Shown here piece by piece: positions 1 through 64,000 of a stretch of DNA of 64,000 nucleotides (positions are counted from its first letter, which is position 1; each line of letters opens with the position of its first letter). The notes below the pieces were generated by a model. It was not told the origin of the DNA. It did not search any database and saw only the letters and a program-made list of their open reading frames with translations. Source of the stretch: Saprospiraceae bacterium. Lineage in GTDB: Bacteria > Bacteroidota > Bacteroidia > Chitinophagales > Saprospiraceae. The position numbers and the translations under genes are program-made. The stretch lies in contig JADKKF010000014.1 in NCBI GenBank assembly GCA_016720635.1, forward strand, positions 20,988 to 84,987, in the 5' to 3' direction.

Positions 1-321
1 TCTCTAGATCTAGGAGACAATGTTCTAATGAATAGTACACTAAATATTTTTTTTAACTCGATAACAAACCTACAAAAGATTTGGAATAGAAAGATTCAAA
101 AGCTAGAAAAAGAATCAAGATATCAATGAAAAGGATTGTAAAAGGCTAATATTCTTAGTCATGGAAGCTGGTAAAAATTATCTTTAAAATAAAACCTAGG
201 GGTATAATAATTGGGTAGAAAGGAACGTATCTAAAAGGTTGTTATCATTTTTTTTAAAATGGTAACGAACATATTTTTGTACATTTGCGGTTTGATATAC
301 CAATTCAAAGATAAAATAACT

Positions 322-3300
322 ATGCATCAAAGAATTACGAATATTGCAGGATGGTTGGTTTTTTCCATTTCCCTTATTGTGTATTATTTTTCAGTAGAAA
401 GCACGGGCAGTCTTTGGGATTGCGGTGAATTTATTTTGGGTGCATACAAGCTCCAAGTAGTTCACCCACCTGGGGCCCCTTTGTTTTTATTGGTAGGAAG
501 ATTGTTTGCATGGGTTGGCTCTTGGGGTGGAAATCCTGAAAGCATAGCAGTAGCGGTGAATATGTTGTCAGCCATCTGCACATCATTCGCAGCCATGTTT
601 GTGTGTTGGACGACTATGATGCTTGGAAAATTGACTTTTTTGGATAGAGAAACAGAGCCATCTACAAGTGATTCTTATGCATTGGGAGGAGCGGGTTTGG
701 TAGCTGGATTGACAGCAGCATTTTGTACCTCTGTTTGGTTTTCGGCTGTGGAGGGAGAGGTTTATGCGATGTCATCGATGTTTACTTGTATGACGATATG
801 GGCAATGCTCAAATGGTATTATCTACCAGATGAACCAGAAAATGATCGATGGATTCTGTTTGCTATTTTTTCAACGGGTCTATCTATCGGTGTTCACTTA
901 TTATCTCTCTTGACGTTTCCAGCCTTGGCGATGTTTTATTATTTTAAAAAATACAAAGAGCATACGGTTAAAGGTACATTTTTTGCTTCTATGGTAGGAG
1001 TTTTGTTCCTGGGTTTGACGCAAGCGCTTATCATCAATGGGATTCCGAAACTATGGGGAAATATAGATTACTTGTTTGTGAATAGCTTTGGACTTCCTGT
1101 TAATTCTGGTATAGTGCTTGTACTTTTGATTTTGGGCGGAATCTTATACTATGGATTTAACTACGCAAAAAAACATTCATATCCTGTCATCCAAAATATA
1201 TTTATAGGTGCTTATCTTTTGATCATAGGATTTTCTACTTATGGTATGGTGGTCATCAGAGCCAATGTGGACACCCCAATCAATATGAACAAGCCTGATA
1301 ACCCGATGAAGCTCATTCCTTATTTGAATCGCGAGCAATACGGAGAAAATAAATTGTTGCGTGGGCCATACTTCGATGCAAGGCCTGTGGACATGGTTAC
1401 AGAGCCTAGATATGATGTCGTCGATGGAAAATACAAAGAAGTAAGTCAAAAAATTGAATACGTTTACAAAAGTGATGATTTAGTGTTTTTCCCAAGGATG
1501 CCGCATGCGGATGAAATGAGAAAAAGGCTTTACAGAGATTTTTGGATGAATGGAAAGCAAGGAAAACCAAGCTTTTTGGACAATATGTCATTTTTCATCA
1601 GATACCAAATTGGTTGGATGTACTGGCGATATTTTATGTGGAATTTTACAGGGCGACAGAATGGAGAACAGGGATATTTCCCTTGGGATCCTGCCAATGG
1701 CCACTGGATTTCTGGCATCACTCCTTTGGACAATATGCGATTGTATAATCAGAGTGAGCTACCAGAATATTATAGAAATAATGAATCTAGAAATACGTAT
1801 TTCTTCATACCGTTTATTTTGGGTTTGATTGGTTTAATTTACCAAGCAAAAAGGCGTAGGGAAGAGTTTTTTGGGTTGTTGGCGCTGTTTATTATCACAG
1901 GTATAGGTATCATCGTTTATGCCAATTCTCCGCCCAATGAACCGAGAGAGAGGGACTACGTTTTGGTTGGATCTTTCTTTGTCTATGCCATGTGGATCGG
2001 GATGGCGGTTCTAGCTATTTATCAGTATTTCAAATCCAAAGTCAGTGGCACAGCCTTGGCCTTTGGTGCTAGTGCCATTTGTCTAGTAGCTCCATTGTTA
2101 ATGGGCTTCCAAAACTTTGATGATCTAGGACGTAGAGGACATTATGGATCTAGGGACTATGCCAATAACTTCTTACAATCTTGTGAAAAAAATGCCATCA
2201 TATTCACGTATGGTGACAACGATACCTATCCACTTTGGTATGCTCAAGAAGTAGAAGGAATAAGAAAAGATGTGCGTGTGGTGAACTTATCTTTGATCGC
2301 AGTAGATTGGTATATCAATGCCTTAAGAAATAAAATCAATGAGTCGGATCCGATCAAACTGACTATCCCAGCAAGTGCTTATGTGGGCAATGCAAGGGAT
2401 GCTGTGTATTTGGTTCCTAGAGAATAATAACAATGCAATGCCATTGTCCGCAGCTTTGAAATTCATAGGAGAGGACCACCCACTGCAAAGTGAAGGGGGC
2501 TCGGTTCCGTCATATCTGCCAGCCAAAAACTTGTTTATCGACATAGACCCGCAAAAGGCTCTGAAAGTTGGCATGGCTAAGCCAGGCGATACCATCGCAC
2601 CAAGATTGAATTATACCCTTCCAGGATCATATATTAGCAAGGATGATTTAGCCATTTTGGATGTTATAAGCTCCAATATGTACGAAAGACCGATTTATTT
2701 CTCAGTGACAGTACAACGCGATAAGTTGATGGGCTTGGACGATTATTTCCAATTAGAAGGTCTAGGCTTGAGACTTATGGCTGTAAAATCTACTTCAGAT
2801 CCTGATTTTGAAATTTACGGAAGTGGTAGAGTAGATGCCAATAAAGTCCTTGAAAATTTCTCCACCAAATTCAAATGGGGAGGTTTTGATAAAAAGAAAA
2901 TGTTCGTAGATAAGAGCTATAGCCCAAGCGTAAATGCGCATAAATTGGTTGCATTGCGTGCTACACAGGACTTTATTTTGTCCAATCAAAACGAGAAAGC
3001 TATCAAGCTGATGGATACCTATTTTACAGGTTTCCCTAATTTTAATTTTCCTTATGAGCAGTCCATGTTGTCTTTTATAAGGATGTATATTACAGCAGGG
3101 GCTTACGACAAAGCCAAAACACATATGGACATTATGGCCAAAATGGCGGTTCAAAACAATACGTTTTTTAATAGTTTGACATCAGCAGATTTGCAGACAT
3201 ATACGTTGAGGATGGAGTATGAACAAAACCAGAATATCATGTCCGAATTGATCAATTTGGCTGAGCTGGGCAAAGACAATGCTTATGCCGAAGATCTTAA

Positions 3301-3361
3301 GAAAATGTTTGGAAATAACATCAAGCCAAAACAAAACCAACAGGGACCATTGTTAAATTAA
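322..3361 (+). pseudogene. DUF2723 (TMEM260-like) polytopic membrane protein, split into ORFs 259..2427 and 2375..3361 by an apparent 1-nt frameshift
   Basis: The N-terminal motif GSLWDCGEFILGAYKLQVVHPPGAPLF and many hydrophobic segments are typical of DUF2723. The 328-aa ORF continues in the adjacent frame with a 53-nt overlap. The combined length of about 1010 aa fits the family. The likely true start is ATG 322 (MHQRITNIAGW). Confidence 0.7.
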
Positions 3362-3376
3362 TAAAAACTGTATGGT

Positions 3377-3823
3377 ATGAAAGCTCAATGGATAATGATA
3401 GGGAATGACCATGCTGGTACACTCCTGAAAGATAAGATTAAGAAAAAGCTGATCGAAAAAGGTTATCTTTTGATGGATTTTGGTGCGTTTACAGAAGATT
3501 CTGTGGATTACCCAGACTTTGCTCACGCCGTCGCTGATGCTATGAAAGATAAGCCTGAAAGTCTTGGCATATTGATTTGTGGTAGTGGAAATGGCATGGC
3601 GATTTCAGCCAACAAGCATAAACATATCAGAGCAGGTATTGCTTGGAATAGCGACGTTGCTAGTCTTATACGGAGACATAACGATGCCAATATATTGGTA
3701 TTGCCCGCGCGGTTCATTCAGGATGAAAAAGCCATTGGGTGTGTTGAAAAATTTTTGGAAGCATCGTTTGAAGGTGGGAGACATAGCTTGAGGGTCAATA
3801 AGATTTGGCCCAGTATGTGTTGA
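3377..3823 (+). CDS. rpiB: ribose-5-phosphate isomerase B (RpiB/LacA/LacB family)
   Basis: 148 aa. The GNDHAG, ICGSGNGMAISANK and RRHNDANILVLPARF motifs are characteristic of RpiB. Confidence 0.9.
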   Translation: MKAQWIMIGNDHAGTLLKDKIKKKLIEKGYLLMDFGAFTEDSVDYPDFAHAVADAMKDKPESLGILICGSGNGMAISANKHKHIRAGIAWNSDVASLIRRHNDANILVLPARFIQDEKAIGCVEKFLEASFEGGRHSLRVNKIWPSMC

Positions 3824-3912
3824 TTTTCTTAGTATGGGTATGATATTTTTATTGAATATAATATATTAAGATTATCAAAAAAATAAATGGAAATATCACT
3901 AGAATAAGCAAG

Positions 3913-5394
3913 ATGGGTGCCAAAGCCTCGTTGCTTTTAGTAATTTCCTTTTTCACGATTTCTAAATGGGCCAATGCTCAGTCGGCTTATTTAGATGGAG
4001 ATTCTGTTATGATATCAAAACTCCAAGATCAAATATCAAAAATAGAATTGCTGGAGCATTTGAAGATACTGGCATCAGATACCATGGAAGGTAGGGGGAC
4101 GGGTAAAAGAGGAAACCAATTGGCCGCAAATTATCTTTCCCAAAAGTTATCAGAAGCAGGCTTCAAACCACTAGACTCCGATACCAGCTTTTTACAACCC
4201 TTCGAATTTTTGAGCGACGACTGGATATTACAAGAGTTTAGGATTGGAGATTTAAAACTTACTATAGATCAGGATTACGTCATCGTCCCTTGGCATTCGT
4301 TTTCAGCAGGAACTTTTTATGCCAAATCCATTTTGTTGGTTCATGACCATGCGATTAAGAAATTGGACTGGAAGGATTTAAAAGCTACTTTAATCATCAT
4401 TTATGGGCAAAAGGAAAATGTCTCAGGAAGGTGGTTGGAGGATGTGGCCAAGAAAAATCTCGTTTTATTTGTAAATGATGATTTTCATATGACTCATGAT
4501 GTCGTCAATGGTCAACCCTTTTATCTGAATGGCAATCCTCTTTACAAGAATTACGCATATATCAAGAGTGAAAAACTAAATGCTTGGATTTTAAACCAAA
4601 AGAAGAAAGATTTTGAACAGTTTTTACAAGGTCATATTGAAAGCATCAAAATATCTAGACTCGTATTTTTTAGGAATAGAAAAGAAGTTAAGCCCATAAA
4701 AACCGCTAACGTTGTCGGTTATATCGACAATAAAGACTCTACACAAAATAGTAGCAAAAAATACATGGTGTTATCGGGTCATTTTGACCATCTGGGTAAG
4801 AAAGGCAATTCTATCTACTATGGTGCCGATGACAATGGATCTGGATGTTCTGCAATCGTAGCTATGGCCAAATATTTGGGAGAATTGGCTAAAAATAACG
4901 CACTGAATAAAAGAATAATCGTTGCATTTATGACAGGGGAGGAGATGGGGCTCATCGGGTCACATTACTTCACGGCCACAGATTTTTTTAAAAAAAATAA
5001 ATTTGAATGCAATGTAAATATCGATATGATAGGTCGATTTGATAAAAACCATCAAGAAAGTAAAAATCCATATATTTATGTGATAGGTGCTGATCGCATT
5101 TCTAAAGATTTAGATTCAGTGATCTCCAAAACAAATGTTAGATATAATCACTTGGATTTGGACTATCGGCTGAATGCCTTAGATGATCCAGAGCGATTGT
5201 ACGAGCGATCGGACCATTTTAATTTTGCAAAAAATGGAATTCCTTCAGTTTTCTTTTTTAGTGGATTGCATGAAGACTACCACAAAACCAGCGATACTTT
5301 TGATAAATTAAATTATCAATTGTTTCACCAAAGAACCAAGTTTTTGTTTACAGTCGTAAGCGAGTTGGCGGTAAGGAAAACGCCCTTGAGATAA
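3913..5394 (+). CDS. secreted M28-family zinc aminopeptidase
   Basis: N-terminal signal peptide (LLLVISFFTISKWANAQ). M28 metal-ligand motifs are present: HFDHLG, YYGADDNGSG, TGEEMGLIGS, DMIG and SDHFNFAKNGIP. Confidence 0.85.
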   Translation: MGAKASLLLVISFFTISKWANAQSAYLDGDSVMISKLQDQISKIELLEHLKILASDTMEGRGTGKRGNQLAANYLSQKLSEAGFKPLDSDTSFLQPFEFLSDDWILQEFRIGDLKLTIDQDYVIVPWHSFSAGTFYAKSILLVHDHAIKKLDWKDLKATLIIIYGQKENVSGRWLEDVAKKNLVLFVNDDFHMTHDVVNGQPFYLNGNPLYKNYAYIKSEKLNAWILNQKKKDFEQFLQGHIESIKISRLVFFRNRKEVKPIKTANVVGYIDNKDSTQNSSKKYMVLSGHFDHLGKKGNSIYYGADDNGSGCSAIVAMAKYLGELAKNNALNKRIIVAFMTGEEMGLIGSHYFTATDFFKKNKFECNVNIDMIGRFDKNHQESKNPYIYVIGADRISKDLDSVISKTNVRYNHLDLDYRLNALDDPERLYERSDHFNFAKNGIPSVFFFSGLHEDYHKTSDTFDKLNYQLFHQRTKFLFTVVSELAVRKTPLR

Positions 5395-5756
5395 ACTCTT
5401 TTTCCACAATCCACATTTGATTTTTTTGTGAGTTTTAAACCGTTTTATGATGGCATATTTCTAGCATCATGTTGCCTCAAAACCCTATTGTATTGGGATT
5501 TTTAGTAAATCAAGAAATGTTATTTTTTGATGATTTCATTATTATAAAATGTTGGTAAGTTTTGAATTTTATTGGACTTGTCCACAATTTTATAGTAGTT
5601 TTAAACAATCAATTAACATACCTCGAGATTTTACTTCATATTATTTAAAATTTATATGCAATAATCCCCTTAGATTTGTAGGAAGATTGGCATTATATTT
5701 TACCGAAACTTTAAAATGTTTGAGCATAAAAGGCTTACTATAAATAAAAATTAGAT

Positions 5757-7292
5757 ATGGCAGAGATAGAAAAGGGAGTGAATTTCAGGAAAAACAACCT
5801 AAAAGCCGTGAAGGGCGATAAGGACTTTGCTTCGCTCCATCTGGGTAGAATTCAGCCACAAGCGATACCGCTGGAGGAGGCAGTTCTTGGGGCATTGATG
5901 CTAGACAAAGACGCTTTTTCAATTATCTCTAGTATTTTGACCGCCGAGTCTTTTTATTTACCCGCCCATCAGATTATTTTTGACGCCATACTGAGATTGT
6001 TCAACAAATCTATGCCAATAGATCTCTTGACTGTGAATGAGGAAATTCATAAAATGGAAGCCCTCGAACAAATAGGAGGCACTATTTACCTTGTGGACTT
6101 GACCAATAAAGTTGGTTCTGCGGCCAATGTTGAATATCACGCCAAAATCGTAGCGCAAAAATACATCCAGCGACAATTGATACAAGCCTCCACGATGACC
6201 ATCAATGATTCATTTGAGGACACAAAAGACGTATTCGATATCCTAGATGAAGCCGAACAGGGACTTTTCCAAATTACAGAAAAAAACCTAGGACGCGAGT
6301 ATCAAAGCATAGGTGCCCTCTCGGTAAAAGCCCGTAAAATGCTTGAAGATCTGGCTGCAAAGGAAACTGGACTTACTGGGATTCCGTCAGGATTTGACAA
6401 TTTGGACCGCATCACCAGTGGTTGGCAGAAATCAGATCTAATCATTCTAGCAGCTCGCCCAGGTATGGGTAAGACCGCTTTTACTTTGTCATTGGCTAGA
6501 AATGCCGCGATGGGTTTTGACAAAAAATATCCAGTAGCCATATTCTCGCTGGAGATGTCCAATGTTCAGTTAGCACAAAGGTTGATTTCAATGGAAGCTG
6601 GAATAAATAGCCAAAAATTGCGAAATGGTCAATTGACCAAGGAAGAGTGGGAGCGCTTTCACAATGCAATCGTAAAAATGGCTGAAACGCCCATATATAT
6701 AGACGATACCCCAGCGATCAACATATTCGAGCTAAGGGCAAAATGCCGTCGATTGAAGCAACATCATGGCGTAGAGCTTATCATCGTCGATTACTTACAG
6801 TTGATGACGGCGGGTAGCGATAATAAAAAGAATGGAACCAGAGAACAAGAAATTTCCTCCATCTCCCGTGCCTTGAAAGGCTTAGCCAAAGAGTTAGAAG
6901 TCCCCGTCATAGCATTGGCGCAGCTTTCGAGGGCTGTCGAAGGAAGAAAAAACAATATCCCAATGCTTTCGGATTTGAGAGAATCAGGGTCTATAGAACA
7001 GGATGCTGATATCGTATCATTCATTTATCGCCCTGGGTATTACCTCGAGATGAATAGCGAAGAATACAGGGAAGTGCAAGATAAGGCCGAAATCATCATC
7101 GCAAAACACAGAAATGGTGCCTTAGATACCGTCGAGTTGAAATTCGTGAGTGATTATGCTAGATTTGAGAATCCAAATGATTCAGATTTCATGGGTCGAA
7201 GTCTTGAGAGTTTGCTTTCTGCAGACAGAGGCTTAGGGGATGACTATATCACTAGACCATCAAGGATGAACGATGAGGATGTACCGTATTAG
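5757..7292 (+). CDS. dnaB: replicative DNA helicase DnaB
   Basis: 511 aa. It has a DnaB N-terminal domain, the Walker A motif ARPGMGKTAF, and the conserved blocks IIVDYLQLM and SQLSR-like ALAQLSRAVE. Confidence 0.95.
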   Translation: MAEIEKGVNFRKNNLKAVKGDKDFASLHLGRIQPQAIPLEEAVLGALMLDKDAFSIISSILTAESFYLPAHQIIFDAILRLFNKSMPIDLLTVNEEIHKMEALEQIGGTIYLVDLTNKVGSAANVEYHAKIVAQKYIQRQLIQASTMTINDSFEDTKDVFDILDEAEQGLFQITEKNLGREYQSIGALSVKARKMLEDLAAKETGLTGIPSGFDNLDRITSGWQKSDLIILAARPGMGKTAFTLSLARNAAMGFDKKYPVAIFSLEMSNVQLAQRLISMEAGINSQKLRNGQLTKEEWERFHNAIVKMAETPIYIDDTPAINIFELRAKCRRLKQHHGVELIIVDYLQLMTAGSDNKKNGTREQEISSISRALKGLAKELEVPVIALAQLSRAVEGRKNNIPMLSDLRESGSIEQDADIVSFIYRPGYYLEMNSEEYREVQDKAEIIIAKHRNGALDTVELKFVSDYARFENPNDSDFMGRSLESLLSADRGLGDDYITRPSRMNDEDVPY

Positions 7293-7598
7293 TCGCCAGA
7301 TTACTATTGAATTTTTACTATAAAATATCTTTTAAATTTTTTTACCAATATTAATTGGGAAGTGAGCTGCATGAGTACAATCTACTAGCCAATGCTTTGG
7401 GTATTTTTTGATAAATACAAAATTACATCGTTGCATTTCGCCCCACTTTTTTATCAATGAATGCGAAAAATAAATTAAAAAAATCTTAAAACCAACAATA
7501 TAAAACCTTCGTTTATGTTATTTTAGGTAATTTTAATTCTTAAGATTGCGTCCTCTCATTTAATTGAAAGATTTGGACTTGAAATTTTAAATTTGAAA

Positions 7599-9434
7599 AT
7601 GAAATATTTACTAATTATTTGCCTTGGTTTTTGCTCATTTTGGGTGAAAGGACAAGTTTCAAATGATGAGTGTAGTGCTGCCATCATCTTGGATGATGTG
7701 AATAATTATTGTTCTGGTGTAGGTCAATTCAATAATATAGGTGCTACCCCCTCGACAGTCAATCAAGTTGGTGGAGGAATATTTTGTTGGTCTGATGCGA
7801 ACAATGATGTCTGGTTTCAATTTGTGGCCACTGCTACCGATATCAATGTTAGGGTCATTGGCGATATAGCCCAAACACCTGGAGGAACGATTAAATATCC
7901 ACAATTTGCCGTATATTCTGGAAGATGCGCAACGGGATTGACTATGGTCTCTTGCAATTCTGACCAAGCTGGTAGCCATGTCGCTGAGTCTTATGGCAAT
8001 AATCTCATCCCAGGCAGACAATATTATATTCGTGTAGGAGGACGAGGAAACAATACTGGAACGTTTACATTGTGTATAAATAATTTTTTTAATGTACCAG
8101 CCCCTCAGTCGGATTGTCCCCAAAATATTGTTTTATGTGATAAAGCTGGATTTTCCGTCAATTCATTGATTGGAACTGGATTAAACAATACGGAAGTCAG
8201 TACCAGTTGTATTGATGAAGAAAGAAGTTCTGCGTGGTACAGTTGGACATGCAAGGATCCAGGATCTCTCACTTTCACGATAACCCCAAGCAATCCGATC
8301 GACGACATCGATTTTGTGGTCTATGAATTGCCCAATGGGGTCAAAGACTGTACGGGGAAATTTGAACGTCGGTGTGAAGCCGCTGGAGAAAATATTGGAG
8401 CACCTCTAGCTACTTGGGAGCGATGTATGGGCCCCACAGGACTTTCTGACTCTGAGTCCGATACAAGTGAACCAGCTGGCTGTGGAGGCAATAATAATAA
8501 TTTTGTTTCGGCATTGAATATGGAAGCTGGGAAAAGCTATGCTATTTTAATCAATAACTATTCAAGAAGTGGAAATGGTTTTAATATCGCATTCGGCGGT
8601 ACGGGTACTTTTCTAGGACCAGAAGCAGATTTTGAGATTTTGGACGAATCCACGCCATTTTGTAGATTTCAAGAATACACGGTGGTTGATACTTCTAGAT
8701 TGTTTGGTACTAGAGTCATCTCCTACCAATGGGGGTTTGGCGATGAGGCGGTATTCTCAAGCGATACTGGTAGAGGGCCTCACAAGGTGACTTTTCCACT
8801 AGCTGGGATAAAAACCATTTTTTTATCTCTAGAAACCGAGGATGGGTGTAGAGTGTATAAAAAACTCAGTATAGATGTTCTCTGTTGCGATAAAAGCGTC
8901 ATCGTGGATGCTGGACCAGATCAAACCATAAAACTCGGAGAATCTACTCAATTAAGCGGTTTTGCTTCATTACCAGGTCAAGATTGGATCATCCGATGGC
9001 TGCCAGGGGATCACTTGTCTTGTATCAACTGTTGGGATCCTATAGCGATGCCGTACCACGATTTTATGTATATTCTTACTGTTCAAGATGACGAACAATG
9101 TTCGGGGCGAGATACGGTGTTAATCAGGATAAATAAATATAAACCGTTATATATACCCAATGCTTTTTCGCCTAATGGCGATGGCATCAATGACAGATTC
9201 AATGCTTATGCAGGTATTGCGTTGAAGCAAATCAGAAAATTGCGAATATTTGACCGATGGGGAGATCTAGTGTATGAAACTTCCAATATCCAGCCTGGAG
9301 AAAATTTACTGGGATGGGATGGAAAATTTCAAGGAAAAGAAATGAACCCTGGAGTATTCGTATATCATATCGTTGCCGAGTTTTTGGATGACAGCCTCGA
9401 AGAATATGCAGGAGCACTCCATTTGATAAGGTAA
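7599..9434 (+). CDS. secreted protein with PKD-like domain and T9SS type B C-terminal sorting domain
   Basis: Signal peptide MKYLLIICLGFCSFWVKGQ. PKD-like stretch YQWGFGDEAVFSSDTGRGPHKVTF. The C-terminal YIPNAFSPNGDGINDRFNAY ... FDRWGDLVY is the gliding-motility-associated (CHU_C / type B) CTD signature. The ORF-track start at 7593 is a TTG, and ATG 7599 is more likely. Confidence 0.8.
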   Translation: MKYLLIICLGFCSFWVKGQVSNDECSAAIILDDVNNYCSGVGQFNNIGATPSTVNQVGGGIFCWSDANNDVWFQFVATATDINVRVIGDIAQTPGGTIKYPQFAVYSGRCATGLTMVSCNSDQAGSHVAESYGNNLIPGRQYYIRVGGRGNNTGTFTLCINNFFNVPAPQSDCPQNIVLCDKAGFSVNSLIGTGLNNTEVSTSCIDEERSSAWYSWTCKDPGSLTFTITPSNPIDDIDFVVYELPNGVKDCTGKFERRCEAAGENIGAPLATWERCMGPTGLSDSESDTSEPAGCGGNNNNFVSALNMEAGKSYAILINNYSRSGNGFNIAFGGTGTFLGPEADFEILDESTPFCRFQEYTVVDTSRLFGTRVISYQWGFGDEAVFSSDTGRGPHKVTFPLAGIKTIFLSLETEDGCRVYKKLSIDVLCCDKSVIVDAGPDQTIKLGESTQLSGFASLPGQDWIIRWLPGDHLSCINCWDPIAMPYHDFMYILTVQDDEQCSGRDTVLIRINKYKPLYIPNAFSPNGDGINDRFNAYAGIALKQIRKLRIFDRWGDLVYETSNIQPGENLLGWDGKFQGKEMNPGVFVYHIVAEFLDDSLEEYAGALHLIR

Positions 9435-9528
9435 TGCTTTTCTCCTTCCTATTTTAAATTAATAATTGCTGAAATTGATTATATTCGCATTCGAGTAATT
9501 TTTTTTGTAAACTCGAAAAAAAAGAACT

Positions 9529-10740
9529 ATGATCAATCGCCCTCATTTTGACTATACCGAAGTGCCAGAGACAAGGGCCGTTTTGTCCAATTTGGATTTT
9601 CAAGCATCGAAGCTATTCATTGGCATTCCGAAAGAATCGGATATTTCAGAAAATAGAATACCCCTGACACCTAGCAGCGTGGCAAGTTTAACTACCCTAG
9701 GCCACAGGGTTATCATCGAATCGGGAGCGGGAACAAAAGCCAATTTTACAGACCTAGAATATTCAGAAGCAGGTGCCGAAATTACCCTTGAAAAAGAGAA
9801 AATATTTGCCGCCAATATCATCCTGAAAGCTGCACCGCCCAGTTTATTCGAAGTCGAATTGATGAAGACGAACCAGTTGCTCATCTCTCCACTTCACATC
9901 TTGGCCATCAGTAAAGAATACATAGAATTACTCCGCAAGAAAAAAGTTACAGCCATAGCCCTAGAATGGCTTAGGGATGAGGATGGAACCTTCCCGATGG
10001 TGAGAATTATGAGTGAATTGGCAGGAATATCTGCTATACAAGTTGCAGCTCAATTTCTCAACCAAACAAACGGAGGGATTGGCGTTTTACTTGGAGGAAT
10101 TTCTGGTGTACCACCCGCAAAAGTGGTCATATTAGGCGCTGGAGTTGTTGCCGAATTTGCTACAAGAACCGCTTTGGGCTTAGGGGCTTCTGTTAGGATT
10201 TTTGATAATAATATATACAAACTGATGCGCATACAAGCTAGAATAGGGCGTCAGTTGCATACTTCAGCACTCAATCAAATTTATCTAAAAAAAGAACTCA
10301 AAGAGGCAGATGTCGTCATCGGAGCCATCCACTCCAAGACTGGGCGAACGCCGATTGTAGTGACTGAAGACATGGTCGAACAAATGAAAACAGGCTCCAT
10401 CATAGTTGACGTAAGCATAGACCAAGGGGGATGCTTCGAAACCAGTGAAATGATGCGACTCGAAAAGCCGTCCTTTGTCAAACATGGTGTGATACACTAT
10501 TGCGTGCCCAATATGGCCTCGAATTATGCTAGAACCTCGAGTGAAGCGATGAGCAATATTTTGACGCCATTGCTTTTTAAAATCAGTACTTCTGGCAATC
10601 TCTATTCCCTACTATATGCACAAACTGGAATCAGAAACGGAATTTATACCTACAAAGGGGCTTTGACAAACTTCTACCTCAGCGAAAGGCTGGGCATGAA
10701 ATATACCGATATTGAATTATTGATTACTTCCTCTATATAA
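9529..10740 (+). CDS. alanine dehydrogenase / PNT-family NAD(H)-binding dehydrogenase
   Basis: 403 aa. It has the AlaDH/PNT N-terminal fold (IGIPKE..ENRIPLTP) and the Rossmann motif VVILGAGVVAEFA. Confidence 0.75.
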   Translation: MINRPHFDYTEVPETRAVLSNLDFQASKLFIGIPKESDISENRIPLTPSSVASLTTLGHRVIIESGAGTKANFTDLEYSEAGAEITLEKEKIFAANIILKAAPPSLFEVELMKTNQLLISPLHILAISKEYIELLRKKKVTAIALEWLRDEDGTFPMVRIMSELAGISAIQVAAQFLNQTNGGIGVLLGGISGVPPAKVVILGAGVVAEFATRTALGLGASVRIFDNNIYKLMRIQARIGRQLHTSALNQIYLKKELKEADVVIGAIHSKTGRTPIVVTEDMVEQMKTGSIIVDVSIDQGGCFETSEMMRLEKPSFVKHGVIHYCVPNMASNYARTSSEAMSNILTPLLFKISTSGNLYSLLYAQTGIRNGIYTYKGALTNFYLSERLGMKYTDIELLITSSI

Positions 10741-10751
10741 ATCAAATTTCT

Positions 10752-11744
10752 ATGTTCATCAGTGGACAACGTGTCGTCCTAATCCATACCAAGGAAAGAG
10801 GAGTTATCTCCCAACTTTATGGCGATGGCATGGTCGATGTGGTACTCGATGATGGCGATCAAATACCCGTGGATAGTGCTTTTATAATCTATGAACACCT
10901 TTTCGATAGCCAAAATAATCAAGGAGGAAAGAGCGATTATCAAGAAGAAAACATCAGTATTATCGCTCCACAGTTTGGGCTTGATATGGGCTTTTTCTTA
11001 GGATTTGACCCACAAAATATTTACGACAAACATACCGACTTCGACATTTATTGTATCAATGATTCGAAAAAAAATTTTAGCTTAAAAGCCACACTGCAAA
11101 TCAAAGGCGTTCCAGTCCTAGAATTGAAAACAGAGTTCAGTAGCTATATGGCCCAGAAAATGGGAAAATTGGAATATAAGGACCTCAGTGAAAATCCAAA
11201 ATTCAGTCTAGAGTTTTCATGGGAAAATGATCATGTCAGGAACTATGAATCTAAGCTAAAACCAGCAAAGTTCTACCAATCATTGGACTATACGCCCATC
11301 GTCAATAAATCCATTTACAGGGAATTGATTTGGCAAAAATTGGAAATACAAAAGAAACTCAGCCCCCAAGAATTGAGAAATCACTCTATTTCCTTATTAA
11401 AGGACGACGATTTCAATCGTACCCAACCCATACCAGTACATGAGGTTTTCGAATACGCAAAATTTAATACGGAGATTGACCTTCATATAGAAGCTTTGCG
11501 CAAGGATCACAAAAATCTAGATGCCAAGAAAATCCTTGAAATTCAACTCAAAGCGATGGAGGACTTCATCAATCAGGCATTGAGACATGGAGTAGAACGG
11601 GTTTTTATCATTCATGGACTGGGCAAGGGAAAACTAAAAGAAGCGATTCATCGTACCCTCCAGACGCAATATCCCATCAAATCATACAAAAATGAATATC
11701 ACCCAAATTATGGATTCGGCGCTACTGAGGTGATTTTTTTGTAA
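10752..11744 (+). CDS. Smr-domain protein (MutS2 C-terminal-like nuclease domain at the C-terminus)
   Basis: The C-terminal block DLHIEAL ... VFIIHGLGKGKLKEAIHRTL matches the Smr domain core. I could not assign the N-terminal 240 aa. Confidence 0.7.
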   Translation: MFISGQRVVLIHTKERGVISQLYGDGMVDVVLDDGDQIPVDSAFIIYEHLFDSQNNQGGKSDYQEENISIIAPQFGLDMGFFLGFDPQNIYDKHTDFDIYCINDSKKNFSLKATLQIKGVPVLELKTEFSSYMAQKMGKLEYKDLSENPKFSLEFSWENDHVRNYESKLKPAKFYQSLDYTPIVNKSIYRELIWQKLEIQKKLSPQELRNHSISLLKDDDFNRTQPIPVHEVFEYAKFNTEIDLHIEALRKDHKNLDAKKILEIQLKAMEDFINQALRHGVERVFIIHGLGKGKLKEAIHRTLQTQYPIKSYKNEYHPNYGFGATEVIFL

Positions 11745-12327
11745 GCAAGAATTTTATCCCTCAACAACCCACATTGACACGACAAACTCTTTTCAAACGA
11801 GCTTTCTTGAAGAATCATAATCGCGCGTCATATAAAAAAAATATTGAAAAACACTAAAATATTTTAGAAAAAGTACCGATAATTTGCCCAAAAATAACTA
11901 ACTTAGTACTTAAGTTTAAGAACCAAAATATTATCATTTATTTCAAAATTTAATTTTAAAATGAAAGAAAATAAAGTAAAATATTTTCTGACAAATCTTA
12001 GAAATTGGATAAATGTCAGTACTTCCAATCAAATCACGCTTTCGATTGATCAGGCAAAAATTGTCAAACTAAATTCTTTAATAAAATCGCCGTATAATTA
12101 GCCCTCGTTTTATTTTGGACTAGAGTTTTATCACTTGACGCTTACTAAGTAAGAAAGTAAGTACCAAAATGGCAAATACTGTCATGAAACTGTAAAGAAG
12201 AATGTCCATAAAGATTGAAACGTTGTAGTTATAAATTGAAACCATGCCGTAAGTGCATTATTATCAAGAGCAAATATATTACAATAAATTATAATATAAA
12301 AATATTTTTTTAGAAAAAAAATCTACT

Positions 12328-12357
12328 ATTGTTGAAAACCTGAAATTGGTATCTTTG
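12328..12357 (+). promoter_or_regulatory. candidate Bacteroidota sigma-A promoter (TTG -33, TATCTTTG -7) for the cupin-like gene
   Basis: TATCTTTG at 12350..12357 matches the TAnnTTTG -7 consensus and lies 30 nt before ATG 12388. A TTG at 12328..12330 sits 19 nt upstream. Confidence 0.4.
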
Positions 12358-12387
12358 TTATATTAAATTGAACAGAAATAGTTTATT

Positions 12388-13245
12388 ATGTTATCGCTTA
12401 AACCAGTAGAAAAAAAATCAGGATTGACCCCTGAAACATTCAAAAAGGAGCATTTGGATCCTATGGTGCCTGTTGTTTTTAAAGACTTGATGGATGGATG
12501 GTCTGGCAAGACTAGATGGACCGTTCCATTTTTTAAAGAAAATTATGGACACCTGCAAGTGCCTGTTTATTCGGCTAATTATAGTAAACCAGGTAAGGGG
12601 TATATGGAGCCTGATAAGAGCATGACCTTTAGGGAGTTTTTGGACACCATGGAAAAGGGGCCCACTGACCTAAGGATGTTTTTATTCAATATTTTCCGCC
12701 ATGCTCCTGAATTGAGAAAAGATTTTAGCATTCCGACCATCATGGATGGATTTATCAATGAGTTTCCATTTATGTTTTTCGGAGGTATGGGTTCCAAAGT
12801 AACTCTTCACTATGACATTGACCTGAGCCACGTATTTTTAAATCAAATTTACGGTCGTAAGAGAGTTATTCTCTTTTCTCCTGAACAATCGGACAATATT
12901 TACCACCACCCTTTCACAGTGGCTAGTTATATAGATATCAATCAGCCTGATTATAAGAGGTACCCAGCATTGAAACATGCGCAAGGATATGAAACCATGT
13001 TGTATCCTGGAGAAACCATTTTTATGCCTAGCGGATATTGGCATTATATCGAATACACGGATTTCGGGTATTCTATCGCTTTGCGCTCGAATGAGTCTAT
13101 TTTGCGCAGGGTCAAAGGCTTAGCAAATATCGCTTCGCATTACGTGGTAGATAAGGGGATGAATAAGATTTTAGGAGAAAAGTGGCGACATATCAAATCA
13201 GATATTGCAGATAAACGGGGCCAAAGAAGTATTCAAAATGCATAA
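12388..13245 (+). CDS. cupin-like (JmjC / Cupin_8 type) domain protein
   Basis: 285 aa. The HYDIDLSHVF ... GETIFMPSGYWHYIEY pattern (HxD ... H in a double-stranded beta-helix) is typical of JmjC-like cupins. Confidence 0.7.
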   Translation: MLSLKPVEKKSGLTPETFKKEHLDPMVPVVFKDLMDGWSGKTRWTVPFFKENYGHLQVPVYSANYSKPGKGYMEPDKSMTFREFLDTMEKGPTDLRMFLFNIFRHAPELRKDFSIPTIMDGFINEFPFMFFGGMGSKVTLHYDIDLSHVFLNQIYGRKRVILFSPEQSDNIYHHPFTVASYIDINQPDYKRYPALKHAQGYETMLYPGETIFMPSGYWHYIEYTDFGYSIALRSNESILRRVKGLANIASHYVVDKGMNKILGEKWRHIKSDIADKRGQRSIQNA

Positions 13246-13711
13246 TACGTTGAAGGACTTTTTTACCAAAACGCTAAAATATAATTTTTGGGCATTTGAA
13301 GTTATGTCTGACTTTGTCTTAGAGTATAAAATCCAGGACGATTATATACTAAAGCAGTTAAGCCATACATTGAATGCCAATAAAGTTTGGCTTAGCAGGA
13401 TTCAAGGCGAGACTTTCAAAATCGACCCATTTTTTGTGCATCCACCTATAACGTGGCTTCCCATGATACAGTCAGATGAAGCCAAGTGCTCTCAATTGTT
13501 AGAGTTTGGACCAGATTTGGAAACACAAATCCAATATACCACTCGAGATGGTAAACCACACGAATTAAGCCTCGGTGAAATATTCTTTATTCTTATAAAT
13601 CACGCCACCCACCATAGAGGCCAAGTAGCTGCAAGGATACGACAAATGGGCCTAGAACCACCCATCACAGATTATCCGCACTATTGTGGACTCATGACCA
13701 CAAAAGCTTAA
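13238..13711 (+). CDS. DinB-family (four-helix bundle) protein
   Basis: The C-terminal INHATHHRGQV motif is typical of the DinB/YfiT superfamily. The likely start is ATG 13238, which overlaps the upstream stop (ATGCATAA). The ORF-track start at 13205 is less likely. Confidence 0.7.
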   Translation: MHNTLKDFFTKTLKYNFWAFEVMSDFVLEYKIQDDYILKQLSHTLNANKVWLSRIQGETFKIDPFFVHPPITWLPMIQSDEAKCSQLLEFGPDLETQIQYTTRDGKPHELSLGEIFFILINHATHHRGQVAARIRQMGLEPPITDYPHYCGLMTTKA

Positions 13712-13714
13712 GAT

Positions 13715-14278
13715 TTACAAAGAAAGCCAATTTTTGATAATGGCGGGTCCATCGGGTGTGAGGATCGATTCTGGATGAAATTGGACCCCATGAAGTGGAA
13801 GATCACGATGCCTAAACGCCATGGCTATGCCGTTTTCATCCCATGCCGTGATGGTCAAACAGGATGGCAAATCTTCTAATGCCCAAGAGTGGTACCGCCC
13901 AGCCATCATGGGTGACTTTATCCCTCTGAATAATGGGTCATCCTCCACCAGTTCCATCGGCGTGGCTACCCCGTGATACACCTTTTTAAGATTGATCAGT
14001 TTTGCCCCAAATGACTTACCTATCGCTTGATATCCCAGACAAACTCCAAAAATCGGCTTAGTATATTTATATCGTTCGATTACATCCATTAGTTGCCCAG
14101 AATCCTTTGCCAGCCCAGGCCCTGGAGATAAGATGACCTTATCAAAGGCCCCAACTTCTGACATGATAATATGGTCATTGCGCACGACGGTCACATTTTC
14201 CTCTCCCAAATTTGCTTGGAGTAAATGCACCAAATTGTACGTAAACGAGTCATAATTGTCGATCATCAAAACCTTCAT
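13715..14278 (-). CDS. glutamine amidotransferase component II of anthranilate / aminodeoxychorismate synthase (TrpG/PabA)
   Basis: 187 aa. It has IDNYDSFTYNLV, the catalytic GVCLGYQAIG and GVQFHPESILT. Confidence 0.9.
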   Translation of the reverse strand: MKVLMIDNYDSFTYNLVHLLQANLGEENVTVVRNDHIIMSEVGAFDKVILSPGPGLAKDSGQLMDVIERYKYTKPIFGVCLGYQAIGKSFGAKLINLKKVYHGVATPMELVEDDPLFRGIKSPMMAGRYHSWALEDLPSCLTITAWDENGIAMAFRHRDLPLHGVQFHPESILTPDGPAIIKNWLSL

Positions 14279-14315
14279 ATTTCAATTATTTCTTGGCTCA
14301 AATGTATGATTTTTT

Positions 14316-14469
14316 GGGCGCATCCTTCCCTCGTCTTGTGGACGAGCTCAGGTCGGGCTATTCCAGGCTATCGGAGCATTCGTTTCCTTGGTCTCCGATG
14401 GATATCTTTTTTCTAGTTAAAACTCATGCTCCAGTCTTTCAGACTGCCTTTCATATCCCTTGCGCGCGC
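14316..14469 (+). repeat. GC-rich structured intergenic element, copy A (GGGCGC ... GCGCGCGC)
   Basis: This is a 154-nt GC-rich island in an AT-rich spacer. Perfect hairpins are CTCGTC(14330-35)/GACGAG(14341-46), CAGTCT(14432-37)/AGACTG(14441-46) and GGATAT(14400-05)/ATATCC(14453-58). It is homologous to copy B and shares ends and architecture with copy C. Confidence 0.6.
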
Positions 14470-14511
14470 AGACTTTTATTTCTGGGTGTGTATTTGATTT
14501 GGATATTTTTT

Positions 14512-16146
14512 CTATTTTGAACGAAGCCATGTTTCCCATTCAGATTGTGATTTAGCATTCAAACAAAATTCTTTTGTCAAGCCTCCTTTTCTAGCCGCTA
14601 TTACGCCATAATTGACATCCTGTATGCCTCCTCGGCTATGCGCATCGGGATTGATGGAAATCATCACGCCTTTCTTCATAGCAGGTGCGATCCAAGTCCA
14701 ATCCAAGTCCAATCGATATGGATTGGCGTTCAGTTCTATAACCACATTATTAGCAGCGCAGGCGTCTATTATTTTGAGCATATCTAGGGGATAGCCTTTC
14801 CTTGATAGCAACAATCTACCCGTTGGGTGTCCAAGGATTCGTGTGTAGGGGTTTTCAATGGCCGTTATCAGTCTTTGAGTGGCTTTTTCCTCGTCCATAT
14901 TGAGGACAGAATGGACCGAGGCTACCACAAGATCAAATTGCTTTAATATTTCGTCTTCGTAATCCAAACGACCATCTACCAGTATGTCGGATTCTATTCC
15001 TTTGTAAGTCTTGAACGGCTCCATTTTTTTATTCAAAAAATCTATTTCTTCCCATTGTTGGAACAATCTTTCTACCGATAATCCATTGGCATACCCAGCT
15101 GACTTTGAGTGATCGCTTATTACAAAATACGAATAATCTAGGCGACGACATTCCATCGCCATCTCCTCTAGGGTATGGATTCCATCGCTCCAAGTCGAGT
15201 GATTGTGCACAATCCCCTTGATATCCCCTGGAGTGATAAGATCAAGGCTGTTAAAACCATCCCAGTGGTCTAGTATATAAGATTCCCTGCACTCGACAGG
15301 TAGATAAGGTTTTTTCAATATTTCAAAGATCGACTTATCATACATGATATCGGCCCAATCAATATTTGTTAAATCTTTTTGGGTAAAACTCAAAAACTCC
15401 TCGCTCGCTGACATCTCCCATTTTACTTTTTCAAAGTCATCCCCATCCACTACATAGGTGATTATTGGAATTCCCTGACACTCAAAAGACCACCTATTCC
15501 CATCCACTTTTACCAGAGTTATCTCACTTTGATCTCTTTTTACCACAGGAATTTCAGATGTCAAATACTCCATTTGGTTCAGTACAGGCAGTTGACGACC
15601 GAAAAGCCCCACTCTTGTCCAAAATGGATTTTCAAAAGCAAGAAATACAGTGGATTCTAGTTTATCCAAATTTGCATAAAGAAACTGACCCTGGGATTGA
15701 AGGTAAAAATTTATCTTTTGTGTTAATTCTTGCTGGGTTTTTAAGCCAAAACCTTTGACCTCAATGAGTCTGTTTTCATTACAAGCGTATAACAACTCTA
15801 CTACGGATTCAATGCCAAGTTCTTTCCATATTTGGCGGACCTTTTTGGGCCCCAATCCATTGATTTTAAGCATTTCTACAACCCCTGAAGGTACTTTTTC
15901 CTTGATAGCACTCAACGCTTGGATTTCCCCATTTTGTAGAGCTTCTTGGATTTTTTCGGCCGATGATTTTCCGACTCCTGGGATTGCAGACATTTCTTCA
16001 ATCGACATGTTTTTCAAGGGTATATCCCATTTGCGCAATCCTAGATAAGCATTTTGATAGGTCCTTATCTTGAATGCATTTTCTTCCAACAATTCCATGA
16101 TGGAGGCCAATAGATCGAATTGTTTTGCGATTTCTTTATTCGTCAT
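14512..16146 (-). CDS. PolX-family protein with helix-hairpin-helix N-terminal part and C-terminal PHP phosphoesterase domain
   Basis: HhH motifs GVGKSSAEKI and GLGPKKVRQIW. PHP motifs GIVHNHSTWSDG, VISDHS and ASVHS ... LGHPTGR. Confidence 0.8.
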   Translation of the reverse strand: MTNKEIAKQFDLLASIMELLEENAFKIRTYQNAYLGLRKWDIPLKNMSIEEMSAIPGVGKSSAEKIQEALQNGEIQALSAIKEKVPSGVVEMLKINGLGPKKVRQIWKELGIESVVELLYACNENRLIEVKGFGLKTQQELTQKINFYLQSQGQFLYANLDKLESTVFLAFENPFWTRVGLFGRQLPVLNQMEYLTSEIPVVKRDQSEITLVKVDGNRWSFECQGIPIITYVVDGDDFEKVKWEMSASEEFLSFTQKDLTNIDWADIMYDKSIFEILKKPYLPVECRESYILDHWDGFNSLDLITPGDIKGIVHNHSTWSDGIHTLEEMAMECRRLDYSYFVISDHSKSAGYANGLSVERLFQQWEEIDFLNKKMEPFKTYKGIESDILVDGRLDYEDEILKQFDLVVASVHSVLNMDEEKATQRLITAIENPYTRILGHPTGRLLLSRKGYPLDMLKIIDACAANNVVIELNANPYRLDLDWTWIAPAMKKGVMISINPDAHSRGGIQDVNYGVIAARKGGLTKEFCLNAKSQSEWETWLRSK

Positions 16147-16159
16147 ACGAAGTCTTGAA

Positions 16160-18277
16160 TTAATCCAGTGTATATCCCTCGATCAGGATTTCCAATATGT
16201 CAATAGCCGCCTTGGAGATAATCGTACCTGGGCCAAAAATTCCAGCAACACCCTGATCTTCCAAAAAAGGATAGTCAGCGGGCGGGATGACACCTCCTAC
16301 TACAACCAAAATGTCTTCTCTACCGTATTTTTTAAGGGCTTCAATGGTATCTGGCACCAGCGTTTTATGTCCAGCAGCCAACGAGCTGATACCAAGGATA
16401 TGGACGTCATTTTCGACGGCTTGCTTGGCTGCTTCGGCAGGTGTCTGGAATAATGGTCCGATATCGACATCGAATCCTAGGTCAGCGAAAGCTGTGGCTA
16501 TTACTTTAGCTCCTCGGTCGTGGCCATCTTGGCCTAATTTTGCCACCAATATGCGAGGGCGCCTCCCTTCCATTTCTGCGAATTGATTTGAAAGTTCTAT
16601 GGCTTTGTTGAAATATTGATCTGTTTTCATTTGTTTAGCATAAATGCCAGAAACCAATTTTGAGTGGTTCTGATATCGACCAAATATGGTTTCTAAGGCG
16701 GATGAAATTTCTCCAAGTGTTGCTCTAACTCGAGCAGCTTTTACGGCAGCCTCCAAGAGATTTTCTGTTGATTCGCCATTTGCTATTTTTACGATGGCAT
16801 CAAGGGCATGTTTCACATCTTCTTCATCGCGATGCTTTTTAACTGAATCCAATCTATCCAACTGCTTTTTTCTGACCTCAGTATTATCCACTTCTAGCAA
16901 ATCGAATGTAATATCCTCCTTGGCAGTAAAGATATTGACGCCAACTATTTTCTCTTGGCCGCTATCTATCAGCGATTGTCTCTTGGCAGCGGCTTCTTCG
17001 ATTCTCATCTTAGGAATTCCCTTTTCGATTGCGGAGATCATGCCACCATATTCATCTATTTCTGCTAAGTGTTTTTTTGCCAATTGGATCAATTCATGGG
17101 TATATTTTTCTATCAAATTTGAACCACCCATGGGATCAATAAATTGGGTAATGCCCGTTTCATTTTGAAGGAATAATTGGGTTTCGCGAGCGATCATCGC
17201 TGAATAATCCGTAGGCAAAGCTATGGCTTCGTCAAAGCTATTGGTATGCAAAGACTGGGTTCCTCCCAAAATAGCGGAAAGCGCTTCTATGGTTGTCCTA
17301 GCGATATTGTTGTAAGGATCTTGGGCAGCCAAGCTCCAGCCAGAAGTCTGACAATGGGTTCTTAGTGCTAAAGATTTTGGATTTTTAGGATTGAACTGTT
17401 GGACGATTTCAGCCCAAAGAATACGTCCAGCTCGCATCTTCGCTATTTCCATAAAAAAGTCCATACCTATGCCCCAAAAAAACGAAAATCTCGGTGCAAA
17501 TTCATCGATATCAAGACCCGCCTCGATCCCCGTTTTTAGATAAGATAAACCATCTGCAAGGGTATATGCCAATTCTAAGTCTGTGGGAGCACCAGCTTCG
17601 TGCATATGGTACCCACTGATAGAAATAGAATTAAATTTGGGCATTTTCTTGGAAGTATAGGTAAATATATCGGAAATGATTTTCATCGAAGGCCCAGGTG
17701 GATAAATATAAGTATTCCGTACCATGAACTCCTTTAGGATATCATTTTGTATGGTTCCACTCAATTTTTCTAAAGTTACGCCTTGTTCCTCGGCCGCTAC
17801 GATATAAAATGCCATGATGGGAAGCACTGCGCCATTCATCGTCATGGATACGGACATTTGATCGAGGGGTATATCAGCGAAAAGAATCTTCATATCCTCC
17901 ACGGAGTCAATAGCCACACCTGCCTTACCCACGTCACCCGTCACTCTAGGGTGGTCCGAGTCGTAGCCTCTATGCGTAGCCAAATCAAATGCCACGGAAA
18001 GTCCCTTTTGACCCGAAGCCAAATTCCTTTTATAAAAAGCATTGCTTTCTTCAGCTGTAGAAAAGCCAGCATACTGTCGAATAGTCCATTTATTCCCCAA
18101 ATACATCGATGCAAAGGGTCCACGACCATAAGGAGGGAATCCCGACAACATATTATTTTGATGGGGGAAAATCTGCCCAAGTGCTTTTACTGAAGCATCA
18201 TCAACCAATTCAACATTCGCCGAGTGATCTTCTTTTGTTTCTTTTAATATGTTTAAGTCTAGCTGTAATGGATCCAA
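16160..18277 (-). CDS. methylmalonyl-CoA mutase, single-chain (catalytic domain plus C-terminal B12-binding domain)
   Basis: 705 aa. Conserved blocks are [23 protein letters not shown] and [10 protein letters not shown]. The C-terminal cobalamin-binding motif is [12 protein letters not shown]. Confidence 0.92.
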
Positions 18278-18471
18278 ATTTTATGTCGTTTTATGCGATT
18301 GATAAATTCAAAATTAATAAAATCTTTGAGCTTTTTCTTACCAAAATGAAGTTGAAAAAAAATATCGACTTCTTTTTTGTATTTGACTAAAAGAATAGCT
18401 GCTTTTTCAAAATATTATATCACGAGGCAACGAATGGGCAAAATTTGTCTCTTAATAATAAAAAAAAATAT

Positions 18472-19280
18472 ATGAAAAAGACTTTACTTTATGGCATTGT
18501 TGCCAGTTTTGCATGTTTTACTCAAATTAGCATCGCACAGAGTTCAAAATTTAGCGTGGGATTATTGGCGGGCTACCAAATGTCCTATTTGGTGAATCAA
18601 AATGATTCAGATGAAGGCCCTGAATTGGATTATGGAGATCCACCGGCTGCCTTGGCATTGGGGGTAAGTCTGGCTTATCACATCAGTCCAAAATTTGCTA
18701 TAGGCGTTGACCCTCTGTTTGTTAGTAAACAGGGCATGAACTATACTCAAGAACTGACTGGAGGTACTGGAACCATAAAGATGGAACTCAACTACACCAA
18801 AATTCCATTATTGTTCAAATTCAATACCAATCCAGATGCAAAAGTTGTTTTTACAGCTTATGCTGGGCCACAAATTTCGTTATTGGGGGATAATGTAATA
18901 ACAGCTATTTCCAAAGGAATTGACGGGTCAAGCCAAGTAAAAACTTTAATTGATCGAGAGTTTAATTTGAGTATAAATGGTACTACATTAATCTCTACGA
19001 GCTTAGATAGATCAGCTTTTAAATCTAGTACTTTTGGAGGCGTAATTGGCTTGGGTGCACAGATTAATTTTGGTAAATTTTTCCTAACCCCTTCTATCAG
19101 AGCTGATTATGATTTCACAGATGCTGAGGAAAAAGAGGCTTCTTATACTGTTGCAGGTGAAAAAAATATATTCTCAAAACTGGAAGTCTGGCTAATTTAG
19201 GTGAGCCAAATACTAAAGATAGAAGTAAAACACACAATATCACAGCTGGGTTTTTCTTGAATCTAGGTTATAAGTTCTAG
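18472..19280 (+). pseudogene. outer-membrane beta-barrel protein (OMP_b-brl / PorT-like), C-terminus displaced by a frameshift in an A7 run
   Basis: Signal peptide MKKTLLYGIVASFACFTQISIAQS and alternating beta-strand pattern. After the A7 run at 19160..19166 the adjacent frame reads KKYILKTGSLANLGEPNTKDRSKTHNITAGFFLNLGYKF*. That ends in a classical OMP terminal Phe, with the stop at 19278..19280. Confidence 0.6.
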
Positions 19281-19362
19281 GTGAATGTTTCACCAACTTG
19301 AAGAATTAATTGTGTAATTCTATTGATTTGAGGGTGGATAATAGAAGGTTAAAATAGTTGTG

Positions 19363-19848
19363 CTAGGAATTGGTATAAGGTTTTAATTCGATTATTTCGA
19401 TGTAAACAGAATCAGAGTTTAAAATTTGAAAATAATCTAGGAGATCTTGTACCAATCCCCTGCGCACGACCCAAATCATATCCTTTTCTTTGTCCAAAAA
19501 TTCATTGATGGTTTTTGCAAATCCAAGTCCTTTTAGCTCTAAAGGGCCCAATTCATCGATTAGTATCGTATTTTTAGACGGGTTGTTAGCGACTTTATAG
19601 AGATGTTCTATCGCCCACTCGAATGAGGCTTGAGAAAAAGTATATTTTCCAATTTGTAAAACCATTTCGCCGCCATTTGAGGTTGATTCCATATGGATGG
19701 ATTCGTTGCTGTGTAACGGTTGAAAGCATCGAATTCCATTTATGATGGGTGAAAGAATTCCTCCAATGGACAATTTTTTTTCATAAAAAGTTTGTAAAAA
19801 CGTCGTCTTGCCCGAATGTTTTTCTCCAGTATAAATGGTGATATTCAT
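19363..19848 (-). CDS. small P-loop NTPase (THEP1 / DUF2478-like)
   Basis: 161 aa. Walker A is GEKHSGKTT and the Walker B-like block is ILIDELGPLELKG. Confidence 0.55.
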   Translation of the reverse strand: MNITIYTGEKHSGKTTFLQTFYEKKLSIGGILSPIINGIRCFQPLHSNESIHMESTSNGGEMVLQIGKYTFSQASFEWAIEHLYKVANNPSKNTILIDELGPLELKGLGFAKTINEFLDKEKDMIWVVRRGLVQDLLDYFQILNSDSVYIEIIELKPYTNS

Positions 19849-19850
19849 GC

Positions 19851-20831
19851 TTATGATTTTTCAGAAATAAAATATCCACCTAGGTCATAGTAAAATAATT
19901 TGATTCTTTTCCACCAAGCTAAGTTTGAATTTTTTTGCCAAAAAAACTTAACCAAATTCCACATGTTGGGTACTGCTTGCATGACGGCTTGGATGTCGTT
20001 ATTTTGATTTTCTTGACTATTTTTAATCCAAATGGTCATTAATTTTTTGAAAAAAGGAATGATGACAAAGAACCACCCAATCACAATAATGGAAGCCCTC
20101 ACGACCAAATAAATCCAATCTTTATGATTTAAAATATCAAAATAAATGAAACAAAGCGATCCTAGAAGAATCCAGGGCCAAAACCAAGAACGTGTCTTTT
20201 TATTATCAATCAACTCGCCCGCTGTGGTTGGTATTTCTATGCTTTTATCGTAAATATTCCATTTCATCTGTATCAGACGGTTTAAAGCATTCCCTAGCCA
20301 AATTCCAACCGCCAAATGGAGAAGTAAATATAAAATCATGAATAATAGCGAATAGGAAGAAATATGGAAAGAGTTCATAACCTTATTCATCCAATCGTCA
20401 AACGCATCCATAAATCCCATGCCAAATATGAAATATACTACTAATAATCTTTGAATACCCGATTCTACCAAAGATATTATCGAAAGTAAAAAGCATTTGA
20501 CTCTAAGTGACCAAGGGGTACTGAATAAAATTTGACCAAGTATTGACTGAAAGGCGAGGGCTAAGTATGCAGTTGGGGGACTTTGTGGGCTTAGTAGAAA
20601 CTTACAGGCAGCCACTATGACAAAGGCCTTTAATATGGCTCCTTTTTCAGGGAAGTGAATGCCCAATAGTGTAATGCAAAAAATGGCACCTGAGCCTACC
20701 AAAAGTCCAGAAATAGGAATATGCAACCCATGTATTAATCCGCCCAAAAACCCTTCGAGTACAGCCCAGAGGGTTATAATTTGATAATATTTTTGATTAT
20801 ATTTATCCAAGTCTGTATCTTTAACATTCAT
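19851..20831 (-). CDS. polytopic membrane protein of unknown function
   Basis: 326 aa with about 8 hydrophobic segments and no motif I recognise. Its stop lies 2 nt before the NTPase start, so co-transcription is likely. Confidence 0.5.
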   Translation of the reverse strand: MNVKDTDLDKYNQKYYQIITLWAVLEGFLGGLIHGLHIPISGLLVGSGAIFCITLLGIHFPEKGAILKAFVIVAACKFLLSPQSPPTAYLALAFQSILGQILFSTPWSLRVKCFLLSIISLVESGIQRLLVVYFIFGMGFMDAFDDWMNKVMNSFHISSYSLLFMILYLLLHLAVGIWLGNALNRLIQMKWNIYDKSIEIPTTAGELIDNKKTRSWFWPWILLGSLCFIYFDILNHKDWIYLVVRASIIVIGWFFVIIPFFKKLMTIWIKNSQENQNNDIQAVMQAVPNMWNLVKFFWQKNSNLAWWKRIKLFYYDLGGYFISEKS

Positions 20832-20848
20832 TTTATACGGCTTAGAAA

Positions 20849-22231
20849 ATGATCTCCTTTATATTAAATAATAAAATAATCCATACGCTAACCAATCCAG
20901 CGACACCGCTTTTGGATTTTATTAGATATGAATCCAATCTCAAAGGTACAAAAATTGGTTGTAGAGAAGGAGATTGTGGGGCATGTACCATCTTGGTAGG
21001 TGAAATAATCAACGACAAATTATCTTATCGCAGCGTGACTTCTTGCTTGTTTCCCCTCGCCAATGCCGTAGGAAAGCATATTGTTACCATTGAAGGTATT
21101 AATAGAGAAGGAGCCTTAAACCCAATACAGGAAGCCATGTCAAATCAAAATGCCACTCAGTGTGGGTTTTGCACAGTCGGCTTTGTTATGTCGTTGACGG
21201 GTTATGCATTGAATAAAAAAGGGCATGAAAAGGAAGAAGCTATCGCCTCGATTGACGGGAATATATGCCGTTGTACTGGTTATAAATCCATAGAAAAGGC
21301 AGCTGGAGACATTGTGAATCATTGCAATGCTTTTGCTGAAGGAAGTAAAATAGAAAGGGCCATTGCTTGTGGAGCAGTACCTGCGTATTTCCAAGGGATA
21401 GAAGATACATTAAAGGAATTGACAAACACTAAGGAGGATATCGAGGCTAATGGCTGGACGATAGGAGGGGGAACGGATTTGTATGTTCAAAAGCACGATG
21501 AATTATTGGATGTCAAGAACGAATTTATCTCACAGCAATTGGTCCATGAACCGATCAAAATTACAGATAGTGGCATTGAATTGGATGGACGTTGTACTGT
21601 AACTCAGTTCGTAAACGAGCCGTTGATAATGGAGCATTTTCCTTGCGTTAAAGGATTAGGGGTGTTGGTGTCGAGCACGCCAATACGAAACATGGCGACT
21701 TTGGCAGGAAATTTGGTTAATGCTTCGCCCATTGGCGATATGTCGATTCTATTTTTAGCTTTAAACGCCTCAATAGAATTAACGAGTGCACAAGGAATTC
21801 GTAGCGTCTCTTTAAGTCAGTTTTATCAAGGATATAAAAAGTTAGACAAAACCAAAGAGGAAATACTGACCAAAATACTAATCCCAAAGCGCGCAACCCT
21901 AGGCAGCGTCAATTTTGAGAAAGTGAGTAAAAGAACATGGTTGGATATCGCCAGTGTCAATAGCGCTTTTTGGATAGAACTCGATGGGAATAATATCAAG
22001 GAAGCTAGAATATCAGCGGGTGGGGTAGGGCCGACTCCTGCGATTTTAACACAAACATCTACATTTTTAAAAGGAAAAAACATAAGCAGCCAAACGATTT
22101 CTGAGGCATGTGAAATGGCTCAAAACGAAGTAAGCCCCATCAGCGACGCACGGGGAACTGTTGAATACAAAAAATTATTACTGAGCCAATTGATCAAAGC
22201 CCATTTCCTCGAATTATTTGGTATTGTTTAG
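20849..22231 (+). CDS. xanthine-dehydrogenase-small-subunit-like protein (two [2Fe-2S] sites plus FAD-binding and CO-dehydrogenase flavoprotein C-terminal domains)
   Basis: CREGDCGACT, QCGFCTVGF and CRCTGY cluster motifs. FAD_binding_5-like GGGTDLYVQ. C-terminal ARGTVEYKKLL. Confidence 0.8.
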   Translation: MISFILNNKIIHTLTNPATPLLDFIRYESNLKGTKIGCREGDCGACTILVGEIINDKLSYRSVTSCLFPLANAVGKHIVTIEGINREGALNPIQEAMSNQNATQCGFCTVGFVMSLTGYALNKKGHEKEEAIASIDGNICRCTGYKSIEKAAGDIVNHCNAFAEGSKIERAIACGAVPAYFQGIEDTLKELTNTKEDIEANGWTIGGGTDLYVQKHDELLDVKNEFISQQLVHEPIKITDSGIELDGRCTVTQFVNEPLIMEHFPCVKGLGVLVSSTPIRNMATLAGNLVNASPIGDMSILFLALNASIELTSAQGIRSVSLSQFYQGYKKLDKTKEEILTKILIPKRATLGSVNFEKVSKRTWLDIASVNSAFWIELDGNNIKEARISAGGVGPTPAILTQTSTFLKGKNISSQTISEACEMAQNEVSPISDARGTVEYKKLLLSQLIKAHFLELFGIV

Positions 22232-22414
22232 CTCAGGGTTATTTTCTCATTTCTTGAAATATTGGATTGCCGCACTTAGGTTCTATGAAGTCGGCTTCCT
22301 CTAATTTCGTACCAATATTCAAATAGTAAAAAAATTCAATAGAATTGCCTCTAGCCCCGCTTAGGTAATAACATGTCAGAAGTACAGGCTTTTGTGGGTA
22401 TTTGTACTAGGGCC

Positions 22415-23089
22415 TCAAAATAATAACGATTTTAACTTTTCGTAATAACCAAAGTATAGTATTGTAAGTGATGTCAAATTTACGAAACCGTGAGTAAGTA
22501 TGGAATACCATAGATTTTTGTTAAATGATAAAAATATTATTCCAAAAATAAGACCTATTATTCCAGTACTTATGGCACCGCTTAATCCCTGATACAGATG
22601 ACAAAGTCCAAATAAAATGGAAGTAATAAACAAAGAAATTAAATCGCTAAATTTATTCACTTTAATAAATTTAGATATTCTCGTAATTAAAAATCCACGA
22701 AATAATATTTCTTCTAATAAGCCTCCAAGCACAAAACCAATAATTATCCATACTAAATATTCTCCTATACTACTCATTTTTACTTTAGTTAAATCAATAG
22801 TTGAATGAGTCAATTTTTCTATCATTGGATTTACTAAAATTTCCATAGCCAATTCAATTGCTATTCCCATAAATGCAGATAGAATTATTAGAATTGCCGT
22901 GTTTTTAGGTTGCTTCAGTCCAATTGACTGTCGGAGTTCATTTCTATTTTTGCTACGCCTTAAATATACAATAACTAATATAAAGGAAAGAATTACTCCA
23001 TATTGTGGTATTGACAATATAGATATTACAGACAGAATTGTAATTATTAATTCTAATCTTTCTGGTGGTAATTTTTTTATGAACAACAT
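22415..23089 (-). CDS. CPBP-family (CAAX / Abi) intramembrane glutamic protease
   Basis: EEILFRGF, CHLYQ and HGFVN motifs in a multi-pass membrane protein. Confidence 0.8.
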   Translation of the reverse strand: MLFIKKLPPERLELIITILSVISILSIPQYGVILSFILVIVYLRRSKNRNELRQSIGLKQPKNTAILIILSAFMGIAIELAMEILVNPMIEKLTHSTIDLTKVKMSSIGEYLVWIIIGFVLGGLLEEILFRGFLITRISKFIKVNKFSDLISLFITSILFGLCHLYQGLSGAISTGIIGLIFGIIFLSFNKNLWYSILTHGFVNLTSLTILYFGYYEKLKSLLF

Positions 23090-23141
23090 AATTTTAAAAG
23101 TTTAATTCTTCTCCAAGCTTGTTGCCAATTTTTTATTATCC

Positions 23142-24878
23142 CTATTCTACCTCACATTCGATATCGTCGCAGTGATAATGCCTTTTAACAGGGGCCTTAG
23201 CCGCTTGTGTTGCCTGCCCACCTTGTTTTTCTTTTATCATTTTTTGGATAATGCGATTTCGCTCAGTCGCGATGGCTTCATTCTGAATTTTTTCCTCGGC
23301 CTGATCATAATACAAAATGCCATCGACCCATGTTTTTTCAGCTCTGGCATATATGGACAATGGATTGGCTGACCATAGCACTATGTCTGCATCTTTGCCA
23401 ACCTTTAGACTGCCCATCCGATGGTCTAATTGCAGTAGTTTGGCAGGATTGAGAGTCACCATCTTCCAAGCGTCCTCTTCGCTCATCCCCGTGTACATAA
23501 TGGATTTCGCGGCCTCTTGATTAAGCCTTCTGGCCATTTCAGCATCATCTGAATTAATCGCTGTTACGACCTTTTCTTTGGATAAGATGCCCGCATTGTG
23601 AGGAATGGCTTCTGCGACTTCAAATTTATACATCCACCAGTCCGCGAAAGAGGCCGCACCAACTCCATGCGCCGCCATTTTATCAGCGACTTTATATCCT
23701 TCGAGGATATGGGTGAAAGTATTCACCTTAAAATTAAATTTCTCGGCAACTTTCATCAACATATTAATCTCAGATTGTACATATGAATGGCATGTAATGA
23801 ATCGTTTTTTTTGTAAAATTTCTAAACCAGCTTCAAGGTCTAAATCCCTTCTTTGTGTTGGATTGGACTTTAGGTTTTGTCCATATTCCGTAGCTCTAGT
23901 AAAGTAATCCATATACCACTGTTCGACTCCCATACGGGTTTGAGGGAATCTAGTGACGGCGTTATCACCCCAATTGGATTGCTTGACATTTTCGCCAAGA
24001 GCGAACTTTATATAGGGCTTGGCGCCTTCGATTTTCATTTCTTCGGGCAATACGCCCCATCTTAATTTGATGATGGCTGACTGACCTCCTACTGGATTGG
24101 CCGATCCATGCAATAACTGGGCGGCAGTTACACCTCCTGCAAGTTGTCGATAAATGTTTACATCATCTGAATTGAGGACATCTCCTATTCGCACCTCGGC
24201 ACTGCTAGACTGGGTTCCTTCGTTTACCCCTCTTGAGATCGCAATATGAGAGTGTTCATCTATAATGCCCGAGGACAAGTGTTTACCTTTAGCGTCAATA
24301 ACCAAAGCATTGGGAGCATTCAGGGCCTTGCCAATTGCGGATATTTTGCCATTTTCTATCAATAAATCAGATTCTTGGAGTATGCCTTGAGATTCATTGG
24401 TCCATAAAGTGGCATTTTTTACTAGAAAAACACCTTGTTTAGGCTTTTCACTCCAGCCATAGGCTCCATATGGAAAGGTCATTTTAGGTGAAACTAAGCT
24501 ATCTTTTGCTGCGTTTTTCTTGATATCATGGGTTAAAAGGGAATCAATTTTATTACTCAATGTGGCATTCCATGATACCCAATTGCCCTTGGGGTCATAA
24601 CCAAAGCCTTGATATCCATTTACTGTCGGTTTGCCTGAAAGTCTATACGTTTGATCGCTGTCCTTAGCGATTGGGATGGTCAATTGAACGTCATTTTTGT
24701 CGAGTTTTATTTTGCCTTTCCACTCTATCGTATCAAGTTTTAAAATTAATTCAGGGGTATTGTTTTTAGATTTGATCAAACATTTGAATGATTGATTTCC
24801 CGCGGTCAATAAATACGCTCCAGTAGCTTGTAATTCGACATCTTTAACCTGATGGGTATATTGTTTATTTCGAGCCAA
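23142..24878 (-). CDS. amidohydrolase-superfamily protein (metal-dependent hydrolase fold)
   Basis: GIIDEHSHIAI (HxH), a later HGSANP, and C-terminal GSLKVGKDADIVLW. The start in the track is a TTG, and there is no signal peptide. It overlaps the upstream amidohydrolase ORF by 73 nt. Confidence 0.7.
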   Translation of the reverse strand: MARNKQYTHQVKDVELQATGAYLLTAGNQSFKCLIKSKNNTPELILKLDTIEWKGKIKLDKNDVQLTIPIAKDSDQTYRLSGKPTVNGYQGFGYDPKGNWVSWNATLSNKIDSLLTHDIKKNAAKDSLVSPKMTFPYGAYGWSEKPKQGVFLVKNATLWTNESQGILQESDLLIENGKISAIGKALNAPNALVIDAKGKHLSSGIIDEHSHIAISRGVNEGTQSSSAEVRIGDVLNSDDVNIYRQLAGGVTAAQLLHGSANPVGGQSAIIKLRWGVLPEEMKIEGAKPYIKFALGENVKQSNWGDNAVTRFPQTRMGVEQWYMDYFTRATEYGQNLKSNPTQRRDLDLEAGLEILQKKRFITCHSYVQSEINMLMKVAEKFNFKVNTFTHILEGYKVADKMAAHGVGAASFADWWMYKFEVAEAIPHNAGILSKEKVVTAINSDDAEMARRLNQEAAKSIMYTGMSEEDAWKMVTLNPAKLLQLDHRMGSLKVGKDADIVLWSANPLSIYARAEKTWVDGILYYDQAEEKIQNEAIATERNRIIQKMIKEKQGGQATQAAKAPVKRHYHCDDIECEVE

Positions 24879-26146
24879 ACTTCCATTACTTTTGCTTTTT
24901 CATCAAAGATGTTTTGGTTAGAAATAAAAAAGTGGGCCAATTTTCCTACCTCAAGGCTTCCTAATTGGTCATAAACGCCAATCATTTTTGCAGGAATCTC
25001 GGTTAGACTTTTCAAGGCTTGTTCTTCCGTTAATCCATATTTTATGGCTTTGCGCAATGCTGGCAAGAACATATTTTTTTCTTTAAGACCTTGACTTGTA
25101 AAGGCAAAATTTATCCCGTTCTTTGCTAAAATGGCTGGATTGAATGGGGCTGCCTCCCAATGTTTCATTTGGCCAAGAGTGACGATATTAGACTTGTATG
25201 GATCTTCTACATCATAGGCATCGGGGAATGCTATCGGTATGATCAATGCAGTATTGAGTTTTTTTATTTCCTCGACTCTCTGATATTCATCGCCATTGCC
25301 CTTGATGATATATTTTTTATTGAATTCCTTAGCGATTTTATCTATTCTAAAGATGTCAAATTTTTCAGATGCTTCAAAAAACAATGGTTTGTTTTGAATT
25401 TTATTCCAAGCATCCAAAGAAAGGTTGAATTCCTTTTTGAATCCTTCTTTTGCGTACCAATCTGCATCGAGGTAGGTCTGCCTCAACAGTGCTATGCTGC
25501 CCATGAGAGAATTTGGATAGTCCTGAGTGGAACTTCCCTTTCTGAATGAATGAAAGACACCTGCTTGATCTTTTATTACCAATAAATTTTCTTTGTCTAT
25601 GCCTAGAGATAATAGCACCCCAGTTCCACGCAAGATTCCGTCCATTCTATGACTGAGTACGTCCCCAAACCCAGCGGCTCTGAATTCTTGGGCTCCTTTC
25701 TCATCAGCAGAGATATTTTCAACTGCATTGTATTCTGGTTTCAATGCTTCATTCCAAGCAAACGGCCCCTTTTGAGAATTGTTGGTCTGTGCAGGTGATC
25801 CAAATGTTCTACCTGAAAAGCTTGTATTCAAGGATTTAGGAAGCGCATAATCTGCATATAAATCTATAAAGCAAGGATAAGCCACCTGGTTGGCATAATC
25901 CAATACAATGACATCTTTAGCCAAGCTAATATTTTGTCCAATCTGCAATATTTTTCCATCTTTTATGACGATGGTTGCCTTATCAAGGGTCTTTGAGCCT
26001 GTGTTGATTTTAAGATTGGTTAATGCAATGACAGCATTTCGGAAATCTTGAACTCCATTGGTGTAAAAAGTTGATTCTTGACCAAAAGAGAAAACCCCAA
26101 ACAATGCTATCAATGATAGCGTACAAAATATTTGATGTTTAACCAT
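24806..26146 (-). CDS. secreted amidohydrolase-like protein (degenerate metal site)
   Basis: Signal peptide LSLIALFGVFSFGQ. It has an amidohydrolase-type N- and C-terminal beta-sandwich (GSLEVGKLAHFFI), but FIDLYAD stands in place of the HxH motif. Confidence 0.65.
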   Translation of the reverse strand: MVKHQIFCTLSLIALFGVFSFGQESTFYTNGVQDFRNAVIALTNLKINTGSKTLDKATIVIKDGKILQIGQNISLAKDVIVLDYANQVAYPCFIDLYADYALPKSLNTSFSGRTFGSPAQTNNSQKGPFAWNEALKPEYNAVENISADEKGAQEFRAAGFGDVLSHRMDGILRGTGVLLSLGIDKENLLVIKDQAGVFHSFRKGSSTQDYPNSLMGSIALLRQTYLDADWYAKEGFKKEFNLSLDAWNKIQNKPLFFEASEKFDIFRIDKIAKEFNKKYIIKGNGDEYQRVEEIKKLNTALIIPIAFPDAYDVEDPYKSNIVTLGQMKHWEAAPFNPAILAKNGINFAFTSQGLKEKNMFLPALRKAIKYGLTEEQALKSLTEIPAKMIGVYDQLGSLEVGKLAHFFISNQNIFDEKAKVMEVWLEINNIPIRLKMSNYKLLERIY

Positions 26147-26251
26147 AAATAAAAATGATTAAGATGGTAAAAAATATTGATTAGGCGAAAAATAATCAAA
26201 ATGTACCACTTCCAGCCCAAAAAATGGTTGAAGAATTATCGAAAATCTAAA

Positions 26252-26896
26252 TTACTTGATTTTGCGCGTGTAATCAGCTGGCAATTTGTAAGCGGAAGGT
26301 ACATTCAAGATGAATTGCTTGGAGAATATTGTGTCTTGGAGCGGGAGGATATTGTATTCGTTGAGGTGGGAAATGGCATCAAATCGAGAAAGATTAAAAG
26401 TCTCGATGATTTGGATCAATTTTGCATCATAATAAGGGTCAGTAGCATATCCACACCTTTTTAATCCTTCGCACCAGCCTTTATAATTCTGAGAACCCAG
26501 ATCGAATAATGATTTATAATTGGGTGAAATCAAAAGAAAGTTAGAGTGATCTCGAAAAGAACTTTCCATGGAATCATATTGGCGAAAGCACGACTTAACC
26601 AGCTGACCTGACATGTCTTTATCGTCGTCCACTTTGTAATAAGTAGGACCAACCCAGTAATCTTTGCATTTTATACCAAAATAATTATTAGCCAAATAGG
26701 ATAAATCGCTTTGACCCCAGTTGGTTTCTAGGATACACTGAGCAAGGGTAACACTGGCAGGAATGCCGCTTTTGTGCATTTCTTGAACAGCCAAAACCCA
26801 TTTGTCAGCAACAAATTGTCTTTTAGTGTCGTCAGAGATGGCCGAATGATTCCAACCAAATAGAGGAAAAGAGTAAATGATTATCCAAAAATACAT
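26252..26896 (-). CDS. glucosaminidase-domain (FlgJ / LytD-type) peptidoglycan hydrolase
   Basis: IPASVTLAQCILETNWGQS ... NNYFGIKC is the mannosyl-glycoprotein endo-beta-N-acetylglucosaminidase core. The likely start is ATG 26896. Confidence 0.8.
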   Translation of the reverse strand: MYFWIIIYSFPLFGWNHSAISDDTKRQFVADKWVLAVQEMHKSGIPASVTLAQCILETNWGQSDLSYLANNYFGIKCKDYWVGPTYYKVDDDKDMSGQLVKSCFRQYDSMESSFRDHSNFLLISPNYKSLFDLGSQNYKGWCEGLKRCGYATDPYYDAKLIQIIETFNLSRFDAISHLNEYNILPLQDTIFSKQFILNVPSAYKLPADYTRKIK

Positions 26897-27062
26897 TTTA
26901 TCTAAAAGTTTAAGTCTTACGATGGACAAAAGTAAAGACTTTATTCTGTTTTACAAATTAATTTTAAATATTTTGTGAATAAGGAATAATCAAAATAAAA
27001 GTACAATAATTTGCGTTTATAAAATTTCTTTAAATATATTTTATTAAAATAAAAATATGTTA

Positions 27063-27070
27063 TAACTTTG
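27063..27070 (+). promoter_or_regulatory. candidate -7 box (TAACTTTG) upstream of the DksA/TraR-like gene
   Basis: It matches TAnnTTTG and is followed by CA, as at other candidate promoters in this window. It lies 41 nt before ATG 27111. Confidence 0.35.
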
Positions 27071-27110
27071 CACCCCGAAAAGAATTTAAAGACATTAATG
27101 TAATTTGATC

Positions 27111-27482
27111 ATGGTAAATAAAGAGGTAAAAACAAGATATACCGATGAAGAATTGGAGGAATTCAATATTCTTATTACAGAAAAGCTCCGAAAAGCAAAA
27201 GAACAACTTTCGTTTTACATGTCTCAGCTTAACGATATTCATGACAATCCCGACTCCAAAATCAAAGGATTAGATGATGGAATTTTTACTGCTGAAAGCG
27301 AAAGGATAACTAATATGGCTTCTAGGCAAAAGAAATTAATCCAGCACCTCGAAAATGCTTTAATTCGTATCAAAAATAAAGTGTACGGTGTGTGCCGTGA
27401 AACTGGAAAATTAATATCTAAGGAAAGATTGAGAGCTGTTCCTCATGCAACTTTAAGCATCGAAGCAAAACAAAAGAATTAA
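27111..27482 (+). CDS. DksA/TraR-family zinc-finger-like protein
   Basis: A coiled-coil N-terminus is followed by YGVCRETGKLISKERLRAVPHATLSIEAK. Its position directly upstream of lspA is a common arrangement. Confidence 0.7.
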   Translation: MVNKEVKTRYTDEELEEFNILITEKLRKAKEQLSFYMSQLNDIHDNPDSKIKGLDDGIFTAESERITNMASRQKKLIQHLENALIRIKNKVYGVCRETGKLISKERLRAVPHATLSIEAKQKN

Positions 27483-27553
27483 AAAAACATTTTACTCTAA
27501 GAGAAAATTCTTTTTTATAATACGAAGCGTCACTGCTTTTAATCTGGATAATA

Positions 27554-28240
27554 TTGAAAAAAAGTACCATTATCATTTGCATCATTTTGGCCCTGATTGT
27601 TGTGGATCAATGTCTAAAAATTTGGGTCAAAACTTCGATGTATTATGGTCAAGAGATACCCATCCTGGGTCAATCGTGGGCATACCTGCATTTTGTAGAA
27701 AATAATGGCATGGCATTTGGCCTAAGTATCGGCGGAGAGTGGGGGAAGTTGATGTTATCAATATTTAGGATAGTTGCGGTCTTTGGGCTGATATGGCTGA
27801 TAAAGTTTCTAATCAAACAAGGAGCGCCGTTGAGTTTGTTGGTTTGTTTCGCTATGATCATCGCAGGAGCTATAGGCAATATCATCGACAGTCTTTTCTA
27901 TGGAATGATATTCTCAGAGTCACCCTATCACGGCGGGGAGTTGGCCACGATGTTTCCAGCAGAGGGGGGATATAGCCGATTCTTATTTGGAAAGGTAGTA
28001 GATATGTTTTATTTTCCAATCATTGACACAGAAATGCCCAGTTGGATACCGTATTTTGGTGGCAGTCAATTTCAGTTTTTCAAGCCCGTTTTTAATCTGG
28101 CAGACTCTTCGATATGTGTAGGGGTATTTTCCTTGTTTATTTTCCATAAGAATTTTTTCAATTCGACTTTGGAAGAAAAGGAAGAGGAGGCCGAGATGCA
28201 AAGTGAATCTCCTAAAGAATTGGAGGAAAATCCCAATTGA
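27554..28240 (+). CDS. lspA: lipoprotein signal peptidase (signal peptidase II)
   Basis: Four TM segments. Conserved blocks are NNGMAFG, VVDMFYF and FNLADSSICVG. It has a TTG start and an acidic C-terminal tail. Confidence 0.9.
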   Translation: MKKSTIIICIILALIVVDQCLKIWVKTSMYYGQEIPILGQSWAYLHFVENNGMAFGLSIGGEWGKLMLSIFRIVAVFGLIWLIKFLIKQGAPLSLLVCFAMIIAGAIGNIIDSLFYGMIFSESPYHGGELATMFPAEGGYSRFLFGKVVDMFYFPIIDTEMPSWIPYFGGSQFQFFKPVFNLADSSICVGVFSLFIFHKNFFNSTLEEKEEEAEMQSESPKELEENPN

Positions 28241-28248
28241 GCCTCTCA

Positions 28249-28364
28249 GTGCGCGAGGGGGTGAAGTGATCGACCCTTGGTCGAGTCTCAAAGAGACCAA
28301 AACGAAGTGGCGTCACGTAAGACCCGGTCTGATCTCGGCGATGAGACGAGAGCATGACGCGCCC
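28249..28364 (-). repeat. GC-rich structured intergenic element, copy B (reads GGGCGCGTC ... CTCGCGCAC on the minus strand)
   Basis: It begins 9 nt after the lspA stop. Hairpins are CGACC(28271-75)/GGTCG(28279-83), GTCTC(28285-89)/GAGAC(28293-97) and TCTCG(28333-37)/CGAGA(28347-51). By hand count, about two thirds of the first 50 nt are identical to copy A without gaps. Confidence 0.6.
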
Positions 28365-28467
28365 AAAACCTTCAAAAATTTTCATATAACAATCGAATTA
28401 ACCAAAAAAGGAATGTTACGAATAGGTTAATGGCGCATTTTATTTGCATATATGCGCATAAAATTGA

Positions 28468-28475
28468 TAATTTTG
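28468..28475 (+). promoter_or_regulatory. candidate -7 box (TAATTTTG) for the DUF1599 gene
   Basis: It matches TAnnTTTG and lies 20 nt before the GTG start at 28496. It is downstream of element B. Confidence 0.35.
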
Positions 28476-28495
28476 TGTCTTAAATGCCATATTAA

Positions 28496-29038
28496 GTGGG
28501 AAATACCCTAGAAGAATTCGATGCAGTTATAAAGAAATGCCGCTCCCTTTTGGTTCAAAAACACAAGGATTATGGCGATGCGTGGCGTATCATGAGGCTG
28601 CCTTCGATTACGGATCAGATCATGATAAAGGCTTTTAGGATTAGGTCGGTGGAGATGAAAGGCACGAATACGGTGGGGGAATCGATCGAAAATGAGTTCG
28701 TCGGGATCATCAATTATAGTCTGATGGCGCTCATGCAGCACGAATCTGAAACGACTGAAGGAGAGGGGGCTTGGTCTGAGACGATGCTGCTCGAAAACTA
28801 CAACCAAGCTCAGCTGTCTTGTAGGTCACTATTGGCGGATAAGAACGACGACTACGCGGAGATTTGGAGGGCGATGCGTGTATCTTCGATGACGGATATG
28901 ATCATCATGAAGTTGAAACGTATCAAACAATTGGAGGATAAGCAAGGGAAGACTCTGGTATCAGAGGGTGTAGATGCTGGATATAGAGATATAGTGAATT
29001 ATTCTGTTTTTGCTTTGATTCTTCTGGGATACGTATAA
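28496..29038 (+). CDS. DUF1599-domain protein (two tandem DUF1599 repeats)
   Basis: Internal duplication: KHKDYGDAWRIMRLPSITDQIMIKAFRIRSVE and KNDDYAEIWRAMRVSSMTDMIIMKLKRIKQLE. Confidence 0.7.
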   Translation: MGNTLEEFDAVIKKCRSLLVQKHKDYGDAWRIMRLPSITDQIMIKAFRIRSVEMKGTNTVGESIENEFVGIINYSLMALMQHESETTEGEGAWSETMLLENYNQAQLSCRSLLADKNDDYAEIWRAMRVSSMTDMIIMKLKRIKQLEDKQGKTLVSEGVDAGYRDIVNYSVFALILLGYV

Positions 29039-29072
29039 AAAAATGATTTAAAACAACAAAGATTTTGTAATT

Positions 29073-30548
29073 ATGACACTTACAACCTTATTGATAAGCT
29101 TTGGGATAATCGGTATTTTGTTGACATTGGTGACGAAATACCTTTTGGGGGTGAAAATTAATTGGATCGTTACCTTTATGCAATTTTTTTGCGGGGTTTG
29201 GTATTTTTTCTCGGGGATGGTGAAAGCCATAGATCCCATGGGTACTGCCTTCAAGATGAAGGAGTATTTCGGAGAGTTTTCGAGGCATTTTGAAGGAAGT
29301 TTTCTTTCTTTTTTGTCGCCGTTATGGCCCTTTTTGAGCGAACATGTCATATGGGTTTCGATATTTGTCATTCTTCTAGAAATACTCTTGGGCGTGGCTT
29401 TAATCATCGGATATAGACGCTTGGGTACGGCTTGGGTTTTCTTGTTATTGTTGTTGTTTTTTATAAAATTGACTGGATTCACATACCTGACAGGATATGT
29501 TCCTAGTGATGCGCATTTCTTTGATTTTAGCAAGTGGACTGCCTACAAAGAAAGCAATATGAAGGTGACGGATTGTGGGTGTTTTGGCGATTTTTTAAAG
29601 TTGGAACCAAAAGTTTCATTTTTCAAGGATATATTCTTGTTGTTGCCAGCGTTGGTTTTTGTATTTTTCTGGAAAAGCAAACACGAACTTTTTACTACCA
29701 ACTGGCGAAGGAATATCATGTGGATATCGGGTATTTTGGCATTAGGGCTATGCTATTATAATACTTTTATGAATGAGCCAATAGTTGATTTTAGACCATT
29801 CAGCGAGGGAACAAATATCCGAGAAGTCAAGAAAGCGGAAGAAGAAGCTGCAGCTGAGGTGAAGGTAACGGGATACAAACTGGTATCCAAGTCGGATGGC
29901 AAGGTGGTAGAAATGCCTATGGAGCAATTCATGAATGAATTCAAAAATTATCCGGCGGAACAGTGGGAGTATGAGCAGATAAAGACCGAACCGAGGATAA
30001 AGCATACAAAAATATCAGACTTCAGAGTTGAAACGGACGATGGACGAGAGATCAGTGGTGAAATACTGGGAGAAAAAGGTTATAGTTTGATGTTTGTTTC
30101 CTATATGTTGGATGGCTTGGAACAAACAAGAGAAGTATCAGTCAGCGATACTACGGAACTGGTAGATTCTGTATTGTTGGCCAAAAAGGATCCAAATGCG
30201 ATACAGATGAGAATAACTACTGCGACCAAAAACGAAGTATATTATACTTGGAATCCAGATTTCGTCAAGATAGTGCAGGACAAAGTAAATCCGCTCATGG
30301 ATGGAATGGCTGCCGAAGGCGTAAAAACTCTTGGAATAGCTGGTGGAGCCTTTACATTGAAAATCGACGCTTTCAAGAAGGACAACAATGTCAAGTTCCC
30401 GATATATATGCAAGACGATTTGGTGGTGAAAACGATCATGAGGTCAAATCCAGGGTTGATATTGTGGAAAGATGGCGTAATCGTAGCCAAGTGGCATTAT
30501 AAGGACTTTCCGAGTTTGGAAGATCTTAAGAAAATGGTAAAATCATAA
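29073..30548 (+). CDS. MauE/DoxX-family membrane protein with soluble C-terminal domain
   Basis: The N-terminal half has several TM helices and the VTDCGCFGDFLKL motif typical of MauE-like proteins. I could not assign the C-terminal roughly 250 aa. Confidence 0.6.
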   Translation: MTLTTLLISFGIIGILLTLVTKYLLGVKINWIVTFMQFFCGVWYFFSGMVKAIDPMGTAFKMKEYFGEFSRHFEGSFLSFLSPLWPFLSEHVIWVSIFVILLEILLGVALIIGYRRLGTAWVFLLLLLFFIKLTGFTYLTGYVPSDAHFFDFSKWTAYKESNMKVTDCGCFGDFLKLEPKVSFFKDIFLLLPALVFVFFWKSKHELFTTNWRRNIMWISGILALGLCYYNTFMNEPIVDFRPFSEGTNIREVKKAEEEAAAEVKVTGYKLVSKSDGKVVEMPMEQFMNEFKNYPAEQWEYEQIKTEPRIKHTKISDFRVETDDGREISGEILGEKGYSLMFVSYMLDGLEQTREVSVSDTTELVDSVLLAKKDPNAIQMRITTATKNEVYYTWNPDFVKIVQDKVNPLMDGMAAEGVKTLGIAGGAFTLKIDAFKKDNNVKFPIYMQDDLVVKTIMRSNPGLILWKDGVIVAKWHYKDFPSLEDLKKMVKS

Positions 30549-30579
30549 TAGGGGACACCCCGCAATATAATAGACCCAA

Positions 30580-32319
30580 GTGAAAGAATTAGCTTATCTT
30601 AATCCATACCTTTGGAAGCATAAATGGAAGTTAATTCTGGGCATATTGTTTGTGATTATTTCCAATTATTTCCAAATACTTCAGCCTCAAGAGGTGAGGA
30701 AGTCATTGGATACCATCATTGCTTTTCTTCAGGATAAAAATAGAAACGAAACGGAATTTTACGAGAATCTTTTTTACTTCGGGATGGTGATCCTTGGATA
30801 CGCTCTCTTGATGGGATTGTTCATGTTTTTCATGAGACAAACTATTATCGTGATGTCCAGAGAGATCGAATATGACCTTAGAGAAGATATCTTCAAACAT
30901 TATACAACTTTAGATCCTCATTTTTTTAAGGAAAATAAAACAGGGGATATGATGGCTCGTATCGTGGAGGACGTATCCAAAGTGCGCATGTATTTGGGAC
31001 CTGCGATCATGTATGCGGTGAATATCTTGACTCTGACATTCATGACGGTGTATTCTATGTTTTCTGTGAATGCAAAACTGGCATTTTGGAGCTTGTTGCC
31101 ATTGCCCTTATTGTCAATAACAATTTATTTTATCTCGGATATCATCAATAAGCAAAGTACGAAAATACAAAAACAACTTTCGAATCTTAACAATATCACG
31201 CAAGAGGTTTTTTCAGGAATTAGGGTGGTGAAAGCATACACCCGTGAGCGTGAAATATCTAAGTATTTTGATAAGGCCACGGAGCATTATCGTTTTTTGA
31301 ATTTAGAATTGGCTAGGACTGATTCATTCTTTTCGCCCTTGATGTTTTTTATCATAGGCGCTAGTACTTTGCTTACGATATATCTAGGAGGGCTCGAAGT
31401 GATGGCGGGTAGATTTACGACGGGAAATATCGCAGAGTTTATTATCTATATAGGAAAACTTACTTGGCCAGTGACGTCCGCTGGTTGGATTGCCTCATTG
31501 ATTCAGCAAGCTGCCGCCTCTCAAAAGCGAATCAATGAGTTCATGAATGTGAAAAGTACCATTAAATTTGGCAAGGTTCAGGAGATCAAAAATAGGGATA
31601 TTGTACTCGACCATGTTAGTTTTACTTATCCTGGAAAAACAAGCCCTACATTGATAGACCTCAATTTGAAAATCCCCTCAGGAACAAAATTGGCTATATT
31701 CGGTCGTACAGGAAGTGGTAAGACCACGCTGGTAGATTTGCTGGTGAGACAGTACGATCCTAGCGAAGGCAAGATCATGATAGGTGGAATCGAACTCTCG
31801 GAGATGAGCAATGAAGCATTGAGAAAGACTATAGCCATAGCCCCACAAGATGGATTCTTATTTTCAGAAAAAGTAAAAAATAATATCATCTATCCAAATA
31901 CCAATCGTTCGCAAGATAATATAGAACAATTCGCTAGACAGGCGTCGATTCACGAGGAAATATTGCAATTGCCGAATGGATACGATACGATGATTGGTGA
32001 GCGCGGCGTTACGCTTTCGGGTGGGCAAAAGCAAAGAATAGGTATAGCAAGAGCTCTGAGCGTAGCCCCTAAAGTATTGATTTTGGACGACAGTCTGTCG
32101 GCGGTGGATGCCAAGACAGAATTTGCGATCAGCCAAACGCTCAACGATGAGCTGAATGATCAGACCTTAATTTGTTGTACGCATAGAATCTATCAGAATA
32201 TAAAATTCGACAATATCATCGTACTAGAAAGTGGAAGGATCGTACAAGAAGGGACGCATGAACAACTGATAAACGAGCCTGGTTTTTACCAAACTCTGTG
32301 GCAAAGCACTCAGAATTAA
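30580..32319 (+). CDS. ABC exporter, fused permease and ATPase (MsbA-like type I exporter)
   Basis: Six-TM N-terminal domain. Walker A GRTGSGKTT, signature LSGGQKQR and Walker B VLILDD. GTG start. Confidence 0.85.
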   Translation: MKELAYLNPYLWKHKWKLILGILFVIISNYFQILQPQEVRKSLDTIIAFLQDKNRNETEFYENLFYFGMVILGYALLMGLFMFFMRQTIIVMSREIEYDLREDIFKHYTTLDPHFFKENKTGDMMARIVEDVSKVRMYLGPAIMYAVNILTLTFMTVYSMFSVNAKLAFWSLLPLPLLSITIYFISDIINKQSTKIQKQLSNLNNITQEVFSGIRVVKAYTREREISKYFDKATEHYRFLNLELARTDSFFSPLMFFIIGASTLLTIYLGGLEVMAGRFTTGNIAEFIIYIGKLTWPVTSAGWIASLIQQAAASQKRINEFMNVKSTIKFGKVQEIKNRDIVLDHVSFTYPGKTSPTLIDLNLKIPSGTKLAIFGRTGSGKTTLVDLLVRQYDPSEGKIMIGGIELSEMSNEALRKTIAIAPQDGFLFSEKVKNNIIYPNTNRSQDNIEQFARQASIHEEILQLPNGYDTMIGERGVTLSGGQKQRIGIARALSVAPKVLILDDSLSAVDAKTEFAISQTLNDELNDQTLICCTHRIYQNIKFDNIIVLESGRIVQEGTHEQLINEPGFYQTLWQSTQN

Positions 32320-33737
32320 GCATCTATTGTGCTATTGTTCAGCGGTATAAATATGAATTTTTGCCGATGTTTGTTTAGATATTTTCGAGTAATTTGATCC
32401 AGTTCGTGGTGCGGCTTACATTTATTTATTGATTCGATGATGGATTCTGCGTTTTGAAAAGTATTACCTTTATCCAAGTAACCCCAACCCATGCATATTC
32501 CTTTAGAAACCCAAATTGCCGCTTTTTCAGAACTGTCGCGGCCTTTGTCTAAATAGATACCATCCTCAGGTAAATTTGGTTGGAGTATTTGATCTAAAAC
32601 CAGCTCCAGGGCCTCATTGTAGTCTTTAGGATCCAAATTCTGGATTTCGAAATAGTGGCATTGACCGATCTGACCATTGAGACATCCTTCATTTGAAGCT
32701 CCATCTTTGTTGATGCAGGCGCAAAGATCTGCACGATATAATATGGATTGGATAAATCCATGGGCTTCTTCACTACGTGTAAATTGTTTTATAAATCGCA
32801 GTGTTCCCACAGCTTCAATTTTCGTAACCTTCAGAGAGCCAATGCCATTTTTATGGTGGTCTAAAACCACGGCAAAGCGATAGGATTTGTTTCTCTGGGC
32901 GACATTGACGCTAGGACTCAATCTTTTGATTTCGACCGATTCAAGCAACAATGATACCAACTCACTTCCGCAAACCTCATAGCTGAAAGACGCTGTATGG
33001 AAGTGCAGTTTGCGTGCTTTTTCAGTTTGATCCCTAAAATGTTCAATGATTCTCTTTTTGATATTCAATGCTTTGCCAACATAGATTACATCGTTGTTCT
33101 CATTATAAATATAGTAAATCCCGCACGACTCAGGTAGCCTATGTATATCTTCGAGTGTAACATTTGGCGGCAGTTTGGCTTCTTTTATGCCTAGTGAAAC
33201 TTCCTGTTTTATATCTTTGATTAATTTTCCTTGGTACATTTTCTCGAAAATAATGGCAGTAGCCAAAGCATCATCCAAAGCTCTGTGTCGAGCTGAAACT
33301 TCAATACCAAAATGTTCGATCAGATTGCCAAGCGAGTAGGACCTAAGACCTGGAAATGCCTTTCTCGATAGATTAACAGTGCACATTTGTTTTTTTGAAA
33401 AAGTATATCCTAAATCTTCGAATTCTGCTTTTACAAATCCAAAATCGAAACGCACATTATGCGCCACGAATATAGCACCATCCATAATATCTATAATTTC
33501 ATGGGCAATTTCATAAAATTTGGGGGCGTCTTTGACCATGTCGTTGGTGATGCCAGTAATCCTAGTTATGTGAAAGGGAATGTTTCTTTCAGGATTGATC
33601 AGACTATGGAATTGTTTGATAATTTTGTCTCCGTCGTGCAAGATAACGGCTATTTCGGTTATTTTTTCGTGCTTGGCGAGTCCACCCGTAGTTTCTATAT
33701 CGACGATAGCAAACAGATGTCCAGCGCTATTTTTCAT
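32316..33737 (-). CDS. DnaQ-like 3'-5' exonuclease fused to a GIY-YIG (UvrC N-terminal-like) domain
   Basis: Exo motifs DIETTG, AHNVRFD and HRALDDA. GIY-YIG block GIYYIYNENNDVIYVGKALNIKKR. Confidence 0.8.
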   Translation of the reverse strand: MKNSAGHLFAIVDIETTGGLAKHEKITEIAVILHDGDKIIKQFHSLINPERNIPFHITRITGITNDMVKDAPKFYEIAHEIIDIMDGAIFVAHNVRFDFGFVKAEFEDLGYTFSKKQMCTVNLSRKAFPGLRSYSLGNLIEHFGIEVSARHRALDDALATAIIFEKMYQGKLIKDIKQEVSLGIKEAKLPPNVTLEDIHRLPESCGIYYIYNENNDVIYVGKALNIKKRIIEHFRDQTEKARKLHFHTASFSYEVCGSELVSLLLESVEIKRLSPSVNVAQRNKSYRFAVVLDHHKNGIGSLKVTKIEAVGTLRFIKQFTRSEEAHGFIQSILYRADLCACINKDGASNEGCLNGQIGQCHYFEIQNLDPKDYNEALELVLDQILQPNLPEDGIYLDKGRDSSEKAAIWVSKGICMGWGYLDKGNTFQNAESIIESINKCKPHHELDQITRKYLNKHRQKFIFIPLNNSTIDA

Positions 33738-34180
33738 TTTGATTCGTATCTAAAAAACGAAAAAGTCCTCTCTTCGTTCGCACCCAGTTCGATCTTAATC
33801 AATATAGCTTGATGGATAAAAGACATTGCCAAATTGGCCCATTCTATAAAGCAAGTTTTATCGTTACTCAGATATTCTTGAAGTCCGATTTCTTGCAATT
33901 CTTCGGGATCATCTATGCGGTATAAGTCCATATGATAAAAGACTTGACCATCATGGGTTATGTATTCATTGATTAAGGAAAATGTAGGGCTGGTTATTTC
34001 ATTGGTAACTCCGAGATAAGCTCCTAAATGTTTCATAAAAGTAGTTTTGCCGCTACCCATTTCTGCATCAAGTACAAATAATTTGTTTTTTTGCATCAAA
34101 TTACAAACGACTTCGACGACTTGTGATAAGGAAGCCTCATCTGAGATTTGTATGTTTGGAGCTATTTTCTCTAGAGACAT
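33734..34180 (-). CDS. tsaE: tRNA threonylcarbamoyladenosine (t6A) biosynthesis protein TsaE
   Basis: 148 aa. It has GSGKTTFMKHL, SPTFSLINEY and HMDLYRI. Confidence 0.88.
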   Translation of the reverse strand: MSLEKIAPNIQISDEASLSQVVEVVCNLMQKNKLFVLDAEMGSGKTTFMKHLGAYLGVTNEITSPTFSLINEYITHDGQVFYHMDLYRIDDPEELQEIGLQEYLSNDKTCFIEWANLAMSFIHQAILIKIELGANEERTFSFFRYESK

Positions 34181-34372
34181 TTACTTTAATATTTGAAGTA
34201 AATGGATTATGCTGATTGGATTATTTTCCATCCGATTTTTTTTGAAATCAACCTTTTGAAGGTTCCATACTGAAATGCCAATACCACATTTACATTTTTA
34301 AAGATTGTAATTTAAAAAAAAATGACTAGAAATTGGCTTTTTGGATTTATTGTAATTCCTATCTCAAAAATT

Positions 34373-34984
34373 TTATTTGGATTTTTTATGTTCTTCGTTG
34401 ATGGTGATGATGGCTTCCTGAGTGATATCTAGACCTTTATTACCGTATAAAACACCCCCACCAGCACTGCTTTTGATCAAAACATAGTCATAACCTCGTT
34501 CGGCAGAGATGCGCTCCAGATAATCGTCCACTTTGGTTTTTAAGTCTTTTTGAAGATCACCTAATTTCTTTTCAAGCGCAAGACCAGCTTCGTCCTTTTG
34601 TTTGGCCAGACTGGCTTCTTCGGCTGCAAGTTTTTGCTGCTCTTGAGCAAAAGCCGATTCTAATTTTTTCAATTCTACAGGGGCTATATCTTGTGCCTTT
34701 TGTTGTGTCTCCATGACTTTTCTTTGGAAGGCTTCTATCTTTTTTTGGAATGCTTGGATTTTTCCCCCAATATTTTGTTCTGCTTTCTTTCCTTCTGCTT
34801 CCAATTGAGCTTTTCTCTCCTTGTACAAATCATAATTTTCTATCAAGGTATCTACATTGACATAAACTATTTTAGGGCTTTGATTCCCAGTAGTTGAAAC
34901 CTGAACAGGAGCTGGTTTTGGGGCTGTCTGTTGACATTGACTGATCACCAAAAGTACATAAAGAATGAAGAACGTATGTCTCAT
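34373..34984 (-). CDS. OmpH/Skp-family periplasmic chaperone
   Basis: A signal or lipoprotein-like N-terminus is followed by a long Lys/Glu/Gln-rich coiled coil. The C-terminus is YDYVLIKSS ... VLYG. Confidence 0.8.
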   Translation of the reverse strand: MRHTFFILYVLLVISQCQQTAPKPAPVQVSTTGNQSPKIVYVNVDTLIENYDLYKERKAQLEAEGKKAEQNIGGKIQAFQKKIEAFQRKVMETQQKAQDIAPVELKKLESAFAQEQQKLAAEEASLAKQKDEAGLALEKKLGDLQKDLKTKVDDYLERISAERGYDYVLIKSSAGGGVLYGNKGLDITQEAIITINEEHKKSK

Positions 34985-35160
34985 TGAGTCTAGAATAAAT
35001 GAAATAATTGGACAAATATAAGAATAATACCTAAATATTCAAAAACTGATGCGTTTGTAGGTCAATAATAAAAATATCAAAGAAAATCTTCCGATGTTGA
35101 TTAATCAAAAATGGACGCTTCACCCATTTTTTAAATATATATCGGTGCTGTGTTCCCAAT

Positions 35161-35187
35161 GAAAAAAGGCCGTCCAATGGACAGCCT
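35161..35187 (-). terminator. rho-independent terminator downstream of rpmA
   Basis: On the minus strand the sequence is AGGCTGTCC-att-GGACGGCCT (9-bp stem, one mismatch) followed by TTTTTT. Confidence 0.6.
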
Positions 35188-35218
35188 AGAAATTATATTA
35201 AACCGATATAATTATTTC

Positions 35219-35467
35219 TTATAAAACGCTCACGAAAGTACGATCCTTCATACCTTTCTTGAATGTAACTACGCCATCAGTCAAAGCATAAATGGTATGG
35301 TCTTTGCCAATACCAACATTTAAGCCTGGATGGAATCTAGTTCCTCTCTGTCTGATGATAATATTACCAGCTATAGCGGTTTGACCACCGAAAAGCTTAA
35401 CGCCAAGGCGTTTACTCATACTATCTCTTCCGTTATCCGAACTACCTACACCTTTCTTATGTGCCAT
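35219..35467 (-). CDS. rpmA: 50S ribosomal protein L27
   Basis: [16 protein letters not shown] ... [15 protein letters not shown] is the canonical L27 sequence. Confidence 0.97.
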
Positions 35468-35496
35468 TGTCTTTTGATTTTAATGATTAGTAATAA

Positions 35497-36198
35497 TTAT
35501 TTGCCACCATCTAATTCTTCCTGCCAAGCTTTCAATTCGTCCCATTTGCCTTCGGCTGCAAGCTCAGCTTGCTTAGGCCAGGTACCAGGATTCATCGCTG
35601 AATATGGACTTCCGTGTGGAGTAAGAATCGCTCTAATAGCTTCTTCTGACTGTGCTGCAAGTTCACTAAAAGTAAAAATACCAGCATCATTCAAATGGCC
35701 TTTAACTTTAGGACCGATACCTTCGACTATTGTCAAATCATCACCTTTCGCTTTAGATGCTTTAGGTGCTTCGACAACTGAGGGAGCTTCAACTTTAGGA
35801 GCTTCAACTTTTACAGCTGCTGGCTTAGGAGCTACGAATGGTTTGGCAGCTACAGCTTTTTTACCCAATTCGATGGTAACAGGGCTACCTGCTACTATTG
35901 ATTTGATTTCAACTTGGGTGAATTGCTGTCTGTGACCATTTTTTACTCTATAACCTTTTCTTCTTTTTTTCTTGAAAACAATTTCTTTGTTTCCTTTGGC
36001 GTGGCTCAATACCGAAGTACTGACACTGGCTCCAGGTATCGTAGGGTTACCTACATTTACCGAGCCATTGTGATCAGTCAATAAGACTTGATCGAAGGAG
36101 ACCTTATCTCCAACCTGTGCATCCAGCCGGTGGACGAAGATCTTTTGACCCTCCTCAACTTTAAATTGCTGACCGGCAATAGTTACAATTGCAAACAT
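35497..36198 (-). CDS. rplU: 50S ribosomal protein L21 with a roughly 130-aa C-terminal extension (Ala/Pro/Lys-rich linker plus helix-hairpin-helix-like module)
   Basis: Residues 1 to about 103 are canonical L21 (MFAIVTIAGQQFKVEEGQ ... RRKGYRVKNGHRQQFTQVEI). The extension contains DDLTIVEGIGPKVKGHLNDAGIFTFSELA. Confidence 0.9.
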   Translation of the reverse strand: MFAIVTIAGQQFKVEEGQKIFVHRLDAQVGDKVSFDQVLLTDHNGSVNVGNPTIPGASVSTSVLSHAKGNKEIVFKKKRRKGYRVKNGHRQQFTQVEIKSIVAGSPVTIELGKKAVAAKPFVAPKPAAVKVEAPKVEAPSVVEAPKASKAKGDDLTIVEGIGPKVKGHLNDAGIFTFSELAAQSEEAIRAILTPHGSPYSAMNPGTWPKQAELAAEGKWDELKAWQEELDGGK

Positions 36199-36227
36199 TC
36201 TTTTATAAATTTTTTTAATTAAGGCTG

Positions 36228-36235
36228 CAAAGATA
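36228..36235 (-). promoter_or_regulatory. candidate -7 box (TATCTTTG on the minus strand) for rplU-rpmA
   Basis: It matches TAnnTTTG, is followed by CAG, and lies about 30 nt upstream of ATG 36198. Confidence 0.4.
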
Positions 36236-36309
36236 CAAATTTCTTTGTTTTTAGCATTATTCTTTGCGAAGTTTTTTTTTAATAAAAAGTATTAAATAAA
36301 CTCAAATTG

Positions 36310-36339
36310 TTGATATTATTGGTAAAACATATATATTTG
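36310..36339 (+). promoter_or_regulatory. candidate promoter (TTG -33, TATATTTG -7) for the CNNM/CorC gene
   Basis: TATATTTG is at 36332..36339 and a TTG at 36310..36312 lies 19 nt upstream. The -7 box is 27 nt before ATG 36367. Confidence 0.4.
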
Positions 36340-36366
36340 CAGGATGTTACCATTTTTATCTATTAA

Positions 36367-37659
36367 ATGATAAGTGAGCTGATTCTCATTTTTGTTCTCA
36401 TTTTACTTAATGGACTTTTTTCTATGGCGGAAATTGCCATAGTCTCAGCCAAAAAAGCTCGTCTTGAAAAGCAAATGCAAAAAGGCGATAAATTGGCAAA
36501 GTATGCGCTTATTATGGCCAATATGCCTGATAAATTGCTATCAACTGTCCAGATAGGTATAACTTCCATTGGTATCTTAAATGGTATTTTCTCTGGAGCC
36601 CAAATTACCCAAAACTTAACTGGTTTTTTTCTCCAATATCCTATAATTGCACCGTATGCCAATACTTTGGCAGTTTCTATAGTAGTAGCTTGTATTACCT
36701 ATTTTACTTTGGTTTTAGGTGAGTTGGTTCCGAAAAGGATTGGTTTGACGCATCCAGAGACCATCGCAAAGTATTTGGCTAGGCCTATGGCGGTAGTCTC
36801 TAAGATAGCGACTCCATTTGTTTGGTTGCTGATGCATTCGACCCATTGGGTTATCAAATTGTTGAGGATCAACACCACCAGCGACAATCAAGTCACCGAG
36901 GAAGAGATCAAAGCCCTTATTGAAGAAGGAACAAGCGTGGGTACTATCGATGAAATCGAGCAGGATATCGTGGAGAATGTCTTTCACCTAGGTGATAGAA
37001 AAGTGGCCTCATTGATGACCCACAAAAAGGATATAGTCTATCTGAGTATGGATGAAACCGAAAATGAAATCTGGGAAAAAATATCAAAGGAGCCTCATTC
37101 CGTTTATGTTGTGTTGGAAGATGATGATTTTGACAAAGTTTTGGGGATCGTATATTCCAAAGAGCTTTTCATTTCTCATTTTAAAACTAAGAAACTGGAT
37201 ATCAAAGCCAATATCAAAACGGTTCATTTTTTTCCTGAAAATGTAAAATCTTACCAAGTCCTCGAAAAATTTAAAGAATCCAAAATTTACTACGGTCTTG
37301 TAGTAGATGAGTATGGCAATATCCAAGGGATGGTCACCCTCAATGATATCATCGATGTCTTGGTGGGTAATGTATCAGAATATGATACGCCAATGATTAC
37401 TGAACGAGAAAACGGCACATACCTCTTGGATGGTCAGCTGCCTTATCAAGAATTTTTACAATACTTCGAAATAGAGGAACCTAATAGCGACGACGCTGAA
37501 TTTCATACCATCAGTGGATTTGCCCTTTCCATATTGGGCAATATTCCGAAAACAGGAGAAACTTTTGCTTGGAAACATTTTAAATTTGAGATCATTGACA
37601 TGGATTCAAATCGGATTGACAAAATAATGTTGACCATGGAACAAAAAGAAGTCCAATAA
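36367..37659 (+). CDS. CNNM (DUF21) - CBS pair - CorC/HlyC transporter-associated family protein
   Basis: An N-terminal 4-TM DUF21 domain, a central CBS pair, and the C-terminal CorC_HlyC block (YLLDGQLPYQEF ... FKFEIIDMDSNRIDKI). Confidence 0.85.
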   Translation: MISELILIFVLILLNGLFSMAEIAIVSAKKARLEKQMQKGDKLAKYALIMANMPDKLLSTVQIGITSIGILNGIFSGAQITQNLTGFFLQYPIIAPYANTLAVSIVVACITYFTLVLGELVPKRIGLTHPETIAKYLARPMAVVSKIATPFVWLLMHSTHWVIKLLRINTTSDNQVTEEEIKALIEEGTSVGTIDEIEQDIVENVFHLGDRKVASLMTHKKDIVYLSMDETENEIWEKISKEPHSVYVVLEDDDFDKVLGIVYSKELFISHFKTKKLDIKANIKTVHFFPENVKSYQVLEKFKESKIYYGLVVDEYGNIQGMVTLNDIIDVLVGNVSEYDTPMITERENGTYLLDGQLPYQEFLQYFEIEEPNSDDAEFHTISGFALSILGNIPKTGETFAWKHFKFEIIDMDSNRIDKIMLTMEQKEVQ

Positions 37660-37698
37660 AAGTATTAAATTTACCTTAAGTTATTTCACTCAAAAATC

Positions 37699-39138
37699 AT
37701 GCTCTTGAAAAAGTGTATTTATATTACATTTGTATTGCTCATTATTCAGAGCCATATAAGCTATGCAGTAAATGTTGTATTCAGAACCAGCTTTAATCTT
37801 CAAAATGACAGACCTGTTTGTGAGATTGATTTGTTGATAGGACGTAAACTCAAGGTATTAGACCCCGTTCTAGATAAAATTCCCTTAAAATATAAAGTAC
37901 AAGCTTTGCTCAAAAAAAACGATACCATCGTTGGGTTTAATCAGTTTTTTCTAGAGCCTCCCAAAAATGATTGGTACACTGACATAATTCATAAATTTAG
38001 CCTTCAGGGTGATTTCGGTTTGATGCAAATGGAACTTTTGATCACAGAATATTCTGACCAAGTGACCACGGATACAATTAAGAGGTCGCTTTTCTATAGA
38101 CAAGTCAAAGGTCCCCAACTGTCAGACATTCAACTGACAGGAGTTTTGATCGAAGACGCCAAAAAGCAAGTTAAACTGGCTCCGAATCCACTTTTACTGA
38201 TGACCACTAAAGTCCAGGATTTATACGTCTATATCGAATCCTATCATACCGATGAATTGCAAGACGATTTTTATTTCTTGAAATATAATCTCGAGTTGGC
38301 TAATACTGGTGAGCGGAAATTGGTTCAGTGGGTTCGAAAAACTAAAGAGAATGAAGACGCAATTCTTCAGAAATTTTCCATTGCAGGACTCGATCAAGGT
38401 GCATATAAAATGACCATTCAGCTTTTGAATTCAAGCAAGGAACTGATCCAAGAAAAAAGCATTCTTTTCCAGCGAGAATCGAATATGACAAAGCAGAATA
38501 AGATTAAAAAATTTCGCGAATATGTTGAATTGAACGGCGATATAGACCCGCTTTGGGAGCAAAAGTTGGATTCCGTGCATTGCAGAGAAGTATTAAAGGC
38601 AATTGCTGTCGTTTCGGCCCAAGAGCACAACCAGCAGATCAATCAGTTACTCCAACGAAAAAAGGTAAAAGACCAAAAGCAATTCGTCATAGCATATTTT
38701 ACAAAAATAAATAAAGAGAAGCCTGCGATTCCCTATCAACAATTGATGCAAAAGGCACATTGGGCGGACAGTGTTTTCAAAGGTGGATTCGGTCACGGAT
38801 TCGAAAGCGATCGCGGTAGGATTTTCATGAAATATGGAATTCCAAATGATCTTATATCTGTGGATGATGACCCATCAGCACCTCCCTACGAGATATGGAA
38901 ATTTGAACAATTGCATACAGGAGAAAACAATGCAAAGTTCTTATTCTACAGCCCAAATTTGACCAGTTCGGATTTTGTTTTGTTGCATTCCAACGTGAGA
39001 TATGAACTCCAGAATCCCAGATGGGAGAGAGAGTTGTACAAAAATGCCCCCGATGAATACGAAGGGGATAACTATATCGATGCTACTCGTATGAAAAGAA
39101 ACTGGAACAGGCAAGCAAGAGCCCTCTTCGAGCAATAA
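37699..39138 (+). CDS. GWxTD-domain protein
   Basis: Signal peptide. The C-terminal block FESDRGRIFMKYGIPNDLISVDDDPSAPPYEIWKF matches the GWxTD-domain core with a degenerate GW. Confidence 0.65.
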   Translation: MLLKKCIYITFVLLIIQSHISYAVNVVFRTSFNLQNDRPVCEIDLLIGRKLKVLDPVLDKIPLKYKVQALLKKNDTIVGFNQFFLEPPKNDWYTDIIHKFSLQGDFGLMQMELLITEYSDQVTTDTIKRSLFYRQVKGPQLSDIQLTGVLIEDAKKQVKLAPNPLLLMTTKVQDLYVYIESYHTDELQDDFYFLKYNLELANTGERKLVQWVRKTKENEDAILQKFSIAGLDQGAYKMTIQLLNSSKELIQEKSILFQRESNMTKQNKIKKFREYVELNGDIDPLWEQKLDSVHCREVLKAIAVVSAQEHNQQINQLLQRKKVKDQKQFVIAYFTKINKEKPAIPYQQLMQKAHWADSVFKGGFGHGFESDRGRIFMKYGIPNDLISVDDDPSAPPYEIWKFEQLHTGENNAKFLFYSPNLTSSDFVLLHSNVRYELQNPRWERELYKNAPDEYEGDNYIDATRMKRNWNRQARALFEQ

Positions 39139-39264
39139 ATGCTGCTTTTTTATTCATTTATCATCAAAAAGTATTTTTATTTGGAAAAGAAAAAGCGACC
39201 TTTGGCGCGTAAAACAGAATGATTCAGCGTTTCCAATTGGAAAAGTGGGCTAGTAAACTGGAAG

Positions 39265-41127
39265 ATGAAACAAAGTAATAAATTATTTTCCCTTCAAATA
39301 TTGATAGCAGGTTTGGTCATATTTTTCGGTCCTACCTATGCTATTAGCCAAGATACTCTAGCGATTGATTCTCCTAAAGATTCAACGCAGCACACACTCA
39401 ACTTGGAGCTGAATCTTGAAGATACACTAGAGGCCACAATTTACTTTCCATTTACATCGAGAATACCTCGGATATGGGCAGATACCTTGCTTGACGAAAA
39501 ATTTCGATCTTATGAAAGAATGGATAAAAGGGATTTAGGATTAATAAACCTAGGGCAACCAGGCAGTTTTGTATTCGATGGTTTTCAAAAATTGGAAAAA
39601 CCCATCTTGAAGAGCCTTGGTGTTGAAGCTTTTCAGGCATATAGAGTCACTCAAATGGATCAGCCATTTCTTATCACGAGGAAGACTTTGATAGATTTGT
39701 ACTTTGTCAGAGGAAGGCAAAAGGACGACAATGACTTTGCTGCTCTTTTTTCAAAAAATATTAATAATAAGTTCCAATTTACTTTCGATTTTAAGCGACT
39801 GAACAATCTAGGTCTTTACACGAATCAAAGGCTTCAGTTGACCAATTTGTTGGCTGGATTAAAGTATTCGTACCAGCGATGGAATGTCTATTTGTCTCAT
39901 TATTCCAACATTCATAATAGCCTTCAGAATGGCGGAATTTCAACAGATACTTTATATCAAGATGGCCTATACAAAGTGAGATTAAATTATCCCATCAAGT
40001 TGAATGCTGCGCGGTCTAGGGTTAGCGAGAGAGGGGCCTCCTTGCTGACGGAATATAGACTGACCAAAGATTCGGCTCAAGTCAGCTTTTCGATTTTTCA
40101 TGAAGGCAAATACGCAGAAGATTATTATAAATTTTGGGACAGTGGTTCACCGCTAGATACAGTTTATTACGGAGTTTTTTTTCCAGGTGACAATCAACTT
40201 CGACAATTTGCCCGATTGGATGAAATCTCTAATAAGATTGGATTTAAACTAAAAAACCAAGGCAAAAGAATGGAGATAAAGGTGGGCGCTCATCAACTCC
40301 ACAAATCGTTGAAAACGGATAATCGCAAATCTACCATATCTGAGATTGGATTATTTGGTTTTGGGACTTTGGACTTTAATAAAATTTTATTTACTACAGC
40401 ACACCAATTCTACCTTTCCCAAGGGAAGTTTATTTTTGATAATTATTCCACGATCGATATTAACCTTAATTTTGCTCGGCTAGAAGCTTCCTATCGCTTG
40501 TCCAAGAGAAATGCTAGCGCCCTAGAGGACCAAATTTTTATCAACGATGGTTGGGCATATGATCAAACTTTGACCCCTGGGATTAGACAGGAGATCATGG
40601 GCAAATTGACCCACCCAAAATCCAAAATATCCTTCGGAGCAAAATTGATTTCCGAACAAAAACCTATCTTCTGGGACAGCCTAGGTCTTCCGATACAATC
40701 CTCCGAAAATGTCAATATTTTGCAATACATCGTGGAGCTACCTCTACATTTTAATAAATTTTATTTCCACAATAAATTGATAGGTCAAACGGGCAATTTG
40801 TCCTACAATCAGCACCCAGATCTTGTCACCAAACATGCCATTTATTATGAGGATCGCCTTTTCAAAAAAGTCATGCAAATGAATACTGGATTTGAATTGG
40901 GTACTTATTATTCAAAATATACCCCAAACTTTTCTCCAGTGACGGGGCAGTTCTACAATTCGAGCATTTCCAAGCCTATCCAGTTTTACAATCTGGACTA
41001 TTTCATGACCTTTAAGGTGAAATTGTTTCGCATTAGTTTTAGATTGGATAACATACAGTCTTTTTGGAATAAAGTGCCGCGTATGCCGATATCAGATATC
41101 CCTACAATGATTTTTCTTATCGGATAG
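39265..41127 (+). CDS. predicted outer-membrane beta-barrel (putative-porin-like) protein, with a C-terminus possibly displaced by a frameshift (alternative end 41153)
   Basis: Signal peptide LIAGLVIFFGPTYAISQ and an aromatic-rich alternating pattern throughout. An adjacent frame from 41073 reads SAAYADIRYPYNDFSYRIGIGWTMTD*. Confidence 0.6.
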   Translation: MKQSNKLFSLQILIAGLVIFFGPTYAISQDTLAIDSPKDSTQHTLNLELNLEDTLEATIYFPFTSRIPRIWADTLLDEKFRSYERMDKRDLGLINLGQPGSFVFDGFQKLEKPILKSLGVEAFQAYRVTQMDQPFLITRKTLIDLYFVRGRQKDDNDFAALFSKNINNKFQFTFDFKRLNNLGLYTNQRLQLTNLLAGLKYSYQRWNVYLSHYSNIHNSLQNGGISTDTLYQDGLYKVRLNYPIKLNAARSRVSERGASLLTEYRLTKDSAQVSFSIFHEGKYAEDYYKFWDSGSPLDTVYYGVFFPGDNQLRQFARLDEISNKIGFKLKNQGKRMEIKVGAHQLHKSLKTDNRKSTISEIGLFGFGTLDFNKILFTTAHQFYLSQGKFIFDNYSTIDINLNFARLEASYRLSKRNASALEDQIFINDGWAYDQTLTPGIRQEIMGKLTHPKSKISFGAKLISEQKPIFWDSLGLPIQSSENVNILQYIVELPLHFNKFYFHNKLIGQTGNLSYNQHPDLVTKHAIYYEDRLFKKVMQMNTGFELGTYYSKYTPNFSPVTGQFYNSSISKPIQFYNLDYFMTFKVKLFRISFRLDNIQSFWNKVPRMPISDIPTMIFLIG

Positions 41128-41165
41128 GCATCGGCTGGACCATGACCGACTAAAACTCTTTGCGT

Positions 41166-41654
41166 ATGATAAAAATCAAAAAATGCGATTTTTCAGATAT
41201 AAAAATCATCAAGAATATTGCTGATAAGACTTGGCGACAAACCTATGCGTCATTCATTGATCCAGAGCAGATCAGTTATATGTATAGCCAATTTTATTCA
41301 CTCGAAGGATTGAAAGATCAAATGGATCACGGAGACACATTTTTACTCGCTCTGGCTGACTCTGATTACTTGGGTTTTTGCTCTTATACCAAATTAGATG
41401 ATTGTATAAAAATCCCAAAACTATATGTCCTCCCATCTGAACAGGCCAAAGGCGTAGGCACAGCCTTGATTGATTTTATCATTGGAATTGCCGTCGAAAC
41501 GGGCAAATCTAGCGTCGAACTGAATGTAAATCGCTTCAATCCAGCGTTTCATTTTTATAGAAAAAAAGGATTTTCAATAAAGAAAATGATCGATATTCCT
41601 TTGGATAAATTTTTGTTGGAGGATTATATCATGCAGTACAATATCTCTCGATAA
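41166..41654 (+). CDS. GNAT-family N-acetyltransferase
   Basis: Acetyl-CoA-binding motif SEQAKGVGTALIDFII and C-terminal FYRKKGF. ATG 41166 is preferred over the TTG at 41160. Confidence 0.8.
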   Translation: MIKIKKCDFSDIKIIKNIADKTWRQTYASFIDPEQISYMYSQFYSLEGLKDQMDHGDTFLLALADSDYLGFCSYTKLDDCIKIPKLYVLPSEQAKGVGTALIDFIIGIAVETGKSSVELNVNRFNPAFHFYRKKGFSIKKMIDIPLDKFLLEDYIMQYNISR

Positions 41655-41657
41655 TCA

Positions 41658-44040
41658 TCATTTGATAGCCACTGAAAAGCCTTCTACTTTGTCCTCGATA
41701 TCAAAATATTTCAAACCCACGATGGTTTTTGACATGTCTGTTCCTTTTATAAAAGGATCGAAATTCGATATCGGAACCACCCAGCTGAAATCCATCGATT
41801 CGGTTTTCGCCTTTATGTCCCCAAAACCATGTAGGAATACGCGCCACTTCTGATTAGCCAATCGGTAGGTGCCTTCTACAGCTCCAAAGTCTAGCCCACT
41901 GCCATTGAAGACGATATTTCTCCTATAAAAAATCGACTTTTCGTGATCGGTAGTCATCCCATCGTCCATATAATAAGCAAAGGTATCACCAGCAAAATCT
42001 GAATTATAGACATGGATTGCGATAAATGAAAAATCAAGTTCGCCTGTGTGCTGGCCGACATTGTTTTGAATGACGAGATTCCCAGCTTTGGCAAATATCG
42101 GCAATTTATCCTTTGGATACTCAAGGAGATATTCGATATTTCCATTCAGTATTTTATCATTGAAAAAGTCATACCAGACACCCACAGGCAGGTATAATTT
42201 GATGAATTCTTTGCCCTCCTTCTATCGGACAAATCAAGAGCGACTGCCCGCAGAAAAATTGGCTATCGTATTTGAAATCAAAGATTTGCCATTCTTTCCA
42301 ATGATCTATCGCCAGGGATCTGATGATAGGTAGCCCACTTCTTGTATATTCATGAAAATGGCTATACATATAGGCCATCAATTGGTAGCGAAGTTTGATA
42401 TAATTCATCCCGATTTCCGTAGCTTCCTCACCATATGACCAAGGCTCGCTGGTCTTCGAATTGATCATAGTATGCATCCTGAAAAGCGGCGTAAATGCCC
42501 CAACTTGAATCCATCGAATGTACAAGTCTGGCCAACAATCTCCGATGAATCCCCCTACGTCATTCCCTGCAAATGCCATACCACCAAGTCCCAAATTGGA
42601 TACCAATTTGGCTCCCAAGAGCAGATGGTCATTGCTAGAACAGTTATCGCCAGTCCATATCGCACAGTATCTTTGAGATCCCGCAAATGCAGCCCTGGTC
42701 AGTACGAAGGGTCGCTCCTGAGGCTTAGATTTCACCAAGCCTTCTTGAGTAGCACGAGTCATTTGCATCCCATATATATTCCTAGCTTCTTTGTGAGACG
42801 CCCCTTGACCTTCATAATGAAATTGGATCAGATCGGGCATCTTTTGACCCCAAGCTGCGGGTTCATTCATATCGTTCCAAAATCCCGTGACCCCCAAATC
42901 CCTCAACTCGGAAACTCTTTGTGCCCACCATTCCCTCGTTTCTTGCTTGGTATAATCTGGAAAATGACACCAACCCGGCCACACTTCTCCCGAATAGGGG
43001 CTTCCGTCAGGGTACATCGCAAATAAGTTATCAGCCAGTGCACTGTCGTATGGCTCATATCCAGCTTCCACCTTTATCCCCGGATCCAATATCACGACGA
43101 CTTTGAATCCTAAAGCTTTCAGCTCTTCTAGCAATTCTTTCGGATGCGAGAATGTTTTTTCATTCCAAGTAAAAACCTTGTAATCTTGCATATAGTGGAT
43201 ATCCAAGTAGATCACGTCCCCAGGTATTCCCTTTTCTCTGAACGTCTTGGCTATCCTCAAAACTTCGGTATCTGGATAATAGCTGTATCGACACTGTTGA
43301 AAGCCCAGACTCCACATCGGGGGCATCTGATGGCGACCCGTCAGTTGGGTATATTGCGTCAGGATCCCAGCAATATTTCCAGTAAAAAAGAAATAATAAT
43401 CCAGCAATCCCTTATCAGCTCTAAAAAAACTGAATCGATCGTTGGAGCAGCCAAAATTAAAGGTCGTCCGCGAACTATTGTCCAAAAATACGCCATAGGG
43501 CATCTCCTCTTTTATCCCCAAATAAAACGGGAGACTCGCATAGATGGGGTCAGATTCAGTTTGGTATCCAAAAAAATCCGTGTTCCAATTCGTAAATTGG
43601 TGACCTCTTTTGTCCAAGTGCTGCGTCTTTTCTCCAAGCCCCAAAAATCGCTCGTGATCGTGTAGCTTTTTATAATTGGTGACTTCATCCCCATCCCAAC
43701 TTATACTAAAACTTGGGTCATCTCCAAGGATTAATTTATCTTCAAGTGTGTAGATATTTAGGCAAAATGGCGATTTCATCACCTGAATTTTGAAAAATGG
43801 GGCTGCCAACCAATCTTCGGTTACACCTTCGGCGAGTACTATTTTAGATAGAGACTGCACCTTCTCGACAGAATAAGATACCTTCTCCCATGACTGCTCT
43901 GGCCTTTTCGCGACTACTCGCAATACACCATTTTCTAGTACACTGAGTCGCACAGATCCGTTGGTACACGTGTATTCTACTATGTTTTGAACTTGTTCAG
44001 ATTTTGTTACATTCCCGATGTTTATCCAGTCTTTTGCCAT
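41658..44040 (-). pseudogene. GH31 alpha-glucosidase split into ORFs 42169..44040 and 41658..42185 by a 1-nt indel
   Basis: GFWNDMNEP (catalytic nucleophile region), WTGDN and FRMH motifs. The 175-aa ORF is the normal GH31 C-terminal beta-sandwich. The junction reads ...CPIEG | KEFIKLYLPVGVWYDFF when the frame is shifted at the CCC run 42214..42216. Confidence 0.85.
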
Positions 44041-44085
44041 TCCTATTCCTTAAAATAATGCGTACAATTAATTTTTATTTTTTTA

Positions 44086-44197
44086 GGGCGTGCCAGAGCT
44101 ACCGCTCTGTCGGTCTATTGCGGGGTTCGCAAAGCTCCGTCTTATCTCTTTTCTTCGAAAAAGAGCCAAGACCAAGCCCTCCATAGACCTCACGCGC
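44086..44197 (+). repeat. GC-rich structured intergenic element, copy C (GGGCGTGCC ... CCTCACGCGC)
   Basis: Hairpins are AGAGC(44095-99)/GCTCT(44104-08) and CTCTTTT(44146-52)/AAAAGAG(44159-65). It shares the T-run + GGGCG 5' end, the CGCGC 3' end and the two-hairpin layout with copies A and B, but its interior is more divergent. Confidence 0.5.
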
Positions 44198-44366
44198 TCA
44201 GTATATTTTGTTCAGATATTCTCCATTTGATTCGAAAAATCATCCAAGATAATCCCCGTCCAAAGGTAAATAAAAAATATTATTGTTAAAGCAAATAAAT
44301 GGTTTGCTGACAAGACTTTTTGGAAAAAAATATGGGGAGCTAAGAAGCCTAGTATGCCGACCTATT

Positions 44367-44924
44367 TTACCATTTGACTGGTACGTTCATATTGTCCTGA
44401 CGTAGCGGCTGATAGGTTCTTTGATAAGATGACCAAGGGGTTGATTTGTGATAATTTCTAGCGAAGTAGCTAAGAATCACCTCGAGACCTCTTGCATCCT
44501 GATATCCAGGAAGGGGCTGGATCATATTTCCTTGTTCATCCAAAAATACCAAAGTAGGGAAGGATAATTGATCGCGAACAAACTCTACAGCCAATTCATG
44601 GTACCCACCATTTCCTTTGGATATGTATTTATAGAGCTTACCGTTGTAAAGTACGGCATTTCTTTGCTCGGCATTGAACTTAATCGGAATATAATAGTCT
44701 TGGATGATTCGCGCTATGATAGGCTGGGAGAAGGTCGTTTTGTCCATGTGCTTACACCACCCACACCAATCGGTGTACATATCGACGATGATCTTTTTCT
44801 TGGTTGATTTCGCCAACGCCAGCCCATCTTCAAAAGACATCCATTTAACCTGGGCTTTTGCACTGGACAAAAACATTGTGACTACGACTACAACCAATAA
44901 GCTCCTGAACAATTTTGCCTTCAT
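44367..44924 (-). CDS. secreted thioredoxin-fold protein (DUF255 / thioredoxin_7-like)
   Basis: Signal peptide LLVVVVVTMFLSSAKAQ and the CxxC motif WCGWCKHMDK. Confidence 0.75.
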   Translation of the reverse strand: MKAKLFRSLLVVVVVTMFLSSAKAQVKWMSFEDGLALAKSTKKKIIVDMYTDWCGWCKHMDKTTFSQPIIARIIQDYYIPIKFNAEQRNAVLYNGKLYKYISKGNGGYHELAVEFVRDQLSFPTLVFLDEQGNMIQPLPGYQDARGLEVILSYFARNYHKSTPWSSYQRTYQPLRQDNMNVPVKW

Positions 44925-45200
44925 AACTACTTTTTCAAAAACTAAAAAAACCTAATTTTCTGTTGGTTTTTGGTTCATTTAATTTTTATTCAAGTGCAAA
45001 GTAATGACATTATATAGAAACGTGCAAGATTTTGGTTACACCTTAACCCATATTTAAAATAATCTTAACAATCTCAACCTATTTTTGAGAAACTTCTTGG
45101 CAAAATGGAATTATTTTTACTGATACTTTTACATTATTTTTGGTCGTTTGTATAATAAATCAGTATATTTCATTCTTTAAACCCTAATAACAATTGTACT

Positions 45201-45956
45201 ATGAAATCTGATTCGAATTTAATCATGCCCTTGGCGATATTTTTTGCTTCCATTATTGCTGCATACATACTTGGCAATGCCATCATGAGATTCAAAAATG
45301 AAGACCGATACATTGCGGTCAAAGGCTTTTCTGAAAAGGAAGTAAAGGCAGATTTGGTGATTTGGACCATTAAAATCAAAATGGCCGACAACGATTTAGT
45401 GAAAGGAAATGCTGATCTCGCCCAAGCAAAGGCAAAGGTTATCAATTTTTTAACCAATAAGGGCATAAAAACCAATGAAATTACCTCAAAAGATATCATG
45501 GTGATAGACAATGAGGCCAATGAAAATTTTGGCAACCACGTAATTCGGGTGCGGTATATCATCGAAGAAACCGTTGAAGTTCGTTCCAATAATGTAGATT
45601 TAGTGCAGGGTATAAGTCGTATGACGAGCGAGTTGTTGAATGCTGGAGTGGCCTTGTCCACGAAAAATGATTGGCAAGGATCTGGTCTTCGATATATATT
45701 TACGAAACTATCCGATATCAAGCCAACCATGATCGTCGAAGCCATCAATAATGCTGAAAAAGCAGCAACCGAATTCGCCAAAGAAAGCAATACTTCTCTT
45801 GGTAAGTTGCGAAGAGCAAGTCAGGGGCTTTTTTCTATACAAGACAGGGATGAATCTCTAGCTGGGGGAGGTGAAGGAGGAGGCTATGACAGCGGTACTT
45901 CTCAGCTATTCAAAAAGGTTCGAGTGGTGATTTCTGCCGACTATTCACTCGATTAA
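45201..45956 (+). CDS. SIMPL-domain (DUF541 / YggE-like) protein
   Basis: An N-terminal TM anchor is followed by RYIAVKGFSEKEVKADLVIW and an overall alternating pattern resembling SIMPL proteins. This assignment is from memory of the family. Confidence 0.5.
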   Translation: MKSDSNLIMPLAIFFASIIAAYILGNAIMRFKNEDRYIAVKGFSEKEVKADLVIWTIKIKMADNDLVKGNADLAQAKAKVINFLTNKGIKTNEITSKDIMVIDNEANENFGNHVIRVRYIIEETVEVRSNNVDLVQGISRMTSELLNAGVALSTKNDWQGSGLRYIFTKLSDIKPTMIVEAINNAEKAATEFAKESNTSLGKLRRASQGLFSIQDRDESLAGGGEGGGYDSGTSQLFKKVRVVISADYSLD

Positions 45957-46042
45957 GAAGCCCCTAAAACTATTTGTAAAGAATCCTAGGTGGCTATATG
46001 AAGTATCTCACATAGAAATATTGTTTTTTTACTGCAAAAAAA

Positions 46043-46074
46043 TTGTTCGATTTTGAAGAAAAAGTTTACCTTTG
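46043..46074 (+). promoter_or_regulatory. candidate promoter (TTG -33, TACCTTTG -7) for the tRNA gene
   Basis: TACCTTTG is at 46067..46074, followed by CA, 19 nt before the tRNA 5' end. A TTG at 46043..46045 lies 21 nt upstream. Confidence 0.45.
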
Positions 46075-46092
46075 CATCCGCTTTGGCTTTTT

Positions 46093-46166
46093 GGCGCGGT
46101 AGCTCAGCTGGTTAGAGCGTATGATTCATAATCATAAGGTCGGCGGTTCAAGCCCGCCTCGCGCTA
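46093..46166 (+). tRNA. tRNA with CAT anticodon (elongator Met, or Ile2 if C34 is lysidinylated)
   Basis: Hand-folded cloverleaf. The acceptor is GGCGCGG/TCGCGCT (G-U pairs at 1-72 and 7-66). The D arm is GCTC-AGCTGGTTA-GAGC. The anticodon stem TATGA/TCATA carries the loop TTCATAA. The T arm is GGCGG-TTCAAGC-CCGCC. No CCA is encoded. The anticodon stem lacks the three G-C pairs expected of an initiator. Confidence 0.85.
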
Positions 46167-46182
46167 CGAAAAAACAAAACTT

Positions 46183-46218
46183 AGGGGTCACATGTCTAGT
46201 ACAAGTGGCCTCTTTTTA
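46183..46218. terminator. hairpin plus T-tract between the tRNA and the convergent helicase gene
   Basis: AGGGGTCAC(46183-91)/GTGGCCTCT(46205-13) forms a 9-bp stem with two G-U pairs. It is followed by TTTTATTT on the plus strand. Confidence 0.4.
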
Positions 46219-49200
46219 TTTGGTTTCATTTAGGTCGTAGTTTTTTATAAAAGTACACCACTCACAATCAATTTTATTGCACATCTTTGAAAAATCCCCA
46301 GACTTTACCTTGGCATCGACTTCAATCAAGATTTGACCCAAATTGGCAACGTCCTCGTCGTTTACTTGTTTTTCGTATTTGGCAAATTTCTCATTTTCTA
46401 ACCTCAAGGACTGCATGATGCCTGTGTATTCTTTGTTTTTGAATCGATGGTCTTGTTCTAGGAGCATTTTGTAAAAGACCAATTGACGACCCTTGTCACC
46501 ACCAGGGTTTTCCAGATCGGTGGGCAGTTTTAAATCTTTAGCTTCTACCTTTCCAGTTTTATAATCCCAGACTTGTACTTGATTTCCATAGATATCGACA
46601 CGATCTACAATCCCAGATATGGCTAATCCCTTCCAGTTTCCTTCTAATTTTAGTTCAGTGTAAAATGCAGGGATATTCCCCCAAGAATTATGATTTTGTT
46701 TATAAAATTCTGCTAAAACAAACAATCCTTGTGCACTAAAATCGTTCATTTGAGCTTTTGTAAACTGGTAGTGCCTTTTATCCATTTGAGCATTGAAAAA
46801 AGCATATAATTCGTCAATGTGAGGAAGGTTTTCGGTAACCTTTAGTTTGTCAAAATAGTCCTGCAACGCCCCATGTATCGCATTTCCATAAGCCAAATGA
46901 GCTTTTAAAGTCATTGGAATACGGAGTATTTTTTCAAAATAAAATTTGTTCGGACATGTCAGATAAGCCTCCAAGGCAGAGTTATTCCATTTGAAAAACT
47001 CCATTTTTTCTCTCAATGTATCGAGATCTATGTGGATACCGTCTTTTACCTTAGGTACATACCTCGTATAGTCAATATATTGTTCGAGTCGATCTATTGC
47101 CACTGCGGGTGATTGGATTTTAGATTCATCCCCTTGGATCAATTCTAGGGCGAACTTTGAAGGGACCAATTCCAATCTCTCTCGATCGCCTTCGGTACTG
47201 CTTTTATGGTAGGAGCATATAAATGATTTTTCCGCTCGGGTTATTGCTACATAGAACAACCTTCTTTCTTCTTCTACGTCTCTATCTTCTTTTTCTCCTT
47301 CGGGTACAAACGGGTTCGTGATGGGATTGATGTATTCTGGTCTGGCTCTTTTGTTCTCCCAATTAGCCTTTTGACTATTGATTAAAAAAACATATTCGTA
47401 CTCAAGCCCTTTAGAGGCAAATACGGTCCGAAGCTGTACTCCTTCTGACTTGTGGATGGCATGCTTCATACTTACATTTAAATCTTTTTCCTTATAAGTT
47501 TCATATAAATTTAAAAAATCCCCCAAAGTGCTAATTCGGCCATTTTCCAGTTCTTTTTTGAGCCAATTGTGCAAGGTGACGATGGCGTTGTATTGAAATA
47601 ATTTGTCTTCTTGACGCAATACATTGCTAAATAATTGGGTATCTCTTAGGATGATATCCAGCATGGTACCTGGAGTATTCGACAAGTTTTGCTCACGCCA
47701 TGACTTGAGCAATTCTATGGCATCCTGGAGGGCCTTTTGTTGATCAGGGTCTATGGATTCTATATTTGAGATTTCTAAGATGGTATTCAAAAGATTAGGG
47801 TAGCTATGTGTCTGCCGGTATTCTCCTTGGAATTTTACAAGAATTTGACCTAGTGTTGGCAAAGAAATGCCTAATTGTGGCAGGTGAAAATATTCGAATA
47901 AACTAAGAGTTATGGACTCAGAAGGTGTGTTGAGATCAAAAGTTATTAACTGGATTAAATTGAATATTTTTTGGATAATGGGCAATTTTAAAATATCGCT
48001 TTCGCTGGCGGTTTCATAGGGGATTTGAGCCCGCTCCATGTATTTTTGGATCCTTTCTACAAATCTATGCTTTGTATATAATATGGCAATTTTTGAAGGA
48101 GAAACGCCTTGGCTGATTAATTTTTTGATTTCGTCAATGATAAAAATTTCTTCACAAAATTCATTTTCAAAACTTAAGACTTGAGGATTTAAACTGAGCT
48201 CCTTGAATTTACCCTCAGCCACTATATCTTTATGAAACTGCTCATCTCGATTGGCAACTCGGTTTTGATTGAAACCAATTACTTGTTTTGCCCCGTCAAG
48301 AATCATCTGTGAGGATCTGTAATTATTTTTTAACACCACACATGTAACCGATTCACTGAACCGCTGGATAAACCACTCAAAATTGCTGATATCAGCTCCC
48401 TGAAAACTAAAAATAGATTGGTCATCATCTCCCACTACAAAGATATTTGGGTTGTCATCTTCGGATGTCAAAAGCTCCAATATTGTCTTTTGAGACCCAT
48501 TGGTGTCTTGAAATTCATCCACCAAAATATATTGAAATTGCTCTTTGCAGTCAAATAAAAAGTCTTCATTTTCGGAAAGCGCGTTGATTACATTTTGGAT
48601 TAAATCCTCGTATTCAAAAAAAAGATTTTCGACTTTTAACTTCTTAAATTCTGGATATAAATCCACCACAGCCATGAAGTTATCGTATTTTTGGATATTT
48701 TTCTGTTCCTCTTTTATTTTATAATCTCCAACTTTATTTCCATTTACATTTTTTTTATAGTACATAGATGGCTCCTGTCTCATCAATGTTTTACTTTTTT
48801 CGATGCTCGATTCGAGATCGGATTTAGTAATATTAGACTTGGAAAGATAATCAAAGACGGATTTTATTTTTTGTAGAGCTTCTGTGCCATATTTTGTATT
48901 TGCATTTTTTGTTAATGGGCTATCGGGACCAAGTTTAACCAATAGCGAATCAATCAATTGAATGATGTCAATTTCTTCTGCAATTTTGATTTCAGTTTTA
49001 GCAAAATATTCTGCATATGCATTCATCAAATAGCTACAAAAGCTGTGAAAAGTATAGATATGAAGCTTTTGAGCGTCGGGGCCTATTAATGCTCTAAGTC
49101 TTTTTCTCATGGCAGTAGCACCAGCTTCCGTGTAGGTCAAACATAGAATGTTGGTAGGCGAAATATCCTGTTGAATTAAAATATTGGCAATCCGAAAACT

Positions 49201-49260
49201 TAGTATTTGGGTTTTACCCGTTCCAGGCCCAGCCAATACCATCACAGGTCCTTCAATCAT
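46216..49260 (-). CDS. UvrD/Rep-family SF1 helicase fused to a C-terminal PD-(D/E)XK (Cas4/AddB-like, Cys-cluster) nuclease domain
   Basis: Helicase motifs AGPGTGKT, DEFQDTN, NYRSSQ and YVAITRAEK. Nuclease block GIVDRVD ... VWDYKTGK. Cys residues are LTCPNKFYF plus CNKIDCEWC. The true N-terminus is probably upstream (see findings). Confidence 0.85.
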   Translation of the reverse strand: MIEGPVMVLAGPGTGKTQILSFRIANILIQQDISPTNILCLTYTEAGATAMRKRLRALIGPDAQKLHIYTFHSFCSYLMNAYAEYFAKTEIKIAEEIDIIQLIDSLLVKLGPDSPLTKNANTKYGTEALQKIKSVFDYLSKSNITKSDLESSIEKSKTLMRQEPSMYYKKNVNGNKVGDYKIKEEQKNIQKYDNFMAVVDLYPEFKKLKVENLFFEYEDLIQNVINALSENEDFLFDCKEQFQYILVDEFQDTNGSQKTILELLTSEDDNPNIFVVGDDDQSIFSFQGADISNFEWFIQRFSESVTCVVLKNNYRSSQMILDGAKQVIGFNQNRVANRDEQFHKDIVAEGKFKELSLNPQVLSFENEFCEEIFIIDEIKKLISQGVSPSKIAILYTKHRFVERIQKYMERAQIPYETASESDILKLPIIQKIFNLIQLITFDLNTPSESITLSLFEYFHLPQLGISLPTLGQILVKFQGEYRQTHSYPNLLNTILEISNIESIDPDQQKALQDAIELLKSWREQNLSNTPGTMLDIILRDTQLFSNVLRQEDKLFQYNAIVTLHNWLKKELENGRISTLGDFLNLYETYKEKDLNVSMKHAIHKSEGVQLRTVFASKGLEYEYVFLINSQKANWENKRARPEYINPITNPFVPEGEKEDRDVEEERRLFYVAITRAEKSFICSYHKSSTEGDRERLELVPSKFALELIQGDESKIQSPAVAIDRLEQYIDYTRYVPKVKDGIHIDLDTLREKMEFFKWNNSALEAYLTCPNKFYFEKILRIPMTLKAHLAYGNAIHGALQDYFDKLKVTENLPHIDELYAFFNAQMDKRHYQFTKAQMNDFSAQGLFVLAEFYKQNHNSWGNIPAFYTELKLEGNWKGLAISGIVDRVDIYGNQVQVWDYKTGKVEAKDLKLPTDLENPGGDKGRQLVFYKMLLEQDHRFKNKEYTGIMQSLRLENEKFAKYEKQVNDEDVANLGQILIEVDAKVKSGDFSKMCNKIDCEWCTFIKNYDLNETK

Positions 49261-49515
49261 ATCGACAGCTACTTTTTGCTGAGTATTTAATGCTTGGTAT
49301 TTGGATTCGTATTGTTGCCTCCAGTCATTTTTTATAAGCCATGCTAGGTTTTTTTTATTTATTTTAATAAAAGATAAAGTTATAAAAAAGAAATTTAATC
49401 CTACAAGGTTGATTCTTGTCGGTCTTTTAAAAAAGTTTAAGTTATGGGAATTGGAATGAGATTTTTACTTATGAGCCGAATTTAAAATAGCATTATTTCG
49501 GGTGACAATATCGAC

Positions 49516-49547
49516 AAAAAAAAGCCCGATGTAAAATACATCAGGCT
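49516..49547 (-). terminator. rho-independent terminator of the giant adhesin gene
   Basis: On the minus strand the sequence is AGCCTGATGTA-ttt-TACATCGGGCT (11-bp stem with one G-U pair) followed by TTTTTTTT. It lies 23 nt after the stop. Confidence 0.75.
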
Positions 49548-49569
49548 CCAATTTGTGGTTCAAATTTTA

Positions 49570-52500
49570 CTATTCTACTAACGTTACGTCTCCTGTCTTT
49601 TTAATTATGCTTCCATCTAACAAGGTAATTTCCGTCGAATAAACAAAAACTGCGGGCTTCATAAGCAGCAACTTAAATGTGCCATTCCATCCTTTTTGAG
49701 TTCCATTTATCGTGAAATCTTTTTCCTCGTGAACCATATTGCCCCATCTATCAAATATTCTCAAATAATTAACTTTTTCAATTTTTAAGTCATCAGAATA
49801 AATTCTGAATACATCATTAATACCGTCCCCATTCGGTGAAAAAGCATTGGGTATATAAATTTTGATATTCTTTTTAACGATGACATTTACAAGATCTTCT
49901 GATGTACAACCCATCAAATCCGTTACACGAACTCGATAAGTCCCTGATATTTTTGGTGTGTCAATCAAAATGTCAGAATTATTGTTGAAAATTTTAGGTC
50001 CACTTGACCAATTCCATTGGGATATTTGGCTGGTTGGTTTATTAGTTATAGCAATCAATTGTACGCTTTCTCCTAATTCAATTTCAACTAAATCTGGCAA
50101 ATCAACAGTTAACCCTGAGACGGAATCAAAAACAACGGTATCTCTAATTTGACATCCCCGCTCGTCTTGTATAGTTAAGATATGTGTTCCAGGACTTAAA
50201 TTATTCAGCGATAGGCTTCCATTAAAATTCGTAAATGGTTGACCAGCGGGAAAGGAATATTTGTATGGTGGCGTTCCGTTCGTAATCGATGTAACACGGA
50301 TTGTTCCAGTCCTAGTAAGACAAGTGATTGAATCTATATTAATATTGAAATTGATTGGTAGCGGCGCAATTAAAGAAATTGAATCAACTACTTTACAGCC
50401 AATACCATCAGTTACAGTATATCGATATGTTCCTTGACTAAGATTATTTAAAGAAGTGGAATTTTGTCCATTTGACCAATTGACATTAACAGTTCCAATA
50501 CCTTGATTGACTGTTAGTTCTACTTTGCCATCACTTAAGCCAAAACAACTTATCGGACTTGAAATGCGAGAAGATGCATTCAAAGCGCAAGCTGAGTTTG
50601 TTATTGAAAAACCACAATTAGCACTACAGTTATTACCATCTCGGACAACGACAGAATAAACTCCAGAAACTAATCCATTTACAGAATTTTCGCCCAAAAC
50701 TCCAGGTTGTTGCCCAGATGATGGACCGACCCAAAGAATCGTATATGGAGATGCGCCTCCACTAATGAAGACCGAACCTATTCCATCCGCATTTGCTCCT
50801 GATGATGCTGGAGATTTTTGCAAGCAATTCAAAGAAACGCCTGGACTAGCAACAAGGATGAAAGACGAAGCAGAACTGCAACCTGCCGCAATGTCGGTGA
50901 CAGTTACGGAATAAGTCCCAGCAGATAAACTATTGGGATTTGCTCCTGAAGGATTTCCAAGTCCTTGCCAAGTATATGAATAACCCACGCCACTCGGTGT
51001 TACAGATATGCCTCCATTATTGAGTCCACAACTTGGATTGGATAAGCTTCCTGAAACATTAAGACCTTGACTGGCTGTAAGAACGAAAGACGAAACAGAA
51101 CTACAACCAGCTGCAATGTTGGTGACAGTTACGGTATAAGTTCCAGCAGATAAGCTGGTAGGATTTGCTCCTGAAGGATTTCCAAGTCCTTGCCATGTAT
51201 ATGAGTAACCTACGCCATTCGGTGTTACAGATATACTTCCATTATTGAGTCCACAGCTTGGATTGATTCCATTTAAGGAAATAGATAAATTTGTTGACCC
51301 GTTTATTGTAAATCCAGTTGAAGCAGAACATCCACCAACCGTATTTGTAACGGTAACGACATAATTTCCGGGTGCAAGGTTTGTTCTTATAGAAGAACTA
51401 AGTCCAATATCACCCCAATTATAGGTAAACCCAGCCCCAGCAGGAGTAACAGTAATGGCCCCATTGTCTTGCCCACAGCTGGTTTGGGTGATATTGGCAC
51501 CAGCGGTTAACCCAGAAGAAGCATTTAAAGTAAAGCTAGAAGAAGTCCTACATCCAGTCGCAGTCTCAGTCACGGTGACAGTATAGGTACCAGCCCCTAA
51601 ATTCATAGGATTATTTCCTGAAAGAGCAGCATTAGACCATGCGTAAGAATAACCAGGAGGAGCAGGGTTGATTTCAATAGCACCGTTGTTCAAACCACAA
51701 CTTGGTTGGCTGACAATAGGATTCAAGACCAAAGCACCAGTACTAGTAATAGTAAAAATAGAACTGGATTTGCACCCAGTCGCAGTTTCTGTGACGGTGA
51801 CCGTATAATCACCAGCTCCAAGACCTGTTCTGATATTGGTAATGACACCCGATCCAGCCCAAGCATAAGAATAACCTGGAGGAGTAGGAGTAACAGAAAT
51901 AGCCCCGTTGTTATTTCCACAGCTTGCTTGGGTAATATTACCTCCGATGGCAAAAGGAGTGGATGGGTTGATTGTTATTGTTGTGGTTGATTTGCAACCA
52001 GAAGCTGTCTGAGTAACCGTAACGGTATAATCACCGGCAGCTAAGCCAGTTCTTATGTTGGTAGTAATACCCGACCCAGCCCAAGCATAAGAATAACCTG
52101 GAGGAGCAGGAGTAACCGAAATGGCCCCATTGTCTTGTCCACAGCTGGTTTGAGAGACATTTGAACCGACGGAAAATGGCGTTGATCCATTGATCGTGAT
52201 GCTTGTGGATGAAGCACATCCACCAACCGTATTTGTAACGGTAACGACATAATTTCCAGGAGAGAGGTTTGTTCTAATAGAAGAACTAAGTCCAATATCA
52301 CCCCAATTATAGGTAAACCCAGCCCCTGTAGGAGTAACAGTAATGGCCCCATTGTCTTGCCCACAGCTGGTTTGGGTGATATTCGCACCAGCGGTTAATC
52401 CTGCAGAAGCATTTAAAGTAAAGCTAGAAGAAGCCCGACATCCAGTCGCGGTTTCGGTAACGGTGACAGTAAATGTACCAGCCCCTAAATTCATAGGATT

Positions 52501-55500
52501 ATTTCCTGAAAGAGCAGCATTAGACCATGCGTAAGTATAACCTGGAGGAGGAGGATTGATTTCAATGGCACCATTGTTCAAACCACAACTTGGTTGGCTG
52601 ACAATAGGATTCAAGACCAAAGCACCAGTACTAGTAATAGTAAAAATAGAACTGGATTTGCACCCAGTCGCAGATTCTGTGACGGTGACCGTATAATCAC
52701 CAGCTCCAAGACCTGTTCTGATATTGGTAATGACACCCGATCCAGCCCAAGCATAAGAATAACCAGGAGGAACCGGAATAACTGAAACGGCTCCGTTGTT
52801 ATTTCCACAGCTTGCTTGGGTAATATTACCACCGATGGCAAAAGGAGTGGATGGGTTGATTGTTATTGATGTGGTTGATTTGCAACCAGAAGCTGTCTGA
52901 GTAACCGTAACGGTATAATCACCGGCAGCTAAGCCAGTTCTTATATTGGTAGTAATACCCGACCCAGCCCAAGCATAAGAATAACCTGGAGGAGCAGGAG
53001 TAACCGAAATGGCCCCATTGTCTTGTCCACAGCTGGTTTGAGAGACATTTGAACCGACGGAAAATGGCGTTGATCCATTGATCGTGATGCTTGTGGATGA
53101 AGCACATCCACCAACCGTATTTGTAACGGTAACGACATAATTTCCAGGAGAGAGGTTTGTTCTAATAGAAGAACTAAGTCCAATATCACCCCAATTATAG
53201 GTAAACCCAGCCCCTGTAGGAGTAACAGTAATGGCCCCATTGTCTTGCCCACAGCTGGTTTGGGTGATATTCGCACCAGCGGTTAATCCTGCAGAAGCAT
53301 TTAAAGTAAAGCTAGAAGAAGCCCGACATCCAGTCGCGGTTTCGGTAACGGTGACAGTATAGGTACCAGCCCCTAAATTCATAGGATTATTTCCTGAAAG
53401 AGCAGCATTAGACCATGCGTAAGTATAACCTGGAGGAGGAGGATTGATTTCAATGGCACCATTGTTCAAACCACAACTTGGTTGGCTGACAATAGGATTC
53501 AAGACCAAAGCACCAGTACTAGTAATAGTAAAAATAGAACTGGATTTGCACCCAGTCGCAGTTTCTGTGACGGTGACTGTATAATCACCAGCCCCAAGGT
53601 TTGTTCTGATATTGGTAATAACACCTGATCCAGCCCAAGCATAAGAATAACCAGAAGGAGCAGGAGTAACCGAAATGGCTCCGTTGTTATTTCCACAGCT
53701 TGCTTGGGTAATATTACCTCCAATGGCAAAAGGAGTGGAAGGGTTGATGGTTATTGATGCGGTTGATTTGCAACCAGAAGCTGTCTGAGTAACCGTAACG
53801 GTATAATCACCAGCAGCTAAGCCAGTTCTTATGTTGGTAGTAATACCCGATCCAGCCCAAGCATAAGAATAACCAGGAGGAGCCGGAGTAACGGAAATGG
53901 CCCCATTGTCTTGTCCACAGCTTGTTTGAGAGACATTTGAACCGACGGAAAATGGCGTTGATCCATTGATCGTGATGCTTGTGGATGAAGCACATCCACC
54001 AACCGTATTTGTAACGGTAACGACATAATTTCCAGGAGAGAGGTTTGTTCTAATAGAAGAACTAAGTCCAATATCACCCCAATTATAGGTAAACCCAGCC
54101 CCAGCAGGAGTAACAGTTATGGCTCCATTGTCTTGCCCACAACTGGTTTGGGTGATATTAGCACCAGCGGTTAATCCCGCAGAAGCATTTAAAGTAAAGC
54201 TAGAAGAAGTCCGACATCCAGTGGCGGTCTCAGTCACGGTGACAGTAAATGTTCCAGCCCCTAAATTCATAGGATTATTTCCTGAAAGAGCAGCATTAGA
54301 CCAAGCATAAGTATAACCAGGAGGTGGAGGGTTGATTTCAATGGCACCGTTGTTCAAACCACAACTTGGTTGGCTGACAGTTGGAGTCAATACTAGTGGA
54401 CTAGAAGGATTTATAGTAAAAATAGAACTGGATTTGCACCCAGTCGCAGTTTCAGTGACGGTGACCGTATAATCACCAGCCCCAAGGCTTGTTCTGATAT
54501 TGGTAATGACACCCGATCCAGCCCAAGCATAAGAATAACCAGGAGGAGCAGGAGTAACCGAAATGGCTCCGTTGTTATTTCCACAGCTTGCTTGGGTAAT
54601 ATTACCTCCAATGGCAAAAGGAGTGGAAGGGTTGATGGTTATTGATGCGGTTGATTTGCAACCAGAAGCTGTCTGAGTAACCGTAACGGTATAATCACCA
54701 GCAGCTAAGCCAGTTCTTATGTTGGTAGTAATACCCGATCCAGCCCAAGCGTAAGTATAACCTGGAGGAGCCGGAGTAACGGAAATGGCCCCATTGTCTT
54801 GTCCACAGCTTGTTTGAGAGACATTTGAACCAACGGAAAATGGCGTTGATCCATTGATCGTGATGCTTGTGGATGAAGCACATCCACCAACCGTATTTGT
54901 AACGGTAACAATATAATTACCAGAGGCAAGGTTTGTTCTAGTAGAAGAACTAAGTCCAATATCACCCCAATTATAGGTAAACCCAGCCCCAGCAGGAGTA
55001 ACAGTTATGGCTCCATTGTCTTGCCCACAACTGGTTTGGGTGATATTAGCACCAGCGGTTAATCCCGCAGAAGCATTTAAAGTAAAGCTAGAAGAAGTCC
55101 TACATCCAGTCGCAGTCTCAGTCACGGTGACAGTATAGGTACCAGCCCCTAAATTCATAGGATTATTTCCTGAAAGAGCAGCATTAGACCATGCGTAAGT
55201 ATAACCAGGAGGAGGAGGGTTGATTTCAATGGCACCGTTGTTCAAACCACAACTTGGTTGGCTGACAGTTGGAGTCAATACTAGTGGACTAGAAGGATTT
55301 ATAGTAAAAATGGAACTGGATTTGCAACCAGTCGCCGTTTCTGTGACGGTAACCGTATAAGATCCTGGAGACAAGCCTGTTCTAATATTAGTCATAACAC
55401 CCGACCCAGCCCAAGCATAAGAATAACCAGGAGGAAGAGGAGTAACAGAAATGGCCCCATTGTTATTTCCACAGCTTGCTTGGGTAATATTATCTCCAAT

Positions 55501-57666
55501 GGCAAAAGGAGTGGATGGGTTGATAGTTATTGATGCGGTTGATTTGCAACCAGAAGCTGTCTGAGTAACTGTAACGGTATAATCACCAGCAGCTAAGCCA
55601 GTTCTTATATTGGAAGTAATACCCGACCCAGCCCAAGCGTAAGTATAACCTGGAGGAGCAGGAGTAATCGAAATGGCCCCATTATCTTGTCCACAGCTTG
55701 TTTGAGAGACATTTGAACCAACGGAAAATGGCGTTGATCCATTGATCGTGATGCTTGTGGATGAAGCACATCCACCAACCGTATTTGTAACGGTAACAAT
55801 ATAATTACCAGAGGCAAGGTTTGTCCTTGTAGAGGAGCTAAGTCCAATATCGCCCCAATTGTAAGTAAATCCAGCCCCAGCAGGAGTAACAGTTATGGCC
55901 CCATTGTCTTGCCCACAGCTGGTTTGGGTGATATTGGTACCGGCGGTTAACCCAGAAGAAGCATTCAAAGTAAAGCTAGAAGAAGCCCGACATCCAGTCG
56001 CGGTTTCGGTGACGGTGACGGTAAATGTTCCAGCCCCTAAATTCATAGGATTATTTCCTGAAAGAGCAGCATTAGACCATGCGTAAGTATAACCAGGAGG
56101 AGGAGGATTGATTTCAATGGCACCATTGTTCAAACCACAGCTTGGTTGGCTGACAGTTGGAGTCAATACTAGTGGACTAGAAGGATTTATAGTAAAAATG
56201 GAACTGGATTTGCACCCAGTCGCAGTTTCTGTCACAGTAACCGTATAAGATCCTGGAGACAAACCCGTTCTAATATTAGTCGTAACACCCGACCCAGCCC
56301 AAGTATAGGTATAACCAGGAGGAGCCGGAGTAACCGAAATGGCCCCATTGTTATTTCCACAGCTTGCTTGGGTAATATTACCTCCAATGGCAAAAGGAGT
56401 GGATGGGTTGATAGTTATTGATGCGGTTGATATACAACCAGAGGCTGTTTGAGTAACTGTAACGGTATAATCACCAGCAGCTAAGCCAGTTCTTATATTG
56501 GTAGTAATACCCGACCCAGCCCAAGCATAGGTATAACCAGGAGGAAGAGGAGTAACAGAAATGGACCCATTGTCTTGTCCACAGCTTGTTTGAGTGACAT
56601 TTGAACCAACGGAAAATGGCGTTGATCCATTGATTGTGATGCTTGAGGTGGAAGCACATCCACCTACTGTATTTGTAACTGTAACGACATAATTTCCAGG
56701 AGAGAGGTTTGTCCTAGTAGAAGAACTAAGTCCAATATCTGACCAATTGTAATTGTAACTTGCCCCAGTAGGGGTGATTGAAATGGCCCCATTGTTATTT
56801 CCGCACATTGTTTGAGTGATATTCGCCCCAACCATTAATCCAGTTGAAGGATTTAATGTGAAACTAGAACTCGTTCGACACCCAGTCGTAGTTTCGGTAA
56901 CAGTGACAGTATAGGTACCAGCGCCTAAATTCATAGGGTTGTTTCCTGAAAGTGCAGCATTGGACCAAGCATAGGTATAATTAGGAGGAGCTGGATTTAC
57001 TAAAATGGCACCATTGTCCAATCCGCAGCTAGGTTGCGTTAATGTGGGACTTATATTGAATAAAGATGAAGGTGTTATGGTAAAAGTGGAACTCGATCTG
57101 CACCCAGTGGCTGTTTCTGTTACGGTAACTGTGTAAGATCCTGGAGACAAACCCGTTCTAGTATTAGTAGTAATACCCGACCCAGCCCAAGAATAAGTAT
57201 ATCCTGGTGGAGCTGGAGTGACCTCAATCGCCCCATTATTATTCCCACACGTTGTTTGAGTTATATTTCCACCAATAGCCAACGGTGTAGAAGAATTGAT
57301 GGTTACCGTTGCGGTTGACCTACAACCAGTGGCGGTTTGAGTAACAGTAACTGTATATGACCCTGGAGCTAATCCGGTTCTAGTATTTGTAGTGACCCCT
57401 GATCCAGCCCAAGCATAAGTATATCCTGGAGGGGCAGGAGTGACTGTAATAGCACCATTATTATTTCCACAACTTGTTTGAGTGACATTGGTAGCTGCAA
57501 CCAAGGAACAAGGGTTGCCATAATAATTTAAACAAATTTCATCCATACTAATTGTAGAAAATCGACAGAAAATGGGAATAGTGACCGTGTAGCATAATAC
57601 ATAATCTGCATTTGGAGTTAAATTTGTATATTCAGGATTGAACCGAATACTGGTCAGGTTGTACAT
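49570..57666 (-). CDS. giant cell-surface adhesin-like protein: about 30 SprB-type repeats, further Ig-like modules, and a T9SS type B C-terminal sorting domain; no signal peptide in the intact ORF
   Basis: 2698 aa. It carries about 74-aa modules built on (T/S)Q(T/P/A)SCG(N/Q/L)(N/D)NGAI.V.P ... Y.W ... G.Y.VTVT....GC. The C-terminal IYIPNAFSPNGDGINDVF ... FDRWGNMV is the type B CTD signature. Confidence 0.9.
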   Translation of the reverse strand: MYNLTSIRFNPEYTNLTPNADYVLCYTVTIPIFCRFSTISMDEICLNYYGNPCSLVAATNVTQTSCGNNNGAITVTPAPPGYTYAWAGSGVTTNTRTGLAPGSYTVTVTQTATGCRSTATVTINSSTPLAIGGNITQTTCGNNNGAIEVTPAPPGYTYSWAGSGITTNTRTGLSPGSYTVTVTETATGCRSSSTFTITPSSLFNISPTLTQPSCGLDNGAILVNPAPPNYTYAWSNAALSGNNPMNLGAGTYTVTVTETTTGCRTSSSFTLNPSTGLMVGANITQTMCGNNNGAISITPTGASYNYNWSDIGLSSSTRTNLSPGNYVVTVTNTVGGCASTSSITINGSTPFSVGSNVTQTSCGQDNGSISVTPLPPGYTYAWAGSGITTNIRTGLAAGDYTVTVTQTASGCISTASITINPSTPFAIGGNITQASCGNNNGAISVTPAPPGYTYTWAGSGVTTNIRTGLSPGSYTVTVTETATGCKSSSIFTINPSSPLVLTPTVSQPSCGLNNGAIEINPPPPGYTYAWSNAALSGNNPMNLGAGTFTVTVTETATGCRASSSFTLNASSGLTAGTNITQTSCGQDNGAITVTPAGAGFTYNWGDIGLSSSTRTNLASGNYIVTVTNTVGGCASSTSITINGSTPFSVGSNVSQTSCGQDNGAISITPAPPGYTYAWAGSGITSNIRTGLAAGDYTVTVTQTASGCKSTASITINPSTPFAIGDNITQASCGNNNGAISVTPLPPGYSYAWAGSGVMTNIRTGLSPGSYTVTVTETATGCKSSSIFTINPSSPLVLTPTVSQPSCGLNNGAIEINPPPPGYTYAWSNAALSGNNPMNLGAGTYTVTVTETATGCRTSSSFTLNASAGLTAGANITQTSCGQDNGAITVTPAGAGFTYNWGDIGLSSSTRTNLASGNYIVTVTNTVGGCASSTSITINGSTPFSVGSNVSQTSCGQDNGAISVTPAPPGYTYAWAGSGITTNIRTGLAAGDYTVTVTQTASGCKSTASITINPSTPFAIGGNITQASCGNNNGAISVTPAPPGYSYAWAGSGVITNIRTSLGAGDYTVTVTETATGCKSSSIFTINPSSPLVLTPTVSQPSCGLNNGAIEINPPPPGYTYAWSNAALSGNNPMNLGAGTFTVTVTETATGCRTSSSFTLNASAGLTAGANITQTSCGQDNGAITVTPAGAGFTYNWGDIGLSSSIRTNLSPGNYVVTVTNTVGGCASSTSITINGSTPFSVGSNVSQTSCGQDNGAISVTPAPPGYSYAWAGSGITTNIRTGLAAGDYTVTVTQTASGCKSTASITINPSTPFAIGGNITQASCGNNNGAISVTPAPSGYSYAWAGSGVITNIRTNLGAGDYTVTVTETATGCKSSSIFTITSTGALVLNPIVSQPSCGLNNGAIEINPPPPGYTYAWSNAALSGNNPMNLGAGTYTVTVTETATGCRASSSFTLNASAGLTAGANITQTSCGQDNGAITVTPTGAGFTYNWGDIGLSSSIRTNLSPGNYVVTVTNTVGGCASSTSITINGSTPFSVGSNVSQTSCGQDNGAISVTPAPPGYSYAWAGSGITTNIRTGLAAGDYTVTVTQTASGCKSTTSITINPSTPFAIGGNITQASCGNNNGAVSVIPVPPGYSYAWAGSGVITNIRTGLGAGDYTVTVTESATGCKSSSIFTITSTGALVLNPIVSQPSCGLNNGAIEINPPPPGYTYAWSNAALSGNNPMNLGAGTFTVTVTETATGCRASSSFTLNASAGLTAGANITQTSCGQDNGAITVTPTGAGFTYNWGDIGLSSSIRTNLSPGNYVVTVTNTVGGCASSTSITINGSTPFSVGSNVSQTSCGQDNGAISVTPAPPGYSYAWAGSGITTNIRTGLAAGDYTVTVTQTASGCKSTTTITINPSTPFAIGGNITQASCGNNNGAISVTPTPPGYSYAWAGSGVITNIRTGLGAGDYTVTVTETATGCKSSSIFTITSTGALVLNPIVSQPSCGLNNGAIEINPAPPGYSYAWSNAALSGNNPMNLGAGTYTVTVTETATGCRTSSSFTLNASSGLTAGANITQTSCGQDNGAITVTPAGAGFTYNWGDIGLSSSIRTNLAPGNYVVTVTNTVGGCSASTGFTINGSTNLSISLNGINPSCGLNNGSISVTPNGVGYSYTWQGLGNPSGANPTSLSAGTYTVTVTNIAAGCSSVSSFVLTASQGLNVSGSLSNPSCGLNNGGISVTPSGVGYSYTWQGLGNPSGANPNSLSAGTYSVTVTDIAAGCSSASSFILVASPGVSLNCLQKSPASSGANADGIGSVFISGGASPYTILWVGPSSGQQPGVLGENSVNGLVSGVYSVVVRDGNNCSANCGFSITNSACALNASSRISSPISCFGLSDGKVELTVNQGIGTVNVNWSNGQNSTSLNNLSQGTYRYTVTDGIGCKVVDSISLIAPLPINFNINIDSITCLTRTGTIRVTSITNGTPPYKYSFPAGQPFTNFNGSLSLNNLSPGTHILTIQDERGCQIRDTVVFDSVSGLTVDLPDLVEIELGESVQLIAITNKPTSQISQWNWSSGPKIFNNNSDILIDTPKISGTYRVRVTDLMGCTSEDLVNVIVKKNIKIYIPNAFSPNGDGINDVFRIYSDDLKIEKVNYLRIFDRWGNMVHEEKDFTINGTQKGWNGTFKLLLMKPAVFVYSTEITLLDGSIIKKTGDVTLVE
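51300..57510 (-). repeat. higher-order tandem repeat, 7 copies of an 888-bp (296-aa, four-module) unit inside the adhesin gene
   Basis: Identical strings recur at exactly 888-nt spacing, for example the block starting near 51681, 52569 and 53457, and a variant block near 54345, 55233 and 56121. Spurious ORFs in the supplied track recur with the same period. Confidence 0.9.
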
Positions 57667-59686
57667 TTGTTTGAATGGGTGCTAAAGCTATGGGTGCTGC
57701 AGCATAATTGGATGCGGGTCTGAGCGACCAGGTAGGAGGAGTAGCATTAGCTCCTGGAGGCGATGAACTAGGCCTAATCCCCATTGAAAACCTAGAAATC
57801 CTGTTGCATCAGCTGTCGCGCGAAAACAGTTTGTGACCGAGGCTGGTCCATTTACTGGCACATGAGGGTTCCAGCAACTAGTAATAAGTTCTATCTTGAA
57901 GCATAAAATTGGGAGCCGAGCCCATCCCTGGACCAGCACATGGACTAGCGCACGTACCACATCCTCCAGGTGAGCAAGGCGCATAACTCAATCTATATGG
58001 TCCAGCAAAATCGATACACCCATCTCCGTTGGCATCGACATTGTTAGTGCCATTACAAGCCGTACCTTGTAATGCACATTCACAATCTATTGTGACAGGT
58101 ACAATCCAAACGTCAGATGCTCCTGAAACTAGACTGGATGAGAATCCCGAATTATTACCATCTGAAATGGTGGCTGAAGATGTGAATATCCCTCTAAAAC
58201 AAGGATTGGTAGTATTATATGTTGAGGCAAGGGATAGATTGGCGGCGGTTTGAGCGCAAGTAAAAATAGCATACCCTTTTTCAACACGCAATCCACAGCC
58301 AGGTGGAGGATTTGTTCCATCTCCATTCCATGTAATACTGACATCTTCACAACACGGTACTTGGTATGCTCCACCTACCAAGGGCGCACCAGTTACAGTA
58401 TATGTTCCTGCGTCAGCACCACATGTGGAGCCGCAATTTCCAGTCCCTCCAGTATCATCATACACCCATACATAATTATCAGCCAATGATCCACAACTAT
58501 TGCTGGTATAGGTTATTATTACACAAAATCGATAACTTGTATTGGGTGTTACAACATATTCATTTCCCGTTCCAAATGAAGAAGCTCCTGCTGAAGGTAC
58601 GACAGTGCTGCAATTGGATTGTAATAATCTATAGGTTCGGTAAAAAGCATAAAGGGGTTCCTCAGTCGATTGTATTTCCAATCGCATTTACGAACCCAAT
58701 CCTCGTTTCAGAAGGACCTGTTGTATAGTTCCAACATAGTGTATAATTTGTTCCAGTTGAAGTACTTAGGTCAGGTACAATGTCATATATCGCAGTTGGA
58801 CTCGCAGCACCATAATCAGCTTGAGCAGCAGCGGCATTGCAAAAATGTGCACCCCCGCAGTTAGGGAGTGCATATCTCGCAACCAGACGGAGAGGACTCC
58901 TAAGTTACCACGAACTGTTGAGGCAACCACGAGCAGAAGTCCGTATACATCTGACAAAAAATAAATGTAAGAGCCATCAGCTGTATTAGATGTAATGGTA
59001 GTAGGAGGAAATGTTCCTGTACAAAAAACGCCAATTTGATTGGATATTATAGGCAAATTACCCTGGTAAATTTGCAGTTGATCTAAGCAAGTCCCAAAAG
59101 TAGCTCTAATATCAAAAGAATTAAAAGTGACACTAACCTTGTCGCCTGGAGTAACTGGGCAAATAGTAGTTCCAGAAGAATTATTATTTGGATAATTTGA
59201 TGCTCCCCCAGGATCAGTAAAAGTTGTAGTAGCACAAGTAGTTTGAGTGATACCACCGATTACGATGGTACGGTTTAAGCACTCCCAAGCAGTCCCATTT
59301 GCATTGGTGGAGCAGGTGAAACTAGTCGGTAACCTAAGTTGTATGGATAGGTCATAGCATTGATCGGTATTCTACTGATTGGAAATCATGTCCATCCCAA
59401 AGGCTGTAGAGGGCCGTATTTGCCAGTCAAATCGTTCCGTTTGCAAAGTCCACAGAGAATGGGGCAAATCCATTCAGAGGATTAGCTCCATTTCACTGTT
59501 GATCCAAAATTGATCCAGCCTCAAGGATCTATTGGGCGACACCTCATACAAGCACATTCTTACTATCATTGTATATGTGCCATTCCCATTATTTATTATA
59601 ATGTAGCTAAATTTACAATCATCACATGCCTTTCCAAATTCTATAAATGTTAAAATGCAGAAAACTATTAAAAATAATTTTGCCAT
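57667..59686 (-). pseudogene. disrupted 5' head of the giant adhesin gene (signal peptide, CUB-like and Cys-rich segments in several frames)
   Basis: MAKLFLIVFCILTFIEFGKAC (start 59686) is a signal peptide. Coding-looking segments then alternate between frames, with an in-frame TAG at 59374..59372. The largest pieces are about 59371..58880 (CUB-like) and 58687..57878 (Cys/Gly/Thr-rich). Confidence 0.6.
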
Positions 59687-59786
59687 TCCTTTGTTGAAAT
59701 ATGACAATTTACTTGATATTTTTGGTATTGAAAATCTTGGAGCCATATGAGTGATTAATTAAAATTTAGGGAATTTGGGATTGATT

Positions 59787-59824
59787 AAAAATCAAAGCCC
59801 TTTGTCTTGATGGGTACAAAGGGC
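59787..59824 (-). terminator. rho-independent terminator of the beta-helix protein gene
   Basis: A perfect 9-bp stem GCCCTTTGT(59797-805)/ACAAAGGGC(59816-824) is followed on the minus strand by TTTGATTTTT. It lies 50 nt after the stop at 59874. Confidence 0.7.
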
Positions 59825-59873
59825 CTTGATGAACGACATATTATTTTTTAAAAATTGTGTATTTGAAATTATT

Positions 59874-62501
59874 TTATTGTTTCATAAATCTATGTGTTGA
59901 CTTCTCAGCGCTTTTTTCTCTTTCTATCAAAATGCTGTACATGCCTCTTGGTAAATCTCCAACCTCGATGTATCCATTTGAAGCTATCCCGCTGGTAATC
60001 TCTGTGCCTAATTGATTGAATATTTTGAATGTATATTCTGAATCAAGCGTTTCACCTGTCGAGTTTTTGATATAAAGCCTATCATTTACTGGATTTGGAT
60101 AGATTTTTATATTATCTGCCATTTTATTGCTGATGCTTATTATCGATGAAAAAGTATATTTTGCATCAATGTCAACCATTTTTAGTCTATAATAATATAG
60201 ATTGCTGGTTAAATTTTTGTGTATAAATTCATACTCAGCACCTTGAAATTCATTTCCGCTTTTAGCTTTTCGGTGCAGTGGTTCAAAATTTATACCGTCT
60301 TTGCTCACTAATAATTCAAAATGAGAAGCACGAACTTCTGATGAGGTTTTCCATCTAATTATATTGCTTTCGTTTTCCCTTTTTCCTACAAATGATACTA
60401 AATTTATTGGTAGAACTACTGAAGTTAAACCAGCATTGACAAATCCATAATGTAAAAAACTGTTGTTAGCATCTGTATTGTTCAAAACTGTTGTATTGGT
60501 ACTTGAACAAGATGGACAAATAGTAATGGGTCCTGAAAGCCCTGAGCTTATGCCAAAATCACTATCATTGGTCGTGTTGGAACCTGGATTGTTCTGAAAT
60601 GTCAAATATTGTCCAGATGGAGGAACAATTCTAATATAGTAAGTCGCGCCCGCATCTAATCCTGTAAATAAGTAAGAGCCGTTTGCTCCTGTTACCATAG
60701 TTGCTAAAACAGTCACGCCATCAGCAGCTAAAAGCTGAACTGTAACCCCCGCAAGCGAAGAATTTCCTGCACTATTGCCATCGGGTGTACTTGTATCATC
60801 AAATACAAATCCTCTGATGGATCCCTGATTTGTACAATTAACAATGGTAGCTGACGCTCCAGGACATGAGGTACAAGCTGTAACACCAGAGGTCACCCCT
60901 GTAAACCCAGGGCCAGTCCCTGCACTTGTGGTACTAGATGTTGCAGCTATGATATTGTTTGTCAGAGTTACATTGGTTAGCTCTACTGACGTACCATATA
61001 AGCAAGTAAAATTTGATTCATTGGTAGAAGTGCCAGCTGCAGAACTTGTAGCCACACTAAAAAGGTTATTATCTAAAACTGAATTAATAACATCAATGTC
61101 GCTAGTACTAAAACAAGCCCCATTGATCTTTAATGCACCAGCTCGAGCATTAGTATTGGAAGATGCCGATTTGTTACCAGTAAAAGTTACATTTTCAAAA
61201 TAGGCTTTTGTGACACCAGTTTGTGATCCACATGCCGTTGCATCCCTTCTGACGAAAACGGCGGATCCACCAGAGTTATTAGTAGTTGTTCCCCCACTAA
61301 AATTTCCCGAAAAGTAACTATTGACTACACTGATATTGTTAGATACGTCTGCATAAATGCCTCCTCCAAGCAATGCGCAGTTGTTGTAAAATTCTGTATT
61401 AGATATCGATAATAATGCGCCTTGAGTTGCTGCGTTATTTGAGTTTCCGACATAAATAGCACCTCCATATTGAGTGTCTTCAGAAGCAATCCAATCTGGA
61501 TTGTTGGTAGCTCTACCGTTATTACTGAATTTACAGCCAGTAAAATCTACTTTTGCCATATCGGTGATGGCTACTGCTCCTCCCCACCAAGTGGTTCCAC
61601 CTGAAGTGAAATTACAGGTAAAATTGGTGTTGGTGAATGTAACTTGTGCACTACCAGATAGTTCGATGGCTCCCCCATTACTAGAGTTTGCTTCATTTCC
61701 TGAAAAAGTACAGCCTACAAAATCCACATGTGCTCCCTGAACATCTGCTGCGCCACCGCCATCATTGCTGAAATTACAGGAGAAAGTGGTGTTGATTATG
61801 TTCAAATCACCAAGTGCAGACCCTGTAACATATAACGCACTAGAGGTAGGCGAACCCACAGTGGTTGGAGATACTGCTCCAGGATTGCTGTTTCTTATGA
61901 AATTACAACCTATAATGGTACCGGTGGTATTGGCTCCTACAGCCACTTTTACCGCATCGGTACCCCAGTTGCAATTGTCAAAGGTACAATTGCTGACCAC
62001 ATAACCTGAAGCCGTGCTTGGAATAGCTAGAGCACCACCACTAGGTACGCCTGCAAATCCTTTGAATGTAAAGCCAGTAAGGGTACTGTTTGAGGCCATA
62101 GTTGCGAAGCAAATAGCAGTCGTACCATTAGACGTATTGTCCAGAATAGCTCCGTTACCATTAACGACCATGCCTGATAGCAAATTATGTCCGCCATCCG
62201 CATCGCCCCAATCTGCATTTACTCCGATACCTCCAGATGCAGGTCCCATTTTGTAATAGCCTGGAGCGAAATTGATGGTGGTTACCCCGTTAGCCACTGC
62301 ATAGTTGTAAGCAGCTGTCCAGGTGGCAAATGGTGTCGCACCTGCAGTACTTGCAGCATTTGTGTTCATTTGGGCTACAGTCAAGCCAGCATAACACGAC
62401 AATGGCGCTATTTCAATACTTGATGCCGAAAAGGCATTTTGACTATAAAAAGAAAATAGGAGAGCAAAAACAAATAGAAATTTTGAAACGATTCTTTTCA
62501 T
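59874..62501 (-). CDS. secreted right-handed beta-helix (Pmp / pectate-lyase-like repeat) protein with SdrD-B/Cna-B-like domain and T9SS type A C-terminal sorting domain
   Basis: Signal peptide FLFVFALLFSFYSQNAFS. It has repeated GGA(I/L/V) ... N..F..N turns. The block GFVFDDTSTPDGNSAGNSSLAGVTVQLL ... GSYLFTGLDAGATYYIRI is SdrD-B-like. The C-terminus is IKIYPNPVNDRLYIKN ... LPRGMYSILIE. Confidence 0.8.
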   Translation of the reverse strand: MKRIVSKFLFVFALLFSFYSQNAFSASSIEIAPLSCYAGLTVAQMNTNAASTAGATPFATWTAAYNYAVANGVTTINFAPGYYKMGPASGGIGVNADWGDADGGHNLLSGMVVNGNGAILDNTSNGTTAICFATMASNSTLTGFTFKGFAGVPSGGALAIPSTASGYVVSNCTFDNCNWGTDAVKVAVGANTTGTIIGCNFIRNSNPGAVSPTTVGSPTSSALYVTGSALGDLNIINTTFSCNFSNDGGGAADVQGAHVDFVGCTFSGNEANSSNGGAIELSGSAQVTFTNTNFTCNFTSGGTTWWGGAVAITDMAKVDFTGCKFSNNGRATNNPDWIASEDTQYGGAIYVGNSNNAATQGALLSISNTEFYNNCALLGGGIYADVSNNISVVNSYFSGNFSGGTTTNNSGGSAVFVRRDATACGSQTGVTKAYFENVTFTGNKSASSNTNARAGALKINGACFSTSDIDVINSVLDNNLFSVATSSAAGTSTNESNFTCLYGTSVELTNVTLTNNIIAATSSTTSAGTGPGFTGVTSGVTACTSCPGASATIVNCTNQGSIRGFVFDDTSTPDGNSAGNSSLAGVTVQLLAADGVTVLATMVTGANGSYLFTGLDAGATYYIRIVPPSGQYLTFQNNPGSNTTNDSDFGISSGLSGPITICPSCSSTNTTVLNNTDANNSFLHYGFVNAGLTSVVLPINLVSFVGKRENESNIIRWKTSSEVRASHFELLVSKDGINFEPLHRKAKSGNEFQGAEYEFIHKNLTSNLYYYRLKMVDIDAKYTFSSIISISNKMADNIKIYPNPVNDRLYIKNSTGETLDSEYTFKIFNQLGTEITSGIASNGYIEVGDLPRGMYSILIEREKSAEKSTHRFMKQ

Positions 62502-62612
62502 GAGCTTACGATTTATTACTAAAAAATGAATTACGAATACAAAATTAATTGTAATATAGCCTCATCAAAATATATTTTTATTAACATTAGTAAGTCTGAA
62601 AACCCTTAATTT

Positions 62613-64000
62613 ATGAAGAATAGTAGTGTTTTTAATTTGATAAAAGGTATGGATACCAGTGAAAAGAGGCATTTTAGCCTCTTCTCAAAAAGACATATTT
62701 TAGGAAGTCTAAATAAATATACACTTTTATTTAATTCTATGAACGGGATGGATACAGAGAATGATTCTGAATTAATTCAAATATTACAAAAAAATGAATA
62801 TGATGCCACCTTTCTCGCCGCAGATAAAAATTATTTGTATAATCAAATTCTAAGAAGTTTTCAGACCTTTCACCGAAAGAAAACCTCTACGATCCATTTG
62901 ACAGAATTGTTGACTACAATAGAAATCCTCTACGAGAAGGGTCTTTATGATTTATGTGAAAAAGAAACTCAAAAAGCAAAGAAAATAGCGCTTGAGATCG
63001 AAAATTATTCTTTTCTATTGGAGATAATCAACTGGGAGCGCAAAACCATCGGATACACTCAGGGTTTTCAAAAAGCATATGAGGTTAACTCTACTATAAA
63101 AAATTATCTAGCTCTATTAAGCAACCAGATTGAATATACCGATCTTTATTATGAGTCACTGGAGTTAAGATTCAAAGATTTTAAAGCCCGTAGATTGGAT
63201 AATATTGAGATGTTTGAATCCTTGCTTAAAAATCCTCTTTTGCAGGACGAAAATTTGGCTGTAACGTTACTGTCAAAAATCAGATTCCACCTTGTTTATT
63301 CTAATTATTATTATATCAAAAATGAATCCAAGTCAGAGTATTACCACCTTGATTATTTGATAAAATTAATGGAGGATTCTTCTTATTACATTAAAGAAAA
63401 CCCCTTTGATTACTTATATATCACCTATTATATGATAGAGTTGATGATAAAAAAAATGCCAAATGAAGTCCCTAGTGCTCTTGAAAAATTAAAGGAATTT
63501 CCTGCACGATTTGATATATCAAAGCGCAAAGTATCGACCCAAGTACAAGCTTTTGCTTATATAGCTGAACTTGATTGGCTAAAGGAACAAAATAAATATT
63601 CGGAGGGATATCAGATGATAAATGAAGTTAAATTTTTTATGTCAAAAAATAATGATAACATAGAGCCAGCTTGGCATATCAAGTTTTATTTTTTATTCGG
63701 TAGTTTTTGTATCGCTACGGGTAACTACAAAAAAGCATTAGAATTTTTAAACCATCTTTTTAATAATTATAAAGAAAATCAAAGAGCAGACTATTACAAC
63801 TATTCAAAGCTTTTGGTCATTTTAGTCCATTTTAAATTGAATAATTTTGGGTTGATAGAATACATTTTTAAGAACACATTTTTATATTATAAAAAGAAAA
63901 ATAAATTATTCAAAATAGAAAAAGTTGTTCTAGATTTTATCAAAGAAATTTCTGCTAATCAATCCCAACTTAGAATTAACCAAAAAATTAAAAACTTGGA
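62613..64000 (+). CDS. all-helical (TPR-like) protein of unknown function, 3'-truncated by the window end and absent from the supplied ORF track
   Basis: Hand translation from ATG 62613 is open for all 462 codons to position 64000 (MKNSSVFNLIKGMDTSEKRHFSLFSKRHILGSLNKYTLLFNSM ...). Openness of that length is very unlikely by chance in AT-rich DNA. Confidence 0.7.
   Translation, partial: MKNSSVFNLIKGMDTSEKRHFSLFSKRHILGSLNKYTLLFNSMNGMDTENDSELIQILQKNEYDATFLAADKNYLYNQILRSFQTFHRKKTSTIHLTELLTTIEILYEKGLYDLCEKETQKAKKIALEIENYSFLLEIINWERKTIGYTQGFQKAYEVNSTIKNYLALLSNQIEYTDLYYESLELRFKDFKARRLDNIEMFESLLKNPLLQDENLAVTLLSKIRFHLVYSNYYYIKNESKSEYYHLDYLIKLMEDSSYYIKENPFDYLYITYYMIELMIKKMPNEVPSALEKLKEFPARFDISKRKVSTQVQAFAYIAELDWLKEQNKYSEGYQMINEVKFFMSKNNDNIEPAWHIKFYFLFGSFCIATGNYKKALEFLNHLFNNYKENQRADYYNYSKLLVILVHFKLNNFGLIEYIFKNTFLYYKKKNKLFKIEKVVLDFIKEISANQSQLRINQKIKNL

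Follow-up and report, generated by a model that had tools for sequence, protein, structure and literature searches.

What are the three GC-rich islands that lie between genes in this Saprospiraceae genome? Across the window, by which we mean the whole 64,000-nt stretch of DNA that was analysed, GC content is 0.389, and it rises to 0.49, 0.58 and 0.53 in the islands that we call copies A, B and C. A sequence-only reading had singled these islands out, and all three are present where it placed them, with boundaries that we have refined. Its account of their ends was confirmed on A and C, where the plus strand carries a T-run, then GGGCG(C/T), and CGCGC at the end; B is the reverse complement of this arrangement. 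Read in the direction of the genes, A, B and C are alike (GCGYR-A-GG ... AGMCC-G ... YRCGC-CC-(A/U)AAA). Pairwise global identity is 60% for A-B, 57% for A-C and 42% for B-C, and the second block that A and B had been said to share is found as TTCGTTTCCTTGGTCTC in A and TTCGTTTTGGTCTC in B. The motif CGCCCWAAA occurs six times in the window, with 1.28 occurrences expected, and an open reading frame at 14293-14520 on the plus strand overlaps copy A.

Each copy lies, as had been reported, downstream of a stop codon and ahead of the next same-strand gene. Copy A lies in the spacer from the stop codon of a PolX-like gene to the start of a GATase gene, copy B that from LspA to DUF1599, and copy C that from a thioredoxin-like gene to a GH31 gene, all three in the sense orientation.

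When folded singly, the copies gave a common architecture (z = -3.3 for A, -1.7 for B and -5.4 for C). The values for A and C are those obtained as RNA; as DNA, A takes the same fold at z = -3.3 and C reaches -6.1. The element is a closed three-way junction of 110-170 nt that folds on one strand only. It is closed by P1, a 5-bp stem of the form GCGYR/YRCGC (GCGCA/UGCGC in A, GCGCG/CGCGC in B, GCGUG/CACGC in C), which a single unpaired A separates from P2. The latter is a long arm with a conserved base, GGG-A-U-N-GNA... / ...GNA-N'-A-G-CCC, containing purine-purine mismatches, and with a tip that is freely replaceable. A GA(C) joint, GG in B, leads from P2 to P3, a hairpin whose sequence varies between copies, and a conserved CC-AAAA tail closes the element; after P1 the sense strand reads CCAAAA in A and B, and CCUAAAA in C. 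The sequence-only reading had described an architecture of two hairpins. The hairpins that it named (CTCGTC/GACGAG in A, TCTCG/CGAGA in B and AGAGC/GCTCT in C) are real and form the distal part of P3, but the description was incomplete, the true fold being the closed junction. The parts of the three copies are as follows.

14310..14465, minus strand: copy A, whole element of 156 nt, with P1, long arm P2, hairpin P3 and a CC-AAAAAA tail
14461..14465, minus strand: 5' strand of P1 in A, GCGCA, with its partner UGCGC at 14318-14322; the helix covaries across the family
14355..14459, minus strand: arm P2 of A, with a GGGAUAU.../...AUAGCCC base, an A.G mismatch, a 3x3 loop and an extra hairpin specific to A
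14324..14352, minus strand: hairpin P3 of A, with CCU/AGG, a GAG/GGA loop, then CUCGUC/GACGAG
14310..14322, minus strand: 3' strand of P1 in A, UGCGC, with tail CCAAAAAA; the tail is kept also in family members found without selecting for it
28251..28368, plus strand: copy B, whole element of 118 nt, the most degenerate of the three
28251..28255, plus strand: 5' strand of P1 in B, GCGCG, with its partner CGCGC at 28358-28362
28257..28325, plus strand: arm P2 of B, GGGGGUG.../...AAGACCC, from the single-copy fold and the covariance model R1 (below)
28328..28356, plus strand: hairpin P3 of B, CUCGGC/GACGAG, homologous to P3 of A
28358..28368, plus strand: 3' strand of P1 in B, CGCGC, with tail CCAAAA
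44078..44195, minus strand: copy C, whole element of 118 nt
44191..44195, minus strand: 5' strand of P1 in C, GCGUG, with its partner CACGC at 44088-44092
44112..44189, minus strand: arm P2 of C, with base GGUCUAU/AUAGACC, enclosing two inner hairpins
44095..44108, minus strand: hairpin P3 of C, AGAGC-GGUA-GCUCU, present in the RNA and DNA folds
44078..44092, minus strand: 3' strand of P1 in C, CACGC, with tail CCUAAAAAAA

The fold is backed by covariation, of which the window itself offers an instance in P1, where C has a U-A pair at a position at which A and B have a C-G pair. We examined a 17-pair structure in a sequence-only MAFFT alignment of 51 diverse elements that contained none of the window copies. 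Across these 51 elements 90.9% of the cells can pair, compared with 75.6% after shuffling and 28-48% when the partners are slid. The claim that helix positions are kept while the stems differ also survives, as these helices covary, with 147 double-change cells in the 51 elements against 53 in shuffles. The variable pairs of P1 covary almost perfectly (UA 38, CG 12 and UG 1 at one; GC 39, AU 11 and GU 1 at the other), and this was not forced by the way in which the elements were collected, as the search pattern allowed any combination at both pairs.

The fold is also specific to one strand. Among 98 dereplicated elements we counted GCGNAGC 82 times and its reverse complement 4 times, and in 83 of the 98 the sense strand folds at lower energy than its complement. 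Non-canonical pairings within the helices are also uneven, with GU/UG seen 22 times versus 5 for AC/CA, and GA/AG 40 times versus 7 for CT/TC; at three places a purine faces a purine in 31-45 of the 51 aligned sequences. From the strand counts, the folding energies and the helix pairings together, we conclude that the fold belongs to one strand, the one reading GCGUGAGGG. With DNA energy parameters the same junction forms, and the sense strand is again stabler than its complement. Among the triloops 35 of 68 are C-GNA-G, and the 81 tetraloops include GNRA 9 times and UNCG once. The sequence d(GCGNAGC) is well known as a DNA mini-hairpin of great stability, and natural structured RNAs prefer GNRA and UNCG loops. 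The loop make-up and the mini-hairpin therefore make us lean towards single-stranded DNA, without deciding the matter; the purine-purine mismatches and the covariation suit RNA equally well.

To which family do these elements belong? A degenerate pattern derived from A, B and C, scanned over one genome per species, gave at least 134 pattern matches in at least 120 DNA stretches. The consensus GCGUGAGGGAUAG...AUAGCCCGACC...CACGCCCAAAA is present in about 110 of these at least 134 matches, counted among the matches listed, and its layout is GCGUGAGGGAUAG, a variable arm, AUAGCCCGAC(C), a variable hairpin and (G)GCACGCCCAAAA; roughly 25 of the matches listed, in high-GC taxa, are due to chance. 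The carriers among the matches listed are Flavobacterium, Kaistella, Riemerella, Chryseobacterium, Saprospiraceae, Lewinellaceae and Parabacteroides, together with many metagenome-assembled genomes (MAGs) of Treponema/Spirochaetaceae and a few other lineages. We then built a covariance model, R1, from the 51 aligned elements, all of which come from genomes other than that of the window, and scanned the window with filters off; the set includes elements that are also positive in Rfam (for example those of loci L045, L063, L034, L010, L069 and L093). In the 64 kb, R1 finds exactly A (66 bits, E = 1e-17), C (48.3 bits, E = 1e-12) and B (38.4 bits, E = 1e-9). The next-best match in the window reaches 14.9 bits, lies inside an open reading frame and covers little beyond the tail. 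As R1 was built independently and finds exactly these three sites, the observation is real and not a product of chance. Elsewhere R1 identifies 192 copies in 98 loci among the matches listed (701 kb in total).

Rfam gives no Flavo-1 match at the gathering threshold (42 bits) in the window, and around A, B and C it gives nothing even at E<=10. In 18 fetched loci, however, it reports 11 Flavo-1 (RF01705) matches at 47-66 bits, of which 9 coincide with R1 matches and the other two are hairpin-only forms without P1 or P3; it thus recovers 9 of the 29 junction elements in those loci. In Rfam, Flavo-1 is modelled as one hairpin of 76 positions, the counterpart of arm P2, and the arm of copy A is homologous to the modelled region. 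Rows of the 2010 seed alignment read GCGUGAGGGAUA...AUAGCCCGACC and ...GCGUGA GGGAUA.GAAGC...GGAUAGCCCGACC (Weinberg et al. 2010, PMC2864571). The coinciding matches and these seed rows indicate that the family is the same and that one arm of it has been modelled so far. The base of the Rfam hairpin, ccG-A-Uu-GnA-Gc ... gC-GnA-aA-G-Cgg with 1x1 and 3x3 internal loops, is kept in A (GGG-A-UA-UGA-AGGC.../...GCCU-GGA-AUA-G-CCC) and, through compensatory changes, in C (GGU-C-UA... / ...UA-G-ACC), whereas B matches it less well and in a shifted register. Flavo-1 and the window elements have in common a conserved arm (GGGAU.G.AG.GG ... AG.G.A.AGCCCGA), an occurrence in Flavobacteria, other Bacteroidota and Spirochaetes, and the lack of a particular gene association; they differ in that the published model is a lone hairpin, to which the element described here adds P1, P3 and the CC-AAAA tail. 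The Saprospiraceae host of the window falls within the taxonomic range of Flavo-1, which comprises Spirochaetes and Bacteroidota, the latter chiefly Flavobacteriia. A, B and C are thus very probably divergent members of the Flavo-1 (RF01705) family and dispersed repeats. The sequence-only reading had allowed that a known Rfam family might already account for the islands. Flavo-1 does cover them, although no direct Rfam match does, but it gives them a name and no explanation, since it carries no assigned function.

In the literature, Flavo-1 was found in Flavobacteria, other Bacteroidetes and Spirochaetes (Weinberg 2010, PMC2864571), and it is counted among the most abundant small RNA families (PMC9029176). 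In Flavobacterium psychrophilum its matches occur in either orientation, sense or antisense, relative to transcribed regions, and many show no transcription (PMC9723704); in a Leptospira transcriptome one transcribed region matches Flavo-1. A literature search with strings of the core sequence returned coincidences with primers and 16S rRNA only.

The wider family places the setting of the window copies in perspective. We called neighbouring genes by a longest-ORF rule, which is crude and workable in AT-rich genomes. Leaving aside one very dense genome, SKYG108 (below), 88 copies have two called neighbours: 33 lie between convergent genes, 19 between divergent genes, 15 in co-directional spacers in sense and 21 in co-directional spacers in antisense. 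The shared orientation relative to transcription that had been noted thus holds in the window (3/3 sense) and fails as a property of the family, and the counts of 15 and 21 elsewhere make the former a small-sample coincidence. With the three window copies included, co-directional contexts hold 18 sense and 21 antisense copies, which also gives no hint of a bias with respect to the lagging-strand template. Copies lie at a median of 47 nt from gene 3' ends, with 60% of them no farther away than 60 nt, and at a median of 117 nt from gene 5' ends; they can occupy whole convergent spacers or adjoin stop codons. Across the loci no gene family recurs next to the elements. The upstream flank shows no position-specific motif except a pyrimidine at -1, and the Bacteroidota -7 box TAnnTTTG occurs upstream of the sense strand at background frequency (6 of 84). 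The tail, CC(C)AAAA, is conserved also in 80 R1 matches that failed the original pattern. Neither a target-site duplication nor a long terminal inverted repeat is visible, the flanks consisting of the pyrimidine at -1 and the A-run, and a regular-expression scan of about 700 kb of element-bearing loci and the window detected no HUH/Y1-like open reading frame.

Copy number and position differ between genomes in the manner of a dispersed repeat. The Bacteroidia MAG SKYG108 carries 82 copies in 136.6 kb, or 1 per 1.7 kb compared with 1 per 21 kb in the window. These copies form genome-specific subfamilies, have an AT-rich flank of their own and are often clustered in mixed orientation. In a Saprospiraceae MAG a few P2-tip and P3 modules are shuffled among its copies, and canonical double-foot GTAG REPs are nested in the P2 tip (cf. 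PMC6006769 supplement). One copy is common to three Flavobacterium genomes at a single convergent spacer, where the core and P3 are about 97% identical and the P2 tip of approximately 65 nt is completely replaced; four other Flavobacterium species, in which the neighbouring M20 hydrolase is 87-91% identical, are without it. Likewise, the preA-M20 spacer holds a copy in F. pallidum alone and unrelated fillers in five other species. Copy positions therefore differ between genomes, a point that the sequence-only reading had proposed to check, the comparison being between Flavobacterium species and not between strains of the window's lineage, and sites are not conserved past close relatives. It should be noted that these comparisons recovered no exact pair of empty and filled sites, and that the differences in occupancy may stem from loss or from turnover of the spacer instead of insertion.

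The window copies themselves are old (42-60% identical), without a recent burst. Metagenome contigs that are near-identical to the window carry A and B at the same sites, and a near-identical copy B stands at its site in the metagenome relative L123. A test for selection on A was set aside: the only diverged relative, whose PabA is 84% identical, keeps the element at 98-99% identity, but it is a recombinant mosaic and the element lies within a block that is 96-100% identical, so that the comparison tells little. No element was found at 20 DUF1599 loci from metagenomes, and at 38-56% protein identity these are too distant to define the insertion junction of B.

Several other identities were considered and rejected. 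A riboswitch or leader does not fit, as the downstream GATase, DUF1599 and GH31 genes are functionally unrelated and no neighbour recurs across the family. Carriage by phages was suggested by 18 pattern matches on viral contigs, none of which scores with R1, and these are chance. The order of P1 and then CCA might recall a tRNA; however, ARAGORN calls no copy, and ARAGORN and Rfam report only a genuine tRNA-Met at 46093-46167. The junction sequences misfit hammerhead, twister-sister and other ribozyme cores by inspection, and there is no such Rfam match. For a retron-like non-coding RNA, no reverse transcriptase gene was noticed beside the copies, and the multi-copy dispersal is unfitting. As for a MITE derived from a DDE transposon, which should have terminal inverted repeats of about 10 bp or more, terminal pairing amounts to the 5-bp P1 only and no target-site duplication is seen.

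Which reading, then, best accounts for the family? That the likeness is accidental, a product of low-complexity GC-rich strings with no true family behind them, might be argued from copy B, which folds no better than many of its shuffles and is 42% identical to C. This is already refuted, and its probability practically nil, by the exact recovery of the three sites at E = 1e-9 to 1e-17 with a model built elsewhere and by the 192 relatives. A more serious candidate is an independently transcribed family of trans-acting small RNAs, in which the junction RNA would bind a protein or other RNAs. Such is the label that Rfam and Weinberg 2010 (PMC2864571) gave to Flavo-1, and strong covariation, a strand-specific fold, conserved non-canonical purine pairs of the kind typical of structured RNA, the position of the elements as GC-rich islands within AT-rich genomes and the transcribed match in Leptospira all agree with it. 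Yet no conserved promoter stands at a fixed distance, TAnnTTTG being at background, and the element ends at its 3' side in an A-run rather than in a U-run terminator. The F. psychrophilum matches, moreover, are often untranscribed or antisense to transcripts (PMC9723704), copies fill convergent spacers or adjoin stop codons, and 82 copies per 137 kb in one genome are unlike a small RNA gene. We consider this reading unlikely.

The position of the copies near gene 3' ends invites a cis-acting role in the 3' UTR of the upstream gene, as a non-canonical terminator, an exonuclease block that stabilises the mRNA or a gene insulator. Roles of this sort have been proposed for the REPs of E. coli, and they would suit the three sense copies downstream of stop codons in the window, the short median distance to gene 3' ends and the enrichment between convergent genes (33 of 88). 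They are hard to reconcile with the co-directional antisense copies, which are at least as common as sense ones, because with a strand-specific fold about half of the co-directional copies would be unable to form it in the mRNA. Ordinary hairpins with U-run terminators, furthermore, occupy the same positions in related Flavobacterium genomes, and P1 lacks the following U-run of an intrinsic terminator, which makes the 3' UTR reading, to our minds, quite improbable and the weakest of those still worth weighing. A little less doubtful is a domesticated, immobile chromosomal site, at which the junction would extrude from DNA and bind a host protein, with selection keeping the copies. Such a site would account for a core that is shared by Bacteroidota, Spirochaetota and a few other phyla, and it agrees with the retention of all three helices through compensatory changes in the old, divergent window copies and with the orthologous copy in three Flavobacterium genomes. 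Against it, sites are not conserved past close relatives and copy density varies enormously between the window and SKYG108. The protein concerned would be a nucleoid, topoisomerase, replication or repair factor, and we know of no candidate. The small RNA gene, the 3' UTR element and the domesticated site all rank below the reading of the elements as a REP-like repeat.

The REP-like reading is also the part of the original suggestion, which named REPs, MITEs and small RNAs together, that fits best, the hallmarks of a MITE and promoter support for a small RNA being absent. Similar to REPs and REPINs, the elements are extragenic and multi-copy, lie near gene 3' ends and between convergent genes, fold on one strand, form genome-specific subfamilies and, in one MAG, cluster in mixed orientation. 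The foot of the distal P2 stem, G-N-A-G, recalls the GT[AG]G foot of REPs, with T at the variable position in 19 of 51 elements. REPs, however, are short and simple palindromes (20-40 nt) whose foot is strictly GTAG or GTGG, in contrast to a three-way junction of 110-170 nt, and the GTAG REPs of the Saprospiraceae MAG are separate inserts in the P2 tip, which makes them distinct from the junction element. The junction core had 0 matches among the structures around the Bacteroidetes-specific RAYT subclass 2.6 (PMC6006769), and a regular-expression scan detected no RAYT gene near elements in the loci or the window.

Two other kinds of repeat invite comparison. The ends of IS200/IS605 elements and of PATEs, their non-autonomous derivatives, resemble the present element in the strand-specific recognition of folded single-stranded DNA that is proposed for it and in the lack of target duplications; they differ in that IS200/IS605 ends are a pair of subterminal hairpins rather than a three-way junction, and here there is no tnpA or tnpB near the elements and no sign of a leading/lagging orientation bias. 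The repeats bcr1 of Bacillus cereus, Correia of Neisseria and ERIC of enterobacteria are intergenic, 100-150 nt long and found in either orientation, with a conserved predicted structure and compensatory changes. Unlike the element described here, which has only 5-bp terminal pairing, no duplication that could be seen and a core that spans phyla, they carry long inverted repeats at their ends, make defined target duplications (TA, TTTAT) and stay within one genus or family.

We therefore favour, at roughly even chances, a REP-like dispersed repeat whose junction is recognised as a folded single strand. On this reading the element would be a dispersed repeat like REPs and REPINs that encodes nothing itself. 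A trans-acting factor would recognise the junction, and would copy or maintain the element while the folding strand is single-stranded. We are more tentative about the single-strand mechanism as such, which we place somewhat short of even. Single-stranded DNA is somewhat more likely than RNA to be the folded form, judging from the loops, and we infer mobility by a dedicated enzyme. Mobility is the weak point of this reading, as the search gave no enzyme, target duplication or exact pair of empty and filled sites; the lack of a replication-strand bias, the 0 matches to RAYT-associated structures and the age of the window copies also speak against it. The element is most likely not a regulator of neighbouring genes, and for the window itself the finding indicates no regulation of the adjoining genes. 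For a selfish repeat, a core that is kept from phylum to phylum would be unusual, and it may signal a function for the host.

For the annotation of these genomes, the Rfam model represents one arm and misses divergent copies, so that present annotations under-count the family, and the GC-rich islands may be annotated as spurious small open reading frames, such as the one that overlaps copy A. Added here are the complete junction and tail, the restriction of the fold to one strand, the lack of an orientation bias and of promoters, and the presence/absence differences between species; together, we argue, they make the "Flavo-1 RNA" behave like a REP-type repeat. It is possible, if on the unlikely side, that the Flavo-1 "small RNA" is one arm of a multi-phylum three-way-junction element (Bacteroidota, Spirochaetota and a few others) which some enzyme would copy or maintain as folded single-stranded DNA, with no RNA gene involved. 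If true, this would be a new structural class of REP-like repeat, apart from the GTAG/CGTC palindromes and the known RAYT-associated structures. Overall, since the elements ignore orientation and lack promoters, the question for this family shifts from the targets of a small RNA to what recognises the folded strand, be it DNA or RNA.

The density of junction elements is extreme in the metagenome-assembled genome Bacteroidia SKYG108, sampled here through 19 loci among L002-L110 (for example L094 2144-2746), where 136.6 kb of DNA holds 82 of them. An AT-rich 5' flank is conserved at each of these elements (…aggtaaaacatcaaaa.gc.gctt), and a hairpin unit, TTTAYCTTGT-N23-ACAAGRTAAA, is repeated upstream. 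Approximately 340 nt of repeats of this type are bracketed by pairs of elements in divergent orientation.

The elements of the Saprospiraceae metagenome-assembled genome CAYXSA01 (loci L012, L036, L043, L046, L062, L065, L081 and L095) are usually preceded, directly upstream of the closing stem P1, by a GC-rich hairpin and then a T-run. Within the element, the long arm P2 and the hairpin P3 have been recombined as modules between copies, and in some copies the tip of P2 contains canonical double-foot GTAG REPs (GTAGGGACAAGGCATGCCTTGTCCCTAC), which are almost identical to the REP given for RAYT subclass 2.4 (PMC6006769). Elsewhere, Flavo-1 variants consisting of the hairpin alone were found, both without P1 and P3 and flanked by UAGCC upstream and an A-run downstream:

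L118 1728-1815: hairpin-only variant, 66 bits with the Rfam model
L093 4398-4507: hairpin-only variant, 50 bits with the Rfam model

The weakest match of the family model in the window scores 14.9 bits and lies within the ORF at 259-2427 (1124-1176, minus strand; UUGCG, 25 nt, then CGCCCAAAA). It has the signature of P1 and the tail and lacks the arms, and is probably a chance match. The 8-mer that opens copy B, GCGCGAGG, also occurs in the reverse complement of the 3' acceptor end of a tRNA gene, which we judge to be a coincidence. Downstream of copy C, a GH31 glycoside hydrolase gene (41658-44040, minus strand) is divided between two ORFs, the ends of which overlap by 17 nt; the arrangement looks like a frameshift, and the gene would then be a pseudogene or the assembly wrong at this point. 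A giant ORF of 2698 aa lies where the GC content of the window is highest (0.41-0.455, versus 0.389 overall).

41658-42185, minus strand: ORF, GH31 C-terminal domain and DUF5110
42169-44040, minus strand: ORF, GH31 N-terminal and catalytic domains
46093-46167, plus strand: tRNA-Met gene, anticodon CAT
49570-57666, minus strand: giant ORF

None of the 18 pattern matches in viral contigs of IMG/VR (L150-L167) scored with the family model, and 12 of them are exactly 114 nt long, suggesting that a single sequence is conserved across a set of related viruses.

The orthologous Flavobacterium spacer between a preA-like gene and an M20 hydrolase gene (L144-L149) is hypervariable, ranging from 1 to 213 nt, and its filler differs from species to species:

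L144: apparent duplicate of a fragment of the M20 gene 5' end
L145: perfect palindrome AACCCTGATAGGGTTTTAAACCCTATCAGGGTT
L148: AT-rich repeats
L149: another inverted repeat

Finally, L122, a metagenome relative, is a mosaic when compared with window positions 13291-15451. Its identity to the window is 96-100% from 15450 down to ~14200 and only 62-92% past this point, across pabA and beyond; this pattern suggests that a recombination breakpoint lies just within the 5' part of pabA.

Follow-up and report, generated by a model that had tools for sequence, protein, structure and literature searches.

The adhesin locus

The window, meaning the whole stretch of 64,000 nucleotides of Saprospiraceae DNA analyzed here, belongs to an assembly of 3.43 Mb in 29 contigs, and the closest match to this genome is G001, a congeneric Saprospiraceae MAG. 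The minus strand of the window carries an ORF of 2698 codons (49570..57666), open over 8.1 kb without a lesion, which forms the body of an adhesin gene. Its Pfam domains are SprB repeats, a PKD-like domain, and CHU_C, a type-B T9SS C-terminal domain (CTD). The SprB family (PF13573) matches several stretches of the 2698-aa product (E = 2.6e-22 and 1.9e-15), and CHU_C (PF13585) matches its C-terminus (E = 2.7e-15) as well as a complete conspecific copy of the gene on contig L030 (E = 6e-13). The SprB array occupies 6 kb of near-identical 888-nt units, and the body aligns with that of another conspecific contig, L040, at 90-100% identity, essentially gap-free.

Two kilobases upstream on the same strand lies a clean segment (59625..59746, minus strand), 98.4% identical to the conspecific contigs, which contains the start of the gene. 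It offers an upstream ATG at 59746 (MAPRFS...) and a likely signal-peptide start at 59686 (MAKLFLIVFCILTFIEFGKAC), the signal peptide being a hydrophobic N-terminus judged by eye; the same N-terminus is also called in P0012, P0015, P0018, and L030-L040. In intact copies, the encoded protein begins with the signal peptide and an N-terminal part of about 110 aa; next come a CUB domain and a Cys-rich region that measures about 460 aa, and the remainder consists of SprB repeats followed by a PKD-like domain and CHU_C. The CUB-like block pointed out in the initial annotation is indeed a Pfam CUB domain, with an E value of 1e-6 in the window and 5e-9 in an intact copy, and CUB domains were also matched in the PDB. 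The locus is most likely a single gene of about 3,370 codons (approximately 3,400 aa), predicted to encode a giant secreted adhesin with a signal peptide.

The neighboring gene (59874..62501, minus strand) is intact and encodes a protein of 875 aa with beta-helix, SdrD_B, and Por_Secre_tail domains; it served as the anchor for retrieving conspecific contigs. The genome also encodes T9SS machinery: SprA_N (PF14349) matches at C2:399062-400624 (E = 4e-150), and PorP_SprF (PF11751) at ten places that correspond to about eight gene copies, although no PorP/SprF gene adjoins the adhesin within the window. One PorP/SprF copy, on contig C27, contains 10 stops; this contig had no match in G001 and was unusable as a second test case.

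Lesions in the head of the gene

Lesions between the signal peptide and the body were mapped by a frameshift-aware protein-to-DNA dynamic programme, in which two intact heads (G001, L001:8921-; conspecific, L033:7544-) were aligned with positions 59760-57300 of the minus strand. Both queries gave the same path, comprising eight frame changes (near 59493, 59372, 58897, 58866, 58670, 57883, 57785/57761, and 57661) and one in-frame TGA, crossed at 59429-59427. The frame-switch sites listed in the initial annotation agree with this path nearly site for site, and its picture of a shattered head preceding an open body holds. The in-frame TAG that it reported at 59374-59372 is present as well, but as a by-product of the loss of 1 nt relative to the intact copies rather than as a separate nonsense change. 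Likewise, the coding-looking pieces that it quoted all exist and the switches between them are real, but the signal-peptide, CUB, 269-aa Cys-rich, and 58-aa pieces do not lie in different frames: they share one (coordinate mod 3 = 1). The net length change of the first two garbled zones is 0 and -3 nt, and the frame is thus restored after each.

The excess of lesions in the head is as pronounced as had been noted. All nine lie within 2.1 kb of a 10.2-kb gene (binomial P ~7e-7), where the background elsewhere in the window is a single frameshift in about 12 kb, and with the body untouched, such clustering makes random decay unlikely. Indel clustering across the genome was counted from ORFs and tblastn, megablast gaps being an over-count that arises from paired compensating gaps in divergent intact genes. 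Within the approximately 0.5 Mb compared with G001, the head is the only site in the genome with lesions this dense, so that a special local cause must be assumed.

The same gene in close relatives

Exact look-up of the 875-aa neighbor protein retrieved 16 contigs from JGI, ENA, and Logan, all from other samples. The conspecific set examined here comprises twelve contigs from other samples and assemblers (JGI, ENA, Logan, NCBI), namely, ten among the matches listed (L030-L039), L005, and the MAG contig L040 (GCA_016720325.1). The DNA of the neighbor gene is 99.0-99.7% identical to that of the window in L005 and L030-L039 and 98.3% identical in L040, compared to 89.7% in G001, which identifies the twelve contigs as conspecific.

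Reading from the same signal-peptide ATG, each of the twelve has a head that stays open until the contig ends or for at least 803 codons. L030 carries a complete gene of 1704 aa, in which CUB, SprB repeats, and CHU_C follow the signal-peptide ATG in a single frame; L040 is open for 2030 aa; and in the other conspecific contigs the contig end or a break precedes the CTD. In the more distant G001 (JADKDE010000001.1), the head is one 927-aa ORF that runs into the repeats. The nine lesions are absent from every one of the twelve contigs and are hence private to the assembly that holds the window. Conspecific contigs whose neighbor genes are identical carry at least three different head alleles.

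With one open frame in the relatives, the interval is normally the head of one gene. Two points of the initial annotation gain no support from this observation: the relatives show one ORF where several small genes had been named, as a refuting case, for the normal content of the interval, and the orthologues need no recoding, so that an unusual expression mechanism is not supported. The pattern seen in the relatives is instead the one anticipated there for a single ORF of about 3370 codons. Signal peptide and CTD are joined in one frame in L030, whereas eight frameshifts and a stop intervene in the deposited window. The statement that the product lacks a signal peptide is accordingly correct for the deposited sequence and probably incorrect for the organism.

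Probable noise patches and clean blocks

A multiple alignment of the window with G001 and seven conspecific contigs, in which six other sequences could be compared across the affected segments, resolves the head into sharply delimited parts. Hardly any column varies among the six other sequences between 59880 and 58386, and the window is 98-100% identical to them outside three patches of 285, 113, and 25 nt, which contain five of the frame changes and the TGA.

Patch 1 (59340..59624, minus strand; 285 nt) holds the frame changes near 59493 and 59372, together with the TGA and the TAG. Compared to L032, it shows 218 matches, 50 mismatches (12 of them transitions), and 22 gap events, for an identity of 72.7%, while the six other sequences differ among themselves in only 7 of 293 columns; its net length change is 0, and its differences are spread flatly over the three codon positions (38/32/45). 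The CUB domain (approximately 59239-58949) lies largely in the clean block that follows (58976..59339, minus strand), which is 98.9% identical to the conspecific sequences. Patch 2a (58863..58975, minus strand; 113 nt) has frame changes near 58897 and 58866 on the minimal path, 13 mismatches and 13 gap events (8-13 indel events in the nucleotide alignment), and codon-position differences of 13/14/18, where none of 120 columns varies in the six other sequences. It is succeeded by a second clean block (58671..58862, minus strand; CGGAHFCNAAAAQADY...IGFVNAIGNT), whose frame differs from that of its neighbors in the window and which aligns gap-free at 98.4% identity. Patch 2b (58646..58670, minus strand; 25 nt) contains a frame change near 58670 that returns the main frame, along with three mismatches and two gap events, and none of its 27 columns varies among the other sequences. 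A third clean block (58386..58645, minus strand), the start of the Cys-rich region, is again gap-free, at 98.8% identity.

Across the patches, the ratio of transitions to transversions is about 0.3. Mismatches by base (T16/A16/C12/G6) are proportional to composition and are accompanied by many indels. Comparison of the patches with the 500-nt Racon windows revealed no pattern by eye. A hypervariable region as the cause of the patches was rejected, given their invariance in all other sequences.

The remainder of the head (57540..58385, minus strand) is of a different nature. Here, the window carries a third allele, with frame changes near 57883, 57785, and 57661, and the other sequences vary too, by 51-102 columns per segment. 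Differences between 58385 and 57900 fall at the three codon positions as 14/12/53. With this third-position bias, the variable-part allele of the window represents real divergence under selection. A read-through translation search for an intact copy of the allele returned only the cluster of the common allele, at 68% identity; the 269-aa ORF was not found by exact look-up in public assemblies, and JGI metagenome contigs, scanned once with peptide patterns and once with a 26-nt exact pattern, gave no match. We infer that the three frame changes of the variable part are probably errors too.

Error spectrum of the assembly

As a yardstick, the ratio of mismatches to gap openings was compared among the patches, natural divergence, and the redundant contigs of the same assembly. 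Natural divergence between the window and G001 over 28 kb amounts to 2262:31, or 73:1. The head patches have ratios of mismatches to gap events of 1:1 to 2.3:1. The redundant small contigs, aligned with their large counterparts (C3/C2, 587:185; C6/C5, 191:126; C25/C24, 443:202; C11/C13, 383:121), span 1.5:1 to 3.2:1, and long ORFs cover 0.23-0.64 of the small contigs as opposed to 0.85-0.92 of the large ones. The error spectrum of the patches matches that of the assembly's own noisy duplicate contigs and not that of natural divergence.

Elsewhere, the assembly contains isolated frameshifts in otherwise conserved genes, mostly at homopolymers, and sibling MAGs are broken at other places. In L040, the beta-helix gene (728 + 144 aa) and a 507-aa gene (308 + 165 aa) are interrupted, while the head and a helicase gene are unbroken. 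In G001, the breaks affect a TMEM260-like gene (19 lesions), an FtsW/RodA-family gene (8), IF-2 (3), and DnaB, all of which are intact here. Genes such as those broken in G001 are normally essential, and private breaks in them are therefore hardly biological.

A 6-kb array of near-identical 888-nt units is bridged by the contig, which points to assembly from long reads. A pipeline that combines CANU (corMinCoverage=0), Racon (--include-unpolished), medaka, and a further Racon round with Illumina reads has been described (PMC8012365); it can leave unpolished stretches, its tie to G001 being the isolate-name format only. Indels, including those at homopolymers, are named as a known problem of R9-era Nanopore assemblies (PMC9262707).

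The resemblance to the residual errors of R9-era Nanopore MAGs is considerable: the lesions are private and differ between sibling MAGs, homopolymer frameshifts occur elsewhere in the genome, the patches are rich in indels, and noisy redundant contigs are found in the same bin. Unlike the usual residue of single-base homopolymer indels, the patches contain about 27% error, substitutions included. They are far worse than a typical polished consensus, which implies a local failure.

Several observations count against an artifact. Even a raw Nanopore consensus would rarely reach an error of about 27%, a 25-nt patch with clean flanks is of the type that short-read polishing usually removes, and the density of lesions in the head is unmatched in the part of the genome compared with G001.

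Origin of the lesions

Taken together, the comparisons suggest that the shattered head is most likely a local sequencing or assembly artifact in one long-read MAG. The three patches would represent raw-read-like consensus noise, in which indels are numerous, transversions prevail among the substitutions, and codon periodicity is lacking; three further small indels fall in the strain-specific variable part. As to the cause, low effective read support combined with failed polishing may have been at work, or else a chimeric consensus of divergent alleles beside the tandem repeat. A locally poor assembly next to a long repeat was among the explanations first offered, and it is the one supported by lesions that are private, indel-rich, and blind to codon position in a gene whose conspecific copies maintain one continuous frame.

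The principal rival is a real pseudogene, private to one strain, whose frameshifts, at the least the three in the variable part, inactivate the head such that no secreted product is made from the locus. The deposited sequence itself speaks for it, as does the variable-part allele, which is real by its third-position bias, is found nowhere else, and contains three indels not demonstrable as errors; moreover, strains commonly differ in their large surface adhesins through loss or variation. As in bacterial surface-protein pseudogenes, the frame is broken by frameshifts and a stop, and the deposited downstream ORF has no export signal. Yet natural pseudogenes accumulate far more substitutions than indels, bear lesions throughout the gene, and have them in common with close relatives, and none of the three applies here. 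The lesions are limited to 20% of the gene and spare the 8.1-kb body; six of the nine sit where all other copies are invariant, within the patches; the mismatch-to-gap ratio and flat codon profile of the patches fit the noise of the redundant contigs rather than natural divergence; and the first two zones each leave the frame restored. Point-mutation decay cannot yield patches whose flanks are 98-100% identical to functional alleles. Such a pseudogene is consequently unlikely, and the form in which it had been proposed, an old pseudogene at the N-terminus joined to a repeat body, is not supported, in view of that same identity of the inter-patch blocks and of the third-position bias that the variable part keeps. 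A variant in which the lesions are real, and one strain of this activated-sludge Saprospiraceae species lost its giant T9SS adhesin by dense, patchy, indel-rich mutation of three otherwise invariant head segments that spared their flanks and the 8-kb repeat body, is very unlikely; if true, it would imply a localized mutagenic or repair process not known before.

A subtype of the artifact is a chimeric consensus that alternates between the common head allele, in the identical blocks, and a far more divergent one from the strain behind the long reads, with frameshifts at and between the switch points. It would account for the sharp alternation of identical blocks with divergent patches and for the conserved net patch lengths, and at least three head alleles do coexist beside identical neighbor genes. 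However, the patches are invariant among all other alleles, patch 1 alone holds two frame changes and a stop, the lack of codon periodicity shows that such a patch is no intact stretch of a divergent but functional allele, and the protein collections searched contain no such allele, which renders this subtype highly improbable. Recoding (programmed frameshifting or bypassing) and targeted hypermutation of the head by a DGR or by cassette gene conversion have a single point in their favor, namely, that the changes cluster in short patches of a surface protein. Their probability is close to negligible: every orthologous or conspecific head reads in a single frame, with no conserved recoding signal, the mismatches are base-neutral rather than adenine-specific and come with many indels, and tblastn and blastn located no second copy, template repeat, or donor cassette in the genome.

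Should a local artifact indeed be the origin, the organism has at this locus an intact adhesin gene of about 3,400 aa, signal peptide included, rather than a signal-less 2698-aa ORF with fragments; if the lesions are real, they amount to a minor strain-level loss of one adhesin. In general, clusters of frameshifts in long-read MAGs can mimic pseudogenes or exotic expression, especially beside long repeats, and warrant caution. Two cheap tests that require no reads told noise and biology apart in this case: the use of an intact neighbor protein as an exact-match anchor for conspecific contigs, and the comparison of the mismatch-to-indel ratio and codon-position profile with those of the assembly's own noisy duplicate contigs.

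Relation to SprB-type adhesins

Among known systems, the gene most resembles the SprB-type giant T9SS adhesins, cargo with a type-B CTD (CHU_C) exemplified by SprB of Flavobacterium johnsoniae. The likeness lies in the SprB arrays, the C-terminal CHU_C, and the probable N-terminal signal peptide of intact copies, in a genome that encodes SprA and several PorP/SprF. The putative adhesin of the window differs in that a PorP/SprF gene is not beside it and that its head contains a CUB domain and the Cys-rich region of about 460 aa. The latter matched no Pfam family, and modeling of the Cys-rich module with AlphaFold2, based on a six-sequence alignment, gave a structure too poor for a fold search (mean pLDDT 49). 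The motifs of the block at 58671..58862 are kept in the distant homologues P0002-P0004, and other proteins have the Cys-rich region immediately behind their signal peptide; at least one of these proteins, P0005, also carries CHU_C.

Allelic variation and repeat number of the adhesin

Among conspecific contigs that carry an identical neighbour protein, the adhesin head has at least three allelic forms of its C-terminal portion (window 57540–58385), as compared between L031, L034, L039, and L005 on the one side and L030, L032, L033, and the metagenome-assembled contig L040 on the other. The initial 1.3 kb of the head, by contrast, varies hardly at all among conspecific contigs. The head of G001, a genome of another species in the same genus, shares 97% identity with one of the conspecific forms, even though the neighbour gene of G001 is just 89.7% identical. 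This discrepancy suggests that head segments have been recombined across the species boundary.

The adhesin also differs in overall length, from ~3,370 aa in the window (49570–59686) and ~3,070 aa in L040 to only 1704 aa in the complete conspecific copy in L030 (8785–13899). The shorter form would reflect either a strain-variable count of the 888-nt repeat units or the collapse of repeats by short-read assembly. Public copies outside this assembly carry glitches of their own: the end of P0001 (L005:5529–8000) re-reads the first repeat in the wrong frame, and a 4.5-kb ENA contig has a frameshift within the CUB block (ENA proteins P0016 and P0018).

A Cys-rich region following the CUB domain

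Located 3′ of the CUB domain is a Cys-rich region (window 58860–57540; residues 268–730 of the intact head, L040:10802–12190) that matches no Pfam family and whose AF2 model is poor (pLDDT 49). The region recurs in other proteins, P0005, P0101, P0132, and P0152, at residues ~24–470, immediately after the signal peptide; P0005 is additionally annotated with PKD and CHU_C domains. It may be a head module of T9SS surface proteins that has yet to be described.

Frameshifts in the two genomes and redundant contigs in the window's assembly

Isolated single-base frameshifts relative to G001 and L040 are found at window 24874, 42217, 49328, and 19161, with A or T runs at two of the four sites. They break an amidohydrolase-like gene (585 vs. 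1005 aa), a GH31 glucosidase (626 vs. 796), a UvrD-like helicase at its N-terminus (1014 vs. 1041 in L040), and a porin-like protein at its C-terminus. G001 has shattered genes of its own (L006–L029, opposite window 1046–4317, 6527, and 8437–9385 and contigs C2 and C8 of the window's assembly), whose counterparts are intact in the window genome. These encode a TMEM260-like glycosyltransferase (19 lesions), a 496-aa protein (12), an FtsW/RodA-family protein (8), an SPFH/Band 7 protein (7), IF-2 (3), and DnaB (1).

The small contigs of the window's assembly (C3, C6, C11, and C25, and also C17–C23 and C27–C29) are indel-rich duplicates of large-contig regions with very low long-ORF coverage, and C3 aligns to C2 with 185 gap openings at 94.8% identity across 17 kb. 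They look like badly polished alternative contigs remaining in the bin. On C27, where long-ORF coverage is 38%, 10 stop codons interrupt a PorP/SprF copy (3623–4497) that lacks an equivalent in G001; another copy, on C4 (316788–317740), is split into two.
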